Shown one piece after another: positions 1 through 64,000 of a stretch of 64,000 nt of DNA. The notes beneath the pieces were generated by a model, which saw only the letters and a program-made list of their open reading frames with translations, was not told where the DNA came from and searched no databases. Both the position numbers and the translations under genes were made by a program. The stretch is from the NCBI GenBank assembly GCA_026706895.1, contig JAPOXW010000020.1, positions 57,329 through 121,328 of the forward strand. Reading direction: 5' to 3'. Every line of letters starts with the position of its first letter. The first letter of the stretch is position 1. This stretch comes from Gammaproteobacteria bacterium. Lineage in GTDB: Bacteria > Pseudomonadota > Gammaproteobacteria > Poriferisulfidales > Poriferisulfidaceae.

Positions 1-77
1 TGCGAAAACCTAAAATTCAGTCTTTGCTCTAATCCATACGCTATACTTTCCGCGCCTATTAGCCAAACGGTTTTCTA

Positions 78-2003
78 GTGCCTGTCGTAACTCTTCCTGA
101 CGGTTCCACCCGCGAGTTTGCACAGCCGGTCACGGTGATGCAGATCGCTGAAGACATTGGGTCGGGCCTTGCCAAGGCGGCATTGGCCGGCCGGGTCAAC
201 GGGCGGCTGGTGGATGCCTGCGTTGAGGTGGACGAGGACGCCGATGTTTCCATCATCACTAATCGCGACGAAGAGGGCATCGAGATCCTGCGCCACTCGC
301 TGGCGCACATGCTGGGACAGGCGGTCAAGCAGTTGTATCCGGATGCCCAGATGGCGGTGGGTCCGGTGATCAAGGACGGGTTTTACTACGACATCGCCCG
401 TGATGAGTCCTTCACCGAGGAAGATCTTGAAAAAATCGAGGCCAAGGTACAGGAGTTGGTTGCGCAAGATTACGATGTGCTACGAGAAGTGGTGACCCGC
501 GAGCGGGCTCGTGAAGTATTCGAAGGACGCGGCGAAACCTACAAGGTTCAGATCGTCGACGAGATTCCGGAAGGCGAGGAAATTGCGCTGTACCACCACC
601 AGGAATACGTCGACATGTGCCGCGGCCCGCATGTCCCGAACACCCGCCACCTGCGGGCGTTCAAGCTGACCAAGCTGGCGGGCGCCTACTGGCGGGGCGA
701 CTCCCGCAACGAGATGCTGCAGCGCATCTACGGCACCGCCTGGCCGGACGCCAAGCAGCTCAAAGCCTACCTCCACCGGCTGGAGGAAGCGCAGAAGCGC
801 GATCACCGCAAGTTGGGGCGCGCGATGAACCTGTTCCATTTCCAGGAGGAAGCGCCGGGCATGGTGTTCTGGCATGCCAACGGCTGGATCCTGTATCGCC
901 AGTTGGAAAGTTACATTCGCGAACGGTTGGACCAAGCGGGCTATCAGGAAGTGCATACGCCGCAGATCCTGGACCGCAGTCTGTGGGAGCGATCCGGGCA
1001 CTGGGACAAGTTTGGCGAAATGATCTTCACTACCGAATCCGAGAACCGCGAGTACGCGGTCAAGCCGATGAACTGCCCGGGGCACGTCCAGTTGTTCAAC
1101 CAGGGGCTCAAGAGCTACCGGGACTTGCCATTGCGCATGGCCGAATTCGGCACTGTGCATCGCAACGAGCCGTCCGGCACCCTGCACGGGCTGATGCGGG
1201 CGCGCCGCTTCGTGCAGGACGATGCGCACATCTTCTGCACACCGGAGCAGTTGCAGGACGAGATTGCCGAACTGATCGAACTGACGCGCTCGACTTACCG
1301 AGACTTCGGATTCGAAGACATCATATTGGGCCTGTCGACTCGCCCGGATCGGAGGATCGGCGAGGATGCCCTGTGGGATCGGGCCGAGAAGGCACTGGAT
1401 GAGGCGATGACCGCCACCGGCTTGGAATTCGCCGTGCATCCGGGCGAAGGCGCGTTCTACGGGCCTAAAATCGAATTCACCCTGACCGACTGCATCGGGC
1501 GCGAGTGGCAGTGCGGCACGATCCAGCTGGATTTCTCCATGCCGGACCGGCTCGGTGCCCGGTACGTGGACGAGAACAGCGAGAAAGTGGTCCCGGTCAT
1601 GATCCACCGTGCCATCTTCGGCTCACTGGAACGATTCATCGGCATCCTGGTCGAACACTACGCCGGGGACCTGCCGCTGTGGTTGGCGCCTTGCCAGGCG
1701 GTGGTACTGAACATCACCGACGCCCAGGCCGACTATGCTGGAGAGGTGGTAGCGCGGTTGGAGGCGGCCGGAGTGCGGGTGCACAGCGACCTGAGGAACG
1801 AGAAAATCTCCTTTAAAATACGCGAGCACACGCTCGCGCATGTCCCATACCTGTTGGTGGTGGGCAACCGGGAGCAGGAAAACCAGGAAGTCGCAGTGCG
1901 TGCGCGGGATGGCGCGGACCTCGGCCCGGTGCCGCTGGATGAACTGGCGGAACGGTTTGCTGTTACAATTCGCGCTCGCCGATTAAATCTGATGGAGGAT
2001 TGA
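78..2003 (+). CDS. thrS: threonine--tRNA ligase
   Basis: 641 aa, GTG start; N-terminus [10 protein letters not shown]... and full-length match to the ThrS architecture; followed by infC-rpmI-rplT as in the canonical operon. Confidence 0.95.
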
Positions 2004-2524
2004 GTATCAGCGCAGAGAAAGAGATTCGCCTCAACGAGGACATCAGCGTACCGCGTGTGCGGCTGATTGACGAAGGCGGCACCAACCGAGGAGTCATGGG
2101 TCTTCGAGAGGCCCGGCAACTGGCCACCGATGCCGACATGGACCTGGTCGAGATTTCCCCCAACACCGAGCCTCCCGTTTGCAAGGTCATGGATTACGGG
2201 AAGTTCTGTTTCGAGCGAAAGAAGAAGGCTCAGCAGGCCCGCAAGAAGCAGAAGCAGATCCAGATCAAGGAAGTCAAGTTCCGGCCCGGCACCGAAGAAG
2301 GTGACTATCAGGTCAAGCTGCGAAACCTGAAACGGTTCCTGGGCGATGGAGACAAGACCAAGGTGACGATTCGCTTTCGCGGCCGGGAACTGCACCACCG
2401 CGAACTGGGGGAGCAGAAGCTGAGCCGAATCGAGGAAGATCTCCAGGAATACGGCGAAATCGAGCAACATCCGAAAATGGAAGGCCGCCAGATGGTCATG
2501 GTGGTCGCCCCTCGCCGCCGCTAA
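2000..2524 (+). CDS. infC: translation initiation factor IF-3
   Basis: conserved IF-3 core (VRLIDEGG...[19 protein letters not shown]...[14 protein letters not shown]). No ATG start: candidates are TTG at 2000 (overlaps thrS stop) or in-frame ATT at 1982. Confidence 0.9.
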
Positions 2525-2548
2525 TCTGCCACAGACTCACCAACGATC

Positions 2549-2746
2549 ATGCCTAAACTCAAGACCAACCGGGGTGCTGCCAAGCGGTTCCGCAAGACGG
2601 CCAGCGGCAGGTTCAAGTGCCGCCAGTCGCACCGCAACCACATCCTGACCACGAAGAGCACCAAGCGCAAGCGCGCCCTGCGCTCTCCAGACCATCTCGA
2701 ATCCTCGGATGCCGCCTTGGCACGGCGGCTGTTGCCCTACGCCTGA
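2549..2746 (+). CDS. rpmI: 50S ribosomal protein L35
   Basis: 65 aa, [20 protein letters not shown]... typical L35. Confidence 0.9.
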
Positions 2747-2752
2747 CCGGTC

Positions 2753-3118
2753 ATGGCCCGAGTCAAACGCGGCGTCACCACGCATGCCCGCCACCGCAAG
2801 GTGCGGCGGCAGGCGCGCGGCTACTACGGCGCGCGCAGCCGGACGTTTCGTTCCGCCAACCAGGCGGTGATTCGTGCAGGGCAGTATGCGTACCGTGACC
2901 GCCGCACGCGCAAGCAGGACTTCCGCCGTCTGTGGATCGTGCGCATCAACGCGGCGGCCCGGATGTGCGGCCTGTCGTACAGTCGCTTGATGCACGGCCT
3001 GGCCCAGGCGGAGATCGAGATCGACCGCAAGATGCTGGCAGACCTCGCGATGAACGAGTTCGACACGTTTGCGCAACTGGCGGATCAGGCCAAGGCCCGG
3101 TTGTCCGCAAGTTCCTGA
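2753..3118 (+). CDS. rplT: 50S ribosomal protein L20
   Basis: 121 aa, [17 protein letters not shown]... typical L20. Confidence 0.95.
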
Positions 3119-6158
<3,040 letters not shown>

Positions 6159-6174
<16 letters not shown>

Positions 6175-6452
6175 CCAAAACCGACCTGGCTGCCCGCTTG
6201 GTCGATCAGATTGGCCTCAACCGGGCAGAGTCCCGCGAGTTGGTGGATGCCTTATTGAACGAGATCAGCACAGCACTCTGTGCAGGCGAGGACGTCCGCT
6301 TGTGGGGCTTCGGCAATTTCATCCTGCGCGACAAGGCGGCGAGGCCCGGCCGCAACCCGCGTAACGGCGAGGAGACGGTCATTGTCCCTCGGCGCGTGGT
6401 GACCTTCCGCCCCGGACAGAAATTGCGCAAGAAAGTCGAAGGCCATGAATGA
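6159..6452 (+). CDS. ihfA: integration host factor alpha subunit
   Basis: MGKTLTKTDLAARLVDQIGLNRAESRELVDALL...GRNPRNGEE...; canonical position after pheT. Confidence 0.9.
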
Positions 6453-6792
6453 GAATGGAAGAGAGGATCAGGCCGTCCTGCCAAACAAGCGATATTTCAC
6501 GATAGGAGAAGTCAGCAATTTATGCCAGGTTAAGGATCATGTGTTGCGGTACTGGGAGAAGGAGATCCCGGCACTGAATCCAAAACGCCGGCGCGGACGG
6601 CGGTACTATCAACGTGAAGACGTATACCTGATTCGGGAGATTCAGGCCTTGATGCAGGAAGGATACACACTGGAGGGTGCCCGGCAGAAACTCCAGGGAC
6701 GGTCTTCGGTTCCGCAGGACACGCCGCAGACCCAGGCCATACGGCAGGCAGTGGCGGAACTCGAGAAAGTCGTCGAAGTGCTCAAGGAGTAG
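6445..6792 (+). CDS. MerR-family HTH transcriptional regulator
   Basis: 115 aa, YFTIGEVSNLCQVKDHVLRYWEKEIP... MerR-type HTH; conserved small regulator downstream of ihfA. Confidence 0.7.
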   Translation: MNENGREDQAVLPNKRYFTIGEVSNLCQVKDHVLRYWEKEIPALNPKRRRGRRYYQREDVYLIREIQALMQEGYTLEGARQKLQGRSSVPQDTPQTQAIRQAVAELEKVVEVLKE

Positions 6793-6845
6793 GAGTGACG
6801 AAAAGGTTGGGCGGGAGAAAGATCCCGCGGCGTTCGGATACGGGA

Positions 6846-6922
<77 letters not shown>

Positions 6923-6955
6923 GTCCCGCCGTGGAAACCCGAGTTCAGCCTGACC

Positions 6956-7744
6956 ATGGCCTGGGACCTGGAGCTGATTCTGGTGGTGGCGACTGCCGCC
7001 ACGGGCCTGATCTACTACGGCCATTTCTTCTGGTACCGCCTGCGCCGTCAGGCACCGCCGATCCACCGGCCCTGGTTCGCCGAGTGGTCGCATGCGCTGT
7101 TCCCGGTATTGCTGCTGGTGCTGGTGCTGCGAACGTTCGCGATTGAACCGTTCCGAATCCCCTCCGGCTCCATGATCCCGACGCTGCTGGTCGGCGACCT
7201 GGTCCTGGTCAACAAGTACAGCTATGGCCTCAGGCTTCCGGTGTTGCACACCCGCATCCTGGAGGTGGGCAAGCCTGAACGGGGCGATGTGGTGGTATTC
7301 CGCTATCCGAAGAACCCGAACCAGGACTACATCAAGCGGGTGATGGGGCTTCCGGGGGACGAAGTGGCCTATGTCGGGAAGCGCCTGATGGTGAACGGGG
7401 AGGTCTATCCCCTGACGGAGGCGCGCCCGTTCCTGGATGCGATCACCGGTCTTCCGTACCCGTATCGCACGCAGTACACGGAAAGCATCAGCGGGCGCCA
7501 GCATGAAATCCTTCACGATGCCCTGTCCAAGAGTGTCCCCGAAAACTTCACGGTGCCGCCGGGCCACTACCTGGTGATGGGTGACAACCGTGACAGTAGC
7601 CGCGACAGCCGGGACTGGGGGTACGTCCCAGAGGGCCATTTGGTGGGCCGGGCCTTTCTGATCTGGATGAATTACGAGCTCCTGCTGCCGTCGCTGACCA
7701 ACCCGGAGGTTTCGCTGCTTTCCCGCCTCGGCAAGATCGAGTGA
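6956..7744 (+). CDS. lepB: signal peptidase I
   Basis: N-terminal TM segments plus catalytic SGSMIPTLLVGDLVLVNK box and GDNRDSSRDSRDWGYVP. Confidence 0.85.
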   Translation: MAWDLELILVVATAATGLIYYGHFFWYRLRRQAPPIHRPWFAEWSHALFPVLLLVLVLRTFAIEPFRIPSGSMIPTLLVGDLVLVNKYSYGLRLPVLHTRILEVGKPERGDVVVFRYPKNPNQDYIKRVMGLPGDEVAYVGKRLMVNGEVYPLTEARPFLDAITGLPYPYRTQYTESISGRQHEILHDALSKSVPENFTVPPGHYLVMGDNRDSSRDSRDWGYVPEGHLVGRAFLIWMNYELLLPSLTNPEVSLLSRLGKIE

Positions 7745-7752
7745 ATCGCTGA

Positions 7753-8430
7753 ATGGCGAAGATCGAGAACTGGTTGCCGAAGGCGGTTCTGGACAGCCCC
7801 GAATACCGGACCGCCCGCACGCACCGCAGCGCCGGCTCGCCGCACAATGAACGACAGGAATTCCTGGGCGACGCACTGCTCGGCCTGGTGATTTCGGATC
7901 TCCTGTGCCAGCGCTTCCCGGATGTTCCGGAAGGAGACCTGAGCCGCCTGCGTGCGCACCTGGTCTGTGGCACCATGCTGGCGAAACTGGCGGAATCGGC
8001 CGAAATGGACCAGTTGCTGATCGCGGAGGCGTCGAGTGCGGCCCGGCCGCGCGCCCGCCGCGTCATGGCGGGAAATGCGCTGGAAGCGGTGATCGCGGCG
8101 GTCTACCAGGTGTGCGGATTCGAGGAAGTGCGCACCTTCATTCTCCGCCTGTACGATCAGGCCCTAGAAGAGTTGCCGCCCTTGGAGTCCCTGCGCAGCG
8201 CCAAGACCGAGTTGCAGGAATTGCTGCAGGCGAGGGGCCGAGAGCGTGCCCGCTATACGCTGCTTGAAGAACGACCGAAGCATTCGCCGCGCTTTGAGGT
8301 GCTGTGCGAAGTGAAGGATCCGAAGGTGCAGACTCGGGGCACTGGCAACCGCATCCGTGAGGCGGAGCAGAATGCGGCGGCGGCCGCGATCGCCGACATC
8401 CAGCGCAAGCGGCCCAAATGGACATCGTGA
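7753..8430 (+). CDS. rnc: ribonuclease III
   Basis: ERQEFLGDALLGLVISDLL RNase III signature plus C-terminal dsRBD. Confidence 0.9.
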   Translation: MAKIENWLPKAVLDSPEYRTARTHRSAGSPHNERQEFLGDALLGLVISDLLCQRFPDVPEGDLSRLRAHLVCGTMLAKLAESAEMDQLLIAEASSAARPRARRVMAGNALEAVIAAVYQVCGFEEVRTFILRLYDQALEELPPLESLRSAKTELQELLQARGRERARYTLLEERPKHSPRFEVLCEVKDPKVQTRGTGNRIREAEQNAAAAAIADIQRKRPKWTS

Positions 8431-9308
8431 CCCGCTGTGGGTTCGTGGCACTTTGCGGCAAGCCGAACGTCGGCAAGTCGACGTTGTTCAACCGTCTGCT
8501 GGAGAAGCCGCTGTCTGCCGCCACCGGCAAGCCGCAGACTACCCGGCACAACATCAAGGGCATTCTGACCGAGCAGGGCAACCAGTTCGTTTTCGTGGAC
8601 ACGCCCGGCATCCATTCCGGGCGGGTTCGGGCGCTTTCTCAATTGCTCAACGCCAACGCCAGCGAAGCCATGAGCCAGGTGGACGTGGCGGTGATGGTGG
8701 TGGAGGTCGGGGTATGGAACGCACGCGACGAAAAGGTGCTGAGTGAATTGCGCGACGCGAAGATCCCGGTCATGCTGTGCGCCAACAAGATCGACCGCAT
8801 GCCTGACCAGGCATTGATCCTGCCGTATTTTGCCCAGTTGGCGGAGCACGAGTTTCTTGAGTACATCCCGGTCAGCGCGCGAACCGGGGAAGGTTGCACG
8901 GTTCTCAAGGAGAACCTGGCGAAGCATGTCCCGGAGCGGGAGCATTTGTTCGAAGCAGACGCGCTGACGGACCGGCATGAACGTTTCTTCGCGGAGGAAT
9001 TGATTCGGGAACAGTTGCTGATTCAGCTGGACAAGGAATTGCCCTACGTCATGCATGTCCAAGTGACCGGCTTTCAGAACCAGGAAGAGCGCGTGCACAT
9101 CTCTGCGCAGATCCTGGTGGAGCGAGAATCGCAGCGCAAGATCCTGCTTGGCCGCAACGGCACACGCATCAGTGCCATCGGGCGTGCAGCACGGCTGCGC
9201 ATGGCCGGGCTCCTGGATCAACCGGTGGTCCTGAAACTGCACGTCAAGGTGCAGCCGAACTGGCAGCGGGACCCGAATATCCTGGCCAGCTATCGCGGAG
9301 GCGTGTAA
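8418..9308 (+). CDS. era: GTPase Era
   Basis: GKPNVGKSTLFNRLL P-loop, DTPGIH, C-terminal KH domain; rnc-era-recO order. Confidence 0.95.
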   Translation: MDIVTRCGFVALCGKPNVGKSTLFNRLLEKPLSAATGKPQTTRHNIKGILTEQGNQFVFVDTPGIHSGRVRALSQLLNANASEAMSQVDVAVMVVEVGVWNARDEKVLSELRDAKIPVMLCANKIDRMPDQALILPYFAQLAEHEFLEYIPVSARTGEGCTVLKENLAKHVPEREHLFEADALTDRHERFFAEELIREQLLIQLDKELPYVMHVQVTGFQNQEERVHISAQILVERESQRKILLGRNGTRISAIGRAARLRMAGLLDQPVVLKLHVKVQPNWQRDPNILASYRGGV

Positions 9309-10003
9309 TGCGGCAGGATGAACTGGTCGCAGCGTACGTGATCCAGGCGCGTCCTTGGCGCGAGACCAGCTTGCTTTACAAGGTGGTCGCACAGGACCAT
9401 GGGCGGGTCAGCCTGATCCATCGCGGGGCACGCAACAACCGCCGTGACCGGCCGCTGCCGACATTGACCCCGGTACGGGTGTCCTGGGGCGGGCGCGGCA
9501 GCTTGTACACCCTGCACCACGCCGAGGTCGCCGGCCCGATGACGGTGAAAGACCCGAAGCGGCAGGTCTACGCCCTGTACGTCAACGAGATCGTCAGCTA
9601 CCTGCTGCCGGACGACCGCTATTCGGACGAGATCTATCCGCTGTACCACGAGGCACTGGCTCATCTGGACACTGCCGCGGACCCTGAATTCGTGCTTCGC
9701 GGAATCGAGATGGACTTGTTGCACTTGGCCGGTCACCCGCTGCAACTGGATCGCACCGAACAGGGGAAGGTCGAACCGGGGCGGCAATATCGTTATCACC
9801 CGGGCGCCGGGCCCACGGAGCTTCCGGAGGGAAGCGAGGCGGATGGGGTCAGCGGTCAGACCCTGCTGACTCTCCAGACCCGACAGGAAATGGACGAGCA
9901 AACGCGGCGCGAGGCGCGCCGCCTGATGCGGCAGGTGTTGGACTACTACACGGCCCCGAACGTGATTCGGTCGCGGGGCATTATGCAAGCCCTGACGGGC
10001 TGA
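9308..10003 (+). CDS. recO: DNA repair protein RecO
   Basis: 231 aa; N-terminus AYVIQARPWRETSLLYKVV... typical RecO OB fold; synteny after era. Confidence 0.85.
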   Translation: MRQDELVAAYVIQARPWRETSLLYKVVAQDHGRVSLIHRGARNNRRDRPLPTLTPVRVSWGGRGSLYTLHHAEVAGPMTVKDPKRQVYALYVNEIVSYLLPDDRYSDEIYPLYHEALAHLDTAADPEFVLRGIEMDLLHLAGHPLQLDRTEQGKVEPGRQYRYHPGAGPTELPEGSEADGVSGQTLLTLQTRQEMDEQTRREARRLMRQVLDYYTAPNVIRSRGIMQALTG

Positions 10004-10033
10004 TCCCTGTAACGCCGCCGATTTGAAGAGGGG

Positions 10034-10891
10034 TTAAGGCAAGCGGTCTTCGGGTTCCGGCGGTTGTCCCCCGTCCCTACGCAAGATGCGCAATGCCGCT
10101 TCGATATCAGCCTCGGCTGCGCCCGCAGCGAAGAATGATGCCGTCTTCATCGCGGAGACCTTTTCGGCGACTGCCATGACGACGAACTGGTTGATGCTCG
10201 TACCTTCCTCCTTGCAAACCTTGGCGACCGCCGACTCCAGGGATGCTGGCCACTTCAAGGAGAAAGCGCTGGCACGGTCGGACTTGCTGGTCGCAGGGTC
10301 CGAGTGGTTGGGGATGTGTTGATTGTCGCGGCAGTACTGCCACAGGTAAGCATCAACTTGTTGCCGAGTGAGTTCATGCTCCCGGCTCAGAAACGTGACC
10401 ATCTCTTCCACGGTTGCGGAACACGCGGCGGCGCATTGCTTCATCCAAGTGTCAGGCTTCTCCGTGTCTTCAAGACCGATGGCCGTTGCCAGGTGTCGGC
10501 TCGTGGCGGGTCCCATATAGGGAAGTTCCGTAAGCACAACCCTGCCGTCCTTGCGCATCCGTTGCTTGAAAGCCTCCCATCCTTCCGCGTGAATCAGTTT
10601 GCACCCCTTGAGGAAAGCATCCGCCTTCCGCTGATTGCGGATCGGCAACGTCTTAGCGTCGATTGACTCCATGGCCACGATCCTGTCCAGGTCGAGGTTG
10701 TGGAATTTCTTGACGATGGTGTCGAAGTGCTCCTCGACGACTGAATTTCGAAAACCTGAGACAAAGATGACATGGAGGTAATTCTCGAGAAATCCTTTCA
10801 GATCGAGATCGTTGAAATTCCATGGCTCCCACGGGTTGCCAACATATGCCCGTGCGGTTTCCAGCATCCGTGTTGCCTTGTTCTTGTCCAT
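10034..10891 (-). CDS. hypothetical protein: N-terminal domain weakly Tag-like (3-methyladenine glycosylase I-like HhH) fused to a C-terminal ribbon-helix-helix (HicB/CopG-like antitoxin-type) tail
   Basis: 285 aa on the opposite strand, inserted between recO and pdxJ. C-terminal LKWPASLESAVAKVCKEEGTSINQFVVMAVAEKV...EADIEAALRIL..PPEPEDRL matches the RHH antitoxin pattern; the N-terminal assignment is tentative. Confidence 0.5.
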   Translation of the reverse strand: MDKNKATRMLETARAYVGNPWEPWNFNDLDLKGFLENYLHVIFVSGFRNSVVEEHFDTIVKKFHNLDLDRIVAMESIDAKTLPIRNQRKADAFLKGCKLIHAEGWEAFKQRMRKDGRVVLTELPYMGPATSRHLATAIGLEDTEKPDTWMKQCAAACSATVEEMVTFLSREHELTRQQVDAYLWQYCRDNQHIPNHSDPATSKSDRASAFSLKWPASLESAVAKVCKEEGTSINQFVVMAVAEKVSAMKTASFFAAGAAEADIEAALRILRRDGGQPPEPEDRLP

Positions 10892-11000
10892 TTGTCATTG
10901 CCGTTTGCGGGCTATTCTAATCAAAGTGCTGCCTGATGTTGTTGAGTTCGGAAAGCCATTAGTGGTACAGTGTTAGCAGCAAAAACTATTCCGCAGTAAC

Positions 11001-11723
11001 GTGACGAATGTACGACTAGGCGTGAATATTGACCACATAGCGACCCTGCGCCAGCAGCGCCACACCGACTACCCGGACCTGAGCGAGGCGATCCGCCGAG
11101 TGGAAGCGGCCGGGGCGGACGGCATCACCATGCACCTGCGCGAAGATCGGCGGCACATTCAGTTGGAGGACGTGGAGCAGGCGCGCCGGGAAGTGAGCGG
11201 GACCCTGAACCTTGAGATGGCCGCAACCGAAGAAATGTTGGACATCGCGGAGCGCATTCGCCCGGACTACTGCTGCCTGGTGCCGGAGCGGCGCGAGGAA
11301 CTCACCACCGAAGGCGGGCTGGACGTCGTGGCGGGCGCAGACCGGATCCGGGAGGCATGCACTCGGCTGAAGGCGGCGGGCATTCAGGTTTCGCTGTTCG
11401 TCGAACCGACGCACGAAGTGATGGATGCAGCGGTCGAACTGGGTGCGTCGATCGTGGAGTTGCACACCGGTCCCTACGCCAACGCGACGGAACCGGAAGC
11501 CCACGAGGCGGAGCTGGAACGGCTGGTTTCCACCACGCAGTATGCGCGTGAACGGTTGACGGTCAACGCCGGACACGGCTTGCATCGCGACAACGTGGGC
11601 TCGGTGGCTTCGATCCCGGGAATGAACGAACTTAACATCGGTCACGCCATCGTTTGCCGGGCGGTGATGGTGGGATTGGAAGCAGCCGTGCGCGAGGTGC
11701 GCGAAGCCATGGAGACGCCATGA
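11001..11723 (+). CDS. pdxJ: pyridoxine 5'-phosphate synthase
   Basis: GTG start; [19 protein letters not shown]...[13 protein letters not shown] typical PdxJ. Confidence 0.9.
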
Positions 11724-12613
11724 GGGAGTATCCGACCATCGAATCCAGCATCGGCAACACGTCGCTGGTTCGCCTGCAGCGCATGGCGCCCGAGGGAGTC
11801 ATGGTGTTGGCCAAGCTGGAAGGAGACAATCCGGCCGGCTCGGTCAAGGATCGCCCGGCCATCAACATGATCGAGGCCGCAGAGGAACGCGGAGACATTC
11901 GTCCGGGCGACACGCTGGTCGAGGCGACCAGCGGCAACACCGGGATTGCGCTGGCGCTGGCGGCGGCGATCCGCGGCTACCGGATGATCCTGATCATGCC
12001 GGAGAACATGAGCCTGGAACGGCGCCAGACCATGGCGGCGTACGGGGCTGAACTGATCCTGGTCACGCAGGAGGAAGGCATGGAGGGGGCCCGCGACCGG
12101 GCGCTGGAGATGAACCGTGCGGGCGAAGCGTTCATCCTGAACCAGTTCGACAACCCGGACAACTCGGATTCGCATTATCGGGGCACCGGGCCGGAGTTGT
12201 GGCGGGACACCGGGGGTGAACTGACGCATTTCATATCTTCCATGGGCACGACCGGGACCATCAGTGGGGCGGGGCGCTACCTGAAGGAGCAGAATCCCGA
12301 CATCGAGGTGATCGGCGTGGAGCCGGCGGACGGTTCCGCCATTCCGGGCATCCGTCGCTGGGCGGAGGGGTACGTCCCGAAGATCCTGGAGCGGGACGTG
12401 GTCGATCGGGAAATCGACGTTACGCGAGAAGACGCGGAAAACACCATGCGCGAACTGGCGAAGCGGGAAGGGATTTTCGCCGGGATCTCATCGGGCGGCT
12501 GCATGCACGTGGCTCTGCAGGTGGCGGCGGAAGTCGCGCCGGGGTCGGTGATTGCCGCTATCGTGTGCGATCGCGGAGACCGCTACCTGTCCTCGGGAGT
12601 CTATCCGTCATGA
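11720..12613 (+). CDS. cysM: cysteine synthase B-like (O-acetylserine sulfhydrylase)
   Basis: ATG 11720 overlaps pdxJ stop; [34 protein letters not shown]-fold motifs; ~298 aa and the QFDNPDN region resemble CysM. Confidence 0.8.
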
Positions 12614-13413
12614 TCGGAGACGTGCTGGCCTTCGACATCGAGACCATTCCGGATGCGAAGCTGGGCCGGCGCCTTTACGATCTCTCAGACGATCTCCCCG
12701 ACGAGGACGTGGTGCGCGCCATGGAGCAGTTGCGCATGCAGAAGACTGGCGGGCACCTGTTTCAGCCGCTGTACCTGCAGAAAGTAGTCTGCATCTCGGT
12801 GGTGTACCACACGGAGTCGGTGTTGGTTGCGAAGTCCCTGGAGGATATCGACGCGGATGAACGCACAATCATCCGCAACTTCTTCGATGGCATCGAGCGG
12901 GCTGCCCCGCGGCTGGTCACCTGGAACGGCAACGGGTTCGACCTTGCGGTGCTGAACTACCGTGCCATGTATCACGGGATCTGCGCTGCGCGCTTCTGGG
13001 AGACGGGCGACAACGAGCGGGAATTCCGCTACAACAACTACATCAGCCGCTACCACGAACGGCACCTGGACCTGATGGACGTGCTGTCACGCTACAACCC
13101 GCGCGCCTCGGCCGGGCTCGACGACTTTTCCACCATGCTGGGCTTCCCCGGGAAGCCGGAGGGGATGTCAGGCGGCGAGGTGTGGCCGGCCTATCGGGAC
13201 GGGCGGCTGGCCGAGATCCGCGAGTACTGCGAAACCGACGCGATCAGCACCTACCTGGTGTTCCTGCGCTTCGAATTCCTGCGCGGCAACCTGCTGCGGG
13301 AGGAGTATGTCGAACTGTGCGACCAGCTGCAGTCCTACTTGGAGGAAGAGGACAAGGCCCACTTCCGTGATTTCCTGACGCGGTGGGATCGCGAGAACGA
13401 TCCGGTCGGCTAG
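12610..13413 (+). CDS. predicted 3'-5' exonuclease related to the PolB exonuclease domain (RNase H-like)
   Basis: ATG 12610 overlaps cysM stop; N-terminal LAFDIETIPD (exo I DxE) and later dispersed acidic motifs (YCETDAIST); resembles the COG3298-type standalone exonuclease. Confidence 0.55.
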   Translation: MIGDVLAFDIETIPDAKLGRRLYDLSDDLPDEDVVRAMEQLRMQKTGGHLFQPLYLQKVVCISVVYHTESVLVAKSLEDIDADERTIIRNFFDGIERAAPRLVTWNGNGFDLAVLNYRAMYHGICAARFWETGDNEREFRYNNYISRYHERHLDLMDVLSRYNPRASAGLDDFSTMLGFPGKPEGMSGGEVWPAYRDGRLAEIREYCETDAISTYLVFLRFEFLRGNLLREEYVELCDQLQSYLEEEDKAHFRDFLTRWDRENDPVG

Positions 13414-13417
13414 GCCG

Positions 13418-14545
13418 TCAGTCCAACAGTTTTCCGATGATGGCGCGGTAGACCTCGGCCAGCCGGTCGAGGTCCTCGACGGCGACGTGTTCGTCGATCT
13501 TGTGGATGCTGCGGTTGATTGGGCCGAATTCGACCACTTCGGCACCGGTTGGGCGGATAAACCGTCCGTCTGAGGTGCCGCCTTCGGTGCTGAGTTCCGC
13601 TTCCGACCCCAGCACTTCCGATACGGCGTCTTGGCAGATCTGGGTCAGGGTGCCGGGTGGCGTGCGGTAAGGCAGGCTCGCCTCCTGCCATTCAATTTGG
13701 TGCTCGAATCCGGCTTGCTCAAGAATTCCGGCAATTCGCTCTTGCAGTTCTTCGGCAGTGACTTCCGTCGAGTAGCGCAAGTTGAAATCCGTGGTCAGTT
13801 CGCCAGGGACCACGTTGGCGGCACCACATCCGCTGTTGAGGTTGGAAACCTGGAACTGGGTCGGCTGGAAGTCCTCGTTACCCTCGTCCCAGATGGTTTC
13901 GGTCAACTCCATCAGGGCTGGCGCGAACCGATGAATCGGATTGTCGCATAGGGCTGGGTAGGCAATGTGGCCCTGGGTGCCGCGAACCGTCAGCCGTCCG
14001 GACAACGAACCGCGACGGCCATTCTTGATGACGTCGCCAAGCCGTTCGCGGCAACTGGGTTCGCCAACGATGCACCAGGCAGGGATCTCCTGGCGCGCCT
14101 GAAGTTGCTCGACCGTGGCCCGGGTGCCGTGCACGGCCGGGCCTTCCTCGTCGCTGGTCAGCAGCAGGCCGATGGCGCCGGGGTGGCCGGGTCGTTGCAC
14201 GACGTACTGGGCGCAGGCGACCACCATTGCGGCGACGCCGCCCTTCATGTCAGCCGCGCCGCGGCCGTACAGAAGCCCGTCGCGTACCGTCGGGCTGAAG
14301 GGATCGCTGGCCCATTGCTCGAGCGGGCCGGTTGGCACGACATCGGTGTGCCCGGCAAACATCAGCAACGGTTCGCCCTCGCCGTGGCGCAGCCACAGGT
14401 TTTGGACCTCGGCGAACGGCATGGATTCAGCGACGAATCCATGAGGTGCGAGGTACTCGGCGATCAGGTCTTGACAGCCCGCGTCTTCCGGCGTGACCGA
14501 CGGCCGCTCAATCAGTGCGCAGGTGAGATCCAGGACTTCCGACAT
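13418..14545 (-). CDS. dapE: succinyl-diaminopimelate desuccinylase
   Basis: 375 aa M20 peptidase; AGHTDVVP, GRGAADMKGG motifs. Confidence 0.9.
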   Translation of the reverse strand: MSEVLDLTCALIERPSVTPEDAGCQDLIAEYLAPHGFVAESMPFAEVQNLWLRHGEGEPLLMFAGHTDVVPTGPLEQWASDPFSPTVRDGLLYGRGAADMKGGVAAMVVACAQYVVQRPGHPGAIGLLLTSDEEGPAVHGTRATVEQLQARQEIPAWCIVGEPSCRERLGDVIKNGRRGSLSGRLTVRGTQGHIAYPALCDNPIHRFAPALMELTETIWDEGNEDFQPTQFQVSNLNSGCGAANVVPGELTTDFNLRYSTEVTAEELQERIAGILEQAGFEHQIEWQEASLPYRTPPGTLTQICQDAVSEVLGSEAELSTEGGTSDGRFIRPTGAEVVEFGPINRSIHKIDEHVAVEDLDRLAEVYRAIIGKLLD

Positions 14546-14546
14546 G

Positions 14547-14894
14547 CTACTGCTCCAGCGCCTGCGCCCAGGCTGTCTCGTCGAAGCCGACGCTCAACGT
14601 GCCTTCGGCATCGAGAAGCGGGCGCTTCAGCAGGGTGGGATGGGTGAGGAGCAATTCAATAGCGGTCGCGTCGGTTAAGTCGGCGCGTTCGTTCTCCGGC
14701 AGTTGACGCCAGGTCGTGGAGCGACGGTTCAGCAGCGTGTCCATCCCCAGCCGGGCGGCCCAGTCTTCCAGTTGGGTGCGCGTCAGCCCATCGGCACGGG
14801 TGTCGTGGAAGCGGTAATCAACAGCTTGGCGTTCCAGCCACTGACGTGCAGCCCGGACCCGGTCGCAGTTTGGGATGCCATAGACGGTCACCAT
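14547..14894 (-). CDS. ArsC/Spx-family protein (YffB-like)
   Basis: VYGIPNCDRVRAARQWL thioredoxin-like CxxR motif; ATG at 14894 just after dapD stop (TTG at 14900 alternative); typical position between dapD and dapE. Confidence 0.75.
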   Translation of the reverse strand: MVTVYGIPNCDRVRAARQWLERQAVDYRFHDTRADGLTRTQLEDWAARLGMDTLLNRRSTTWRQLPENERADLTDATAIELLLTHPTLLKRPLLDAEGTLSVGFDETAWAQALEQ

Positions 14895-14896
14895 GA

Positions 14897-15724
14897 TCAA
14901 CTATCAGCTGCTTCGCGCAGGAGCGCGTTGATGCCGACCTTGCTGCGGGTCTTCTGATCGACCTGCTTGACGATAACCGCACAAGCCAAGCTGTACTTTC
15001 CATCGGAGGCAGGCAGTGAGCCGGGGACAACCACAGCACCAGCCGGGACCCGGCCGTAGGAGACCTCGTCGCGTGCGCGATCGTAGATCCGAGTACTCTG
15101 GCCGATGAACACGCCCATGGAGATGACCGCGCCGCGCTCGATGATCACGCCTTCTACGATTTCCGAGCGGGCACCGATGAAGCAGTCATCCTCGATGATG
15201 GTGGGGGCGGCCTGCAGTGGCTCCAGCACGCCGCCAATGCCGACGCCGCCGGAGAGATGGACGTTCTTGCCGATCTGGGCGCAGGAGCCGACCGTCGCCC
15301 AGGTGTCCACCATGGTTCCAGAGTCGACGTAAGCCCCGATGTTCACGAAACTCGGCATCAGCACCACGCCGGGCGCGATGAAGCTGCCGAAACGCGCAGT
15401 CGCCGGGGGCACGATGCGCACGCCCCCGCCGTCCAGTTCCTCTTCGCTGCCCAGGGCGAAACGGCCCGCCACCTTGTCGCGGTAGCGGGTGTGTCCGCCG
15501 TCGATGATCTCGTTATCGGTGATGCAGAACGAGAGGAGCACGGCCTTCTTGAGCCACTCGTTGACGACCCAGCTACCGTCGGCAGGTTCGGCGACCCTCA
15601 GGCGGCCGTCGTTGAGGCCTTGCAGGGCTTCCTGCACAGCGTCGCGAACGGGCTCAGGGGCGGAGTCCGGGGTCAGTTGCGCGCGTTCTTGGAACGCCTG
15701 CTCAATGGTGGACTGGAGGCTCAT
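14897..15724 (-). CDS. dapD: 2,3,4,5-tetrahydropyridine-2,6-dicarboxylate N-succinyltransferase
   Basis: 275 aa from ATG 15724 (MSLQSTIEQ...); hexapeptide-repeat LbH region; the 514-aa track ORF is a GC-driven upstream extension. Confidence 0.9.
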
Positions 15725-15801
15725 GGGAAAAATCCGGGCAAAAGCACGCGCGTATGTTAACAAGAAGACGCGAACGAGGCTTCCGGCAGGCTGCCGATAG
15801 C

Positions 15802-18444
15802 CTATTCGCGCAGGGAATCTCCGAGTTCCTTGATGTGCTGGCGCAGGGTATCGGAGATCTGCATCTGCATCTTGGGGTCGCGAATCGGGCGGGACTCGGC
15901 ATCGGTGACGGTGAACACGTCCTGCACCTGCGCGCCCAGGGTCGTGATCCGCGCTTGGGTGATCCGGACCTGGCACGAGTCGAGGGCCCGGCTGACGGTC
16001 CAAAGCAGGCCCGGATGGTCGGAAGTCGAGAGGTTGATCCGGGTCTCGGGCGGGGTCTCGCGCTGCACAAACTCGATTTCGGTCGGAAGGTCGAAATGCC
16101 GGGTCCGTCGTTTCGGTTGACGCAGCACCGGGCGATCGAAGTCCCCTGGTGCCTGCGCCACGTTCTGCAGGGTCGTGCGCATTTCCTCCAGCGCGTAGCG
16201 TTCGCTGATTGGATGGCCGTCGACATCGGTCACCAGGAAAGTCTGCAGGATGTGGTGGTCGCGGGTCTCGGTGATGCGCGCGTACAGCACGTTCGCGCCG
16301 AGCCGGGCGAGCGCCGCCGTGAGCGGGACGAACAGGCGGGCATGGCTTTCGTCGTAGACCAGCACTTCCGTGCAGTGATGCTCGCCCTGGTGGCGTACGA
16401 ACACCTGGGTCGGGATTCCGGGGTCGCGGCCGACGATGCACTCGGTCTGCCAGGCCAGCTCGTCGTCGGTGTAGTGCAGGAGGTCGCCGTCGGGCAGGGA
16501 GTCCCAGAACCGGTGGCAGGCGGCCAGCTCACCATGGGGAACTTTCGCGAGTGCCGAAGTCTTGAGGTCCTCGATCTGCTGTGCCGCGTCGAACGGCTGG
16601 TCCAGGCCGCGCTGCAACTGCTGGTCGGTCGCGACGTACAGTTGGTACAGCAGTGCTTCGCGCCAGGGCGTCCATAGCGCCGGGTTGGTGCCGCGCAGGT
16701 CGGCGACCGTCAGCAGGAAGAGGCCGCGCAGGCGAACCCCGTTTCCGACCAGCATCGCAAACCGGCTCACCACGTCCGGGTCGCTGATGTCGCGCTTCTG
16801 TGAGGTCATCGACATCTGCAAGTGATGCTCGACCAGCCAGTGAACCATGCCGGCGTCGTAGGCACTCAGATGGTGATCCAGGCAGAACTCCCGGGCGAGC
16901 GCGCTGCCGATGCTGGAATGGTCGCCGTCGCGCCCCTTGCCAATGTCATGGAACAGGACCGCGAGGTACAGCAGTTCGGGCTTGGGGAACTGCAGGAACA
17001 GCTCGCGGTAAAGGGGGTTTTCGCCTTCCCGGACCATCTTGGTGATATGCCGCAACTCGGTCAGCACCCGCAGGGTGTGTTCATCCACCGGGTGGATGTG
17101 GAACAGGTCGTACTGCATCATGCCGACCACCTTCGCGAAGTCCGGCCAGTACCGGCGCAAAACGCCGTAACGGTTCATGCGGCGCAGTTCGCGGGCGACG
17201 TGCTGGGGCTGTCGCAGGATCTCCATGAACAGGCTCTTGGAGGCCAGCCGGGCACGGAAGGCCTCGTCGATCCGATGCAGGTTGGCGCGGGCTGACCGGA
17301 TGGTGTGCGCCCGCACGCCCTCGATTTCAGGGTTTTGCTGCAGCAGCAGGAACAGTTCGAGAAGCCCTTGGGGATGGCGTTCGAAGACCTTCTCGTTGCG
17401 GGTCTCCAGGTAGCCGTCCGAGACTTGGAAATAGGCGTTCAGGGGCCTCGGAGCATTGCGGCTGGACGGTTGCAGGCTCTCGCGGTAATGCTGGCTGAGC
17501 ACCTCGGCGAGACGATCGGTCTCACTGGTCGTGCGGTAGAAGTCCTGCATGAATGACTCGACGGTGTGGTTGACAGTGTCGCCCCGATAGCCGAGCCACT
17601 CGGCGATCGGGCACTGGTAGTTGAACAGCAAGCGTTCTTCGGCCTGGCCGCTGGCCTCGTGCAGGGCGAAACGCACCTGCCACAGGAACCGCTCTCCCTC
17701 GCGCAGCAGTTCCAGTTCTTCCGGCTCGCAGAAATCCGACGGGCTCTCGATGTCTTCGTGCCGCTTCAGGATCCAGTGCAGGGTCTGGATGTCGCGCAGT
17801 CCGCCGGGCCCCTCCTTGATGTTGGGCTCCAGCCGGTAGTTGCTGCCGCCGAATTGCTGGTGGCGGGATTCCTGTTCCGTGACCTTGCCCTGAAAGAACT
17901 GCTCGTGGGTCCACAGGGGTGCCCGGAACAGCCCGATCCGGGGCTCCAGGTTGCCTTCCAGGTCGCGGGCCAACTTGGAATTCCCGCACAGGTGCCTCAT
18001 TTCGAGCCAGCTGGTCATCAGGGTGATGTCGTCGCGGGCATCCTGGCGGCACTGGTGGACGGTGCGCACGCTCTGAGACAACTTCAGCCCGCCGTCCCAC
18101 AGGGCTTGGAAGAACGGGCCCAATTCCTCCGGGGCGCGCCGCCCCCGGTACAGGGCCAGGACGTCGATATCGGAATAGGGGTGCAGTTCGCCCCGGCCGT
18201 AGCCGCCGACCGCGAGTAAAGCGAGATCCTCGATCTCATTCAGCCGATACTCGCGCCACAATACTTGCAGCATCCGGTCGATGAGTTCGGCCCGCGCGTG
18301 AATCAGTTCGGCAATGTCATGGTCCGGGAAGCGTTCCGACAGGAACTGCTGGATCGCCTCGGTCCACTGCTTCCAGCTTGCGGAGCCGGCATCCTGCGGC
18401 GAGGGATGCGCGTTGAGGCAGGCCTGGGCCAGGTCGGTTCTCAC
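15802..18444 (-). CDS. glnD: [protein-PII] uridylyltransferase / uridylyl-removing enzyme
   Basis: 881 aa from GTG 18444, 2 nt overlap with map stop; nucleotidyltransferase motif [18 protein letters not shown] domain, two C-terminal ACT domains; the 1092-aa track ORF includes a spurious extension through map. Confidence 0.85.
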
Positions 18445-19211
18445 GGAAACCGTTCGTCGGGCCGGGCGGTCAGCACCTCGAAGCCGTCCTCGGTGACCAG
18501 GATGGTGTGCTCCCACTGGGCCGACAGGCTGTGGTCGCAAGTGACCACGGTCCACTGGTCCGGCAACAGTCGCACCTGTGGCATCCCGGCGTTGATCATC
18601 GGCTCGATCGTGAAGGTCATGCCGGGCTTCAGCGCCATCCCGGTGCCAGCCTTGCCGTGGTGGAGGACTTGCGGTTCTTCGTGGAATTCGCGCCCGATGC
18701 CATGACCGCAGTATTCGCGCACCACGGACAGGTTTTGGCCCTCCGCAAAGCTCTGGATGACGTGGCCGAGGTCGCCGAGCCGGAGGCCCGGGCGCACCAG
18801 GCAGATGGCCCGGTGCATCGCTTCGTAGGTCAGTTCGACCAGCCGGCGGGCCTGCACGGACGGCTTGCCGAGAAAAAACATGCGGCTGGTGTCGCCGTGG
18901 TAGCCGTCCTTGATGACGGTGACGTCGATGTTGAGGATGTCGCCGCGCTTGAGCTTGCGTTCGGAGGGGATGCCGTGGCAGACCTGGTGGTTGAGCGTGG
19001 TGCAGACGGACTTCGGGAAGCCGAGGTAGTTCAGCGGGGCTGGGATGGCATCCTGTTCCTCCGTGATGTAGCGGTGGCACAGGTCGTTGAGGTAGTCGGT
19101 GGTGACGCCGACTTCGACGTGTTCGGCGATCATTTCCAGCACGTCCGCGGCGAGGCGCCCGGCCGTGCGCATCTTTTCCACTTCTTCGGCGGTCTTGATG
19201 GTGACAGGCAT
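18441..19211 (-). CDS. map: type I methionine aminopeptidase
   Basis: 256 aa; pita-bread fold metal-site residues in conserved context; map-glnD-dapD order as in E. coli. Confidence 0.95.
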   Translation of the reverse strand: MPVTIKTAEEVEKMRTAGRLAADVLEMIAEHVEVGVTTDYLNDLCHRYITEEQDAIPAPLNYLGFPKSVCTTLNHQVCHGIPSERKLKRGDILNIDVTVIKDGYHGDTSRMFFLGKPSVQARRLVELTYEAMHRAICLVRPGLRLGDLGHVIQSFAEGQNLSVVREYCGHGIGREFHEEPQVLHHGKAGTGMALKPGMTFTIEPMINAGMPQVRLLPDQWTVVTCDHSLSAQWEHTILVTEDGFEVLTARPDERFP

Positions 19212-19304
19212 GGTTGGAGGACGCGTCGGGGGCTAGGTCTGCAACAAACTATTATGAGCCATCGGGCCATGTCAGCCACGCCCCGACAGCCTGATTCCAG
19301 TCAA

Positions 19305-19348
19305 TTGATGCACTTATAAGCATCACTTGATGTATAATCTATGCATCA
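19305..19348 (+). promoter_or_regulatory. putative vapBC promoter/operator: two TGATG-N10/11-CATCA palindromes overlapping a TATAAT -10
   Basis: TGATGcacttataagCATCA (19306-19325) and TGATGtataatctatgCATCA (19328-19348) directly upstream of the vapB SD (GGAGG) and ATG. Confidence 0.3.
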
Positions 19349-19367
19349 TATCCGGATGGAGGCTGGC

Positions 19368-19571
19368 ATGCGAACGACACTGAACATCGACGAGACCCTG
19401 CTGGCGCAGGCGCGGTTGCTCACCGACATCGAGTCGAAATCGAAATTGGTTCGCGAGGCGCTGAGGGCGCTGGTGGAGCGAGAGAGTGCCCGCCGGCTCG
19501 CAAAACTGGGCGGCAGCCAGCCTGAACTTCTGGATATTCCGCGCCGCCGTCTCGCCGATGATCCTAGCTGA
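19368..19571 (+). CDS. vapB: type II antitoxin VapB-family (Rv0623-like)
   Basis: 67 aa, MRTTLNIDETLLAQARLLTDIESKSKLVREALRALVERESARRLAKLGG; GGAGG SD; overlaps vapC by 14 nt. Confidence 0.8.
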   Translation: MRTTLNIDETLLAQARLLTDIESKSKLVREALRALVERESARRLAKLGGSQPELLDIPRRRLADDPS

Positions 19572-19929
19572 CACTTCCGTCTGGATCGAGCATTTCCGCG
19601 TCGGCAACGAGGCGTTGGCCCGCCTGCTCGACGAACATCAGGTGTGGGTCCATCCGTTCGTGATTGGCGAGATCGCCTGCGGCAACCTCGAGGATCGCAA
19701 GGAAATCCTGTCGGGGCTCACGCATCTTCCCGCGGTGCCGGTGGCGACGCATTCCGAAGCGCTGTTCTTCTTGGAGCGGAATCGGCTGGCAGGGCTCGGC
19801 ATCGGCTATGTCGATCTGCACCTGCTGGCGTCAGCGTCGCTGGCGCCACCGATGCGGTTGTGGACGCGGGACCGGCGACTCGGGGCGGTGGCGGATGGCA
19901 TGGGCTGCGCCTATGGACGTCACCACTAA
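19558..19929 (+). CDS. vapC: PIN-domain toxin VapC
   Basis: MILADTSVWIEHFR... PIN acidic residues (DTSV, GEIA, DLHLL). Confidence 0.85.
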   Translation: MILADTSVWIEHFRVGNEALARLLDEHQVWVHPFVIGEIACGNLEDRKEILSGLTHLPAVPVATHSEALFFLERNRLAGLGIGYVDLHLLASASLAPPMRLWTRDRRLGAVADGMGCAYGRHH

Positions 19930-19958
19930 AGTAAAGGATTTGACATGCATGTTCTACA

Positions 19959-21515
19959 ATGTGCTTTGTGCCGTTGCATAGACCCGTCAACCGTGCTGGA
20001 ACAGGGCAGATGACTGCTGAAATTGGGCTTCAAATAGAAAATACGGGCCCGTTATCGGTAGTGGACCAAACCCGCCTAGAAGTATCAAGGCGCACTGGTG
20101 CAGAAAAAAAATCATGCCTTGGGCAATTTCTAACACCTGCGAGCACGGCAGCATTTATGGCGGGACTTTTTCCCCGATCTCAAGGGGAATGCCGCTTGCT
20201 TGACGCTGGAGCAGGAATTGGTTCTCTTTCAAGTGCATTTTTGGAAAGGTGCGTAAATGGAGAAATGAAATTCGATGCAGTCCAGATTGCAGCGTTCGAA
20301 ATTGATCCGGCAATCCAAGAAGAACTGCAACGTTCTTTGTCCTACTACACCGAGAAATGTCCTTTATCCTATGAAATCGTCGGCGAAGATTTTGTAGAAG
20401 AGGCAGTCAATTCGATCCAGTTTCAAAAATGCAATTTCACGCACGCTATTCTGAATCCTCCCTACAAGAAGATCCGTAGCAACTCTAGATACCGGGAACT
20501 TACGCGTCAAGTTGGGATTGAGACTGTCAATCTTTATTCCACGTTTGTAGCTTTGGCCATCGCGCTGACCCAACCGAATGGACAGATCGTGGCAATTATC
20601 CCTCGCAGCTTTTGCAACGGGCCTTACTATCGCCCTTTCCGTGAATTTATTTTTGCTCACACTGCCATCCAGCATATACACCTATTCGCATCCCGGGACA
20701 AGGCCTTCAGGGATGATGATGTACTTCAGGAAACGATCATCATCCGGCTTGAGCGAGAGGCTAAACAGGGGTCTGTGACAGTTTCCACATCGACCGACAA
20801 CACTTTTTCCGACCTGACCGAACACACATATCCGTTTGAGCAAATCGTGCAGCCAGATAATTCTGAGCGATTTATTCATATTCCCACTTCTTCGACTATG
20901 GCCACGGGTCTTCCTCCGATCGTTCGCCACACGCTGGATGAATTGGGCATCAAGGTTTCCACTGGACCCGTAGTGGACTTTCGACTGAGGGAACACCTGC
21001 GCGAGATGCCAGGCCCAGATTGCGCCCCCTTGCTCTATCCCGGACACTTCAGCAATGGCGGCATCACATGGCCTGCTACCGGAGAAAAGAAGCGAAATGC
21101 CATTAGGCGCAGTGCCGATACTGAAAAGTGGCTATATCCCTGTGGATTCTATTGCGTGGTCAGGCGCTTTTCATCCAAGGAAGAAAAACGTCGAGTCGTG
21201 GCCAGTGTGGTCGACCCCAGTCCATTTGGCGATGCGGATGCACTCGGTTTTGAGAATCACCTGAACCTGTTCCACGAAAACAAGCGCAGTCTGCCACAAG
21301 CTCTTGCACACGGTCTCGCCGTATTCCTGAATTCGACTCTTGTCGATGACTATTTCAGACGTTTCAGCGGACACACCCAAGTTAATGCCACGGATTTGAA
21401 GTTCATGAAATATCCGAGTCGAGGCATGTTGCTTAAGCTTGGCAAGTGGGCCATGCGGAATGGGAAAATCACTCAAGCCATGATTGATAACCGGATACAT
21501 GCGCTCTTCACATGA
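19959..21515 (+). CDS. type II N6-adenine DNA methyltransferase, BsuBI/PstI-family (gamma class)
   Basis: FLTP (motif X), LLDAGAGIGSL (motif I, AdoMet), ILNPPYKK (motif IV NPPY); ~518 aa like M.PstI/M.BsuBI; lower GC than the flanks; alternative start ATG 20010. Confidence 0.8.
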   Translation: MCFVPLHRPVNRAGTGQMTAEIGLQIENTGPLSVVDQTRLEVSRRTGAEKKSCLGQFLTPASTAAFMAGLFPRSQGECRLLDAGAGIGSLSSAFLERCVNGEMKFDAVQIAAFEIDPAIQEELQRSLSYYTEKCPLSYEIVGEDFVEEAVNSIQFQKCNFTHAILNPPYKKIRSNSRYRELTRQVGIETVNLYSTFVALAIALTQPNGQIVAIIPRSFCNGPYYRPFREFIFAHTAIQHIHLFASRDKAFRDDDVLQETIIIRLEREAKQGSVTVSTSTDNTFSDLTEHTYPFEQIVQPDNSERFIHIPTSSTMATGLPPIVRHTLDELGIKVSTGPVVDFRLREHLREMPGPDCAPLLYPGHFSNGGITWPATGEKKRNAIRRSADTEKWLYPCGFYCVVRRFSSKEEKRRVVASVVDPSPFGDADALGFENHLNLFHENKRSLPQALAHGLAVFLNSTLVDDYFRRFSGHTQVNATDLKFMKYPSRGMLLKLGKWAMRNGKITQAMIDNRIHALFT

Positions 21516-22462
21516 GTAGTGGAAACGACCACATTCAGGCAGCGCAGGAAATCATCATCTTCCTAGGTTTGCTAAAGGCTCAGCAGAACGAGCGTTCAGC
21601 ATTATGTTTGTTGGCGTTGTTGAATTTAACCCCAGATAAAACATGGGCCGAATCGGAAAGCCCGCATATGGGCATTACTCCCATTATGGACTGGACGAGG
21701 GAACATTACGGCAGAGACTACGCTCCGAACACTCGGGAGACATTTCGGCGTCAAACGATGCATCAGTTTTGTGATGCGGGAATCGCCCTGTATAACCCAG
21801 ATGATCCTGATCGTCCGGTGAATAGCCCTAAAGCAGTTTATCAAGTTGCGCCAGCCGCTTTGGATTTGCTACGCCTGTATGAAACTTCTGCATGGGATGA
21901 TGCCCTTATATCCTATTTGGATAGGCATCCAACGCTCATGAGTCGCTATGAGAAAAAGCGCGAACAAAATCTTGTCTCCGTCACAATTCCACCAAATCAA
22001 GAGATAACCTTCAGCCCCGGCAATCACAGCAAACTTATTCGAGGAGTTATAGAGGAATTTGCCCCACGTTTTGCGCCGGGAAGCGTTTTGATTTACGCCG
22101 GTGACACTGGCAACAAGTGGGCTTATTGCGATACCGCCCTTATGGGCGAACTCGGTATTGATGTTGATTTACACGGCAAAATGCCTGACGTGATGTTGCA
22201 TTATGCTGAAAAGAATTGGTTGTTTTTGGTCGAGGCCGTTACCAGCCACGGACCGGTGGACGGCAAGCGTTATGAAGAATTAGCCGAACTCTGTTCCGGA
22301 GTCAAAGCCGGTCTGGTATATGTAACGGCCTTTCCCGACCGTTCTTCCATGCGAAAATTTCTTCCTGAAATTGCTTGGGAAACAGAAGCTTGGGTTGCTG
22401 ATTCTCCGTCTCACCTGATGCATTTCAATGGTACTCGTTTTCTTGGCCCTCATGACAGGTGA
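21512..22462 (+). CDS. BsuBI/PstI-family type II restriction endonuclease
   Basis: 316 aa, ATG overlaps the MTase stop (ATGA); size and position downstream of a PstI-type MTase match the BsuBI/PstI REase family; low GC. Confidence 0.65.
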   Translation: MSSGNDHIQAAQEIIIFLGLLKAQQNERSALCLLALLNLTPDKTWAESESPHMGITPIMDWTREHYGRDYAPNTRETFRRQTMHQFCDAGIALYNPDDPDRPVNSPKAVYQVAPAALDLLRLYETSAWDDALISYLDRHPTLMSRYEKKREQNLVSVTIPPNQEITFSPGNHSKLIRGVIEEFAPRFAPGSVLIYAGDTGNKWAYCDTALMGELGIDVDLHGKMPDVMLHYAEKNWLFLVEAVTSHGPVDGKRYEELAELCSGVKAGLVYVTAFPDRSSMRKFLPEIAWETEAWVADSPSHLMHFNGTRFLGPHDR

Positions 22463-22612
22463 CAGGCTGCAAACCCATAAAAGAGCTATACAAAATTGAT
22501 TCTCAAGGCGAATTTAATTATAATAAGTGCCCGGCATGAGCCGGGCCATCAATCCTTAACTATAGAGTCGCGTAACGCTTTGGTAACTAGCGGCATGATT
22601 GAGCGGTAGTCG

Positions 22613-23539
22613 ATGCCAATTCCCGACTTTCAGTCACTGATGCTACCCACCCTCAAGGCATTTAATGCCAGTGAGGAGATGCCGTTGTCGGAGGTCCGCA
22701 AGCAGGTCAAAGACGCCGAGGGGCTATCTGCTGAGGATATCCGGGAAATGCTTTCGAGTGGCCGACAGACAAAGTTCGCAAACCGTGTGAATTGGGCTGT
22801 GACCTACATGGAGCGCGCCCATCTTCTTGCTCGGGTTCGCCGTGGTGTGTACCGGTTGACGCAAGAAGGTAAGCGCTTGCTTGTTCAGGCACCTTCACGC
22901 ATCGACATCAACTTGCTTGGAGAATACCCTGATTTTGCCGAATGGCGGCAACGAGCAAACACGTCGCCTCGCGGCAAGGATGAGGGGACTAAGCAAAACG
23001 ATAACATTATCGAGACACCAGAGGAAGTGCTGGAAAGAGTTGTACAGCAATTGCGCAGCGAGCTGGAAGCGGATGTGCTGAGTCGGGTTCGTGATGCAGA
23101 GTCAAGTTTTCTTGAGCAGATTGTTGTCGACTTGCTGATCGCGATGGGCTACGGTGGTGGCGATGCCGCGAGAGGCCAAGTAACTGGACGTTCGGGCGAT
23201 GGGGGGATTGACGGCACGATTCGGGAAGATGCGCTCGGTTTGGACGAAGTTTATGTGCAGGCGAAAAGGAACAAAGACGGCAACACTGTGGGCGAAGGAG
23301 ATCTGCGCAATTTTGCTGGAGCGATTGATGCTGTGGGCACAACCAAAGGCGTGTTCGTTACTACGGCTGATTTTACGCGCGCTGCGAGAGAATACGTATC
23401 GCGAAGTCCGAAACGAATCATTCTGGTCGATGGTGCGGAACTTGCCCGCCTGATGGTCCAGCACGGGATTGGAGTACGTACACGAGTTCAAGAGGTCAAG
23501 CAGATCGACGAAGACTACTTCGATCAGGAAGCGATATAA
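22613..23539 (+). CDS. mrr: Mrr-family type IV (modification-dependent) restriction endonuclease
   Basis: 308 aa; N-terminal winged-helix Mrr_N, C-terminal Mrr_cat core (DLLIAMGYGG...GDGGIDG...VYVQAKR). Confidence 0.8.
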   Translation: MPIPDFQSLMLPTLKAFNASEEMPLSEVRKQVKDAEGLSAEDIREMLSSGRQTKFANRVNWAVTYMERAHLLARVRRGVYRLTQEGKRLLVQAPSRIDINLLGEYPDFAEWRQRANTSPRGKDEGTKQNDNIIETPEEVLERVVQQLRSELEADVLSRVRDAESSFLEQIVVDLLIAMGYGGGDAARGQVTGRSGDGGIDGTIREDALGLDEVYVQAKRNKDGNTVGEGDLRNFAGAIDAVGTTKGVFVTTADFTRAAREYVSRSPKRIILVDGAELARLMVQHGIGVRTRVQEVKQIDEDYFDQEAI

Positions 23540-23714
23540 GACCGTAAGCCCTTGCCATGTATAATGCGCGCTCGCAGGCTCGCCTGCGAAAATTCGCGTC
23601 CGAACCGACACGAGCGGTGGGTGCCCCCAGGGTTGCTGCGAGGGGTTCGGGCAAGTTGACAACCCGCAAGGCTTCGGAACTTGACAGCCCGGAGCCGCCA
23701 TCAGGAGGGCCGCA

Positions 23715-24722
23715 ATGCCGTGTGCCACCTTGCGTGAGATGCTGGAAGCCGGTGTCCATTTCGGACATCAGACCCGGTACTGGAACCCCAGCATGGCGCC
23801 GTACATCTTCGGCGAGCGCAACAAAATCCATATCATCAATCTCGAAATCACCCAGCGTATGCTGGACGAGGCCGCCGAGCAGGTGCGCCAGTGGGCTGCC
23901 GAAGGCAAGACGATCCTGATCGTCGGTACCAAGCGGGCGGCTCAAGACATCGTCAAGTCCAAGGCCGAGGAGTGCGGGATGCCGTACGTCTCGCAGCGCT
24001 GGCTGGGCGGGACGCTGACCAACTTCCACACCGTGCGCAATTCCATCAAGCGCCTGCAGGATCTCAAACGCATGGAGGGCGAGAACCTGATGGCGCGCAT
24101 CAGCAAGAAGGAAGCGTTGCGCCTGACCCGCGAAAAGCTCAAGCTGGAGCGCAGCCTGGGCGGCATCGAGGACATGGAGCGGTTGCCGGACGCCCTGTTC
24201 GTGATTGATGTCCGCTACGAGAACATCGCGGTGCGCGAGGCTCGCCGCCTGAACATCCCGGTGGTTGCGGTGGTCGACAGCAACAGTTCGATTGAAGGCA
24301 TCGACCGGATCATCCCGGGCAACGACGACGCGATCCGCTCGATCCGGCTCTACATGGGCGTGATCAGCAATGCGATCCAGGAAGGGAGCAAGCAAGCGGA
24401 GGAAGAAGGGGTCGCGGTGGAAGCGCCCGCTCCCCGGGAGCCTGCCGTGAAGCGCAAGGGCCGGCGGACCAAGTTGCGCGTCGAGGCGAAGGAAGACTCG
24501 CAACCGGAGGAGGCCACCGACGAGGCGGCGCCTGAACCCGAAGCCGCGGCGGTGGAGGATTCGGGGGATTCCACTGAGCCGGCTGAAGAAGACACCCAGG
24601 CCGAAGCGGCCGGGAATGGAACCGAAGCCGAGGCTGCTGCGGTGAAGGAGCCAGCCGAAGCTCCAGCGGCAGCCGAGGCCGAGGCCGAGGCCGAACCTGA
24701 AGCCGAGACGGCTGCCAAGTAA
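23715..24722 (+). CDS. rpsB: 30S ribosomal protein S2 with a ~95-aa acidic Ala/Glu/Pro-rich C-terminal extension
   Basis: [17 protein letters not shown]2 signature; core ends near aa 240, then [11 protein letters not shown]...[16 protein letters not shown] low-complexity tail. Confidence 0.95.
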
Positions 24723-24746
24723 GCGGATGGAACCGAGGAATCATTC

Positions 24747-25622
24747 ATGGAGATTACGGCACAACTCGTCAAGGAACTGCGCACCCGGACCGGGGTGGGC
24801 ATGATGGAATGTAAGCGCGCGCTCAGCGAGTGCGATGGCGACATCGACGCCGCCATCCAGCACCTGCGCACGTCCGGGCAGATGAAGGCGGACAAGAAGT
24901 CCGCTCGCACGGCGGCAGAAGGCTCGCTGGCCCTTGCAAAGTCGGGAGACGGCGCCCGGGCACTGCTCTTGGAGCTGAACAGCGAGACGGATTTCGTTGC
25001 CAAGGACGAGGGTTTCCTGGCGTTCGCCCAGACCTGCGCCGAGGCCGCGCTGTCGTCGGGGACCGACGATGTCGGGGCCCTGATGAACCAGACCGTCGAC
25101 GGCGGCACGCTCGAGGAGACGCGCCGGGAACTGGTGGCTCGCCTGGGCGAGAACATCCAGGCCCGCCGCCTGCAGGGCCTTGATGCCGACGGTGCCTCGA
25201 TCGCCTGCTATCTGCATGGGCGGCGAATCGGTGTGCTGGTGGCGTTCGATGGCGAGCCCGAACTGGGCCGCGACCTGGCCATGCATATCGCGGCGTCCCG
25301 CCCGGTGTGCGTGAACGAAGACGAAGTCCCGGAAGACCTTCTGGAGAAGGAACGCGAGGTGTTGACCGCGCAAGCGCAGGAATCCGGCAAGCCGCCGGAG
25401 ATCATCGAGAAGATGATTGCCGGCCGTCTGCGCAAGTACCTGTCCGAGATCACGCTGCTGGGCCAGCCTTTCGTCAAGGATCCGGACGTCACGGTCGGCA
25501 AGTTGCTCCAGTCGAAGAATGCTTCGGTCCGGGCGTTTACGCGCCTGGAAGTCGGCGAGGGGATCGAGAAGAAGCAGGAAAACTTCGCCGAGGAAGTTCG
25601 AGCCCAGGCCGAGAAACACTGA
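24747..25622 (+). CDS. tsf: elongation factor Ts
   Basis: [27 protein letters not shown]-like N-terminus; 291 aa. Confidence 0.95.
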
Positions 25623-25635
25623 CTCCGACACCGCC

Positions 25636-26364
25636 ATGTCTGCCGCATACCGCCGCATCCTGCTGAAGCTGAGCGGTGAGGCGTTGATGGGGCCCAATCG
25701 CCACGGGATCGAGCCGGACACGGTACGCCAGTTGGCCTCCGCACTGGCCGGGGCGCAGGCGCAGGGCGCACAGATCGCGGTAGTGGTGGGCGGTGGCAAC
25801 ATCGTGCGGGGCGAAGGCTTGGAAGCGGCCGGAATCGACCGAGTCACCGGTGACCAAATGGGCATGCTGGCCACCTTGATCAACGCATTGGCCCTCCAGG
25901 AATCAGTGGAACAGAATCAGGTCCCCTGCCGGGTGATGTCCGCCATCCCGGTGCCGCAGGTGTGCGAGAGCTACATCCGGCGCCGCGCCGTACGCCACCT
26001 TGAGAAAGGCCGTCTGGTGGTATTCGCCACCGGAACCGGCAACCCGTTCTTCACGACCGATTCCGCGGCCAGCCTGCGCGCGGTGGAAATCGGTGCCGAT
26101 ATCCTGCTCAAGGCGACCAAGGTGGACGGGGTGTATTCCAGCGATCCCCTGACCGACAAGGACGCGCAGCGTTTCGACGTTATCGACTACGACGAGGCCC
26201 TGCACCGCAAGCTGGGCGTCATGGATTCGACCGCGCTGGTGTTGTGCCGGGACAACCGGATCCCGATCCGGGTGTTCGACATGTTCGAGGAAGGGGCCCT
26301 GTTGCGGTTGCTGGCTGGTGAGCCGGTCGGGACCCTGGTGCACGCGGAGGGCGCCCATGCGTGA
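25636..26364 (+). CDS. pyrH: UMP kinase
   Basis: [23 protein letters not shown]; 242 aa. Confidence 0.95.
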
Positions 26365-26914
26365 GGAAATCCTGGCCGATGCCCGCGAGCGCATGCAAAA
26401 AAGCCTCAGCGTTCTGGGCGAGGCACTGACACGCATTCGTACCGGCCGCGCCCATCCAAGCCTGCTGGACCCGGTGAAGGTGGAATATTACGGGGCCGAG
26501 GTGCCGATCACCCAAGTCGGCAGCGTGACGGTCGAAGAAGGGCGCACGCTGGTGGTGCAGGTGTGGGAAAAGAACATGGTGGAAGCGGTCGAGAAGGCTT
26601 TGCTGAACTCCGACCTGGGAATCACGCCGAACAGCGCAGGGCAGGTAATACGCCTGCCGATGCCCCCGCTCACCGAGGAGCGCCGCCAGGTACAGGTGCG
26701 GCAGGTCCGGGAGATCCTGGAGGAGGCGCGCGTCTCGATTCGCAATGTCCGGCGCGACGCCAACCACATGCTCAAGGACCTGTTGAAGGAGAAGGAGATT
26801 AGTGAGGACGAGGAGCGCCGCGACCAGGAAGCGGTGCAGAAGCTGACCGACGACTCCATCCACAAGGCGGAGCAGATGGCGTCGGAAAAGGAAAAAGCTC
26901 TGCTGGAAATCTGA
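26357..26914 (+). CDS. frr: ribosome recycling factor
   Basis: 185 aa; ...[14 protein letters not shown]...; ATG overlaps pyrH stop. Confidence 0.95.
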
Positions 26915-26930
26915 GGATTTCGGGAGAGCG

Positions 26931-27641
26931 GTGCGCGAATTCACCCTGCCGCGGTCCGAGCTTCCGGCCCATGTCGCGCTGATTCCGGACGGCAACCGCC
27001 GCTGGGCGCGCCAGCGCGGAAAACCCCACGAGGACGGCTATCGCGCCGGCATCAAGGCGACCCGCGCCCTGGTCGAGCATGCTGCCCGGCGCGGGATTTC
27101 AACCCTGACCCTGTTCGCGTTCAGCAGCGAGAACCGCAGGAGGCCAAAGCCGCAGGTGGAGCTGCTGATGAGGTTGCTGGTCGAAACGCTGGACGAACAG
27201 GCTCGCGAATTCATGGAGCAGGGCGTTCGGTTGCACTTCATCGGCGAACTGGATCGGCTGTCCACCAAGATTCGGTCGCGGATCCGGCAGATCGAGGCGC
27301 AGGCTCCGGACAAACCAAACCTGGTGATGTACGTGGCGCTGCATTACAGCGGCCGCCAGGACCTGTTGGCCGCATTCGAGCACTGCCGGAAGGCGAATCT
27401 GGATACCATCAGCGAAGCGGAAGTGTCGAGGGCGCTCGGCACCGGGGAATTGCCGGATCCGGACCTGCTGATCCGCACCGGCGGCGAATTTCGATTGAGC
27501 AATTTCCTGCTGTGGCAGATGGCCTACACGGAGCTGTATTTCACCGACTGCCTGTGGCCTGATTTCGACGAGGCGGCGTTCGACCGGGCGCTGGAGTGGT
27601 TTGCCGAACGGGATCGGCGTTTCGGGGGCAGTGCCGGGTGA
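26931..27641 (+). CDS. uppS: undecaprenyl diphosphate synthase
   Basis: HVALIPDGNRRWA, cis-prenyltransferase fold. Confidence 0.9.
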   Translation: MREFTLPRSELPAHVALIPDGNRRWARQRGKPHEDGYRAGIKATRALVEHAARRGISTLTLFAFSSENRRRPKPQVELLMRLLVETLDEQAREFMEQGVRLHFIGELDRLSTKIRSRIRQIEAQAPDKPNLVMYVALHYSGRQDLLAAFEHCRKANLDTISEAEVSRALGTGELPDPDLLIRTGGEFRLSNFLLWQMAYTELYFTDCLWPDFDEAAFDRALEWFAERDRRFGGSAG

Positions 27642-28444
27642 ACGAACTTGCGAAGCGTATCGGCACGGCCGCAGTTCTGCTGCTGCTGGTGGTGGGAGCG
27701 CTGGCCCTGAACGAGACCGGCATAGGGCCTGCGCCTTGGATGCTGTTCGTTGCCGTGACGTGCGGGGTGGCGGCCTGGGAGTGGGCCAGGTTGCTGGGGT
27801 TGGAGCGCCTGGGGCAGATCGCCTACCTGACGGCCAGCGCGTTGCTGGTATCGGCCCTGATGTCGCCGGCTCTCGAAAACGCGGTTTGGCTGGCGTTCGG
27901 GCTGTGGATCATCGCACTCTTGCGCATCGCGGGCGTCCCGTTCCCGCGCACCGTCGAGACCTTGTTTTTTGGTATGCTGGGGTGGGTGGCTGTTCCGGTG
28001 GCGGGACTAATTCTGGTGGCTTTCTTGGGACCGTTTGTGTGGGCGTTTCTTGTGGTGGTAATCGTGGCAGATACGGCTGCTTACTTCGGGGGTCATCGGT
28101 ATGGGAAGACCGCGTTGGCTCCAGAGATTTCTCCGGGCAAGACCCGGGCCGGACTCGTGGGTGCCCTGCTGGCGGTAGCGGCGGTCAGTATCCCGATCGC
28201 GTGGGGCCTTGATCTTCCCTTGACGGCTTGGTTCTATTTCGCCTGTCTGGCGTTGCTCGTGGCCTGCTTCAGCGTGGTTGGCGACTTGAGCGTCAGCCTG
28301 CTCAAGCGCCGGGCAGATGTCAAGGACAGCGGCCGCTTCCTGCCTGGGCACGGGGGAGCACTGGATCGGGTCGACGGCCTGCTGGCCGCGGCACCCGTGT
28401 ATGCTTTGGGCATTCAGGCGTTGCAGGGGGTACTGTTGATATGA
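27638..28444 (+). CDS. cdsA: phosphatidate cytidylyltransferase
   Basis: GTG overlapping uppS stop; polytopic membrane protein with C-terminal CdsA signature (SLLKRRADVKDSGRFLPGHGGALDR). Confidence 0.85.
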   Translation: MNELAKRIGTAAVLLLLVVGALALNETGIGPAPWMLFVAVTCGVAAWEWARLLGLERLGQIAYLTASALLVSALMSPALENAVWLAFGLWIIALLRIAGVPFPRTVETLFFGMLGWVAVPVAGLILVAFLGPFVWAFLVVVIVADTAAYFGGHRYGKTALAPEISPGKTRAGLVGALLAVAAVSIPIAWGLDLPLTAWFYFACLALLVACFSVVGDLSVSLLKRRADVKDSGRFLPGHGGALDRVDGLLAAAPVYALGIQALQGVLLI

Positions 28445-29607
28445 CTACGATGCGGCTGACGGTGCTGGGTTCATCGGGCACGATCGGGATCAACACGCTG
28501 GATCTCGCCGCACGTCACTCCGATCACGTCGAGGTATTTGCGCTGGCTGCGAACTCGGACCATGCAACCCTCCTCGAACAATGCCGCCAGCATCGACCGC
28601 GTTATGCCGCCTTGGCCAATGCGGGTGCAGCGCAAAGCCTGCGGGATGCGCTCCGTGAGGAGCGACTCGACACCGAAGTGCTGCAGGGGGAAGACGAGTT
28701 GCGCGATCTGGCGGGCGATACGACTGCCGATTGCGTGATGGCCGGAATCGTCGGGCTGGCCGGGTTGGTGCCGACGCTGGCCGCGGTTCGGTCCGGGCGG
28801 AGAGTGCTGCTGGCGAACAAGGAATCGCTGGTGGCGGGAGGCCGGCTGTTCATGGATGAGGTGCGTCGGCACGGCTGTGAACTGGTTCCAGTCGACAGCG
28901 AACACAACGCGTTGTTCCAGTGCCTGGCGCAGACCGACCCCGAGGCCATCGAGCGTGCAACCCTGACTGCGTCGGGCGGGCCGTTCCGCGAGACTCCGCT
29001 GGAGCAACTTGACGCGGTCACCCCGGATCAGGCGTGCGCGCATCCGAACTGGAAGATGGGACGGAAGATCTCCGTGGATTCCGCGACCATGATGAACAAG
29101 GGGCTGGAGTTGATGGAAGCGCGCTGGCTGTTCGGTCTTGACGCCGACCGGGTCGACGCGGTGATTCATCCGGAATCGATCGTCCATGCCCTGCTGACCT
29201 TGCGCGATGGTTCCACGCTCGCTCACCTGGGGCCGGCCGACATGCGCGTGGCCATCAGTTACGCCCTGTTCGGCCCCCAGCGCCTGCCTTCCGGGGTCGA
29301 ATCCCTGAACTTGGTGGAATGCGCGCCATTGAACTGGTATCCGCCGCCGCCCGGGCGCTATCCCTGCCTGGAACTGGCACGCCAGGCCATGCAGATGGGT
29401 GGACCGGCGCCGATCGTGCTGAATGCGGCCAACGAGATCGCGGTTGACGGGTTCTTGAACGAACGCATCCGATTCCCGCAGATCGCGGATGTGGTGGGAC
29501 GGACGCTGGAAACGGGTCCATCCGGCGAGCCGGGCGGGATTGACGACATCATCGAGACGGATCGCGAGGCACGCGCCCAAGCCCGACAGGTCATGGAAGC
29601 ACTGTGA
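28441..29607 (+). CDS. dxr: 1-deoxy-D-xylulose 5-phosphate reductoisomerase
   Basis: LTVLGSSGTIGINTLDL NADPH motif; 388 aa. Confidence 0.95.
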   Translation: MTTMRLTVLGSSGTIGINTLDLAARHSDHVEVFALAANSDHATLLEQCRQHRPRYAALANAGAAQSLRDALREERLDTEVLQGEDELRDLAGDTTADCVMAGIVGLAGLVPTLAAVRSGRRVLLANKESLVAGGRLFMDEVRRHGCELVPVDSEHNALFQCLAQTDPEAIERATLTASGGPFRETPLEQLDAVTPDQACAHPNWKMGRKISVDSATMMNKGLELMEARWLFGLDADRVDAVIHPESIVHALLTLRDGSTLAHLGPADMRVAISYALFGPQRLPSGVESLNLVECAPLNWYPPPPGRYPCLELARQAMQMGGPAPIVLNAANEIAVDGFLNERIRFPQIADVVGRTLETGPSGEPGGIDDIIETDREARAQARQVMEAL

Positions 29608-30962
29608 GTTTCCTGATCAGCCTGGCGGCATTCCTGGCGGCCATCGCCGTACTCGTGACATTCCACGAATTCGGGCACTACTGGGTGGCGCGCCGGTGCG
29701 GCGTGAAAGTGCTCCGGTTTTCGGTCGGTTTCGGCCGCCCCCTGTATTGTCACGTCTCGCCGCACACCGGGACCGAATGGGTGATTTCCGTCCTGCCGTT
29801 CGGCGGGTACGTGAAGATGCTGGACAAGCGCGAGGCCGGGGACATCCCGGAGGAGGAGCAAGACGTCGAGTTCACCGGAAAACCGCTGTATCAGCGAGCG
29901 GCGATCATCGCCGCCGGTCCGGCGTTCAACCTGTTGCTGGCCTTCCTGCTGTATTCCCTGGTTTTCATGACGGGCGAGACCGGCCGGCGTCCGCTGGTCG
30001 GCCACGTGGCGGAGGGCTCGCCAGCTGCGGTCGCCGGCCTTCAGACCGGCGATGAAATATTGTCCGTCGGCGGCCAGCCGATCCGCACCTGGCAGGCTTT
30101 CATCGTGCCGCTCTTGGATTCCGGGCTTGGCGACGGCGTCATCGCCATGGAGGTGCTCCGCGAGGATGGCGACGTGGCGTACCCGGTCATCGACGTGGGA
30201 CCGGGGCTGCTGAAGAACGAGAATGTATTCGGTGCACTCGGCTTGCACCCGCTGCGCTCGACGTCCATGCCCGTGGTCGGCACCGTTTTGGAGGGTGCGC
30301 CGGCCGAGGCGGCCGGTTTGCGCGAAGGCGATCGCATCGTGCGTCTCGACGAGTCTTCAGTGGCAACCTGGGAGGGGATGTCGGGGTATATCCGTGCGCG
30401 GCCGGGCCAGACCGTGACGGTCGAACTCGAGCGGGACGGGCAGCGCATGCGGCAGGAGATTCGCGTCGAGGCGATTGATGTTTCCGGTACGCTGGTCGGT
30501 CGAATCGGCGTGACGCCGTACCGGAATCCGGAACTGGCGGAACACCTGAGCGTCGTCGTGCGCCACCCGGTCGGGGAAAGCCTGATACTGGGCGCGGAGC
30601 GGACCTGGGACTTCAGTGTCTTGACCGTCCGCTTGATCGGGCAGCTGATCGTCGGCGGCGCGTCGGTCAAGAACATCAGCGGCCCGGTCGGCATCGCCGA
30701 ATTCGCCGGGACATCGGCCATGATCGGATTCGCGGCATTCGTGTCCATGCTGGCCCTGCTCAGCGTCAGCCTGGGAATTCTCAATCTCCTTCCGATCCCC
30801 ATCCTGGATGGTGGGCACCTGCTGTACTGTCTGGCTGAGGCCCTAACCGGTCGACCGGTGTCGCCGGCAGTCGAAGCTGTGGGTCAACGTTTGGGCGTGG
30901 CCATGCTGGCGGCACTGATGGGGCTTGCCCTTTACAATGACCTTGCCCGATTGCTGGGATAG
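29604..30962 (+). CDS. rseP: RIP zinc metalloprotease RseP
   Basis: HEFGHYWVA HExxH, PDZ domains, LDG motif (ILNLLPIPILDGGHLL). Confidence 0.9.
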   Translation: MSFLISLAAFLAAIAVLVTFHEFGHYWVARRCGVKVLRFSVGFGRPLYCHVSPHTGTEWVISVLPFGGYVKMLDKREAGDIPEEEQDVEFTGKPLYQRAAIIAAGPAFNLLLAFLLYSLVFMTGETGRRPLVGHVAEGSPAAVAGLQTGDEILSVGGQPIRTWQAFIVPLLDSGLGDGVIAMEVLREDGDVAYPVIDVGPGLLKNENVFGALGLHPLRSTSMPVVGTVLEGAPAEAAGLREGDRIVRLDESSVATWEGMSGYIRARPGQTVTVELERDGQRMRQEIRVEAIDVSGTLVGRIGVTPYRNPELAEHLSVVVRHPVGESLILGAERTWDFSVLTVRLIGQLIVGGASVKNISGPVGIAEFAGTSAMIGFAAFVSMLALLSVSLGILNLLPIPILDGGHLLYCLAEALTGRPVSPAVEAVGQRLGVAMLAALMGLALYNDLARLLG

Positions 30963-30965
30963 CCC

Positions 30966-33305
30966 ATGTTTCGCTCGAGATTCGGTCCGATTCTGCTCGT
31001 TCTTGCCCTAATGCTGGTGGTGCCGCGCGCATTTGCATTCATCGTGGAGGATATCGAGTTGCAGGGCCTGCAGCGCCTGGAGGCCGCGACCGTGTTCACC
31101 TATCTCCCGGTGGAGGTGGGCGAGGATTTCGACGTGTCCCGGACCAGCGAGGTGGTGCGAGCACTGTTCAAGTCCCAGCTGTTCAGCGACGTGGAGGTGT
31201 CGCGCCGCGGCAACGTGCTGGTCGTCAGGGTGGTGGAACGCCCGGCCATCACTGAAATTGCCTTCGAGGGCCTCGAGGTTATCAAGGACGAAACCCTGGA
31301 GGAGGTGCTGGAGGACGCCGGCATCGCGACCGGACGGATCTTCAACCAGCCGTTGCTGGACCGCCTCAACAACGAGATTCTGCAGCAGTACCACGCGATC
31401 GGCTTCTACAACGCGGAAGTTGCGGTCAGCGTCCACGACATGGGCGAGAACCGGGTGGCGGTCCATATCAACGTGGTGGAGGGCGAGCCGGCGACCATCC
31501 GGCAGGTGCACGTGGTCGGCAATGTCTCGTATACCGAGGAACGGCTGCTGGAACTGTTCGAATCCTCCGAGCCGGCCTGGTACGACATCATGGGCAACAC
31601 CGGCAAGTACTCGAAATTGCAGTTGTCGGGTGACCTGGAGCGGTTGCGTTCGTTCTACTTGAACCGGGGATTCCTGAAGTTCCGGGTGGATTCGGCGCAG
31701 ATTTCGCTGAGCCCGGATCGCGAGGGCATCTACATCACGGTCCACATCAACGAGGGCCGACGTTTCGTGGTGCGCGAGGTCTCCCTTTCCGGCATCTTCA
31801 TCGTGCCGCAGGCAGAACTGACCTCGTTGCTGACCATTCAGGCGGGCGAATATTTCTCCAGTGCGCGGGCACAGAGTTCCAGCAGCCGGCTGACCGCCCG
31901 GCTTGGCGAAGAAGGTTATTCCTTCGCCAAGGTCAACCCGGTCACCAATCTCGATGAGGAAGCGGGCGAGGTGACGGTCAACTTCTTCATTGATCCGGGT
32001 CAGCGAGTGTACGTGCGTCGTATCGACATCGTGGGCAACTACACGACCCAGGACGAGGTGCTGCGCCGGGAGTTGCGGCAGATGGAGGGAGCCTGGCTGT
32101 CGTCTCCGAACCTGGAACGCTCGCGCCGGCGTTTGCAGCGACTTCCGTATATCGACACCGTGGAGATTGCGCAAACCCGGGTCCCGGGCACCAACGACCA
32201 GGTCGACCTCATCATCACCGTCACCGAGCGGCTGGCCGGCAACTTCACGGCCGGCGCGGGGTTCAGCAGCGGAAGCGGCCTGTCGCTGGCGGCCGGCGTG
32301 GAGCAGGAGAACTTCTTCGGTACCGGCAACCGGGTCGGCATCCACTTCGACAACAGCGAGACCTCCACCCGGTATTCCTTCGACTTCTACAACCCGTACT
32401 ACACCATCAACGGCGTCAGCCGCAGCTTCGGCTTCAGCACGCGAAAGGTGGATACGTCGGGTGCCGACCAGCAGACCCAGTACGAGTCACGCGACTTCGC
32501 CGGCTATCTGAGCTACGGGATCCCGATCGCCGACGACAGCACTTTCACCTTCGCCGCCCGCTTCCAGAGGATTAATTTCGATGTGGGCAGGAGTTCGTCC
32601 TTCCTGGTGCTGGACTTCCTCGCGAATAACGACGGGGACTGCCTGTATACCGGGGTGATTGCGGACACGCAAGCGAACCTGTGGCACTGCGAGGCCACGT
32701 ACTACAACCTGTCGCTGATCGGCTCCTTTGCCTACGACACCCGCGACCGCAGCCTGTTTACGCGCGAGGGTTCGCTGCGCCAGGTATCCGCCCGGGCGAC
32801 GATGCCCGGCAGCGGCCTGGAGTACTACGTCCTGTCCTATGTCCAGGAGGAATACCTGAAACTGACCGAGGACCTGACGTTCGCGCTCAAGGGCGAGGCC
32901 GCCTATGGGGACGGCTACAGGGACACCGACGATCTGCCGTTCTCGCAGAAGTTCGTGATCGGCGGGCCGAGGAGCGTGCGCGGCTTTGAAATCAACACGC
33001 TGGCTCCCCGCGATGAATTCGACAAGCCATACGGCGGCAACCTGAAGTTGGGCTACTCGCTCGAACTGTCGTTTCCTCTCCCGTTCATCGACGAGGCCAA
33101 CCTGCGCGGGGCCATGTTCCTGGATTCGGGCTACGTATTCGAAGAGGCAGAGGATTTCGATTTCCAGGAGATGCGCGCTTCACTTGGCATCGGCATATCC
33201 TGGCTGTCGCCACTCGGGGGGGTGTCGATGAGCCTGTCTCTGCCGATTAACGATCACGAAACAGACAAGACGGAGTCGTACCAGTTCAATCTGGGGTCGC
33301 TCTAG
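30966..33305 (+). CDS. bamA: outer membrane protein assembly factor BamA
   Basis: 779 aa; signal peptide, five POTRA repeats and a C-terminal Omp85 beta-barrel ending ...SLSLPINDHETDKTESYQFNLGSL. Confidence 0.9.
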   Translation: MFRSRFGPILLVLALMLVVPRAFAFIVEDIELQGLQRLEAATVFTYLPVEVGEDFDVSRTSEVVRALFKSQLFSDVEVSRRGNVLVVRVVERPAITEIAFEGLEVIKDETLEEVLEDAGIATGRIFNQPLLDRLNNEILQQYHAIGFYNAEVAVSVHDMGENRVAVHINVVEGEPATIRQVHVVGNVSYTEERLLELFESSEPAWYDIMGNTGKYSKLQLSGDLERLRSFYLNRGFLKFRVDSAQISLSPDREGIYITVHINEGRRFVVREVSLSGIFIVPQAELTSLLTIQAGEYFSSARAQSSSSRLTARLGEEGYSFAKVNPVTNLDEEAGEVTVNFFIDPGQRVYVRRIDIVGNYTTQDEVLRRELRQMEGAWLSSPNLERSRRRLQRLPYIDTVEIAQTRVPGTNDQVDLIITVTERLAGNFTAGAGFSSGSGLSLAAGVEQENFFGTGNRVGIHFDNSETSTRYSFDFYNPYYTINGVSRSFGFSTRKVDTSGADQQTQYESRDFAGYLSYGIPIADDSTFTFAARFQRINFDVGRSSSFLVLDFLANNDGDCLYTGVIADTQANLWHCEATYYNLSLIGSFAYDTRDRSLFTREGSLRQVSARATMPGSGLEYYVLSYVQEEYLKLTEDLTFALKGEAAYGDGYRDTDDLPFSQKFVIGGPRSVRGFEINTLAPRDEFDKPYGGNLKLGYSLELSFPLPFIDEANLRGAMFLDSGYVFEEAEDFDFQEMRASLGIGISWLSPLGGVSMSLSLPINDHETDKTESYQFNLGSL

Positions 33306-33344
33306 CAACAGTGTAAAATGAGAGGCAATAGGAGCACTCAACTG

Positions 33345-33860
33345 ATGAAGAAATCATCCATTTTCTGGTCGCATGTGGTCGGTTTGGCATTGCTTGCCAT
33401 GGGCGGAACGGCTGCCGCACAAAACGCAAAAGTCGGATTCGTGGATGTCGGGCGCCTTCTGGAGGATTCTCCGCAGGCGGTGGCGGCTCGGCAGAAACTT
33501 CAAAACGAATTCGCACCCCGCAACGACGAGCTGGAAAAACTTCACAAAGAAGTTACCGATCTGGCCCAGAAGCTGGCGAATGAGAGCGACGTGATGTCGG
33601 AAGAACAGCGGCTTGAGCAGGAGCGAGAGGTGCAGCGTCGGCGCCGCGACTTCGAGCGCAAGCGCGACGAGGTGCGCGAGGATCTGGCGATCCGCCGCAA
33701 CGAGGAACTCGGCAAGCTGCAGGAAGAGGTCAATACGGTGGTCGCCGAGATTGCGAGCGAGGAGGGCTTCGACCTGATCCTCACCCAAGCCGTGTCCCTG
33801 TACGCCAGCAAGCGCATCGACATCACGGAGCGGGTGCTCAAGAAGATGAACAATCCGTAA
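33345..33860 (+). CDS. skp: periplasmic chaperone Skp (OmpH)
   Basis: signal peptide then coiled-coil Skp/OmpH sequence (KVGFVDVGRLLEDSPQAVAARQKLQNEF...). Confidence 0.8.
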   Translation: MKKSSIFWSHVVGLALLAMGGTAAAQNAKVGFVDVGRLLEDSPQAVAARQKLQNEFAPRNDELEKLHKEVTDLAQKLANESDVMSEEQRLEQEREVQRRRRDFERKRDEVREDLAIRRNEELGKLQEEVNTVVAEIASEEGFDLILTQAVSLYASKRIDITERVLKKMNNP

Positions 33861-33866
33861 CCGGAT

Positions 33867-34886
33867 GTGGTGTCGCTGACCCTGGGTCAGATCGCGGAAA
33901 TCGCGGACGCCCGGATTTCCGATCCTCCGCCGGTTCCGGATCTCCTTATCGATCACGCTTCCTCCCTGGGCACTGCCGGGCCCGGTTCCATTTCCTTCTA
34001 CAGTCACGCCCGCCACCGGGCTGAACTGCAACAGACCCAAGCGAGCGTGGTGCTGCTGCGCGAACCGGACCGGGCCGATTGCCCGGTTCCGGCGCTGTCC
34101 TGCAAGGATCCCTATCTCGGCATGGCGCGAGTGCTGCAGGCCTTGTACCCGATCCCCGAGGTGACGCATGCCGTCCATCCCGGCGCCCTCGTCGACGACA
34201 GCGCGCAGTTGGAGGCGCCGGTGCGGGTGGATTTCGGTTGCGTGGTGGGGGCGAATGCGCGCGTCGGCGCCGGCAGCGTGCTCGGCCCGCACTGTGTGAT
34301 CGGCGAAGGCGTGACCTTGGGCGAAGGCTGTGTCCTGCATGCCCGGGTTACCTTGAACGAAGGGGTCCGGGTCGGTGACCGGGTGGAGTTCTGGCCCGGC
34401 GTGGTGGTCGGATCCGACGGTTTCGGCTATGCCCAACAGGATCAGCAGTGGGTCAAACTGGTACACCGCGGCGGCGTACGGATCGGGGACGACTGCGAGA
34501 TCGGGTCCAACAGCACCATCGACCGCGGCATGCTGGATGACACCGTGATCGGCTGCGGGGTCAAGATCGACAACCAGGTGCAAGTTGCACACAACGTCCG
34601 CATCGGCGATCACTCCGCCATCGCCGGCAATGCGGGCATCGCGGGAAGCGCGAAGATTGGCCGCTACTGCCAGATCGGAGGGGCGGCCGGCGTGCAGGGC
34701 CACGTGGAGTTGGCCGATGGGGTTATCATTACAGGCATGTCCAAGGCGAACCAGACGCTGACCCGTGCCGGTGCATACAGTTCCGGCACGTCCATCCAGG
34801 AGAATGCGGACTGGTTGCGCAACGTGGCCCGCTTCAAGCAGCTCGACCGGATCGTGCGGGCCCTGAAGCAAGGAGAGAAGACGTGA
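33867..34886 (+). CDS. lpxD: UDP-3-O-(3-hydroxyacyl)glucosamine N-acyltransferase
   Basis: GTG start; left-handed beta-helix hexapeptide repeats; bamA-skp-lpxD-fabZ-lpxA order. Confidence 0.9.
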   Translation: MVSLTLGQIAEIADARISDPPPVPDLLIDHASSLGTAGPGSISFYSHARHRAELQQTQASVVLLREPDRADCPVPALSCKDPYLGMARVLQALYPIPEVTHAVHPGALVDDSAQLEAPVRVDFGCVVGANARVGAGSVLGPHCVIGEGVTLGEGCVLHARVTLNEGVRVGDRVEFWPGVVVGSDGFGYAQQDQQWVKLVHRGGVRIGDDCEIGSNSTIDRGMLDDTVIGCGVKIDNQVQVAHNVRIGDHSAIAGNAGIAGSAKIGRYCQIGGAAGVQGHVELADGVIITGMSKANQTLTRAGAYSSGTSIQENADWLRNVARFKQLDRIVRALKQGEKT

Positions 34887-35341
34887 GCGAAGGTTTTGAC
34901 ATCCAGGAGATCCAGCGGCTGCTGCCGCATCGTCACCCGTTCCTGCTGGTGGACCGGGTTCTGGAAATTGACCCCGGGGTATCGATTCAGGCGATCAAGA
35001 ACATTACGGTCGACGAACCATTCTTCCAAGGGCATTTCCCCGGAATCCCGATCTTCCCGGGCGTCCTGATCCTGGAGGTGATGGCCCAGGCTTCTGGCCT
35101 GCTGGTGTTTAAAACGCCGGAGTACTGCCCGGAGAACGACAACCTGTACATGTTCGTCGGGGTCGACAAGGCCCGCTTCAAGAAACCAGTCGTGCCTGGC
35201 GACCAGCTGGAGGTCGACGTGAAACTGATGTGGATGCGCCGGAACTGCGCCTCATTCGATGCCACCGCCTCAGTCGACGGCGAAGTCGTGGCCACCGCCG
35301 GGATCATGTGCATGTTCAAGGAACTGCCGTCAGAGGCGTAA
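34883..35341 (+). CDS. fabZ: 3-hydroxyacyl-ACP dehydratase FabZ
   Basis: LLPHRHPFLLVDRVLE, HFPGIPIFPGVLILEVMAQ hot-dog fold. Confidence 0.95.
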   Translation: MSEGFDIQEIQRLLPHRHPFLLVDRVLEIDPGVSIQAIKNITVDEPFFQGHFPGIPIFPGVLILEVMAQASGLLVFKTPEYCPENDNLYMFVGVDKARFKKPVVPGDQLEVDVKLMWMRRNCASFDATASVDGEVVATAGIMCMFKELPSEA

Positions 35342-35355
35342 CCGGACTCCGAGAC

Positions 35356-36138
35356 TTGAGTATTCATCCGACGGCCGTGGTGGACGCCGGGGCGGAGATC
35401 GACCCCACGGCGGAAATCGGCCCGTACGCGGTCATCGGCCCGCACGTGCGCATCGGCGCCGACACCTGGGTCGGCCCGCACGCCGTGGTCACCGGGCGCA
35501 CCACCGTGGGCCGGGAGAACCGGGTCTTCCAGTTTGCCTCGGTCGGCGAGATTCCGCAGGACAAGAAGTATGCCGGCGAGGACAGCGAACTGGTCATCGG
35601 CGACGGCAACACCATCCGCGAGTTCGTGACCCTCAACTGCGGCACGGCCCAGGGCGAGAACTGCACCCGGATCGGGAACCGGAACTGGATCATGGCGTAC
35701 GTGCACATTGCGCACGACTGCGTAATCGGGGACGACGTGACATTTGCGAACGGTGCAACGCTGGCGGGTCATGTCGAGATCGAGGATCACGCGATTCTGG
35801 GAGGCTTCACCCTGGTGCACCAGTTCTGCCGCATCGGACGCCATGCGTTCAGCGGCATGGGCTCCGCCTTGAACAAGGACCTCCCGCCTTTCGTGCTGGC
35901 ATCGGGCAACCTGGCCCGTCCTTACGGACTCAACCGCGAAGGATTGCGCCGGGCCGGCTTCTCCGAGGAGACGATGGAGGCGTTGTCACGGGCCTACAAG
36001 CTGCTGGTCCGTGTGTCGGGCGGGCAGCCGGAGGACGAGATCCAGCAACTGGCCGGACAATATCCGGAAGTGGAGCAGATGCGGGCGTTTATCGCAGAGA
36101 GTCGCCGCGGCATCATCCGCGAGAAGAGTTCCGACTGA
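35356..36138 (+). CDS. lpxA: acyl-ACP--UDP-N-acetylglucosamine O-acyltransferase
   Basis: TTG start 15 nt after fabZ stop; SIHPTAVVDAGAEI... hexapeptide repeats; 260 aa. Confidence 0.9.
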   Translation: MSIHPTAVVDAGAEIDPTAEIGPYAVIGPHVRIGADTWVGPHAVVTGRTTVGRENRVFQFASVGEIPQDKKYAGEDSELVIGDGNTIREFVTLNCGTAQGENCTRIGNRNWIMAYVHIAHDCVIGDDVTFANGATLAGHVEIEDHAILGGFTLVHQFCRIGRHAFSGMGSALNKDLPPFVLASGNLARPYGLNREGLRRAGFSEETMEALSRAYKLLVRVSGGQPEDEIQQLAGQYPEVEQMRAFIAESRRGIIREKSSD

Positions 36139-36190
36139 ATCGATTCGCTAGACGGTTTCTTGTGCAGAATGCCCTGCCCCATTTATGCTT

Positions 36191-36219
36191 TTGACAGCAT
36201 ATAATCTATAAGTTATATT
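36191..36219 (+). promoter_or_regulatory. putative sigma70 promoter (TTGACA - 17 bp - TATATT) in an AT-rich spacer after lpxA
   Basis: near-consensus -35 and a good -10 in an unusually AT-rich 150-bp stretch upstream of the inserted membrane-protein gene. Confidence 0.3.
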
Positions 36220-36296
36220 ATTCGCATGAGGTGGGCGGTTGCGTTTGATGTAATTTCTGGGCAAGAGCCTGGGGTTTTGGCTGCCGGGGCCGAACA

Positions 36297-36632
36297 ATGC
36301 GGAGGCGTGTCTGCTCTTGGTATCATGAGAGCGTTCTCATGGCTTTTGGGCGCGAAATCAAGATGGAGTTCGAGCGAGTGAAAGTGAGTCCCGAGATGGT
36401 GGGGATCGTCGGCGGATGGCTGACCGTTCTCGTGTTCGTGTGGACCCTAGGCCAGGATATGAGCGATTTGCGCACGGACATGAGCGATCTGCGCGTGGAC
36501 ATGAGCGATCTGCGCACGGAGCTGAAGGGCGATATCGCGCATCTCAACGGACGCATGGCGCGTGTCGAAGGCTTGCTCGAAGGTTACATCGAGAGATCTC
36601 GGACTGGGGAAGATATTGCGGTAACCGAATGA
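36297..36632 (+). CDS. hypothetical membrane-anchored coiled-coil protein with tandem DMSDLR(T/V) repeats
   Basis: one TM helix (MVGIVGGWLTVLVFVWTL), then DMSDLRT-DMSDLRV-DMSDLRT-ELKGDIAHLNGRMARVEGLLEGYI heptad coiled coil; start uncertain (36297/36339/36363). Confidence 0.45.
   Translation: MRRRVCSWYHESVLMAFGREIKMEFERVKVSPEMVGIVGGWLTVLVFVWTLGQDMSDLRTDMSDLRVDMSDLRTELKGDIAHLNGRMARVEGLLEGYIERSRTGEDIAVTE
36456..36518 (+). repeat. 3 x 21-bp perfect/near-perfect tandem repeat (GAYATGAGCGATYTGCGCRYG) inside the membrane-protein gene
   Basis: gatatgagcgatttgcgcacg / gacatgagcgatctgcgcgtg / gacatgagcgatctgcgcacg, in frame, encoding DMSDLR(T/V). Confidence 0.85.
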
Positions 36633-36728
36633 TCCGATCAGACAGGTCTTTCGCCTTTGGGACAGAGCGGTTCTACTGAGCGAGCGAGAAAGGAGATATA
36701 GAGTTCCGGGCAATCACCGAGAGTTTTT

Positions 36729-37082
36729 GTGGGCAGTAAAACATCGAAGACTTTGGAGGAGGTGCTGAACCAGTTCTCTCCTGAGCAGCGCAAGAAAATC
36801 GACGAACGAACGGACGAACTGATCGCCGAAATCATGTCGTTGCGGGATTTGCGCAAAGTCCGGGAGCAGACTCAGGAGCATGTCGCCGAGGTGCTCGAAA
36901 TCACCCAGGAGAATGTTTCGCGCATTGAGCGACGTCGGGACCTCCTGGTCTCGACGCTCAGGCGGCACGTCGAAGCGTTAGGCGGGCGATTGAGCCTGAT
37001 CGCAAAGTTTCCCGACCGTCCTCCAGTGGAACTGACCGGCATCGCCGATTCGGATGACAGCGAATCTCCGGCTCGGTCGTAA
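36729..37082 (+). CDS. XRE-family HTH regulator of the HigA-like antitoxin type
   Basis: GTG start; SLRDLRKVREQTQEHVAEVLEITQENVSRIERRRDLLVSTLRRHVEALGGRLSLIAKFPD matches antitoxins usually paired with an upstream RelE/ParE/HigB toxin. Confidence 0.7.
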   Translation: MGSKTSKTLEEVLNQFSPEQRKKIDERTDELIAEIMSLRDLRKVREQTQEHVAEVLEITQENVSRIERRRDLLVSTLRRHVEALGGRLSLIAKFPDRPPVELTGIADSDDSESPARS

Positions 37083-37172
37083 GGCGGGTCGGCTCGGGTG
37101 TGGCATCGTCTGTCGGCGCAGCCTCCCTGGGCATCTGCTTAATATGACTACATTGGTCTTTTCTGGCTGAAA

Positions 37173-37414
37173 ATGCAGGAAATTCAACTGCGCGAGGCAA
37201 AGGCGAAACTGTCCGCCCTCGTCGACGGCCCTATCATGGAGCCACCGTGGTGATTACCCGACACGGCAAGCCCCGAGCGGTTATTCTGGGGGTTGACGAA
37301 TGGAATCGGCTCCGCCGGGTCCCTTCCTTCGGTGAATTGCTGATGTCGGCTCCCATAGAGGACGGGGACCTGCCGGAACGGGACACCAGTCCTCCGCGTG
37401 AGATCGAGTTTTAG
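37173..37414 (+). pseudogene. Phd/YefM-family antitoxin gene disrupted by a frameshift
   Basis: frame 1: MQEIQLREAKAKLSALVDGPIMEPPW* (stop 37251-37253); -1 frame continues VVITRHGKPRAVILGVDEWNRLRRVPSFGELLMSAPIEDGDLPERDTSPPREIEF*; together a complete antitoxin. Confidence 0.55.
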
Positions 37415-37422
37415 GGTTGTCC

Positions 37423-37527
37423 GTGTACCTCGCGGACACAAACGTGCTATCGCTTGGGGCACTGGACCGACCCGATGCGCCCATACTGGAGTGGATGCAC
37501 GGGCACTCCGATAGCCTCCGAATATAG
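37423..37527 (+). pseudogene. truncated VapC (PIN) toxin remnant
   Basis: VYLADTNVLSLGALDRPDAPILEWMHGHSDSLRI* is the first ~34 aa of a PIN toxin including the first catalytic Asp, then terminates; abuts the lpxB 3' end. Confidence 0.45.
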
Positions 37528-37561
37528 AATTCTCGAATTTTTTCCCGCGCTGCGACAGAAA

Positions 37562-38686
37562 TCACCCGGACGTCGAAATCACCTGTTCCGCGCAGTCGGC
37601 CAGCTGGCGCATGCCGGCAGCCGGCCCCAGCCGCTCCTCGACTTTCTGCAGTCGCGCGCGCATCTGGTCGAGCTGGGTCGGATCGTCCAGCCATGGCGTA
37701 AGGGCAGCCGTAACCTGCCGGGGTGTTGCATCGGCCTGGATCAACTCGGTGACCAGGTCTTCGCCCGCGACGATGTTCGCGAGGCAATACCGGTCGATGC
37801 GCACCAGCAGGCGTGCCAGCAGGTAGCTCAGGTTCGCCAGACGATAAATCATGCAGAACGGGACGCGCATCAAAGCCAGTTGCAAAGTGACCGTGCCGGA
37901 GGCCGCCGCCGCCATGTCGCACACCTGCATGGCGTCGTAGACCGGTTCCTGCAGGCATTTCACTTCGGGCAGGTCGCCGAGCCACGGGGCGTAGTCGCTC
38001 GGTTTCAGCCCGGGCGGCATCACCAGCGCGAACTGTGGCCGGGCGGGATGATTCCTCAGTTCGCGCACCGCTCCGGCGCAGACCGGCATCAGGTGGGCGA
38101 GTTCGCTGCGACGGGAGCCGGGGAAGAGGCCGACCACGGGGCGCTGCGCGTCCAGTCCCCAGCGCTCGCGGACGGCATCGGGCGATCGCGTCGGACTTGT
38201 TTGCCCGCGCAGGGGGTGTCCGACATAAGTGACGGGCACGCGATGTTTTTCGTAGAAATCCCGCTCGAACGGGAAGACCACCGCCATGTGGTCGACGTGA
38301 CGGCGGATGGCGTGCACCCGCCAGGCCCGCCAGGCCCAGATCTGCGGGCTGATGTAGAACAGCACCGGCACGCCGTGTCGATGCGCGAACCGGGCGAGCC
38401 GCAAGTTGAATTCCGGGTAGTCGACCAGCACCAGAAGTTGGGGTTTCCAGGCCAGGACCTGTGCCTTGAGGGTCTTCAGCGCACTTCGGATTTCCCGGTA
38501 ATGGCGCAAGACCTCCACCAGCCCGACGACCGCAAGCTCGGTGGAATCGACCACCAGTTCGATGCCGGCTTCGCGTGAGGCTTCGCCGCCCATGCCGGAC
38601 CAGGTCCATTCGGGATGCCGGGCATGCAGTTCCTTGACCAGTTCCGCTGCGTATCGATCCCCGGAGGCCTCCCCGGAGACCAGCAT
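37562..38686 (-). CDS. lpxB: lipid-A-disaccharide synthase
   Basis: 375 aa from ATG 38686 (MLVSGEASGDRYAAELVKEL...); GT-B fold; the 454-aa track ORF is a GC-driven extension. Confidence 0.9.
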   Translation of the reverse strand: MLVSGEASGDRYAAELVKELHARHPEWTWSGMGGEASREAGIELVVDSTELAVVGLVEVLRHYREIRSALKTLKAQVLAWKPQLLVLVDYPEFNLRLARFAHRHGVPVLFYISPQIWAWRAWRVHAIRRHVDHMAVVFPFERDFYEKHRVPVTYVGHPLRGQTSPTRSPDAVRERWGLDAQRPVVGLFPGSRRSELAHLMPVCAGAVRELRNHPARPQFALVMPPGLKPSDYAPWLGDLPEVKCLQEPVYDAMQVCDMAAAASGTVTLQLALMRVPFCMIYRLANLSYLLARLLVRIDRYCLANIVAGEDLVTELIQADATPRQVTAALTPWLDDPTQLDQMRARLQKVEERLGPAAGMRQLADCAEQVISTSG

Positions 38687-38702
38687 CAAGTGGGGGGCCG
38701 TT

Positions 38703-39800
38703 TCAGGATTCGGCACGAGCGAGACTGGCGCAGATTTGTTCGATCTGGGCGGGCGAAAGCTCCGGGAACATTGGCAGCGACAGGCACTGGTCGCAGACCT
38801 GCTCGGCCGCCGGCAGCGAAACCCCATCCGCCCATGGCACATAGGCTTCCTGCCGGTGCAGGGGGATCGGATAGTAGATCCGGCTTTCAATGCCGTCCTT
38901 GGCCAGTTGCTCCTGGAGGGCGTCACGCTGCGGGCTCAGCAGGGTGTATTGGTGCCAGACGTGGCCGTCCGCGTCCGCGGGAGGCTGGATTCCGTCCAGT
39001 TTCTGGAGCCTTTCGGCATAGCGGCCTGCGGCCTGCCGGCGTTTCTCGTTCCATTCGGCGACATGCGGGAGTTTGATGCGCAGGACGGCGGCCTGGAGCT
39101 CGTCGAGGCGGCTGTTCAGGCCCAGCGTTTCGTGGTGGTAGGGCTGGCTGGAGCCGTGGTTGCGCAAGGCGCGCAGCCGGGTGGCGAGCTCGGGGTCCCC
39201 GGTCGCCACGGCACCGCCGTCGCCGCATCCGCCCAGGTTCTTGCTGGGGAAGAAGCTGAAGGAGGCGATCTGCCCGAATGTGCCGGTCGCCTGGCCTGCG
39301 GTTCTTGCACCAAAACTTTGCGCGCAATCCTCGACAATGGCGACATCCGGCCCGATTGCCTCTCGGACGGCGGAAACGTCGGCGGGTCGGCCGTACAGGT
39401 GCACGACCACGGCCGCGCGGGTGCGGGATGTAATCGCGTTTCGGCACGATTCGGGATCGACCAGGAAAGAGTCGGGGTCGATGTCCACGAAAACCGGGCG
39501 CGCGCCGGTCAGGGCGACGGCCTCGGCGGGCGCGGCGAATGTGAAGGCCGGGACCAGGACCTCGTCGCCGGGACCAATATCAAGTGCACGCAGGGACAGG
39601 CACAGTGCGTCCGTGCCGGAAGCGCAACTGACCACGTGGCCGATGCCGAGCATCTCGCCGAGTTCTGCTTCCAGGGCCCCGACCTCCGGACCGAGCACGT
39701 ACCGGCCGCTGCGCAGCACGCGCAGGGCGGCGGCCTCGATATCCTCCTGCAGGGCCGCGTATTGCTTGGTCAGGTCCAGGATGGGAATGGTGGGGCTCAT
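38703..39800 (-). CDS. gnnB: DegT/DnrJ/EryC1-family PLP aminotransferase (GnnB-like UDP-3-keto-GlcNAc transaminase)
   Basis: 365 aa; aminotransferase class V-like fold with the PLP-lysine region (SFFPSKNLGGCGDGGAV); lies between lpxB and a Gfo/Idh/MocA gene as in the gnnA-gnnB lipid A loci. Confidence 0.7.
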   Translation of the reverse strand: MSPTIPILDLTKQYAALQEDIEAAALRVLRSGRYVLGPEVGALEAELGEMLGIGHVVSCASGTDALCLSLRALDIGPGDEVLVPAFTFAAPAEAVALTGARPVFVDIDPDSFLVDPESCRNAITSRTRAAVVVHLYGRPADVSAVREAIGPDVAIVEDCAQSFGARTAGQATGTFGQIASFSFFPSKNLGGCGDGGAVATGDPELATRLRALRNHGSSQPYHHETLGLNSRLDELQAAVLRIKLPHVAEWNEKRRQAAGRYAERLQKLDGIQPPADADGHVWHQYTLLSPQRDALQEQLAKDGIESRIYYPIPLHRQEAYVPWADGVSLPAAEQVCDQCLSLPMFPELSPAQIEQICASLARAES

Positions 39801-40744
39801 GAGGCGTCCGTCTCCCGCATTCGCCGGGTGACTTCCAGTGCGGTGCGCAAGGCACGCAGGCCATCTTCTCCCCGCACCATGGGTTCGGTGCCCTGCCGGA
39901 TGCAGTCGATGAAGTGGTGGATCTCCTCGCGCAGCGAATCGGTCTCCTGGAAGGCCTCGGTCGTATGCTCGATGCGTTCCGAGGGTGGGGCATCGCCTTC
40001 GCGCAGGCGGTAACGGTCCAGTTCCCGCTTGTGCAGGTCGAGAGCGTAGCAGGAATGGTGCTGGAAGACGCGCATCCGGCGCTCGCTGCGGCGGCTCAGG
40101 CGGCTGGCGGTGACATTGGCGACGCAGCCGCCGGGGAACTCGAGCCGGGCATTGGCGATGTCCAGGGTGTCGCCGATCACGGCGGCGCCGCTGGCGCGGA
40201 TTTCATGGGGATCCTCGCCGACCACGGTCAGGGCCAGATCGATGTCGTGGATCATCAGGTCCAGGGTCACGTCGATTTCGGCGCCGCGCGGAGTCCAGGG
40301 CGCCAGGCGGTGGACTTCGATGAAACGGGGGGTCTCAAGCCCCTGCATCAGGGCGCAGAACGCCGAGTTGAACCGCTCCAGCAGGCCGACCTGAACGATG
40401 CGTTGCTTCTGGCGGGCGAGATCGATCAGTTCGGTGGCTTCTTCGACCGAGGAGGTGAAAGGCTTCTCGACCAGCACGTGGCAATCGGCTTCCAGGCAGG
40501 CCCGGGTGATCTCGTAGTGTTTCGCGGTCGGCACGACGATGCTGACCGCATCCGCTTGGCCGAGGATTTCGCGGTAGTCGGTGAAGCCGGGGACGTCGAG
40601 TTCTTCGCAGGCGGCGGCGAGGCGTTCGGAATCGGTGTCGACCACGCCGACCAACTCGGAATCGCCTAGGTCAGCGTATTTCTGCGCGTGAAACCGCCCC
40701 AGGTAACCGACCCCGATGACGGCGGTGCGAAGCGGGGAAGTCAC
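39797..40744 (-). CDS. gnnA: Gfo/Idh/MocA-family NAD-dependent oxidoreductase (GnnA-like UDP-GlcNAc 3-dehydrogenase)
   Basis: Rossmann N-terminus AVIGVGYLGRFHAQKY, EKP motif; probable GTG start at 40744; the 437-aa track ORF is extended by GC artefact. Confidence 0.65.
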   Translation of the reverse strand: MTSPLRTAVIGVGYLGRFHAQKYADLGDSELVGVVDTDSERLAAACEELDVPGFTDYREILGQADAVSIVVPTAKHYEITRACLEADCHVLVEKPFTSSVEEATELIDLARQKQRIVQVGLLERFNSAFCALMQGLETPRFIEVHRLAPWTPRGAEIDVTLDLMIHDIDLALTVVGEDPHEIRASGAAVIGDTLDIANARLEFPGGCVANVTASRLSRRSERRMRVFQHHSCYALDLHKRELDRYRLREGDAPPSERIEHTTEAFQETDSLREEIHHFIDCIRQGTEPMVRGEDGLRALRTALEVTRRMRETDAS

Positions 40745-40881
40745 GGGAGAAAAGGCGGTCGGACAGTGTGGCGCGGTTCCCGAAATTATAGCCCGCGGGA
40801 CTTTTCGAGGCACGGATTCCGGCTTGGGTACAATGCAGTTGTACACCCAATTTCGCTGTCTGGCCTTTCTCGATCCTGCCG

Positions 40882-41496
40882 ATGCCCGTTTCGCTGGAGT
40901 TATTGCCGACCCTGCCGGATCTTGGCTGCGTTGCGGGGGTGGACGAAGCAGGGCGGGGCGCGTTGGCCGGCCCGGTTGCCGCCGCCGCCGTGGTGCTGCC
41001 GGCGGATTGCAGTATCGAGGGCCTGACCGATTCCAAGAAGCTGACGCCAGCGCAGCGGGCGCGCGTGGCGGTGCAGGTTCGGGCCTCTGCCCGGGCGTAC
41101 GCGGTGGCATTCGTGCCGGCGCAGGAGATTGACCAAATCAACATCCTGCAGGCGAGCCTGCGTGCGATGGCGGAAGCGGTGGCCCGACTGCCGAACGGGA
41201 TCGAACACGTGCTGGTAGACGGCCGGCATTGTCCGGAATTGCCGTATCCGGCGACGGCGGTGGTTGGCGGAGATGCCCGGGTGGCCAGCATCAGCGCGGC
41301 ATCGGTGCTCGCCAAAGAGGCGCGCGACGCCTGGATGCGGCACTATGACTTGCAGGAGCCATGCTACCGGTTCACCCGGCACAAGGGTTACCCGTCGGTG
41401 GAACACCTGCGCGCGCTGTCCGAACACGGGCCCGGGCGGCAGCATCGCCGCAGTTACGCCCCGGTGCGCGCAGTTTTGGAGGAGCAGGCCGCATGA
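40882..41496 (+). CDS. rnhB: ribonuclease HII
   Basis: VAGVDEAGRGALAGPV...LTDSKKLT RNase HII motifs; 204 aa. Confidence 0.9.
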   Translation: MPVSLELLPTLPDLGCVAGVDEAGRGALAGPVAAAAVVLPADCSIEGLTDSKKLTPAQRARVAVQVRASARAYAVAFVPAQEIDQINILQASLRAMAEAVARLPNGIEHVLVDGRHCPELPYPATAVVGGDARVASISAASVLAKEARDAWMRHYDLQEPCYRFTRHKGYPSVEHLRALSEHGPGRQHRRSYAPVRAVLEEQAA

Positions 41497-44400
41497 GCTT
41501 TGTTCACCTGCACCTGCACACCGAGTATTCACTGGACGACGGGCTGGTGCGCATCGATCCGCTGATGGAGCGGGCGGCGGAACTGGCCATGCCGGCGGTC
41601 GCCCTGACCGACCGCAACAACCTGTTCGCAGCCGTCAAGTTCTACAAGACGGCGCTGAACTACGGCATCAAGCCGATCCTGGGCGCGGAGATCGACCTCG
41701 AGATCCCGGTCATGCACGACCGGTCCGCCCGGACGGTGCTGCTGTGCCAGAACCAGGACGGCTACCGGAATCTCTGCCAGTTGCTGAGCGACCGCTATCG
41801 GAAAGGGAGCGACCGGATCTTGCGCAAGGACCTGGCGAAGTGTAGCGAAGGGTTGATCGCCCTTTCCGGCGGCGTCGCCGGGGATCTCGGGCAGGCCATG
41901 GTCACCGAGAACCGTCGGGCCGCGGCCGCGGCGCTGGAATACTGGAAGCGCCATTTTCCCGAGCGGTTCTACCTGGAGGTGACCAAGACCGACCGGGAGC
42001 ACGAGGAGGATTTCCTGCAGTTCGCTCTGGAGTGCGTGAGCGAACACGATTTGCCGATGGTCGCGACCAACGACGTACGGTTCCTGTCCAGCGAAGATTT
42101 CGAGGCGCACGAGGTTCGCGTATGCATCCGCAGCCAGCAGCGCGTCAACGATCCGGACCGGGCGCGCGAGTACAGCAAGGAGCAGCATCTGCGCTCGGAG
42201 AGCGTGATGCGGGAGGCGTTCGAGGGCTACCCGGAGGCGCTTGAGAACACCGAGCAGATCGCTGTGCGCTGCAACTGCCGGCTGGACCTGGGGCGGACGC
42301 TGTTGCCTGCCTTCCCGACTCCCGACGGGGAGTCGATGGACGATTATCTGGACCGGCTGGCGCACGAGGGTTTGACCCGTCGCCTGGAGCGCCTTGAGGC
42401 CAGCGGGCGGATGGTGGGACCGGAGTCCGACTACCGGGAGCGGCTCGAGCATGAGCTCGGCGTGATTCACCAGACCGGCTTCAGCGGCTATTTCGTGATC
42501 GTCGCGGATTTCGTGGAATGGGCGCGCGACAACGACATCCCGGTCGGCCCCGGGCGCGGCTCCGGCGCGGGATCGCTGGTGGCTTACGCCCTCGGGATCA
42601 CTGGCCTCGATCCGTTGCGTTACGGACTGCTGTTCGAACGCTTCCTGAACCCTGCCCGCGTCAGCATGCCGGACTTCGACATCGATTTCTGCAACCAGAA
42701 CCGCGACCGGGTGATCGAGTACGTGCGCAAGCGTTACGGGGAGGACAGCGTGGCGCAGATCATCACTTACGGCACGATGGCGGCCAAGGCGGCGATCCGC
42801 GATGTCGGCCGTGTGCTCGGCGCGCCGTACAACTACTGCGACCGCATCGCACGCGCGGTGCCGAACGAGCTGGGGATCACCTTGGCGAAAGCCTACCAGG
42901 ACTCTCCGGAATTCCGGGAGCTGGTCAGCCATCCGGAAGACACGACGGGCGCGCACCTGTACGAGGTGGCGCTGCAGCTGGAGGGGGTGGTGCGCAATGC
43001 CTCGCGGCACGCTGCCGGGGTGGTGATTGCACCGGGCGCGCTCACTGACTTCACGCCGCTGTACTTCGAGGCCCGGCAGCCCGACGTGGCGATCACCCAG
43101 TTCGACATGAAGGATGTCGAGGCGATCGGCCTGACCAAGTTCGATTTTCTCGGTCTGCGCACGGTGACGCTGCTGCACCAGTGCCTGGGCACGGTCAATG
43201 CGCACCGGGAGTCGCGGGGCGAGCCGCAGCTGGACCTGGACACGCTGCCGCTTGACGACCCGGACACTTATGAATTGCTGCAGCGGGCGCAGACCATGGA
43301 GGTATTCCAATTGGAATCGGCCGGGATGCGCGACCTGCTGATACGGATGGGGCCGGACTGTTTCGACGACTTGGTGGCGTTGGTCGCGCTGTATCGTCCG
43401 GGACCGCTCAACTCGAAGATGGACATTGAGTACATCCAGTGCAAGCACGACCCGAGCCGGGTCAGCTACCTGCATCCGGATCTGGAGCCAATCCTGGCAT
43501 CGACCTTCGGCGTAATCCTGTATCAGGAGCAGGTGATGCAGATCGCCCGCGAACTGGCGGGCTATTCGCTCGGCGAGACCGACCTGCTGCGCCGCGCCAT
43601 GGGCAAGAAGAAGCCGGAGGAAATGGCGGAACACGCCGAGCGCTTCCAGAAGGGGGCTGCCGAGCATGGCCTGGCCCCGCTCGTGGCACGGAAGATCTTC
43701 GACCTGATGAAAGAATTCGCGGGGTACGGGTTCAATAAGTCGCATTCGGTCGCGTATGCGCTGCTGGCGTACCAGAGCGCCTGGTTCAAGACGCACCATC
43801 CGGACGCGTTCATGGCGGCGGCGATGTCCAGCGAGATCGACGACACCGACAAGCTCGCGCTGCTGTGCAAGGAGGCGCGCGAACTCGAATTGACGCTGAA
43901 GGGGCCGGACGTGAACGCGTCCGGCTACTATTTCACGGTCCCGGCAGAAGGTGAGATCCGTTACGGACTGGGCGCGATCAAGGGGGTCGGGCAGGGTTTG
44001 GTGGCGCGCCTGGTGGAGGAGCGCGGAGAAACGCCGTTTGCCAGCCTGGAGGACCTGTGCCATCGCCTGGACACCCGCGACTACAGCGAGCGGGACCTGC
44101 GCGCGTTGATTCATGCGGGTGCGCTGGACGGATTCGATGCGAGCCGTCGAGCCATGGCGGAGGCGGCCGGTCGCTTCAAGACCCAGGCTCAGCGGGTTCA
44201 GTCGGACCGGGACGTGGGTCAGGATTCGCTGTTCGCGCAAGAGCCAGCTGCGGAGTTCTGTGCGCTGCCGCAGGCCGAGGAGGAATACGAGACATCCGAG
44301 CGGCTGGCGTACGAGTTCGAAGCCTTGGGGCTCTATTTCAGCGGACATCCGTTCCTGCAGTACCGGCACCAGGTGAAGCAGGTGGTGACGCAGTCGCTGT

Positions 44401-44960
44401 CCCAAGTGCGGCAAGCCGCCGAAGAGGCGGTGGAAGCCGGACGCGGGCGGTCGTGGGAGATACGCACCGCCGGTGTGGTGATGAAGATCTCCTATCCACG
44501 CAACGGTGAGGTGGCATTCCTTGATCTTGAGGACGACCAAGAGCGGTTGGAGGTCGTCTCCCAGGATCCGAGACGTGCGAAGGACTTCGAGGTGGGAGAC
44601 TTGGTACTGGTTCAGGGAGAGGCCCGGGTTCAGCCGAAGGCGGAACGCGGCGAGCGTCTCCGGATCCGGGCAAAATCGCTTTATTCCCTGGAGCAGGTGA
44701 ACCAGCACTGGGCGAGGCGGGTACACATCATCCTCAACGGCGACAGCGGTCCGGACACGGTGCGTGCCATCAAGCAGACGCTGGCCGACCATCGGGGCGG
44801 CTGCGAAGTCAGCGTCGAATACGTGGGACAACAGGGCCCCAGCAAGTGGGTACTGGACGAGGATTGGAAGGTTTCTGCGGACGAAGAGGCGCTGCAGGCG
44901 TTGCGGGGCGTGGCGGGCGTGGAATCGGCAAATGTCCTATACTCGCCAATTGACCCCTAG
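41493..44960 (+). CDS. dnaE: DNA polymerase III alpha subunit
   Basis: ATG 41493 with GGAGGA SD, overlaps rnhB stop; MSFVHLHLHTEYSLDDG PHP domain; 1155 aa. Confidence 0.95.
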   Translation: MSFVHLHLHTEYSLDDGLVRIDPLMERAAELAMPAVALTDRNNLFAAVKFYKTALNYGIKPILGAEIDLEIPVMHDRSARTVLLCQNQDGYRNLCQLLSDRYRKGSDRILRKDLAKCSEGLIALSGGVAGDLGQAMVTENRRAAAAALEYWKRHFPERFYLEVTKTDREHEEDFLQFALECVSEHDLPMVATNDVRFLSSEDFEAHEVRVCIRSQQRVNDPDRAREYSKEQHLRSESVMREAFEGYPEALENTEQIAVRCNCRLDLGRTLLPAFPTPDGESMDDYLDRLAHEGLTRRLERLEASGRMVGPESDYRERLEHELGVIHQTGFSGYFVIVADFVEWARDNDIPVGPGRGSGAGSLVAYALGITGLDPLRYGLLFERFLNPARVSMPDFDIDFCNQNRDRVIEYVRKRYGEDSVAQIITYGTMAAKAAIRDVGRVLGAPYNYCDRIARAVPNELGITLAKAYQDSPEFRELVSHPEDTTGAHLYEVALQLEGVVRNASRHAAGVVIAPGALTDFTPLYFEARQPDVAITQFDMKDVEAIGLTKFDFLGLRTVTLLHQCLGTVNAHRESRGEPQLDLDTLPLDDPDTYELLQRAQTMEVFQLESAGMRDLLIRMGPDCFDDLVALVALYRPGPLNSKMDIEYIQCKHDPSRVSYLHPDLEPILASTFGVILYQEQVMQIARELAGYSLGETDLLRRAMGKKKPEEMAEHAERFQKGAAEHGLAPLVARKIFDLMKEFAGYGFNKSHSVAYALLAYQSAWFKTHHPDAFMAAAMSSEIDDTDKLALLCKEARELELTLKGPDVNASGYYFTVPAEGEIRYGLGAIKGVGQGLVARLVEERGETPFASLEDLCHRLDTRDYSERDLRALIHAGALDGFDASRRAMAEAAGRFKTQAQRVQSDRDVGQDSLFAQEPAAEFCALPQAEEEYETSERLAYEFEALGLYFSGHPFLQYRHQVKQVVTQSLSQVRQAAEEAVEAGRGRSWEIRTAGVVMKISYPRNGEVAFLDLEDDQERLEVVSQDPRRAKDFEVGDLVLVQGEARVQPKAERGERLRIRAKSLYSLEQVNQHWARRVHIILNGDSGPDTVRAIKQTLADHRGGCEVSVEYVGQQGPSKWVLDEDWKVSADEEALQALRGVAGVESANVLYSPIDP

Positions 44961-44972
44961 TTTTTCGCCGCC

Positions 44973-45929
44973 ATGAACCCGGATTTTCTCGACTTCGAAC
45001 AGCCGATCGCCGAACTAGACGCAAAGATCCGCGAACTCCGCCACATGGGGGCGGAGAGCGACCTGGACCTCGACACCGAGATCGAGCGCCTGCAGGGCCG
45101 CAGGCGGGCACTGGTTGAGGACATCTTCTCGAACCTGTCGGCCTGGCAGGTCACGCAACTGGCTCGCCATCCGCAGCGTCCCTACACTCGCGACTACCTG
45201 TCGTACCTGTTCAGCGAGTTCCATGAACTGCACGGCGATCAGGCGTATGCGGACGACCAGGCCATCCTGGCCGGCATGGCGCGCCTGGACAGCACGCCCG
45301 TCATGGTGATCGGACATCAGAAAGGCCGGGATACCAAGGAGAAACTGGAACACAATTTTGGCATGCCGCGGCCGGAAGGCTACCGCAAGGCGCGCCGCCT
45401 GATGCAGATGGCAGAGCGCTTCCGGATGCCGATCATCACATTCATCGATACGCCGGGCGCATACCCGGGCATTGGTGCGGAGGAACGCGGACAAAGCGAG
45501 GCGATCGCCCGCAACCTGGAGGTCATGGCCGAACTGAGGGTGCCGATCGTGAGTGTCGTGATTGGCGAGGGCGGTTCCGGCGGCGCGTTGGCGATCGGCG
45601 TGGGCGATCACCTGATGATGCTGCAGTACAGCATCTATTCGGTGATTTCCCCGGAAGGCTGCTCATCCATTCTCTGGAAGAGTGCCGAAAAGGCGCAAGA
45701 GGCCGCCGAGGCCCTGGGCCTGACGTCGGAGCGTCTCAAGCAACTCGAATTGATCGACGAAATCGTGGAAGAACCGCTGGGCGGTGCGCACCGCGACCTG
45801 GAGGCCATGTCCGCCACCCTGAAGCAGGCGTTGGCGAAGAGTCTGGCGGAACTCGGGGCCCTGGATCCGGTGGCGCTGGTCGACCGTCGGGAGGACCGGT
45901 TGCTGCAGGTCGGGATGTACCAGACATGA
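44973..45929 (+). CDS. accA: acetyl-CoA carboxylase carboxyltransferase alpha subunit
   Basis: 318 aa; [19 protein letters not shown]..., crotonase fold. Confidence 0.95.
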
Positions 45930-47191
45930 CGCCGTCCGCTCTTGCCGTCGCGAAGGCCCTGGAGGCGCTGCCGGAAGTCTGTCCCGGCGTGCGGACTTGG
46001 GTCGTGGCCTACAGCGGGGGCCGGGATTCGACCGCACTGTTGCATGCCACGCGTGCGTTTGCCGCGCAGCGCGGCGACGCGGTTCGGGCTGTGCACGTCA
46101 ACCACGGGTTGCAGCCTGCGGCCCGGGACTTCGAGCAACACTGCGTGGCAGTCTGTCGCGAGTGGGGGATTTCCTTGGAGCGGATGCAGCGGGAGGCAGA
46201 TCCGACCCCCGGGCTAGGCCCGGAGGCGCAGGCGCGCGAGATCCGCTACCAGGCATTGCGTCGGCATGCGCGTCGCGGGGTTGCTATCCTGCTGGCGCAC
46301 CACCGGGACGACCAGGCGGAAACCCTGCTGCTGCAGTTGCTGCGCGGCGCCGGCGTGGCCGGGACCGCCGCCATGCCGTTGTGCCGGGACTGGGGAGAAG
46401 GGAAGCTCGTGCGCCCGCTGCTGGACGTGTCACGCCAAGAGATTGAAGACTACGTCCGCGACCACCGTTTGGCGTTCATGGAGGACCCCAGCAACCTCGA
46501 CACCGGGATCGAGCGCAATTTCCTGCGCCGCGAGGTGCTGCCCCTGCTGGAGGAACGCTGGCCTTCGGCATCGCAAACATTGGCCCGCTCGGCCCGGCAT
46601 CATGCGCACGCTGCACATTTGTTGAAAGAACGCGCTGAACAGGACCTGGACGACGCGGACACGATCGAGGTGGAGTTCCTGGCCTCGCTCTCGCAGGACC
46701 GGCAGATCAACCTGGTGCGCTTCTGGATTGCCCGACAGGGGTTTCCGGTCCCAAGCGAACGGCGGCTTTCGCGGTGGCTGGACACGGTACACGCCGCTGG
46801 CGCCGACCGCGTGCCGGCAGAGATCTTCGAGGCCTACCGGATGTACCGTTGGCGCGGCCATCTGCATCTGGTGCCCCGGTTGCCGACCGTGCCGGAGGGG
46901 CAGTGCTGGCACTGGCGCCGGGGAGAAGCGCTGGTCCTGCCGGAATTGGATATGGAATTGCGCTGGGAGTCGCTGCAGGAGCAACTGGGCGAGGAAGTCG
47001 AGACGGATCTTGAAGTGCGGTTGCGTACGGGAGGGGAGCGCTGCCGGCCCGAAGGCCGGCAGCACCGCCATTCATTGAAGAAACTGCTACAGGAAGCGGG
47101 GATTCCGCCGTGGCGTCGCGGTCGGATCCCGCTGGTCTACCAGCACGCGAACCTCCGGTTGGTCTGGGACCATTTCGCGTGCCGGCCGTAG
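45926..47191 (+). CDS. tilS: tRNA(Ile)-lysidine synthetase
   Basis: [15 protein letters not shown]-loop SGGxDS; 421 aa; follows accA as in E. coli. Confidence 0.85.
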
Positions 47192-47207
47192 CAGCCAGGG
47201 ATCGGAG

Positions 47208-47429
47208 CTACTTGCTGGAAATCCCGAATATTTTATAGACTGGGCAGTTTCCGACCAGGCCGGTCACCAGCGGGATCAATCCCAGCCATGCCCACCAGGC
47301 CGCGTCATACATCTCCAGTCCGACATAGAGGATCACGACTCCGGCAATCACCCGAAGGACGCGTTCCACGATATGCACGTTAACTGTCATGATGTTCCCT
47401 CCTCTTGGAGTAATTTTCATGCCCGTCAT
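47208..47429 (-). CDS. small inner-membrane protein, DUF2892 (YgaP-like)
   Basis: 73 aa; two hydrophobic helices (VIAGVVILYVGL / WLGLIPLVTGLVGNCPVY). Confidence 0.5.
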   Translation of the reverse strand: MTGMKITPRGGNIMTVNVHIVERVLRVIAGVVILYVGLEMYDAAWWAWLGLIPLVTGLVGNCPVYKIFGISSK

Positions 47430-47497
47430 GCGGACATGATCTCAGTATACTCTTGGACGGAATTTTTGCAGAGGGGCTCCGCCCAGCACCTTTCTAA

Positions 47498-49165
<1,668 letters not shown>

Positions 49166-49166
49166 C

Positions 49167-49994
49167 GTGCCAGTGTTCTGCGATTTCCAGGCGGGGGTCC
49201 GCCAGCCGCTGTTCCTGATCTCCGGGCCATGCGTGATCGAGAGCGAGGCCCTGGCAATGCAGGTGGCTGAACAACTGGTCAAAACGACCCGGCAGCTCGG
49301 CATGCGCTACGTGTTCAAGGCATCGTTCGACAAGGCCAATCGCACCAGTAGCGGCAGTTTTCGCGGTCCGGGCATGGAGGAAGGGTTGCGCATCCTGGAA
49401 CGGGTGCGCACGCAGTTCGACGTTCCGGTCCTCACGGACGTGCACGAGGACACGCCAGTGGACGAGGTGGCGGCGGTGGTGGATGTGCTGCAGACGCCGG
49501 CGTTCCTGTGCCGGCAGACCAACTACATCGCGCGGGTGGCGGCGGCCGGGCGTCCGGTCAACCTCAAGAAGGGCCAGTTCCTTTCCCCTTGGGAGATGAG
49601 CCAGGTGGTGACCAAGGCGCGTGAGGCCGGCGGGGAGGACTTGCTGGTCTGCGAGCGCGGCGCGAGTTTCGGCTACAACAACTTGATTTCCGACATGCGC
49701 GCGCTGACGGTCCTGCGCGAAACCGGCTGCCCGGTTGTTTTCGACGCCACGCATTCGGTGCAATTGCCAGGCGCGGGCGGCGGCGTCTCGGGCGGTCAGC
49801 GGGAATTCGTGCCGACCCTGGCGCGGGCGGCGGTGGGCGTCGGCGTGGCCGGGTTGTTCATGGAGACCCACCCCGACCCCGATCAGGCGCTCAGCGACGG
49901 GGCGAACGCCTGGCCCCTGTCCGAGATGAACCCACTCTTAAAAACTCTTCTGGAACTCGACGAAGTCGCCAAGCGAAATCTGTCGCAGGACTGA
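49167..49994 (+). CDS. kdsA: 2-dehydro-3-deoxyphosphooctonate aldolase (KDO8P synthase)
   Basis: [18 protein letters not shown] fold; 275 aa. Confidence 0.9.
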
Positions 49995-50004
49995 GGCGGC
50001 TTTC

Positions 50005-51387
50005 CTACAGCAGCAACGCGGTTCCCAGGCCGAGGAACGCCACGAACCCGACCACGTCCGTCACGGTCGTCAGGAGCACGCCGCCGGCCAGTGCCGGATC
50101 GATGTTCAAGCGTCGCAGAGTCGGTGGCAGCACCACGCCTGTCAGCGCCGCGAACACCATGTTGGCGATCAGCGCCAGCGCGATGACCGCTCCGATCATC
50201 CAGGTATCGAACCACAGCCCGGCAACCAGCGCGACCACGCCGCACCAGACCAGGCTGTTGACCAGCCCGACGCCGAGTTCCTTGAGCAGCAGGGCCCGCA
50301 CGTTCTGCGAGCTGACTTGGCCGAGCGCCATGCCCCGGATGACCAGGATCAGGGTCTGGCTGCCGGCGATGCCACCCATGCTGGCGACGATGGGCATCAG
50401 CACGGCCAGCGCCACCACGCGCTCCAGGGTGTCCTGGAACAGCCCAATGGCGGCCGCAGCGATGAAGGCCGTGATCAGGTTGACGCCGAGCCAGACCGCA
50501 CGCCGCCGCGAGGCGGACAATACCGAATCGAACAGGTCTTCGTCTTCGCTCAGTCCGACGTAGCTGTGCAGCGCCTCCACGCCTTCGTCGCGAATCACGT
50601 CCACCACGTCGTCCACCGTGATCCGCCCGAGTAGCAGGTTGTTCTCGTCGACCACGGCCGCCGACACCAGGTCGCGGTCCTCGAAGACCGCGGCGACCGC
50701 GCCGTCCGGCATGTCCGCCGGAATCGGCGGTCGGTCGGATTCCATCACCTCGCCGACCAGGGTGTCCGGGTCGTGCAGCAGCAGGGCGGTGATCGGCAGC
50801 ACGCCGCGGTAGTGTTCGAACCGGTCCACCACCATCAGCACGTCGGTGTGGCTCGGGATGCTCTCGTGCCGGCGCAGATAGCGCAGCACCACCTCCAGCG
50901 TGACGTCTGCGCGCACCGTGATCACGCTGGTGTCCATCAACCCGCCGGCGGTGTCCTCGTCGTAGGTCAGGACCGCCTCCAGCCGGGAGCGGTACTGCTG
51001 ATCCATGTCGTTGAGGATCTGCGAGCTGACGGCCTCCGGGAGATCGGCCAGCAGGTCCGCCATGTCGTCGATGTCCAGGCCCTCGGTCGCGCTGACCAGG
51101 GCGTCCTCGTCCATCTCGCCGATCAGGGAAACGCGGACCTCGTCGCCGACCTCGAGCAGGACTTCGCCGTCGTGCTCGTGGTCCAGCATGCCCCAGACGA
51201 TGAAGCGCTGGGCGCGCGGCAGGGATTCCAGCAGTTGCGCGACCTCGGCCGGATGCAGCGCCCGCAGCATCTTGCGGACCGTCTGCATGGTGCCGGAATT
51301 CAGGGCCTCGGCCAACGCCGTGACCTGCTCGCTCGGCGTCGGCACGGGCGGCTGGACAGGCGGCGGGGTGGGGACGGCGGCGGTCAT
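50005..51387 (-). CDS. mgtE: magnesium transporter MgtE
   Basis: N-terminal MgtE_N, tandem CBS domains, C-terminal 5-TM channel; 460 aa. Confidence 0.9.
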   Translation of the reverse strand: MTAAVPTPPPVQPPVPTPSEQVTALAEALNSGTMQTVRKMLRALHPAEVAQLLESLPRAQRFIVWGMLDHEHDGEVLLEVGDEVRVSLIGEMDEDALVSATEGLDIDDMADLLADLPEAVSSQILNDMDQQYRSRLEAVLTYDEDTAGGLMDTSVITVRADVTLEVVLRYLRRHESIPSHTDVLMVVDRFEHYRGVLPITALLLHDPDTLVGEVMESDRPPIPADMPDGAVAAVFEDRDLVSAAVVDENNLLLGRITVDDVVDVIRDEGVEALHSYVGLSEDEDLFDSVLSASRRRAVWLGVNLITAFIAAAAIGLFQDTLERVVALAVLMPIVASMGGIAGSQTLILVIRGMALGQVSSQNVRALLLKELGVGLVNSLVWCGVVALVAGLWFDTWMIGAVIALALIANMVFAALTGVVLPPTLRRLNIDPALAGGVLLTTVTDVVGFVAFLGLGTALLL

Positions 51388-51453
51388 GTGAGGCAGGGCA
51401 AATAAATGTTCAGGGCCTCGGCAAAGTCCCGGTGCTGGCGGTGGGTATGGCGC

Positions 51454-53193
51454 TCAGGCCTTCGCCAGGGCCTCGACCATCCCGTGGATCTTTTCCGGCT
51501 GCGGGCAGGCCAGGATCTCCTGGCACTGCTTCTGCAGTATTTCGGACGAAACGTGGTTGATGATCTGCTTGATTTCGAGCAGGGAACCCGGATGCGTGCT
51601 GAATTCGCGCAGGCCGAGCCCGATCAACAGCCGGGTCAGGCGCGGGTTGCTGGCCATTTCGCCGCACATGCTGACCGGTGTGCCGGCCTGCCGGCCGGCC
51701 TGAATCGTGTGGTGGATCAGGAACAACACAGCCGGGTGCAGCGGGTCGAACAGGTAGTGGACCTGGTCGTCAACCCGGTCGATGGCCAGCGTGTACTGGA
51801 TCAGGTCGTTGGTCCCGATCGACAGGAAATCCAAATGATGGGCGAAGACACTGGCGGAGATGGCAGCGGCCGGCACCTCGATCATGCCCCCGATCTTGAT
51901 CTCCGGGTCGTATGCGGCGCCTTCGGATCCCAGTTCCTCCATGCAGTCGCGGATCAGGGCCAGACTCTGCGACAGTTCGGAGCTGTTGGTCAGCATGGGC
52001 AGCATGACGTGGACGGGCCCGTGCGCGGAGGCGCGCAGGATCGCACGCAACTGCGCCATGAAGACGGGCTTGTTCTGCAGGGATCGCCGGATCGCACGCA
52101 GGCCGAGGGCGGGGTTCGGCGCGATCGCGCCTTCGTAGTCCGGGTCGAATTCCTTGTCGGCACCCAGGTCCAGGGTGCGGATGGTCAGCGGCTTGCCGTC
52201 CAGCGCGACGACCAGATCCCGATACACCTCGTACTGTTCGTCGGTGCTGGCGCCTTCGGGGCGGTCGAGGTAGAAGAACTCGGTGCGGTACAGCCCGACG
52301 CCTTCCGCCTGAACCTCATGCACATGGGGGATCTCTTCGATCAGGTCGATGTTGCACTTTAACGTGACCGACTGTTTGTCGCGCGTGATGGTCGGCTTGT
52401 CGCGCAGCGCCATCAACTTCTCTTCCCGCTCCTGCTCCGCGCGCTGGTACTCCCGGTACTGGTCGACCAGCCAGTTCGCGTCGTCGGCGCACAGGATGGT
52501 GCCGCCGTGCCCGTCGATCAGCACGAGCTCGCCGTCCTCCAGCAGCATGCCCGCGTCGTGCAGGCCGACCACCGCCGGGATCTGCAGGCTGCGGGCCAGG
52601 ATGGCGGTGTGCGACATGGAACTGCCGAACTGGGTGACGAAGGCGGCGACGTTCTGGTGCTGGATCAGCACGGTGTCGGCCGGCGTCAGGTCGTCCGCGA
52701 CCACGATGCGGCCGGTCAGGTCGCGCTCCTGGACTTCGGCCTCGCCCTCTTCGGTCTCGCTCAGGTTCTCCTGCACCTTGCGGATGACATGCTGCACGTC
52801 GTTCTTGCGCGTGCGCAGGTAGGCGTCCTCCATGCTGTCGAACACGGCGACCAGTTGCTCCAGGGTGTCCTCCAGCGCCCATTCGGCGTTGCAGGACTGG
52901 GCGCGGATGGTCTCCGCGGGCATGTCCACCAGCATGGCGTCGTCCAGCATCAGCAGGTGGGCGTCGAGAAAGCCGGTCACTTCCTGGCGCATTTTTTCGG
53001 GCACCATGTCACGCACTTCGCGCAACTGCTTGCGGGATTCCTCCAGCGCCTCGTTCAGGCGCTCGACCTCGGACCCGATCTGGTCCGGCTCCAGGGTGCG
53101 CTTCGAGATATGGGTCTCACCACGCTTGAGGACGTGGACCCAGCCCTGGGTAATGCCTCGGGAAACCCCGATGCCGTTGATGATCATGGGCAT
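51454..53193 (-). CDS. ptsI: phosphoenolpyruvate-protein phosphotransferase (PTS enzyme I, no GAF domain)
   Basis: 579 aa with the EI PEP-utilising domain; no N-terminal GAF, so a plain EI rather than EI-Ntr. Confidence 0.85.
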   Translation of the reverse strand: MPMIINGIGVSRGITQGWVHVLKRGETHISKRTLEPDQIGSEVERLNEALEESRKQLREVRDMVPEKMRQEVTGFLDAHLLMLDDAMLVDMPAETIRAQSCNAEWALEDTLEQLVAVFDSMEDAYLRTRKNDVQHVIRKVQENLSETEEGEAEVQERDLTGRIVVADDLTPADTVLIQHQNVAAFVTQFGSSMSHTAILARSLQIPAVVGLHDAGMLLEDGELVLIDGHGGTILCADDANWLVDQYREYQRAEQEREEKLMALRDKPTITRDKQSVTLKCNIDLIEEIPHVHEVQAEGVGLYRTEFFYLDRPEGASTDEQYEVYRDLVVALDGKPLTIRTLDLGADKEFDPDYEGAIAPNPALGLRAIRRSLQNKPVFMAQLRAILRASAHGPVHVMLPMLTNSSELSQSLALIRDCMEELGSEGAAYDPEIKIGGMIEVPAAAISASVFAHHLDFLSIGTNDLIQYTLAIDRVDDQVHYLFDPLHPAVLFLIHHTIQAGRQAGTPVSMCGEMASNPRLTRLLIGLGLREFSTHPGSLLEIKQIINHVSSEILQKQCQEILACPQPEKIHGMVEALAKA

Positions 53194-53465
53194 GGTTCGG
53201 CGCCTTCTCCAAATCCGCTCTCAAACAGGGCGACGAGGGCCTGCATGGCCTCTTGTTCGTCCGGGCCGCTGGTGAACAGCCGCACCGGGGTGCCGTGGGT
53301 GGCCGCCAGCATCATGATGCTCATGATGCTCTTGGCGTTGGCCCGCTTGCCTTCCTTTTCGATTTCCATTTGCGCCTGGTACTGGCTCGCTTCGCTGACC
53401 AACTTGGCGGCGGCCCGCGCGTGCAGCCCGAGCTTGTTGACGACGGTAGCGTTTTTTTCGATCAT
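53184..53465 (-). CDS. phosphocarrier protein HPr/NPr
   Basis: 93 aa; His-15 motif NKLGLHARAAAKL; regulatory Ser region. Confidence 0.85.
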   Translation of the reverse strand: MIEKNATVVNKLGLHARAAAKLVSEASQYQAQMEIEKEGKRANAKSIMSIMMLAATHGTPVRLFTSGPDEQEAMQALVALFESGFGEGAEPCP

Positions 53466-53863
53466 TCGGACTCTCCCGCTTCGATAATGATGCCGATGCG
53501 GCCATTGGTGGCCAGGCTTTCGGCAAGTTGACTTCGGCTGCGTTGCTGCAGGTTGAACAGCTTCACGACCATCGGCAAATTGATGCCGGAGACGAGGGTG
53601 GTTTCCGGATATTCACGCATCAGCCGCTTCGCCAGGTTGTACGGTGTGGCGCCGTACAGGTCGGACAGGATCAGCAGGCCGTCCTTGCAGTCCAGCGATG
53701 CGCAAAGCTCCCGGAGTTCGGCGAGGGCGGCGTCCAGGTCGCCGTCCTCGATGACTCCGTAACAGGCCAGGTTTTCGGGGGGGCGCGCGAAAATCCGCGA
53801 CGCGACGTCCACCAGCTGCTGACCCAGCCGGTGATGCGTGATTGTCAGCATGCCTACGCTCAT
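53462..53863 (-). CDS. PTS EIIA component, mannose/fructose family
   Basis: 133 aa; N-terminal GMLTITHHRLG active-site His context like ManX IIA (IVIGTHG); LILSDLYGATP; GINLPMVVKL. Confidence 0.75.
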   Translation of the reverse strand: MSVGMLTITHHRLGQQLVDVASRIFARPPENLACYGVIEDGDLDAALAELRELCASLDCKDGLLILSDLYGATPYNLAKRLMREYPETTLVSGINLPMVVKLFNLQQRSRSQLAESLATNGRIGIIIEAGESE

Positions 53864-54726
53864 GGTTGGGCCTCCATGTCCCGGTGCAGCATGGTGATCT
53901 GCAGGGTGGTGCTGTCCGAAAGCAATTCGGCCAGTTGTTCCACCAGGTAGACCGAGCGGTGCTGTCCGCCGGTGCAGCCGATCGAGATGTTCAGGTAATG
54001 CCGCCCCGCCTCGACGAAAGAGGGGATCCAGTGATCCAGAAACTTCTTCAGGTCTTCGAGCATGGCGGCGGCCTGTGGCTGATTCGAAAGATAGTCGCGA
54101 ACCGCGGGATCCGTGCCGTTGAGCGCGCGCAATTCGTCCACCCAGTGCGGGTTTGGCAGGCAGCGCGAGTCGAACACAAAGTCCGAATCGCTCGGCACCC
54201 CGCTCCGGTAGGCGAAGGATTGTAGCAATACTGACAATGGGGCGCGATCGAGTTTCAGGCGCTGGCGCAGCAGGGTGCGCAGCTCATGGACGTTGGTGCG
54301 GGAGGTGTCCAGGCGCAGATCGGCCAGGTTGGCGATCGCCGCAAGGCACTCCCGTTCCTGCCGTACCGCCTCGCGCAGGGTCGGGACCCGGTCGGCCAGC
54401 GGGTGCCGGCGGCGCGTATCGTTGAAGCGCCGGATCAGGGTGTCTTCGTCGGAGTCGAGGAACATCACGGTGATATCGCAGGGCAATTCCCGGATCTGTT
54501 CCAGGATGGACGGGAGCCGGTCCAGGTCTTTCGGCAACGCGCGGGCATCCATGCCGATGGCGGCTTGCTTCGGGTAGTGCGAGTCCGGCTGCATCAGCAG
54601 TTCCACGTACTCCAGCAAGAGGGTCGGCGGCATGTTGTCGACGCAGTGCGCGCCGAAGTCCTCCAGCGTGTCCAACGCCACCGATTTTCCCGAGCCCGAC
54701 AGGCCGCTGACGATGACGAGCTGCAT
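53860..54726 (-). CDS. rapZ: RNase adapter protein RapZ (YhbJ)
   Basis: VIVSGLSGSGKSVAL Walker A; 288 aa; between ptsN and HPr as in the rpoN operon. Confidence 0.9.
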   Translation of the reverse strand: MQLVIVSGLSGSGKSVALDTLEDFGAHCVDNMPPTLLLEYVELLMQPDSHYPKQAAIGMDARALPKDLDRLPSILEQIRELPCDITVMFLDSDEDTLIRRFNDTRRRHPLADRVPTLREAVRQERECLAAIANLADLRLDTSRTNVHELRTLLRQRLKLDRAPLSVLLQSFAYRSGVPSDSDFVFDSRCLPNPHWVDELRALNGTDPAVRDYLSNQPQAAAMLEDLKKFLDHWIPSFVEAGRHYLNISIGCTGGQHRSVYLVEQLAELLSDSTTLQITMLHRDMEAQP

Positions 54727-54729
54727 GGT

Positions 54730-55182
54730 TCAGGGCTGGGCGAGGGCCGCCAGCAGTGGCTTGGCCTCGCGGGAGGTGCGAAGCGTCTTGAGGTGCTCGG
54801 GCGAGTCCAGGATCTCCGCCAGTTCCTTCAGGTATTGCAGGTGGATGTCCTCGGCTTCGCTCGGCACCGCCAGTGCCACGAACACGTCGACCGGCTGCCC
54901 GTCGACCGCGTCGAAATCCACGCCCTTGGTCAGGGTCAGGATGGCGGCAGAACTGTGCGTCCCGTCGGGTATCCGGCAATGCGGGATGGCGACCCCGCCA
55001 CCGAGCCCGGTGCTGCCGAGGCGCTCGCGCGCGGTCAGCAGGTCCAGCAGTGTGCGGGAGCCGGTGGTTTCCAGGCCTCCGGCCAGGGCCTCGCTCAGGA
55101 TTTCGAGCGCACGCTTCTTGCTGCCGATTTGCTGCTGCAACAGGAGGCTGTCGGGGCGCAGCAAATCCAGGATGCCTCGCAT
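54730..55182 (-). CDS. ptsN: PTS IIA-Ntr (nitrogen regulatory EIIA)
   Basis: 150 aa; active-site His region GGGVAIPHCRI. Confidence 0.85.
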   Translation of the reverse strand: MRGILDLLRPDSLLLQQQIGSKKRALEILSEALAGGLETTGSRTLLDLLTARERLGSTGLGGGVAIPHCRIPDGTHSSAAILTLTKGVDFDAVDGQPVDVFVALAVPSEAEDIHLQYLKELAEILDSPEHLKTLRTSREAKPLLAALAQP

Positions 55183-55189
55183 GGCCGCC

Positions 55190-55510
55190 TCAGTTCAGCT
55201 GATGGTGGGTAATCTGGCTCTGATGGTGGTCTTTGCGTTTTTCCTTGTACTTGAGGATCTGTCGATCCAACTTCCCGGTCAGCGTGTCGATCGCTGCATA
55301 CATGTCGCTGTGTTCGGCGCGCGCGTGCATGTGGTGGCCCCGGACGTGCATGGTGGCTTCCGCGCGGTGCGTGTCGTGTTCGACCGCAAGCGTGATCTGG
55401 GTATTGATCACGTCATCGAAGTGACGGGTTAGGCGTTTAAATTTGGTGTGGATGTAATCGCGGAGCGGAGAGGTGATTTCTAGGTGGTGTCCGGTGAGTT
55501 TCAAGTTCAT
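55190..55510 (-). CDS. hpf: ribosome hibernation promoting factor
   Basis: MNLKLTGHHLEITSPLRDYI... YfiA/HPF fold; ATG 55510 preferred over the extended track ORF. Confidence 0.85.
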   Translation of the reverse strand: MNLKLTGHHLEITSPLRDYIHTKFKRLTRHFDDVINTQITLAVEHDTHRAEATMHVRGHHMHARAEHSDMYAAIDTLTGKLDRQILKYKEKRKDHHQSQITHHQLN

Positions 55511-55595
55511 AACAATACTTCCTCCGTGGCCCATCCATTATATACAGAGGGGAAGGGGTCTGGACACCCGGGCTGGAATCCGTCTGGGGTAGACT

Positions 55596-56477
55596 ATGAG
55601 CCGTTTTGGAATGTGTCCAATGCGCGAGGAATTCGGTGTGTCCGCGAAGAAGGCAGGTACATTCGCCTGGATCGTGACCGGTCTGGCGCTGGCGGCCGCA
55701 CCTCCGGCGCTGGCCGAATCCGCCTTGCACAAAGCGGCCCGCGCGGGAAATTTCGCGGAAGTGCAGAAACTGCTGGATTCAGGCGCGGACGTCAATTTAT
55801 TCAAGCAGGGCAAGACCCCGCTGCATCATGCGGCCCTGATTAATCCGAAACCCGAGGTTGTAGAGGCTTTGCTGGATGCCGGGGCCCAGGTGGGCGTGAA
55901 AGGGCATAACGACATGACGGCGCTGCATTTCGCGGTGGTCAACCCGACCCCGATGTCCGCACATCCGCAGTCGAACGTGGAAGCGGACAACAAATCAGGC
56001 GAGACGGCCCGGCGCCTGGAGGTGATCCAACTGCTGCTGGATGCTGGGGCGACGACGTATGCGAAGAACGAGGACGGCCTGACCCCCTTGCATCTGGCGG
56101 CGGGCCACTATTGGGATCCGGAGGTCGTGGACACGTTGCTGCTGGCGGGAGCATTCGTGGATGCAAGGGCCGAGAACGATGCGACCCCGTTGCATTTCGC
56201 GGCGGCCTTCAACGGAAACCCGGAGGTGACGCGATTGCTGCTGGATGCCGGGGCCGATGCGAACGCGCAGGATTCCGGGGGCCTGACGCCCCTGCATTTG
56301 GCGTCGCGCTTCAGGGGGTATGCGACGGTCGCACAGCTGCTGCTGGATGCGGGCGCGGACGTCAATGCGAAAGACCGCGAAGGCAAGACCCCGCTGGATT
56401 ATCACGCGGAGAGAGAAAACCCCAGTTGGCCCCAGGTTCTCGAGGATGTTGGCGGGAAATGCAACAGGAGCTGTTGA
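55596..56477 (+). CDS. secreted ankyrin-repeat protein
   Basis: signal peptide (AWIVTGLALAAAPPALA) then >=6 ANK repeats (G.TPLH.AA..G...V..LL.AGA); GC content like the host; probable start ATG 55620. Confidence 0.7.
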   Translation: MSRFGMCPMREEFGVSAKKAGTFAWIVTGLALAAAPPALAESALHKAARAGNFAEVQKLLDSGADVNLFKQGKTPLHHAALINPKPEVVEALLDAGAQVGVKGHNDMTALHFAVVNPTPMSAHPQSNVEADNKSGETARRLEVIQLLLDAGATTYAKNEDGLTPLHLAAGHYWDPEVVDTLLLAGAFVDARAENDATPLHFAAAFNGNPEVTRLLLDAGADANAQDSGGLTPLHLASRFRGYATVAQLLLDAGADVNAKDREGKTPLDYHAERENPSWPQVLEDVGGKCNRSC

Positions 56478-56561
56478 CGTACAGTGGACATTAACCTGAT
56501 TTTTAAAAATTTCACTACGCTGTGCAGGGATAAAAATCCGTATAAATATCGAGACTAGATG

Positions 56562-56978
56562 TTAATCAGATGTTTTAGTGCTTTTTTCTGCATCCAACAA
56601 GAATTCACAACATTCAAGAGTAAATTCTGCAATGCGTTCCATGTAAGCATCCATTTTTTCGCTACTGGCCTGAACCTGTTGCACCCAGAATTTGGCTTCT
56701 TTCCGGTATTCTTGTAATTGGTATTTTTTCTGGATGGTGTTTTTGGTTGTTTGAAGAAAAATTTCTCTTAAGGCTATCCGATCAATTCCAATTTCCGAGA
56801 AATGCTTGTGGTGGTGAACACGGTTACGGGCCTTTAGTTCCTCTTTGAACTCTTTGTTGAAATCATTAATGAAATCAGTGGCAAACTTCTTCACTCTACC
56901 TTTGGCATGTGCAGGCACTATATCTTTAAAGTACTCTTTGAGTCGCTGCTGGAACTGATAGCATCGACTAAAGTACAT
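56562..56978 (-). CDS. hypothetical protein (low GC), possibly the C-terminal part of a frameshifted gene
   Basis: 138 aa, Lys/Glu-rich helical, HHHKH; overlaps the next ORF by 61 nt in another frame; AT-rich islet. Confidence 0.35.
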   Translation of the reverse strand: MYFSRCYQFQQRLKEYFKDIVPAHAKGRVKKFATDFINDFNKEFKEELKARNRVHHHKHFSEIGIDRIALREIFLQTTKNTIQKKYQLQEYRKEAKFWVQQVQASSEKMDAYMERIAEFTLECCEFLLDAEKSTKTSD

Positions 56979-57304
56979 TTCACAGAATTGGTAATGTGGC
57001 TGCTACGAGTTACCGGAAGGTCTCGAAATGGATATCTTCGGAAGTAATACTCACATTCTTTTAATGAATTAATTATTAGATTTAGTTCTATATACCTTAC
57101 GGTGACTAAGTGCTGCTTTTCGACTTCCTCGGAAAAGTTGAATGCGCGCTCATACTTTTCGGTGTGGTTTGAGGCAATATCATCGAAAAATAATGTATGC
57201 TCGAACTTTTTTTCATTCCATTCTCTCCAGCCAGGATAGTCTTCCAAATCACGTATCCATCTTTGGATGGCCTCCGCTATCTGCGTCCGAGAAATATCTG
57301 TCAT
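56918..57304 (-). CDS. hypothetical protein (low GC), possibly the N-terminal part of a frameshifted gene
   Basis: 128 aa; last ~25 aa are Ser-rich out-of-frame-looking sequence; the downstream frame is open from a TAG at about 57003. Confidence 0.35.
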   Translation of the reverse strand: MTDISRTQIAEAIQRWIRDLEDYPGWREWNEKKFEHTLFFDDIASNHTEKYERAFNFSEEVEKQHLVTVRYIELNLIINSLKECEYYFRRYPFRDLPVTRSSHITNSVKCTLVDAISSSSDSKSTLKI

Positions 57305-57350
57305 TCCGAGCTTTGATGGGCTTGTTCAAAGGTTTGTATGGGAGGCTAAT

Positions 57351-57677
57351 CTATTCGGTGACGCGATAAACAAGTCTTTGCAAACTTCCGCTGACAATAT
57401 CAATCACGCTCGGGACAAGCACCTGCAGTTCCTGCAGACGCGTTCTGGAAGCAGCCATGACGATCACGGGTATAGGCAGCTTTTCCAGATTCTGCTGGTA
57501 TTCAATGCCTTGGTCGGCAGTGACAAACGCGTCAAACTTATGCATGGCTGCCTGTTGCAGCAGCGCGCCGTTCTTGCTTCCTGCCCAGCCCATTTGTTGG
57601 ACTGTGTGCAATTCGAACGATTCAGGAAAGAACGCCTTGATCTGTCTGGGAATGGACTCGTCAAGTAATAGTTTCAT
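57351..57677 (-). CDS. DUF5615-family PIN-like putative toxin
   Basis: 108 aa, MKLLLDESIP...FVTAD... PIN-like; immediately downstream of and overlapping a DUF433 gene. Confidence 0.65.
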   Translation of the reverse strand: MKLLLDESIPRQIKAFFPESFELHTVQQMGWAGSKNGALLQQAAMHKFDAFVTADQGIEYQQNLEKLPIPVIVMAASRTRLQELQVLVPSVIDIVSGSLQRLVYRVTE

Positions 57678-57885
57678 CCAGGCTCTCGACCAGCACTGCT
57701 TTTGCCTGATTCAGTACCTCGACCGCTTGGCTTCGCGAGACCGTGGGATGGTTGTCCAGAAACTCATCGATGGAGTCGCCTGCTTCCAGATATTCCATCA
57801 GGATGCGTACAGGAACCCGGGTGCCGGAGAAGACCGGCGTTCCACCAAGAATCTCGGCATCTTTGCTGATCACCGTATCTGTCAT
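57661..57885 (-). CDS. DUF433-family putative antitoxin
   Basis: 74 aa; ILGGTPVFSGTRVPVRILMEYLEAGDSIDEFLDNHPTVSRSQ is the DUF433 signature; 17-nt overlap with the DUF5615 gene. Confidence 0.65.
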   Translation of the reverse strand: MTDTVISKDAEILGGTPVFSGTRVPVRILMEYLEAGDSIDEFLDNHPTVSRSQAVEVLNQAKAVLVESLDETIT

Positions 57886-57979
57886 GGCTTATTCCTTGGC
57901 AAGCAATTATCAGATTATACGCCCGATTCTGGAGCGTCTGCTGATTGCCGCTTACCCGTGAATTCTTCGAAATTCTGTC

Positions 57980-58080
57980 TCAGAGCTGGAATTCTTCTCC
58001 TAGGTAAATCTCGCGTACTTGTGGATTTTCCACGATTTTCTCGCCTTTTTCCTCAGCGATTGACGTGCAGAGTACCTGTG
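57980..58080 (-). pseudogene. displaced duplicate of the lptB 3' end (gene-end remnant)
   Basis: reverse strand encodes ...SIAEEKGEKIVENPQVREIYLGEEFQL*, homologous to the true LptB C-terminus (...[28 protein letters not shown]); ~55 bp of ~85% nucleotide identity with 59043-59100. Confidence 0.55.
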
Positions 58081-58307
58081 GATAGTATGTGTTGCGGGAG
58101 CATCAGTGCAATCAGGCGGCAACTACATCACCAACCCCTCGTACATGAAACATATATAGACACGATATATAGATCTAACACTAGAAACTTTGTGTAGTGT
58201 GCACCATTTTCTGCTACAATTCGCATCTACTACCCCCGTCATTTCGCTGGCGGGCCGCAGGGTCTTAGGAAGAAATTCTTGAGGCCCTTTGCTTTATCTG
58301 GATGAGA

Positions 58308-58928
58308 ATGCGCACAGCCGTTTATATAGATGGATTCAACTTCTATTATGGGGCGGTAAAAGATACGGCCTATAAGTGGCTAGATTTCAAACAATTGTGC
58401 AAAATCATATTAAAACCACATCACAACATTACTTCTATTGTGTACTGAACGGCCAAAGTCAGATGGATGCCTGCAGACCCGGGTGCTCCTAGGCGACAAG
58501 CTACTTACTTCAACGCGATTAAATCTTATATTCCGGAATTGTCTATTATTCGTGGTCATTTTTTGGAAACTAAATTGCTTTGCAGGCCAGTCAACCCGAA
58601 GCACGGGAATCTGATTGAGGTTTTCCGTACAGAAGAGAAAGGATCTGATGTTAATCTGGCAGTGCACATGGTAAATGATGCGCATAAAGACAAATTCGAC
58701 TGCGCGATAGTTATCAGCAATGACAGTGATTTGGCAGAAGCAATGCGGATCGTGAAAAACGAATGCGGGAAAATGGTCGGGCTTTTCACGCCTTGGAGGA
58801 GGTATGCATCAAAACAACTTATGATGCATTCAAGCTTCCAACGAACGATTCGTAAAAGCAGTTTAGCGAAAAGCCAACTTCCGAATCCTATACCAGGGAC
58901 AAAAATTTATAAACCTAAGCAATGGTAA
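58308..58928 (+). pseudogene. NYN-domain (PIN-like RNase) gene interrupted by an in-frame TGA
   Basis: MRTAVYIDGFNFYYGAVKDTAYKWLDFKQLCKIILKPHHNITSIVY-TGA(58446-58448)-TAKVRWMPADPGAPRRQATYFNAIKSY...EKGSDVNLAVHMVNDA...VISNDSDL; both halves in one frame give a full NYN domain; low GC. Confidence 0.6.
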
Positions 58929-59042
58929 ATGCAAATGGCACTTACTGCGAAAGGACTTGGCATTGAAAACTGTCCCGAATTGAATTCAATGCGAGAGCGA
59001 ATAAGAAAACCCCAAGAATAAAACGTAAGTGCAGTTTTTTCC

Positions 59043-59768
59043 TCAGAGTTTGAATTCAGCTCCCAGGTAAGTCTCGCGTACTTGCGGATTTTCCAGGATC
59101 TCGTCGGGTTCGCCCTCGGCTATGATGCTGCCCTCGGAGAGGATGTAGGCACGGCGGCAGATGCTGAGGGTCTCGCGCACATTGTGGTCGGTGATGATGA
59201 TGCCGATGCCGCGCTCCTGCAATTGCTGGATGATCGACTTGATGTCGGCCACGTGCAGGGGGTCCACGCCGGCGAACGGTTCGTCCAGCAGGATGAAGGC
59301 GGGGTCCATCGCCAGCGCGCGGGCGATCTCGACCCTCCGGCGTTCTCCGCCCGACAGCGAAAACCCGCGGCTGTCGCGGATTTCGGCAATGGAGAATTCC
59401 TCAAGAAGAAGTTCCAGGCGCGCTTCCCGTTCTTCCTTAGACAGGGACAGTTGCTCAAGCACACCCAAGACGTTCTCCTCCACCGTCAGGCGGCGGAACA
59501 CGGAAGGTTCCTGGGGGAGGTAGCCGATGCCCCGGCGGGCACGCTGGCTCATGGACAGCCCGGTGATGTCCTGGGTGTTCAGGAAGATCTGGCCCCGGTC
59601 GCAGGGCACCAGCCCCGTGATCATGTAGAAGCAGGTCGTCTTGCCTGCACCGTTCGGGCCAAGCAGCCCGACCACCTCGTGGTCGCTTGCGTGCAACTCG
59701 ACCTCCGAGACGACCTGTCGGTCGCGGTAGGACTTGCACAGGTCCTGCGCTTCGAGCGTGGCCATCAA
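59043..59768 (-). CDS. lptB: LPS export ABC transporter ATP-binding protein LptB
   Basis: GPNGAGKTT Walker [16 protein letters not shown] signature, [11 protein letters not shown] Walker B; 241 aa. Confidence 0.9.
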
Positions 59769-60829
59769 TCAGAGTCGGTCTTCAGGCGGATTCGCACCCG
59801 CTCGGAGGGCTTCCGGGTGACGGGAGTCTCCACGCGTTCCTCGTCGATCAGGTAGACGATTTCGTGTCCCGTGACCTGGTGCGCGTCGACGCGCAGATTG
59901 ACGTCTTTCTTCAGGATCGCCTTGCGCTGCGGAATCTGGTAGAAGATGCTGCCGGCGCTTGCGCGGAGCGGTTTCCCGGAATCGAGGATCTGGGTCCAGC
60001 GGGCGTTGCCTTCGGCGTGCAGGGCCTGGACCCGGTCGCCTTCGGCGTGCACCGTGAGCCGGTCGGCGAGCAGGACCATGTCTCCTTGCGTGGCACGCAC
60101 GTCCCCGTGGTAGACGCTGACCTCCTTCTGGGCGTCCCACTCCATCCGTTCCGCGCTCAGGTCGAGCGTTTCCTCCGAATTGTCCGCGGCGTGTGCGGTG
60201 CCGAACGCTTCCTTCAGGATTTTCTCCAGCAGCGCCTGCGTGGGCTTTTCCGTGGACGGAGGGAACTGGCGGGCCTGCACGTCCTGCTGCAGCTGGCCGC
60301 CCGAGCCGTCCAACTGGTAGTCCAGCCCGGTGCCGCGCATCACCGCATGGGATTGGCTGAGCACGACCGCCTGCTCGCTGTAGACTCGTCCGTTCTCCGC
60401 GTCCAAGGTCAGCGATTCGCCGCGCATCAGGACCGGGGAATAGTCCGGGGGGTCGAGCAAGAGTTCCACGTTTTCATCCAGGGTGACCCGGGTCTCCCGG
60501 ATTTCCCCGTGCCGAGCCGAGGCCGAGGAATTTTCGAACGCGGGGTCGAGCCAATGCAAACGGGGGGCATCGAGGTTCAGGATTTCGCTGCCGAGATACT
60601 GGTCCAGCCGTTCGGCGACGACTTCGTAAAGCAGTTCTCCCTTCAGGTCCCGGATCCGGTGGCGTACCTGCAGGTAGCTGTTCTCGGGGACCCCTTTGTC
60701 AGGAGCCGAAGCGGTTTCCTCCGGGGTCGGGGTTCGGGTCAGGGCCCACAGGCCGATGACGACGACCAGCGCGAGCAGCAGGGTCAGCAGCCGGCGGAGG
60801 TTCATTATTTTCTGAGGATCCAGTCGCAC
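59765..60829 (-). CDS. apparent LptC-LptA fusion protein (LPS transport bridge)
   Basis: single 354-aa ORF; N-terminal TM anchor plus LptC-like domain (aa ~1-190), then an LptA/OstA-N-like domain ([20 protein letters not shown]...GNARWTQ...[15 protein letters not shown]); no stop or frame change between them; probable start ATG 60805. Confidence 0.55.
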
Positions 60830-61275
60830 ACGTCCCGCACCGCGCCCATGCCGCCCGGATTCGGGGTGATCCAGTCCGCGGCCTGGCGCGCTTCCATGCG
60901 GGCATCCGCGACCGCCACGCCCAGGCCGGCGGCCTCAAGCAGGGGCACGTCGGCGATGTCGTCGCCCATGCAGACGACCTCATTCCAGCGAAAACCGAGC
61001 CGCTGGATGAGGGCATTGGCTTCAGCGTACTTGTCGTCGCAACCGAGGATGACTTCCTCGATGCCCAGTTCCTGCAACCGCTCTTGGGTCGCCTTGCTTG
61101 CCCGGGCGCTGATCACCGCGATCTGCACGCCGACGTCGTACAGCAGGACCAGCCCCTGGCCGTCGTGCACGTGGAAGCATTTGCTTTCGGTGCCGTCCTG
61201 GGAAAGGTACAGGCGGCCGTCGGTCAGGACGCCGTCGACATCCAGGATCAGCAGTTTGACGTCCCGGGGATTCAT
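60805..61275 (-). CDS. kdsC: 3-deoxy-D-manno-octulosonate 8-phosphate phosphatase
   Basis: 156 aa from ATG 61275; HAD motif LLILDVDGVLTDG, GDDIAD. Confidence 0.85.
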   Translation of the reverse strand: MNPRDVKLLILDVDGVLTDGRLYLSQDGTESKCFHVHDGQGLVLLYDVGVQIAVISARASKATQERLQELGIEEVILGCDDKYAEANALIQRLGFRWNEVVCMGDDIADVPLLEAAGLGVAVADARMEARQAADWITPNPGGMGAVRDVCDWILRK

Positions 61276-62252
61276 CGCAGTCCGGCCGCGACCAGGTCGT
61301 GCATGTTGAGGACGCCGACCAGTTGGTCGTCCTGCATGACCGGGGCGGCGTTGAAGCGACGATCCCGCATCCGGTGCAGCACGTCGCGTGCGAGTTCGTC
61401 CGGCGCGGCAGTCTGAAAGTCCCGCGTCATCACCTGATCCACCGTCGTGACGTGGACGTCCACCGCGTCGCCCAAGCAACGGCGCAGGTCACCGTCGGTG
61501 AACACCCCGACGACCTGTCCGCTCTCATCCAGCACGGTCGTCATGCCGAGCCCCTTCTCGGAGATCTCGGGCAGGGCGTCCCTGAGCAGGGTCCCGACCG
61601 CGACTTTCGGGATTTTCTCTCCGTCGCGCATCACGTCGCGGACCGTGGTCAGCAGTTGCCGGCCCAGGTTGCCGCCCGGGTGAGTGCTCGCGAAGTCCTC
61701 CGGCTTGAAGCCGTGGACGTGCATCAAGGCGACGGCGAGCGCATCGCCCATGGCCAGTGTGGCGGTGGTGCTGGAAGTGGGGGCGAGGTTGAGCGGGCAG
61801 GCTTCGCGTGCCACCGGGATTTCCAGGTGAAGATCGGCTTTACGAGCCAGCGTGGATTCCGGCTGGCCGGTCAGCGCGATGATGGTGGCGCCGATCTGGC
61901 GCACCAGCGGCAGCAGGTTCAGCAATTCCTCGGTTTCGCCGGAAAAGGACAGGGTCAGTACGACGTCGTTGCGGGTGATCATGCCGAGGTCGCCGTGGCT
62001 GGCCTCGGCCGGATGGACGAAGAACGAGGGGCTTCCGGTGCTGGCGAAGGTGGCGGCAATCTTCTGTCCGATGTGGCCGGACTTGCCCATGCCGATGACG
62101 ATGATGTGCCCGGTGCACTTGCTGAGCACTTGGCAGCATTCGACGAAATCCTCGCCGGTGCGGTCCGCCAGGCTGCTTACCGCATCCGCTTCATGCCGCA
62201 GTACGTCGCGGGCGACCTCAAGGATGTCCGAAGTTTGTTCAGAGTCGGTCAT
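61272..62252 (-). CDS. kdsD: arabinose-5-phosphate isomerase (SIS plus tandem CBS)
   Basis: 326 aa from ATG 62252; SIS motif VIGMGKSGHIG, C-terminal CBS pair. Confidence 0.9.
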   Translation of the reverse strand: MTDSEQTSDILEVARDVLRHEADAVSSLADRTGEDFVECCQVLSKCTGHIIVIGMGKSGHIGQKIAATFASTGSPSFFVHPAEASHGDLGMITRNDVVLTLSFSGETEELLNLLPLVRQIGATIIALTGQPESTLARKADLHLEIPVAREACPLNLAPTSSTTATLAMGDALAVALMHVHGFKPEDFASTHPGGNLGRQLLTTVRDVMRDGEKIPKVAVGTLLRDALPEISEKGLGMTTVLDESGQVVGVFTDGDLRRCLGDAVDVHVTTVDQVMTRDFQTAAPDELARDVLHRMRDRRFNAAPVMQDDQLVGVLNMHDLVAAGLR

Positions 62253-63199
62253 ACAGGCACCATCATGCGCTCGGCGTTCCAGCCTAGATAGCCTATATAG
62301 CACACCAGCAGCAGGATTGCGCCGGATCGGGTCAGCCGGAAGCCGCCCCGGCGAAACAGGAGGAAGCCGAGCAGGGCGGTGAGCGCCAGCATGATCAGGC
62401 CGTCGTACCACAGCATCGGCGACACCGAAAACGGGCGGATGGCGGCGGGAACCCCGACCACGCCGAGCGTGTTGAACAGGTTGGAACCAACCACGTTGCC
62501 GAGGATCAGCCCGCTGCCTTCAGCACGCTTTAACGAGGCCAGCGATGCGGCGAGTTCCGGCAGCGACGTGCCGATGGCGACCAGGGTCAGGCCGATCAGC
62601 AGTTCATCCACTTCCAGCATCCGGGCCAGCCCGACGGAAGCCCAGACGAGCGCCCAGGCGCTGCCGAGCAGGAGGACCAGCCCGATCAGGATCAGGGCCA
62701 GGGCGGTCACGGTGGTGTGTTCGGTCGACTTGCTGGTGATCGGGGCGGCGGCCTGCCCGCTGCGCACGATCCAGGTGATGATTCCGACTAAAGCGATCAT
62801 CAGGAGGATGCCCTCCCAGCGTCCCAGTGCCAGGTCCGACAGGATCAGGAACACGCCCGCGGTGCCGAACAGGATCAGGGGGATGTCGCGTTTCACCAGG
62901 GTTCGATCGGCGGCGAGCGGGAGAATCAGTGCCGAGATGCCGAGGATCAGCGCGATGTTGGCAATGTTCGAGCCAAAGGCGTTGCCGATCGCAATGCCAC
63001 CGCTGCCGCGGAAGGCAGCCGTTGCAGAAACGAGCAGTTCCGGCAGGCTGGTGCCGAATCCCAGGATGACCACGCCAATGGCGAAGGTCGAGATGTTCAG
63101 TTGGCGGGCTAAAGAGGATGAACCCTCGACCAGTCGGTCTGCGCTCCAGGCCAAGACCACGAATCCGACTGCGACGACGATCAGGTAGGTTAGGAGCAT
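62249..63199 (-). CDS. yrbG: Ca2+/Na+ antiporter (YrbG/CaCA family)
   Basis: two alpha-repeat GTSLPEL motifs; ~10 TM; canonical position upstream of kdsD. Confidence 0.8.
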   Translation of the reverse strand: MLLTYLIVVAVGFVVLAWSADRLVEGSSSLARQLNISTFAIGVVILGFGTSLPELLVSATAAFRGSGGIAIGNAFGSNIANIALILGISALILPLAADRTLVKRDIPLILFGTAGVFLILSDLALGRWEGILLMIALVGIITWIVRSGQAAAPITSKSTEHTTVTALALILIGLVLLLGSAWALVWASVGLARMLEVDELLIGLTLVAIGTSLPELAASLASLKRAEGSGLILGNVVGSNLFNTLGVVGVPAAIRPFSVSPMLWYDGLIMLALTALLGFLLFRRGGFRLTRSGAILLLVCYIGYLGWNAERMMVPV

Positions 63200-63441
63200 G
63201 GGCGTAATCGGGACAGATGTTCGGGTGGATACGGGGAGAAAACGGAGCCAGCGCTTCCGTCGCAAGGGGCGAGGAAAGGGTGTCGGCAGGGCTGTAATTT
63301 TACCCCACGGCCACTTGGGTCCGGGGCTGGTGAAAGGCCTGCAACGCCCGCGGGGAGTTTGGTAGACTAGGCCGATGCGCTGGATCGAGACGCCATTTTG
63401 CTCTGGAATCCAGATGTTGCCAGCAGCGCATTTTTCTTTTC

Positions 63442-64000
63442 ATGACTGACCGGCTGCGCGCCTTCTACGATCACTTGGTGCTGGACCGCCCGTGGGCGGT
63501 GCTGGTGTTCCTGGCCGCGGTGGTGGCCGTCATGGTGACGCAGGCCGGGAATTTCCGGCTGGACGCCTCGTCTGATTCCTTGCTGCTGGAAGGCGACGAG
63601 GACCTGCGCTACTACCGCAAGGTGCTCGAGCAGTACGGCACCCGGGATTTCCTGTTCGTGACCTACAACCCGGACGCGCCGATGCTCGATCCGGCCATGC
63701 TGGAGGGCTTGGAGGCCCTGCGCGAAGACCTTTTGGCAGTGCCGGCGGTCGAGGACGTGGTCACCATTCTGGATGTGCCGCTCCTGAATTCTCCGCCGAT
63801 CGACTTCACCGAGCTCGGTGACGCCAACCGCACCCTGCGCGATGCCGACACCGATCAGGAGTTGGCGCAGCGCGAACTGACGACCAGCCCGTTCTACAGC
63901 GACATGCTGATGAGCAAGGACGGGGAGACCACTGCTCTGGCGGCCTACCTGAAGGCTGACACGGCCGGCAACGAGTTGCTGCGCGAACGCACCCGGCTTC
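63442..64000 (+). CDS. MMPL/RND-superfamily exporter (3'-truncated by the window end)
   Basis: ATG 63442; N-terminal TM then a large periplasmic loop start (RLDASSDSLLLEGDEDLRYYRKVLEQYGTRDFLFVTY), typical of MMPL/RND exporters; the ORF runs off the window. Confidence 0.5.
   Translation, partial: MTDRLRAFYDHLVLDRPWAVLVFLAAVVAVMVTQAGNFRLDASSDSLLLEGDEDLRYYRKVLEQYGTRDFLFVTYNPDAPMLDPAMLEGLEALREDLLAVPAVEDVVTILDVPLLNSPPIDFTELGDANRTLRDADTDQELAQRELTTSPFYSDMLMSKDGETTALAAYLKADTAGNELLRERTRL

What the first reader, a model, noticed from the sequence alone, without database searches (positions are those of the whole stretch)
57980..58080. Displaced diverged duplicate of the lptB 3' end: signature of a site-specific insertion into the gene end
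The last ~30 codons of lptB occur twice, once as the functional terminus (59043-59140) and once ~1 kb away at 57980-58080 on the same strand. The second copy is diverged (~85% nucleotide identity over the best 55 bp; protein ...SIAEEKGEKIVENPQVREIYLGEEFQL* versus ...[28 protein letters not shown]). The NYN-containing segment lies exactly between the two copies. This is the pattern left when an element integrates into the 3' end of a gene while supplying a replacement end, as in tRNA-targeting islands. No integrase remains, so the element is a remnant.
Basis: seen in the sequence. Interest (0 to 1): 0.55.

Follow-up and report, generated by a model that had tools for sequence, protein, structure and literature searches.

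The report
Dead copy of lptB gene end
A decayed second copy of the last ~30 codons of the essential gene lptB sits 1 kb downstream of the real gene end; it is a recombination scar in a strain-variable slot for toxin-antitoxin and defence genes in a sponge-symbiont bacterium, and I found no sign that an integrase-carrying mobile island made it.

Summary
lptB (minus strand, 59043-59765) ends ...[17 protein letters not shown] second in-frame copy of the end (...SIAEEKGEKIVENPQVREIYLGEEFQL*) lies at 57980-58062. It is 86% identical over the last 57 nt, and a profile of clade lptB ends extends it to 58090 (E 1e-14). A NYN/HEC-09 pseudogene lies between the copies.

Relatives from sponge metagenomes (LptB 81-100% identical) show the lptB-to-hpf gap, where rpoN normally sits, is strain-variable. 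Versions are empty (30 nt to a convergent ankyrin gene), EF-hand gene, AbiE toxin-antitoxin, NYN, or a methyltransferase. The window's closest relative has the empty site. Three other haplotypes carry their own decayed lptB-end relics, each beside the same conserved ~115-nt element.

The integrase reading is not supported:
- No recombinase gene lies within 6-10 kb in any haplotype.
- There is no identical core.
- Relic lengths differ (about 104 versus 67 nt).
- NYN and AbiE lie next to lptB without a significant relic in other lineages.
- 0 of 77 other gammaproteobacteria duplicate the lptB end.

The best reading is a one-sided homologous plus illegitimate join between alternative slot versions, like Rhs/T6SS "C-terminal displacement". 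Interest is modest.

The parts
59043..59765 (-). Functional lptB (LPS export ABC transporter ATPase), ending ...[16 protein letters not shown]
   Evidence: Pfam ABC_tran plus BCA_ABC_TP_C. The exact protein is on record in 3 assemblies and a source names it LPS export ABC transporter ATP-binding protein.
59043..59146 (-). Functional copy of the repeated lptB 3' end (last ~104 nt including the stop codon)
   Evidence: It corresponds to profile positions 17-120 matched by the relic. Its last 36 nt are identical to those of the empty-site strain L088.
58929..59042 (.). 114-nt spacer between the lptB stop and the NYN stop; homology to empty-site strains breaks exactly after the lptB stop codon
   Evidence: only 64% identical to the 79-nt spacer of L102
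58302..58928 (+). NYN-domain gene (PADLOC candidate defence family HEC-09), a pseudogene with an in-frame TGA at 58446-58448 replacing a conserved Cys
   Evidence: Pfam NYN E 5.6e-8. PADLOC HEC-09 E 2.6e-27. Intact 206-aa homologues at 78-85% identity all have Cys at the position of the stop. The same stop is present in L003 from another sample.
58185..58302 (+). Conserved ~115-nt element ('seg'): a promoter-like TGcTACAAT, a 7-bp hairpin, and a 15-bp hairpin followed by a T-run directly before the NYN start codon
   Evidence: It is 86-88% identical to copies in L085/86, L091, L092 and L102, and in relic-bearing haplotypes it always lies next to the lptB relic. Structure. No Rfam match. Single copy in the window.
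58091..58184 (.). AT-rich ~95-nt filler between seg and the relic, with no detectable homologue in related loci
   Evidence: No hits in the relatives compared. Absent from the seg-relic junction of L085 and L091.
57980..58090 (-). Relic of an lptB 3' end (allele ...EEFQL*): confident over 57980-58062/3, probable up to 58090, decayed upstream with stop codons
57969..57979 (-). 11 nt after the relic's stop codon (GACAGAATTTC), homologous to the sequence after the functional lptB stop in L084/L087 (GACGGAGTTTC / GACGGAATTTC)
57351..57885 (-). Intact DUF433 / DUF5615 (PIN-like) gene pair, a putative toxin-antitoxin module
   Evidence: Pfam. The DUF433 part is 89% identical over 191 nt to a fragment lying directly after the functional lptB of L085/86.
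56562..57304 (-). Two overlapping ORFs of unknown function in the lowest-GC tract (37-44% GC)
   Evidence: no significant Pfam, PADLOC or NCBIfam family
56490..59042 (.). The whole strain-variable slot as it is filled in this window; the closest relative L088 has 30 nt here
55596..56477 (+). Ankyrin-repeat gene, convergent with lptB; the right-hand conserved border of the slot in most close relatives
   Evidence: Pfam Ank; synteny

Best explanation
The segment 57980-58090 is a non-functional, decaying relic of a second lptB 3' end. The gap between lptB and hpf holds rpoN in most Gammaproteobacteria. This sponge-symbiont clade has lost rpoN from that place, and the gap is now a strain-variable slot that circulates in the population in alternative versions: empty, EF-hand gene, AbiE toxin-antitoxin, NYN/HEC-09, DUF433/DUF5615, methyltransferase.

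Inferred mechanism. The window's version arose when two alternative versions were joined by a recombination that was homologous on one side only, in lptB or in ank/hpf, and illegitimate on the other. The illegitimate joint fell about 104 nt before the stop codon of one version's lptB. This is homology-facilitated illegitimate recombination, the process proposed for 'C-terminal displacement' in Rhs and T6SS effector loci.

Consequences. lptB is presumably essential, as in other Gram-negative bacteria (general knowledge), so only products that keep one complete end survive. The other end is left 1 kb away as a dead direct repeat and then decays by G/C-to-A/T changes, indels and stop codons. Later ordinary homologous recombination between strains, in which the relic itself can serve as a homology patch, reshuffles the cargo.

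Shown: the relic, the empty sites, the parallel relics, the variable slot and the absence of recombinase genes. Inferred: the one-sided-homology mechanism and its polarity. I cannot tell which end was resident and which incoming.
For: - The relic is allelic to clade lptB ends, including 11 nt of post-stop flank of the L084/L087 type.
- Empty sites exist in L088-90 and L096-99. L088 is the closest relative on both flanks, at about 97%.
- Parallel relics occur in L085/86 (67 nt, E 7e-14, with the same 30-nt spacer to ank as in empty sites), L091 (50 nt, E 1e-6, truncated) and L092 (last ~15 nt). Each has decayed differently, through missense changes or deletions.
- The junction position is not fixed: -104 nt plus 95 nt of filler here, against -67 nt in L085.
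- The cargo next to the functional end is an ordinary chromosomal neighbour of lptB in other lineages without a significant relic. L102 has lptB-NYN-seg-hpf, with NYN 81% identical, against 81-87% for ptsN, lptCA and lptB (hpf 91%). L105 has lptB-AbiE-hpf, and AbiE divergence tracks lptB divergence.
- lptB end alleles tend to go with the cargo (xxFRL with AbiE, EEFQ[LF] with EF-hand).
- Nucleotide diversity in the last 60 nt of lptB is 0.147, against 0.03-0.11 in the other 60-nt windows, among 7 close strains.
- No recombinase gene appears in any haplotype.
- The mechanism and the resulting pattern are described for T6SS and Rhs loci (PMC5361080).
Against: - The donor and recipient haplotypes cannot be identified, so the illegitimate joint is inferred and not observed, and microhomology at the joint cannot be checked.
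- The conserved element seg lies next to the relic in every relic-bearing haplotype. That could instead mark a conserved end of a mobile unit.
- All relic-bearing haplotypes may descend from one ancient event followed by deletions. In that case 'variable junction positions' is weaker evidence than it looks.
- Natural competence, or any other DNA-uptake route, is unknown for this uncultured symbiont.
- Elevated diversity at the lptB end could partly reflect relaxed constraint on the last five residues.
Confidence: 0.6

Rival explanations
1. This is site-specific integration. A mobile unit whose attachment site mimics the lptB 3' end integrates into lptB, supplies a replacement end and displaces the resident end. 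The recombinase has been lost or acts in trans from elsewhere in the genome, and seg is the conserved arm of the attachment site.
For: - Direct repeats of the target end flank the NYN segment here and the AbiE island in L085/86.
- Empty sites exist.
- A conserved ~115-nt element always lies on the inner side of the relic, with different cargo beside it: NYN here, AbiE elsewhere.
- L085 and L091 share the same seg-relic junction.
Against: - No recombinase gene lies within 6-10 kb in any of about 10 haplotypes.
- The longest exact match between the copies is 13 nt here and 11 nt in L085, and these stretches are also constrained by coding.
- Relic lengths differ, 104 versus 67 nt.
- There is no conserved sequence after the functional stop codon.
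- seg is simply the region upstream of NYN in L102, which has no significant relic.
- The seg hairpins depend on several G-U pairs, which favours a function as RNA on one strand over a DNA recombination site.
- seg gave 0 hits in viral contigs.
- None of 77 other gammaproteobacterial loci duplicates the lptB end.
Confidence: 0.2
2. There was one ancient event, and everything else is deletion and allele shuffling. A single old rearrangement of any mechanism created lptB-NYN-seg-filler-relic. The AbiE-bearing, EF-hand-only and empty versions then derive from it by deletions, including recombination between the two lptB-end repeats, and by inter-strain homologous exchange. On this view the window keeps the most ancestral form, and the lptB end was never hit repeatedly.
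For: - seg is shared by all relic-bearing haplotypes, and NYN plus seg has co-diverged with the core genes.
- L085 and L091, whose LptB proteins are 98% and 89% identical to the window's, share one junction.
- Relic divergence (about 15%) is similar to intergenic divergence between strains (4 of 30 nt in the spacer).
- Possible but non-significant relic traces exist in L102 and L105 (p about 0.04 each).
Against: - It needs several precise deletions that end exactly at a stop codon.
- The relics sit in two different downstream contexts: a 30-nt spacer to ank in L085, and an EF-hand-type flank in the window, L091 and L092.
- It does not itself explain how the first duplication arose, so it complements the best explanation and does not replace it.
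Confidence: 0.15
3. The relic is an assembly chimera of co-existing strains, or a chance or paralogous match such as another branched-chain-type ABC ATPase C-terminus.
For: The window comes from a metagenome assembly of a strain-diverse population. The C-terminal motif belongs to a widespread Pfam family, BCA_ABC_TP_C.
Against: - Two assemblies give the identical structure, and a contig from another sample confirms the lptB-NYN junction.
- Analogous relics are present in contigs of 0.5 and 1.85 Mb (L091, L086).
- The relic is decayed upstream, so it is not an intact strain-variant lptB.
- The relic shares post-stop flank with clade lptB alleles.
- The shared 22-mer was never found in shuffles, and the profile match has E 1e-14.
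Confidence: 0.02

Closest known systems
C-terminal displacement in Rhs, CDI and T6SS effector loci, attributed to homology-facilitated illegitimate recombination (Kirchberger et al. 2017, PMC5361080; Jackson et al. 2009, as cited there)
   Same: A conserved 5' part of a gene serves as the homology anchor. An incoming block brings a new 3' end plus downstream genes. The old 3' end is pushed downstream as an orphan in direct orientation. No integrase is involved. The resulting arrays are then spread by ordinary homologous recombination.
   Different: Here the gene is a housekeeping LPS-transport ATPase, not a polymorphic toxin. The two ends encode nearly the same peptide, so no functional diversification follows. 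The displaced piece is 67-104 nt with no linked immunity gene, and it simply decays. The cargo is unrelated to the anchor gene.
Integrase-mediated genomic islands that integrate into the 3' end of tRNA, tmRNA or protein genes and restore the end
   Same: The topology matches: a functional end, cargo, then a displaced copy of the end in direct orientation. Empty sites occur in relatives.
   Different: There is no integrase in any haplotype and no identical core. Relic lengths vary and the element arm next to the functional end is not conserved. The 'cargo' lies beside lptB as an ordinary neighbour in related lineages.
Defence and toxin-antitoxin hotspots between conserved core genes
   Same: A slot bounded by core genes (lptB and ank/hpf) holds different small defence or toxin-antitoxin modules (AbiE, HEC-09-like NYN, DUF433/PIN-like, methyltransferase) in closely related strains, and is sometimes empty.
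   Different: The left border lies inside the coding 3' end of an essential gene, which leaves gene-end relics. The slot is the former position of rpoN.
Integron cassette arrays (attC-bounded cassettes, including arrays without an integrase)
   Same: Small promoterless or toxin-antitoxin cargo units lie next to a conserved ~100-nt hairpin-forming element. Integrons are also the comparison raised in PMC5361080.
   Different: There is no intI. I saw no attC-type R'/R'' core sites in seg (inspection only). seg occurs once per locus and looks like a promoter plus RNA hairpins with a T-run.

Membership tests
Integrase-mediated integrative island targeting a gene 3' end | A tyrosine or serine recombinase gene at one end of the island, or its pseudogene | tested here: not met
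   Precomputed Pfam calls for all genes within 6-10 kb on either side in the window's contig and about 10 related haplotypes list no integrase or recombinase; the only related gene is one IS605-type TnpB in L091. Pfam, PADLOC and NCBIfam scans of the slot ORFs found none.
Integrase-mediated integrative island targeting a gene 3' end | Identical core sequence in both flanking direct repeats | tested here: not met
   The longest exact match is 13 nt (CAAGTACGCGAGA) in the window and 11 nt in L085, read by eye from the printed sequences. Overall identity is 86% over 57 nt in the window and about 80% in L085. Old age could have eroded a core, so this does not exclude the family on its own.
Integrase-mediated integrative island targeting a gene 3' end | The same crossover position in all members | tested here: not met
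   Relics match the profile from position 17 (window), 54 (L085/86) and 51 (L091). In the window, 95 nt of unrelated filler lies between seg and the relic.
Integrase-mediated integrative island targeting a gene 3' end | An uninterrupted (empty) target site in relatives | tested here: met
   L088-90 and L096-99 have the lptB stop, 30 nt, then the ankyrin gene stop.
Integrase-mediated integrative island targeting a gene 3' end | An excised circular form or attP junction | not testable with these tools
   This needs raw reads of the metagenomes. A 20-mer from seg gave 0 viral hits and only 2 chance hits in JGI metagenome contigs.
Homology-facilitated illegitimate recombination / C-terminal displacement | A displaced 3' fragment of the anchor gene downstream, in direct orientation and non-functional | tested here: met
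Homology-facilitated illegitimate recombination / C-terminal displacement | Homology to alternative haplotypes on one side and an abrupt non-homologous joint on the other | tested here: inconclusive
   Homology to L102 runs from lptB through NYN to seg and stops at 58209. The filler at 58091-58184 has no homologue, and then the relic begins. The parental haplotypes are not available, so the joint itself and any microhomology cannot be verified.
Homology-facilitated illegitimate recombination / C-terminal displacement | The incoming block exists elsewhere as an ordinary chromosomal neighbourhood of the anchor gene | tested here: met
   L102 has lptB-NYN-seg-hpf and L105 has lptB-AbiEii-AbiEi-hpf. 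Divergence of the cargo tracks that of the core genes.
Homology-facilitated illegitimate recombination / C-terminal displacement | A route for uptake of linear DNA (competence, transduction or conjugation) | not tested
   I did not look for competence genes, and the organism is uncultured.
Integron cassette / attC | An intI gene nearby, attC core sites and repeated attC units | tested here: not met
   No intI in the gene calls. seg is single-copy in the window and in each locus. Its hairpins depend on G-U pairs and end in a T-run. The attC core motifs were checked by eye only.
Ancient lptB paralogue or tandem gene duplication | A relic more diverged than the alleles within the clade, with its own flanks | tested here: not met
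   The relic is 89% identical over 70 nt to L087's functional end plus its 11-nt post-stop flank.

The most novel reading that the evidence does not exclude
The lptB 3' end would be the dedicated attachment site of a family of small cassettes that carry no integrase (AbiE, NYN/HEC-09, DUF433 toxin-antitoxin). In this reading their conserved ~115-nt end (seg) is recognised by a recombinase encoded elsewhere in the symbiont genome. That would be an integron-like cassette system anchored in an essential gene, and it would repeatedly rewrite the last codons of LptB.
Probability: 0.08. Interest if true: 0.65.

Novelty: new member of a known kind. Interest (0 to 1): 0.3.

Why it matters
The relic gives a dated, sequence-level record of how a variable defence and toxin-antitoxin slot is rebuilt in an uncultured sponge symbiont with a reduced genome. 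The recombination border lies inside an essential gene. Only products that keep a complete lptB end survive, and dead gene-end copies are left behind as markers of past joins. This explains why near-identical LptB proteins in this clade differ mainly in their last five residues. It also extends the 'C-terminal displacement' pattern beyond polymorphic toxin genes. For annotation, it warns that a duplicated gene end does not by itself indicate an integrase-type island. It does not reveal a new molecular machine.

Tried and rejected
1. 'The last 17 codons of the functional lptB are foreign because they use low-GC codons.' I dropped this. All clade alleles use similar codons there, and the last 36 nt are identical to the empty-site strain L088.

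2. A third lptB-end copy at the ankyrin side of the slot, which tandem accretion would predict. None was found.

3. GTDB genome scan with LptB. It did show that rpoN follows lptB in 66 of 80 loci and that 0 of 77 loci duplicate the lptB end.

4. Scans of viral and JGI metagenome contigs for a 20-mer from seg. There were 0 viral hits and 2 metagenome hits; the latter share only the 20-mer within unrelated sequence.

5. Rfam scan of 55400-59400. Nothing relevant turned up.

6. Relic traces in L102 and L105. They are only marginal, p about 0.04 each, and not significant by profile.

7. Family assignment of ORFs 56562-57304. No significant family was found.

8. A literature search for lptB as an integration site found nothing pertinent.

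Full report
**1. What is in the window**

lptB lies on the minus strand at 59043-59765. Upstream of it are kdsD, kdsC and a fused lptC-lptA gene. Reading downstream from lptB towards lower coordinates, the order is:
- a 114-nt spacer;
- a convergent NYN-domain gene (58302/58308-58928, plus strand);
- a ~115-nt conserved element that I call seg (58185-58302);
- ~95 nt of AT-rich filler;
- the lptB-end relic (57980-58090, minus strand);
- a DUF433/DUF5615 (PIN-like) gene pair (57351-57885, minus strand);
- two overlapping unknown ORFs (56562-57304, minus strand);
- a convergent ankyrin-repeat gene (55596-56477, plus strand);
- hpf, ptsN and rapZ.

The tract from about 56480 to 59095 has 37-52% GC in a genome of about 65% GC. 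The NYN gene matches the PADLOC candidate defence family HEC-09 (E 2.6e-27). It is a pseudogene, because a TGA at 58446-58448 replaces a Cys that is conserved in all close homologues.

**2. Check of the observation**

The relic reads in frame as TSIAEEKGEKIVENPQVREIYLGEEFQL*, and upstream of that the frame contains stop codons. Identity to the functional end, anchored at the stop codon, is 86% over 57 nt. A 22-mer shared by the two copies occurs nowhere else in the window and in none of 100 shuffles. A profile of ten clade lptB ends matches the relic over positions 17-120 with E 1e-14, which places it at 57980-58090. Shuffle tests support homology to -84 nt (p 0.001-0.007) and are marginal beyond that.

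Two assemblies reproduce the arrangement with 0 mismatches over 5 kb, though they may come from the same biosample. A contig from another sample reproduces the lptB-NYN junction with 1 SNP.

**3. Relatives**

The GTDB scan returned only distant LptBs, at 66% identity or less. The protein search found a graded series of relatives at 70-100% identity, mostly from sponge-associated metagenomes. Their contigs all share kdsD-kdsC-lptCA-lptB ... hpf-ptsN-rapZ. None of them has rpoN. In contrast, rpoN follows lptB in 66 of 80 other gammaproteobacterial loci and is absent from the whole 64-kb window.

The gap is strain-variable:

| Loci | LptB identity to the window | Content between lptB and hpf |
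|---|---|---|
| L088-90 | 100% (rounded; one residue differs) | empty: lptB stop, 30 nt, ank stop |
| L096-99 | 96% | empty, same structure |
| L084, L087 | 98% | EF-hand gene, ank |
| L085/86 | 98% | DUF433 fragment, AbiEii/AbiEi, seg, relic, ank |
| L092 | 95% | AbiE, seg, stub of relic, EF-hand (truncated), 520-aa ankyrin protein, ank |
| L091 | 89% | AbiE, seg, partial relic, EF-hand, TnpB, ank |
| L102 | 89% | NYN (intact), seg; no ank |
| L104 | 85% | partial AbiEii, methyltransferase, unknown gene |
| L105 | 81% | AbiEii/AbiEi only |

**4. The relic is a clade lptB end, and it has parallels**

The window's relic continues for 11 nt past its stop codon with the sequence that follows the functional lptB of L084/L087.

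In L085/86 a 67-nt relic ([21 protein letters not shown] 7e-14) is followed by the same 30-nt spacer and ankyrin gene that follow the functional lptB in empty-site strains. L091 keeps about 50 nt of its relic (E 1e-6). L092 keeps only the last ~15 nt plus the EF-hand-type flank. Each relic has decayed in its own way, so they are not under selection.

In all four haplotypes seg lies on the inner side of the relic.

The window's flanks are closest, at about 97% on both sides, to the empty-site strain L088. Homology to L088 stops exactly after the lptB stop codon on one side and about 12 nt past the ankyrin stop on the other.

**5. What seg is**

In the window and in L102, seg directly precedes the NYN start codon. 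It contains:
- a TGnTAnAAT motif resembling an extended -10;
- a 7-bp hairpin;
- a 15-bp hairpin followed by a T-run.

Several stem positions are G-U pairs, and the changes seen on one side of a pair keep the pairing. This asymmetry between strands points to an RNA-level role, such as a leader, attenuator or short sRNA of about 80 nt, and not to a DNA recombination site. There is no Rfam match. seg is single-copy in the window and in each locus.

In the AbiE haplotypes seg persists beyond the AbiEi promoter and operator palindrome. AbiE therefore occupies the place that NYN holds in the window.

**6. Mechanism**

Six results argue against an integrase-type island:
- No recombinase gene lies within 6-10 kb in any haplotype.
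- No identical core exists. The longest exact match is 13 nt here and 11 nt in L085.
- Relic boundaries differ, about -104 nt plus filler here and -67 nt in L085.
- The sequence after the functional stop codon differs in every haplotype.
- NYN-seg and AbiE are ordinary neighbours of lptB in L102 and L105. Their divergence tracks that of the core genes: NYN 81% against ptsN 81.5%, lptCA 81% and lptB 87%; AbiE 69-72% against lptB 82-84% for the outgroup.
- None of 77 other gammaproteobacteria duplicates the lptB end.

The simplest account is a join between two alternative slot versions. The join was homologous on one side and illegitimate on the other, with the illegitimate end inside one version's lptB 3' end. 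Selection on lptB keeps one intact end. This is the homology-facilitated illegitimate recombination model proposed for T6SS effector and Rhs 'C-terminal displacement' (PMC5361080).

The polarity cannot be decided from these data. Either the lptB-NYN-seg block entered a strain of the EF-hand/ank type, or an ank-bearing fragment with a broken lptB end entered a NYN-type strain.

Later homologous exchange, in which relics can serve as homology patches, explains three further observations:
- the indel borders that fall at stop codons;
- the partial linkage of end alleles with cargo;
- the elevated diversity of the last 60 nt of lptB, 0.147 against 0.03-0.11 in the other 60-nt windows.

**7. Rivals**

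| Explanation | Confidence |
|---|---|
| One-sided homologous plus illegitimate join (best explanation) | 0.6 |
| A recombinase acting in trans, with seg as an attachment-site arm | ~0.2 |
| One ancient event followed by deletions and shuffling; complements the main explanation | ~0.15 |
| Assembly chimera, chance match or paralogue; excluded by the evidence | ~0.02 |

**8. Novelty and interest**

The scar pattern is known from polymorphic toxin loci and from integrative islands. Here it affects a housekeeping LPS-transport gene at the former rpoN position in a sponge symbiont, and it comes with a clear series of empty and filled haplotypes. It is a new instance of a known kind of genome-evolution scar and not a new system. 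Interest is 0.3.

Noticed in passing
window 55534-59043, and L084-L105: rpoN is missing from its usual place between lptB and hpf in this whole clade, and from the 64-kb window. It follows lptB in 66 of 80 other gammaproteobacterial loci. The vacated gap has become the variable slot.
   Followed up: partly
window 58185-58302 (+): A conserved ~115-nt element holds a promoter-like TGcTACAAT, two hairpins and a T-run directly upstream of NYN. It is retained in AbiE haplotypes that lack NYN and is 86-88% identical across lineages whose lptB genes are about 87% identical. It may be a short sRNA or an attenuator leader. No Rfam family matches it.
   Followed up: partly
window 58302-58928 (+): The NYN/HEC-09-like candidate defence gene is inactivated by a single nonsense change (conserved Cys to TGA at 58446-58448). 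The same change is present in a second sample.
   Followed up: yes
window 59765-60829 (-): LptC and LptA are encoded as one fused 346-354-aa protein (Pfam LptC plus LptD_N/LptA) in the window and in all clade relatives.
   Followed up: no
window 56562-57304 (-): Two overlapping ORFs of 128 and 138 aa, in different frames, lie in the lowest-GC tract (37-44% GC). No family matches them, and they may be one frameshifted foreign gene.
   Followed up: partly
window 59043-59102 (-), and P0001-P0039: LptB proteins that are 93-100% identical differ mainly in their last five residues (AEFKL, AEFRL, TEFKL, EEFRL, EEFQL, EEFQF, EGFKL and others). Nucleotide diversity in the last 60 nt is 0.147, against 0.03-0.11 in the other 60-nt windows of the gene.
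   Followed up: partly
L084-L091, about 6-8 kb upstream of lptB (between the steroid-dehydrogenase-like gene and the MMPL gene): This is a second strain-variable slot. Some relatives carry a Fic/DUF4172 gene or a RelB/YafQ toxin-antitoxin pair there. The window's contig has neither.
   Followed up: no
L091 13959-15209: An IS605-family TnpB gene sits inside the lptB-hpf slot of one relative. It is the only transposition-related gene seen in any slot haplotype.
   Followed up: no
window 58019-58045 (+): On the antisense strand of the relic, point changes have produced a 7-pair hairpin (TTGTGGA ttt TCCACGA) followed by a T-run, which the scan calls terminator-like. The functional copy looks less well paired there (by eye).
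   Followed up: no

Follow-up and report, generated by a model that had tools for sequence, protein, structure and literature searches.

A probable lineage-wide fusion of the lptC and lptA genes in sponge-associated sulfur bacteria

The LPS export locus of a sponge-associated sulfur bacterium (Candidatus Porisulfidus) contains a single gene, here designated lptCA, that specifies an LptC and an LptA domain in one polypeptide; relatives of this bacterium carry the fused gene as well. We consider it probable (roughly 0.78) that this is a genuine, lineage-wide lptC-lptA gene fusion, the product of which is anchored in the inner membrane and supplies the LptC and LptA parts of the LPS bridge as one covalent unit. 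The covalent tether likely holds; that is, a conserved AHA loop between the two domains would stay uncleaved after export. A search of the full-text literature for a natural LptC-LptA fusion found no paper describing one, the matches being engineered or reporter fusions. Positions given below are those of the window, the 64,000-nucleotide (64-kb) stretch of DNA analysed here.

The fused gene and its surroundings

One unbroken open reading frame occupies the minus strand from 59765 to 60829 and measures 354 codons if counted from a GTG. Translation probably starts at the ATG at 60805 rather than at the GTG at 60829, since this ATG overlaps the stop codon of the preceding kdsC gene and the homologues start at the same position: proteins of 345-351 aa all align from the methionine encoded at 60805. 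So defined, lptCA (59765..60805, minus strand) comprises 346 codons followed by a TGA stop at 59765-59767. A preliminary inspection of the DNA alone (hereafter the sequence-only reading) had described a single uninterrupted frame between kdsC and lptB. This description is borne out, and the frame is held across relatives. The proposed length of 354 aa fits the open frame, which does run to 60829, and is to be replaced by 346 aa for the likely protein. Around the junction between the domains, the two alternative frames are full of stops, while GC3 in the fused frame stays between 0.80 and 0.93 with no break. Scanning residues 177-220 for in-frame ATG, GTG or TTG codons returned none; hence there is no internal start in this interval.

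The identity of both neighbours agrees with the sequence-only reading. The upstream gene, kdsC (60805..61275, minus strand), encodes a 156-aa KDO-8-phosphate phosphatase matching TIGR01670 with 141 bits (cut-off 107), and its stop codon overlaps the lptCA ATG in the sequence TAATG. Downstream, the lptB gene for the LPS exporter ATPase (59043..59765, minus strand) matches TIGR04406 with 364 bits (cut-off 240); its ATG at 59765 overlaps the lptCA stop (TGATG). Farther upstream on the same strand lie a gene for a 326-aa KdsD-type arabinose-5-phosphate isomerase with Pfam SIS and CBS domains (61272..62252), the stop of which overlaps the kdsC ATG (ATGA), and a gene for a YrbG-type Na/Ca exchanger (62249..63265; Pfam Na_Ca_ex, E 3.6e-54), whose start codon is uncertain. 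The resulting order, yrbG-kdsD-kdsC-[lptC-lptA]-lptB, is E. coli-like and is shared by two related loci (L016 and L020). Throughout the interval 59763-62255, kdsD, kdsC, lptCA and lptB are chained by the stop/start overlaps ATGA, TAATG and TGATG, an arrangement that implies that the genes for KDO synthesis and for LPS export are translationally coupled. A scan of the 58800-63500 segment for promoters and terminators found nothing useful.

The rpoN gene, normally found between lptB and hpf, is missing from the window and from all related loci of the fused clade. No RpoN-box motif was found in the 64-kb window; control loci do show the motif. The gap where rpoN would be expected (55535-59042) contains an ankyrin-repeat ORF (55596-56477, plus strand), a DUF433/DUF5615 (PIN-like) pair (57351-57885, minus strand) and an NYN-domain fragment (58467-58928, plus strand). 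Beyond it lies the hpf-ptsN-rapZ-EIIA(Man)-PtsI-MgtE cluster (approximately 50005-55534).

Domains, predicted fold and the linker

The sequence-only reading had recognised an N-terminal transmembrane anchor with an LptC-like domain, followed by an LptA domain in the C-terminal half, and had suggested aligning the halves separately to LptC and LptA profiles. Each half exceeds the curated cut-offs of its family. Residues 6-179 match the NCBIfam LptC model TIGR04409 with 80.5 bits (cut-off 38) over profile positions 2-179 of 180, and residues 9-179 match Pfam PF06835 with 72.6 bits (cut-off 21). The LptA model TIGR03002 (NCBIfam) matches residues 208-340 with 94.3 bits (cut-off 71.7) over positions 4-138 of 142, and Pfam PF03968 matches residues 217-323. 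Residues 203-344 also match an HMM derived from 124 free LptAs (positions 16-159 of 177; 128.8 bits). The LptA domain is complete, and the LptC-like domain does follow a membrane anchor.

This anchor is a predicted helix formed by residues 3-23 (60737..60799; this and all following segments are on the minus strand), with a 12-residue Kyte-Doolittle maximum of 3.42. It is hydrophobic in all homologues in spite of a dN/dS of about 1; the sequence of the helix thus seems barely constrained as compared with the periplasmic domains, where values are 0.2-0.37. A flexible stalk (residues 24-45; 60671..60736), rich in Pro, Glu and Thr and variable in the alignment, joins the anchor to the first jellyroll; its pLDDT is below 50 over residues 24-43. 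The LptC beta-jellyroll (residues 46-180; 60266..60670) is followed by a 33-aa linker (residues 181-213; 60167..60265), by the LptA beta-jellyroll (residues 214-320; 59846..60166) and by a C-terminal tail (residues 321-346; 59768..59845). In the tail, the motif ERVRIRL is the counterpart of the last LptA strand: the free-LptA HMM pairs eRVrviiqP with ERVRIRLKT, and dN/dS is 0.20. Confidence of the structural model is low in this part.

Structure prediction, also put forward in the sequence-only reading, yielded two jellyrolls. The full-length AlphaFold2 model (pLDDT 83.3, pTM 0.75) opens with a helix (3-23) and a disordered stalk (24-43); its two jellyrolls, at 47-180 and 214-319, are separated by a further helix (190-200). 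Trimming to the core (residues 46-326) raised these scores to a pLDDT of 90.4 and a pTM of 0.87, and the mean pLDDT was at least 83.8 in all five models of this construct. The only stretch of the core with pLDDT below 50 is AHAAD (residues 204-208). Both predicted halves match solved structures, one with the LptC and the other with the LptA beta-jellyroll fold. We read the core model as two jellyrolls predicted in a confidently fixed mutual arrangement, since a pTM of 0.87 would not be expected were the domains free to move relative to each other.

Judged from alignments, the 33-aa linker is best described as the recognisable remnant of a former LptA signal peptide, including its cleavage site. 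When the protein is aligned to free LptAs, the linker falls on their signal peptides and AxA sites, the AxA being represented by AHA. One such free LptA, P0051, reads ...WLAACALGAAHA/APNT (the slash marks the site). The HMM of the 124 free LptAs, with the consensus MKALLLLLLLLLAASALA/LESDREQPIEIEAD, pairs its ALA site with AHA and from there follows the entire mature sequence as far as the last strand. With mature LptA of E. coli and K. pneumoniae, the alignment opens with TDQPIHIES against SEETLDLSA. In the family alignment (48 sequences), the residues kept in this region are L193 (47/48), A204 (47/48), H205 (45/48) and A206 (48/48).

The linker no longer has the hydrophobicity of a signal peptide. 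Its best 12-residue Kyte-Doolittle mean is 0.59, and the fused proteins average 0.78, as compared with 2.34 (5th-95th percentile 1.6-2.96) for the signal peptides of the free LptAs (n=124) and 2.2-3.5 for the N-terminal anchors of the fused proteins themselves. What was the hydrophobic core now contains four charged residues. The most divergent members, P0045 and P0048, retain a segment that is closer to a signal peptide (1.3-1.75). The sequence-only reading had considered the junction (residues 191-212) not hydrophobic enough for a signal peptide before LptA. The figures agree with this as far as a functional signal peptide is concerned; what needs amending is the notion of an arbitrary junction, in that the segment is a signal-peptide remnant. 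The linker helix has a hydrophobic moment of 0.46, a value reached by 12% of shuffled sequences, and is thus moderately amphipathic only. Given this amphipathicity, we make no claim for a membrane-surface helix.

The alignments show how the fusion arose. The lptC gene was joined in frame to lptA, the LptA signal peptide turned into the linker, and charged residues took the place of its hydrophobic core. From standard Sec topology rules we infer that selection removed the hydrophobicity, since a hydrophobic segment behind a translocated domain would halt translocation as a stop-transfer sequence, and LptA would remain cytoplasmic. The linker would then be a clear example of a signal peptide neutralised once its gene became fused behind a periplasmic domain. 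The LptA part lacks a cleavable Sec signal peptide of its own, by which LptA becomes a soluble periplasmic protein; in sequence, fold and locus the fused protein has the attributes of LptC and LptA together. It would work like LptA without being a free-standing LptA, since there is no internal start and the segment before AHA is too weakly hydrophobic (0.59 vs 2.34).

Conservation of the fusion and rival readings

A protein search of 5.8 billion sequences returned 43 clusters of 41-94% identity. All 40 near-full-length clusters (343-351 aa) are fused and contain both Pfam domains; their source assemblies are from ENA, NCBI, JGI and Logan, with contigs of up to 2.0 Mb. The three others (P0025, P0038 and P0042) are damaged gene calls: P0025 is N-terminally truncated and P0038 has an internal gap. 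P0042 was rejected as an LptA-only relative; it lies on a frameshift-ridden contig (L018), and its C-terminal end is read from lptB in the wrong frame. This contig (ENA ctg335193_3x_l, the name of which gives 3x coverage), from a related organism, has genes broken by frameshifts, and it recommends caution with split or fused gene calls from such assemblies.

A scan of one genome per species identified 10 loci with an intact fused ORF, in independent assemblies from separate projects. Five are complete Candidatus Porisulfidus chromosomes of 1.57-2.02 Mb (OZ243950.1, OY288106.1, OZ220480.1, OZ241993.1 and OZ220694.1), and the Theonella sponge symbiont 'Candidatus Porisulfidus sp. TsSOB', with 94% identity, is also among the 10. 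A profile search, exhaustive over 1.84 billion representatives, gave eight matches at E<=1e-30, six of them full length (345-364 aa). Below this discrete fused clade the scores drop sharply to ordinary free LptAs, some 170 aa long, with E values around 1e-20. The distant fused members carry both domains and lie on contigs of 1.3-1.7 Mb; at the distant loci L016 and L020, the gene order is the same and rpoN is absent between lptB and hpf. Since these loci share both traits, the fusion marks a family-level lineage of small-genome Gammaproteobacteria. The question, raised in the sequence-only reading, of whether relatives have the same fusion is thus answered positively by 10 assemblies, 40 clusters and six distant full-length representatives. 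Pairwise dN/dS values (LptC domain 0.25, linker 0.37, LptA domain 0.24, tail 0.20) indicate that every periplasmic segment is under purifying selection. Changes in linker length are in frame, as with a 5-aa deletion in P0039.

Adjacent genes are often fused artefactually, and contig L018 provides a related instance of frameshift damage. The sequence-only reading had itself pointed to a missed stop or frameshift at the junction as a danger. An error of sequencing or assembly, or a decaying pseudogene, is effectively excluded here by the comparison of relatives: the frame is intact in ten assemblies from separate projects and in 40 near-full-length clusters spanning 41-94% identity, GC3 is continuous over the junction, dN/dS is 0.2-0.37 and indels are in frame. 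Another reading accepts the fusion as real and adds free copies of LptA, encoded elsewhere, that would extend the bridge into an LptC-LptA + LptA(n) + LptD assembly. It is compatible with the main reading of a covalent bridge segment and draws on the unsettled copy number of LptA per bridge and on the C-terminal strand kept by the fused protein, to which a further jellyroll might dock. It is improbable, nonetheless, in view of the small size of the genomes (1.57-2.02 Mb) and of the location of the fused gene at the orthologous lptA position. No second LptA-like ORF was found in the 64-kb window nor within about 6 kb of the gene at 14 related loci, and the only apparent LptA-only relative, P0042, is the frameshift artefact from the 3x contig.

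The conserved AHA loop lends itself to a different interpretation, in which the fused gene would encode a polyprotein. The LptC anchor would export the chain, and signal peptidase I or another periplasmic protease would cut between AHA and the following A, releasing an ordinary free LptA and leaving an ordinary LptC behind. The site has the appropriate features: position -1 is Ala in 48 of 48 sequences, position -3 is Ala in 47 and Val in one, position +1 is never Pro, and a Gly, Ser or Pro helix-breaker occurs at -5 (P0045) or -4 (the others). Moreover, AHA coincides exactly in the alignment with the point at which free LptAs are cleaved, AHAAD is the sole low-confidence stretch of the core model and is presumably exposed, and the most divergent members are more hydrophobic before the site (1.3-1.75). 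The substrates of signal peptidase I, however, are signal peptides embedded in the membrane and cut at its surface, and the former core, with its four charged residues, scores 0.59 against 2.34 for real signal peptides. Furthermore, the His at -2 is conserved too (45/48), which the peptidase rule does not need and which points to another constraint, and the remainder of the linker is about equally conserved. A second natural fusion clade (see below) lacks a site of this kind and the space to accommodate one, and an engineered, uncleaved LptC-LptA fusion is functional. Taken together, these observations make cleavage unlikely. The related idea that the relic has turned into a new internal processing or regulatory element, its AxA loop being cut in the periplasm in a possibly regulated manner, is quite doubtful. 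Were such a cut to occur, it would represent an undescribed polyprotein route by which a periplasmic bridge subunit is made in fixed stoichiometry with its membrane partner.

Proposed function and comparison with known systems

Returning to the uncleaved, genuine fusion, we envisage the following course of events. The N-terminal LptC helix would insert with its N-terminus in the cytoplasm, placing both beta-jellyrolls in the periplasm. By analogy with E. coli, the LptC jellyroll and anchor would dock on LptB2FG; this binding is predicted, lptB being the adjoining and apparently coupled gene. LPS extracted by the ATPase would then slide along the LptC groove into the LptA groove of the same polypeptide and from there, again as in E. 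coli, to the N-terminal jellyroll of LptD. The LptC and LptA grooves would be continuous across the junction. A possible docking strand is the C-terminal LptA strand, which is conserved (dN/dS 0.20). Under this scheme LptF-LptC and LptA-LptD would be the only non-covalent joints left in the bridge, the LptC:LptA ratio would be fixed at 1:1 and LptA would need no signal peptide of its own.

The fusion is a real but modest variation on the well-known Lpt system; its parts and pathway are textbook, and it leaves the understanding of LPS transport unchanged. It does affect annotation: NCBI labels P0034 only 'LptA', and a pipeline label of this kind conceals the presence of LptC. In E. coli, both the LptA copy number of a bridge and the side on which LptA is held are under debate. 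If the fused genomes have no other lptA, then one LptA per bridge, tied to the inner membrane, suffices for the envelope of a free-living cell. Single-molecule work in E. coli reportedly indicates that bridges are transient and that LptA is held more stably at the outer-membrane side; the fused lineage would do the opposite and hold LptA at the inner-membrane side.

Fusion of the two genes has occurred more than once. A second natural LptC-LptA clade, represented by P0053, P0194, P0152 and P0195-P0198 (39-52% identical to P0053), likewise has LptC ahead of LptA. At locus L019 (5001-6077; P0198), its fused gene also lies between kdsC and lptB with no separate lptA, and rpoN is kept downstream, unlike in the Porisulfidus clade. 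Only 4-11 residues separate the domain matches in the second clade, and a signal-peptide relic is absent; a linker this short implies that a direct covalent joint is tolerated. The nearest LptC relatives of this clade are ordinary proteins of 190-192 aa, and its origin is independent. One member carries the automatic JGI label 'LptC/LptA'. The singletons P0068 and P0078, on short contigs, are also fused. Given the second independent clade and these singletons, fusion of neighbouring lptC and lptA is rare but recurrent. A JGI metagenome protein of 760 aa, P0071, contains four LptA/OstA (PF03968) domains in tandem within a single chain and, from its sequence, looks like a covalent LptA oligomer.

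The E. coli LptC (YrbK) and LptA (YhbN) proteins are encoded at the same locus, with the same two beta-jellyrolls in the same order and the same LptC anchor. In E. coli, however, they are the products of separate adjacent genes, whereas here one polypeptide would fix LptC and LptA at 1:1. The boundary of mature E. coli LptA, which we take to be AFA/VTGDTDQP, falls on the residue equivalent to AHA/ADNSEET here; in the absence of a working signal peptide, LptA would not be independently soluble in the fused lineage unless cleaved. Covalent linkage of jellyrolls is found elsewhere in the system. In LptD, LptF and LptG, a single jellyroll is attached to a membrane domain, either a barrel or a permease; the LptC-LptA protein differs in that two bridge jellyrolls are joined to each other behind a single helix.

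The closest parallel is an engineered E. coli LptC-LptA fusion, built to avoid LptA oligomerisation (Nat Commun 2025, PMC12065857). This construct forms a stable complex with LptB2FG and mediates ATP-dependent transfer of LPS to LptD in nanodiscs in vitro. LptA oligomerisation is a practical obstacle to structural work on the full bridge (PMC12065857). A naturally stable, non-oligomerising LptC-LptA unit could aid such work. The engineered protein shares the covalent architecture and the function proposed here. It is a laboratory construct, whereas the fusion in the Porisulfidus lineage is natural, conserved and joined through a remodelled signal peptide.
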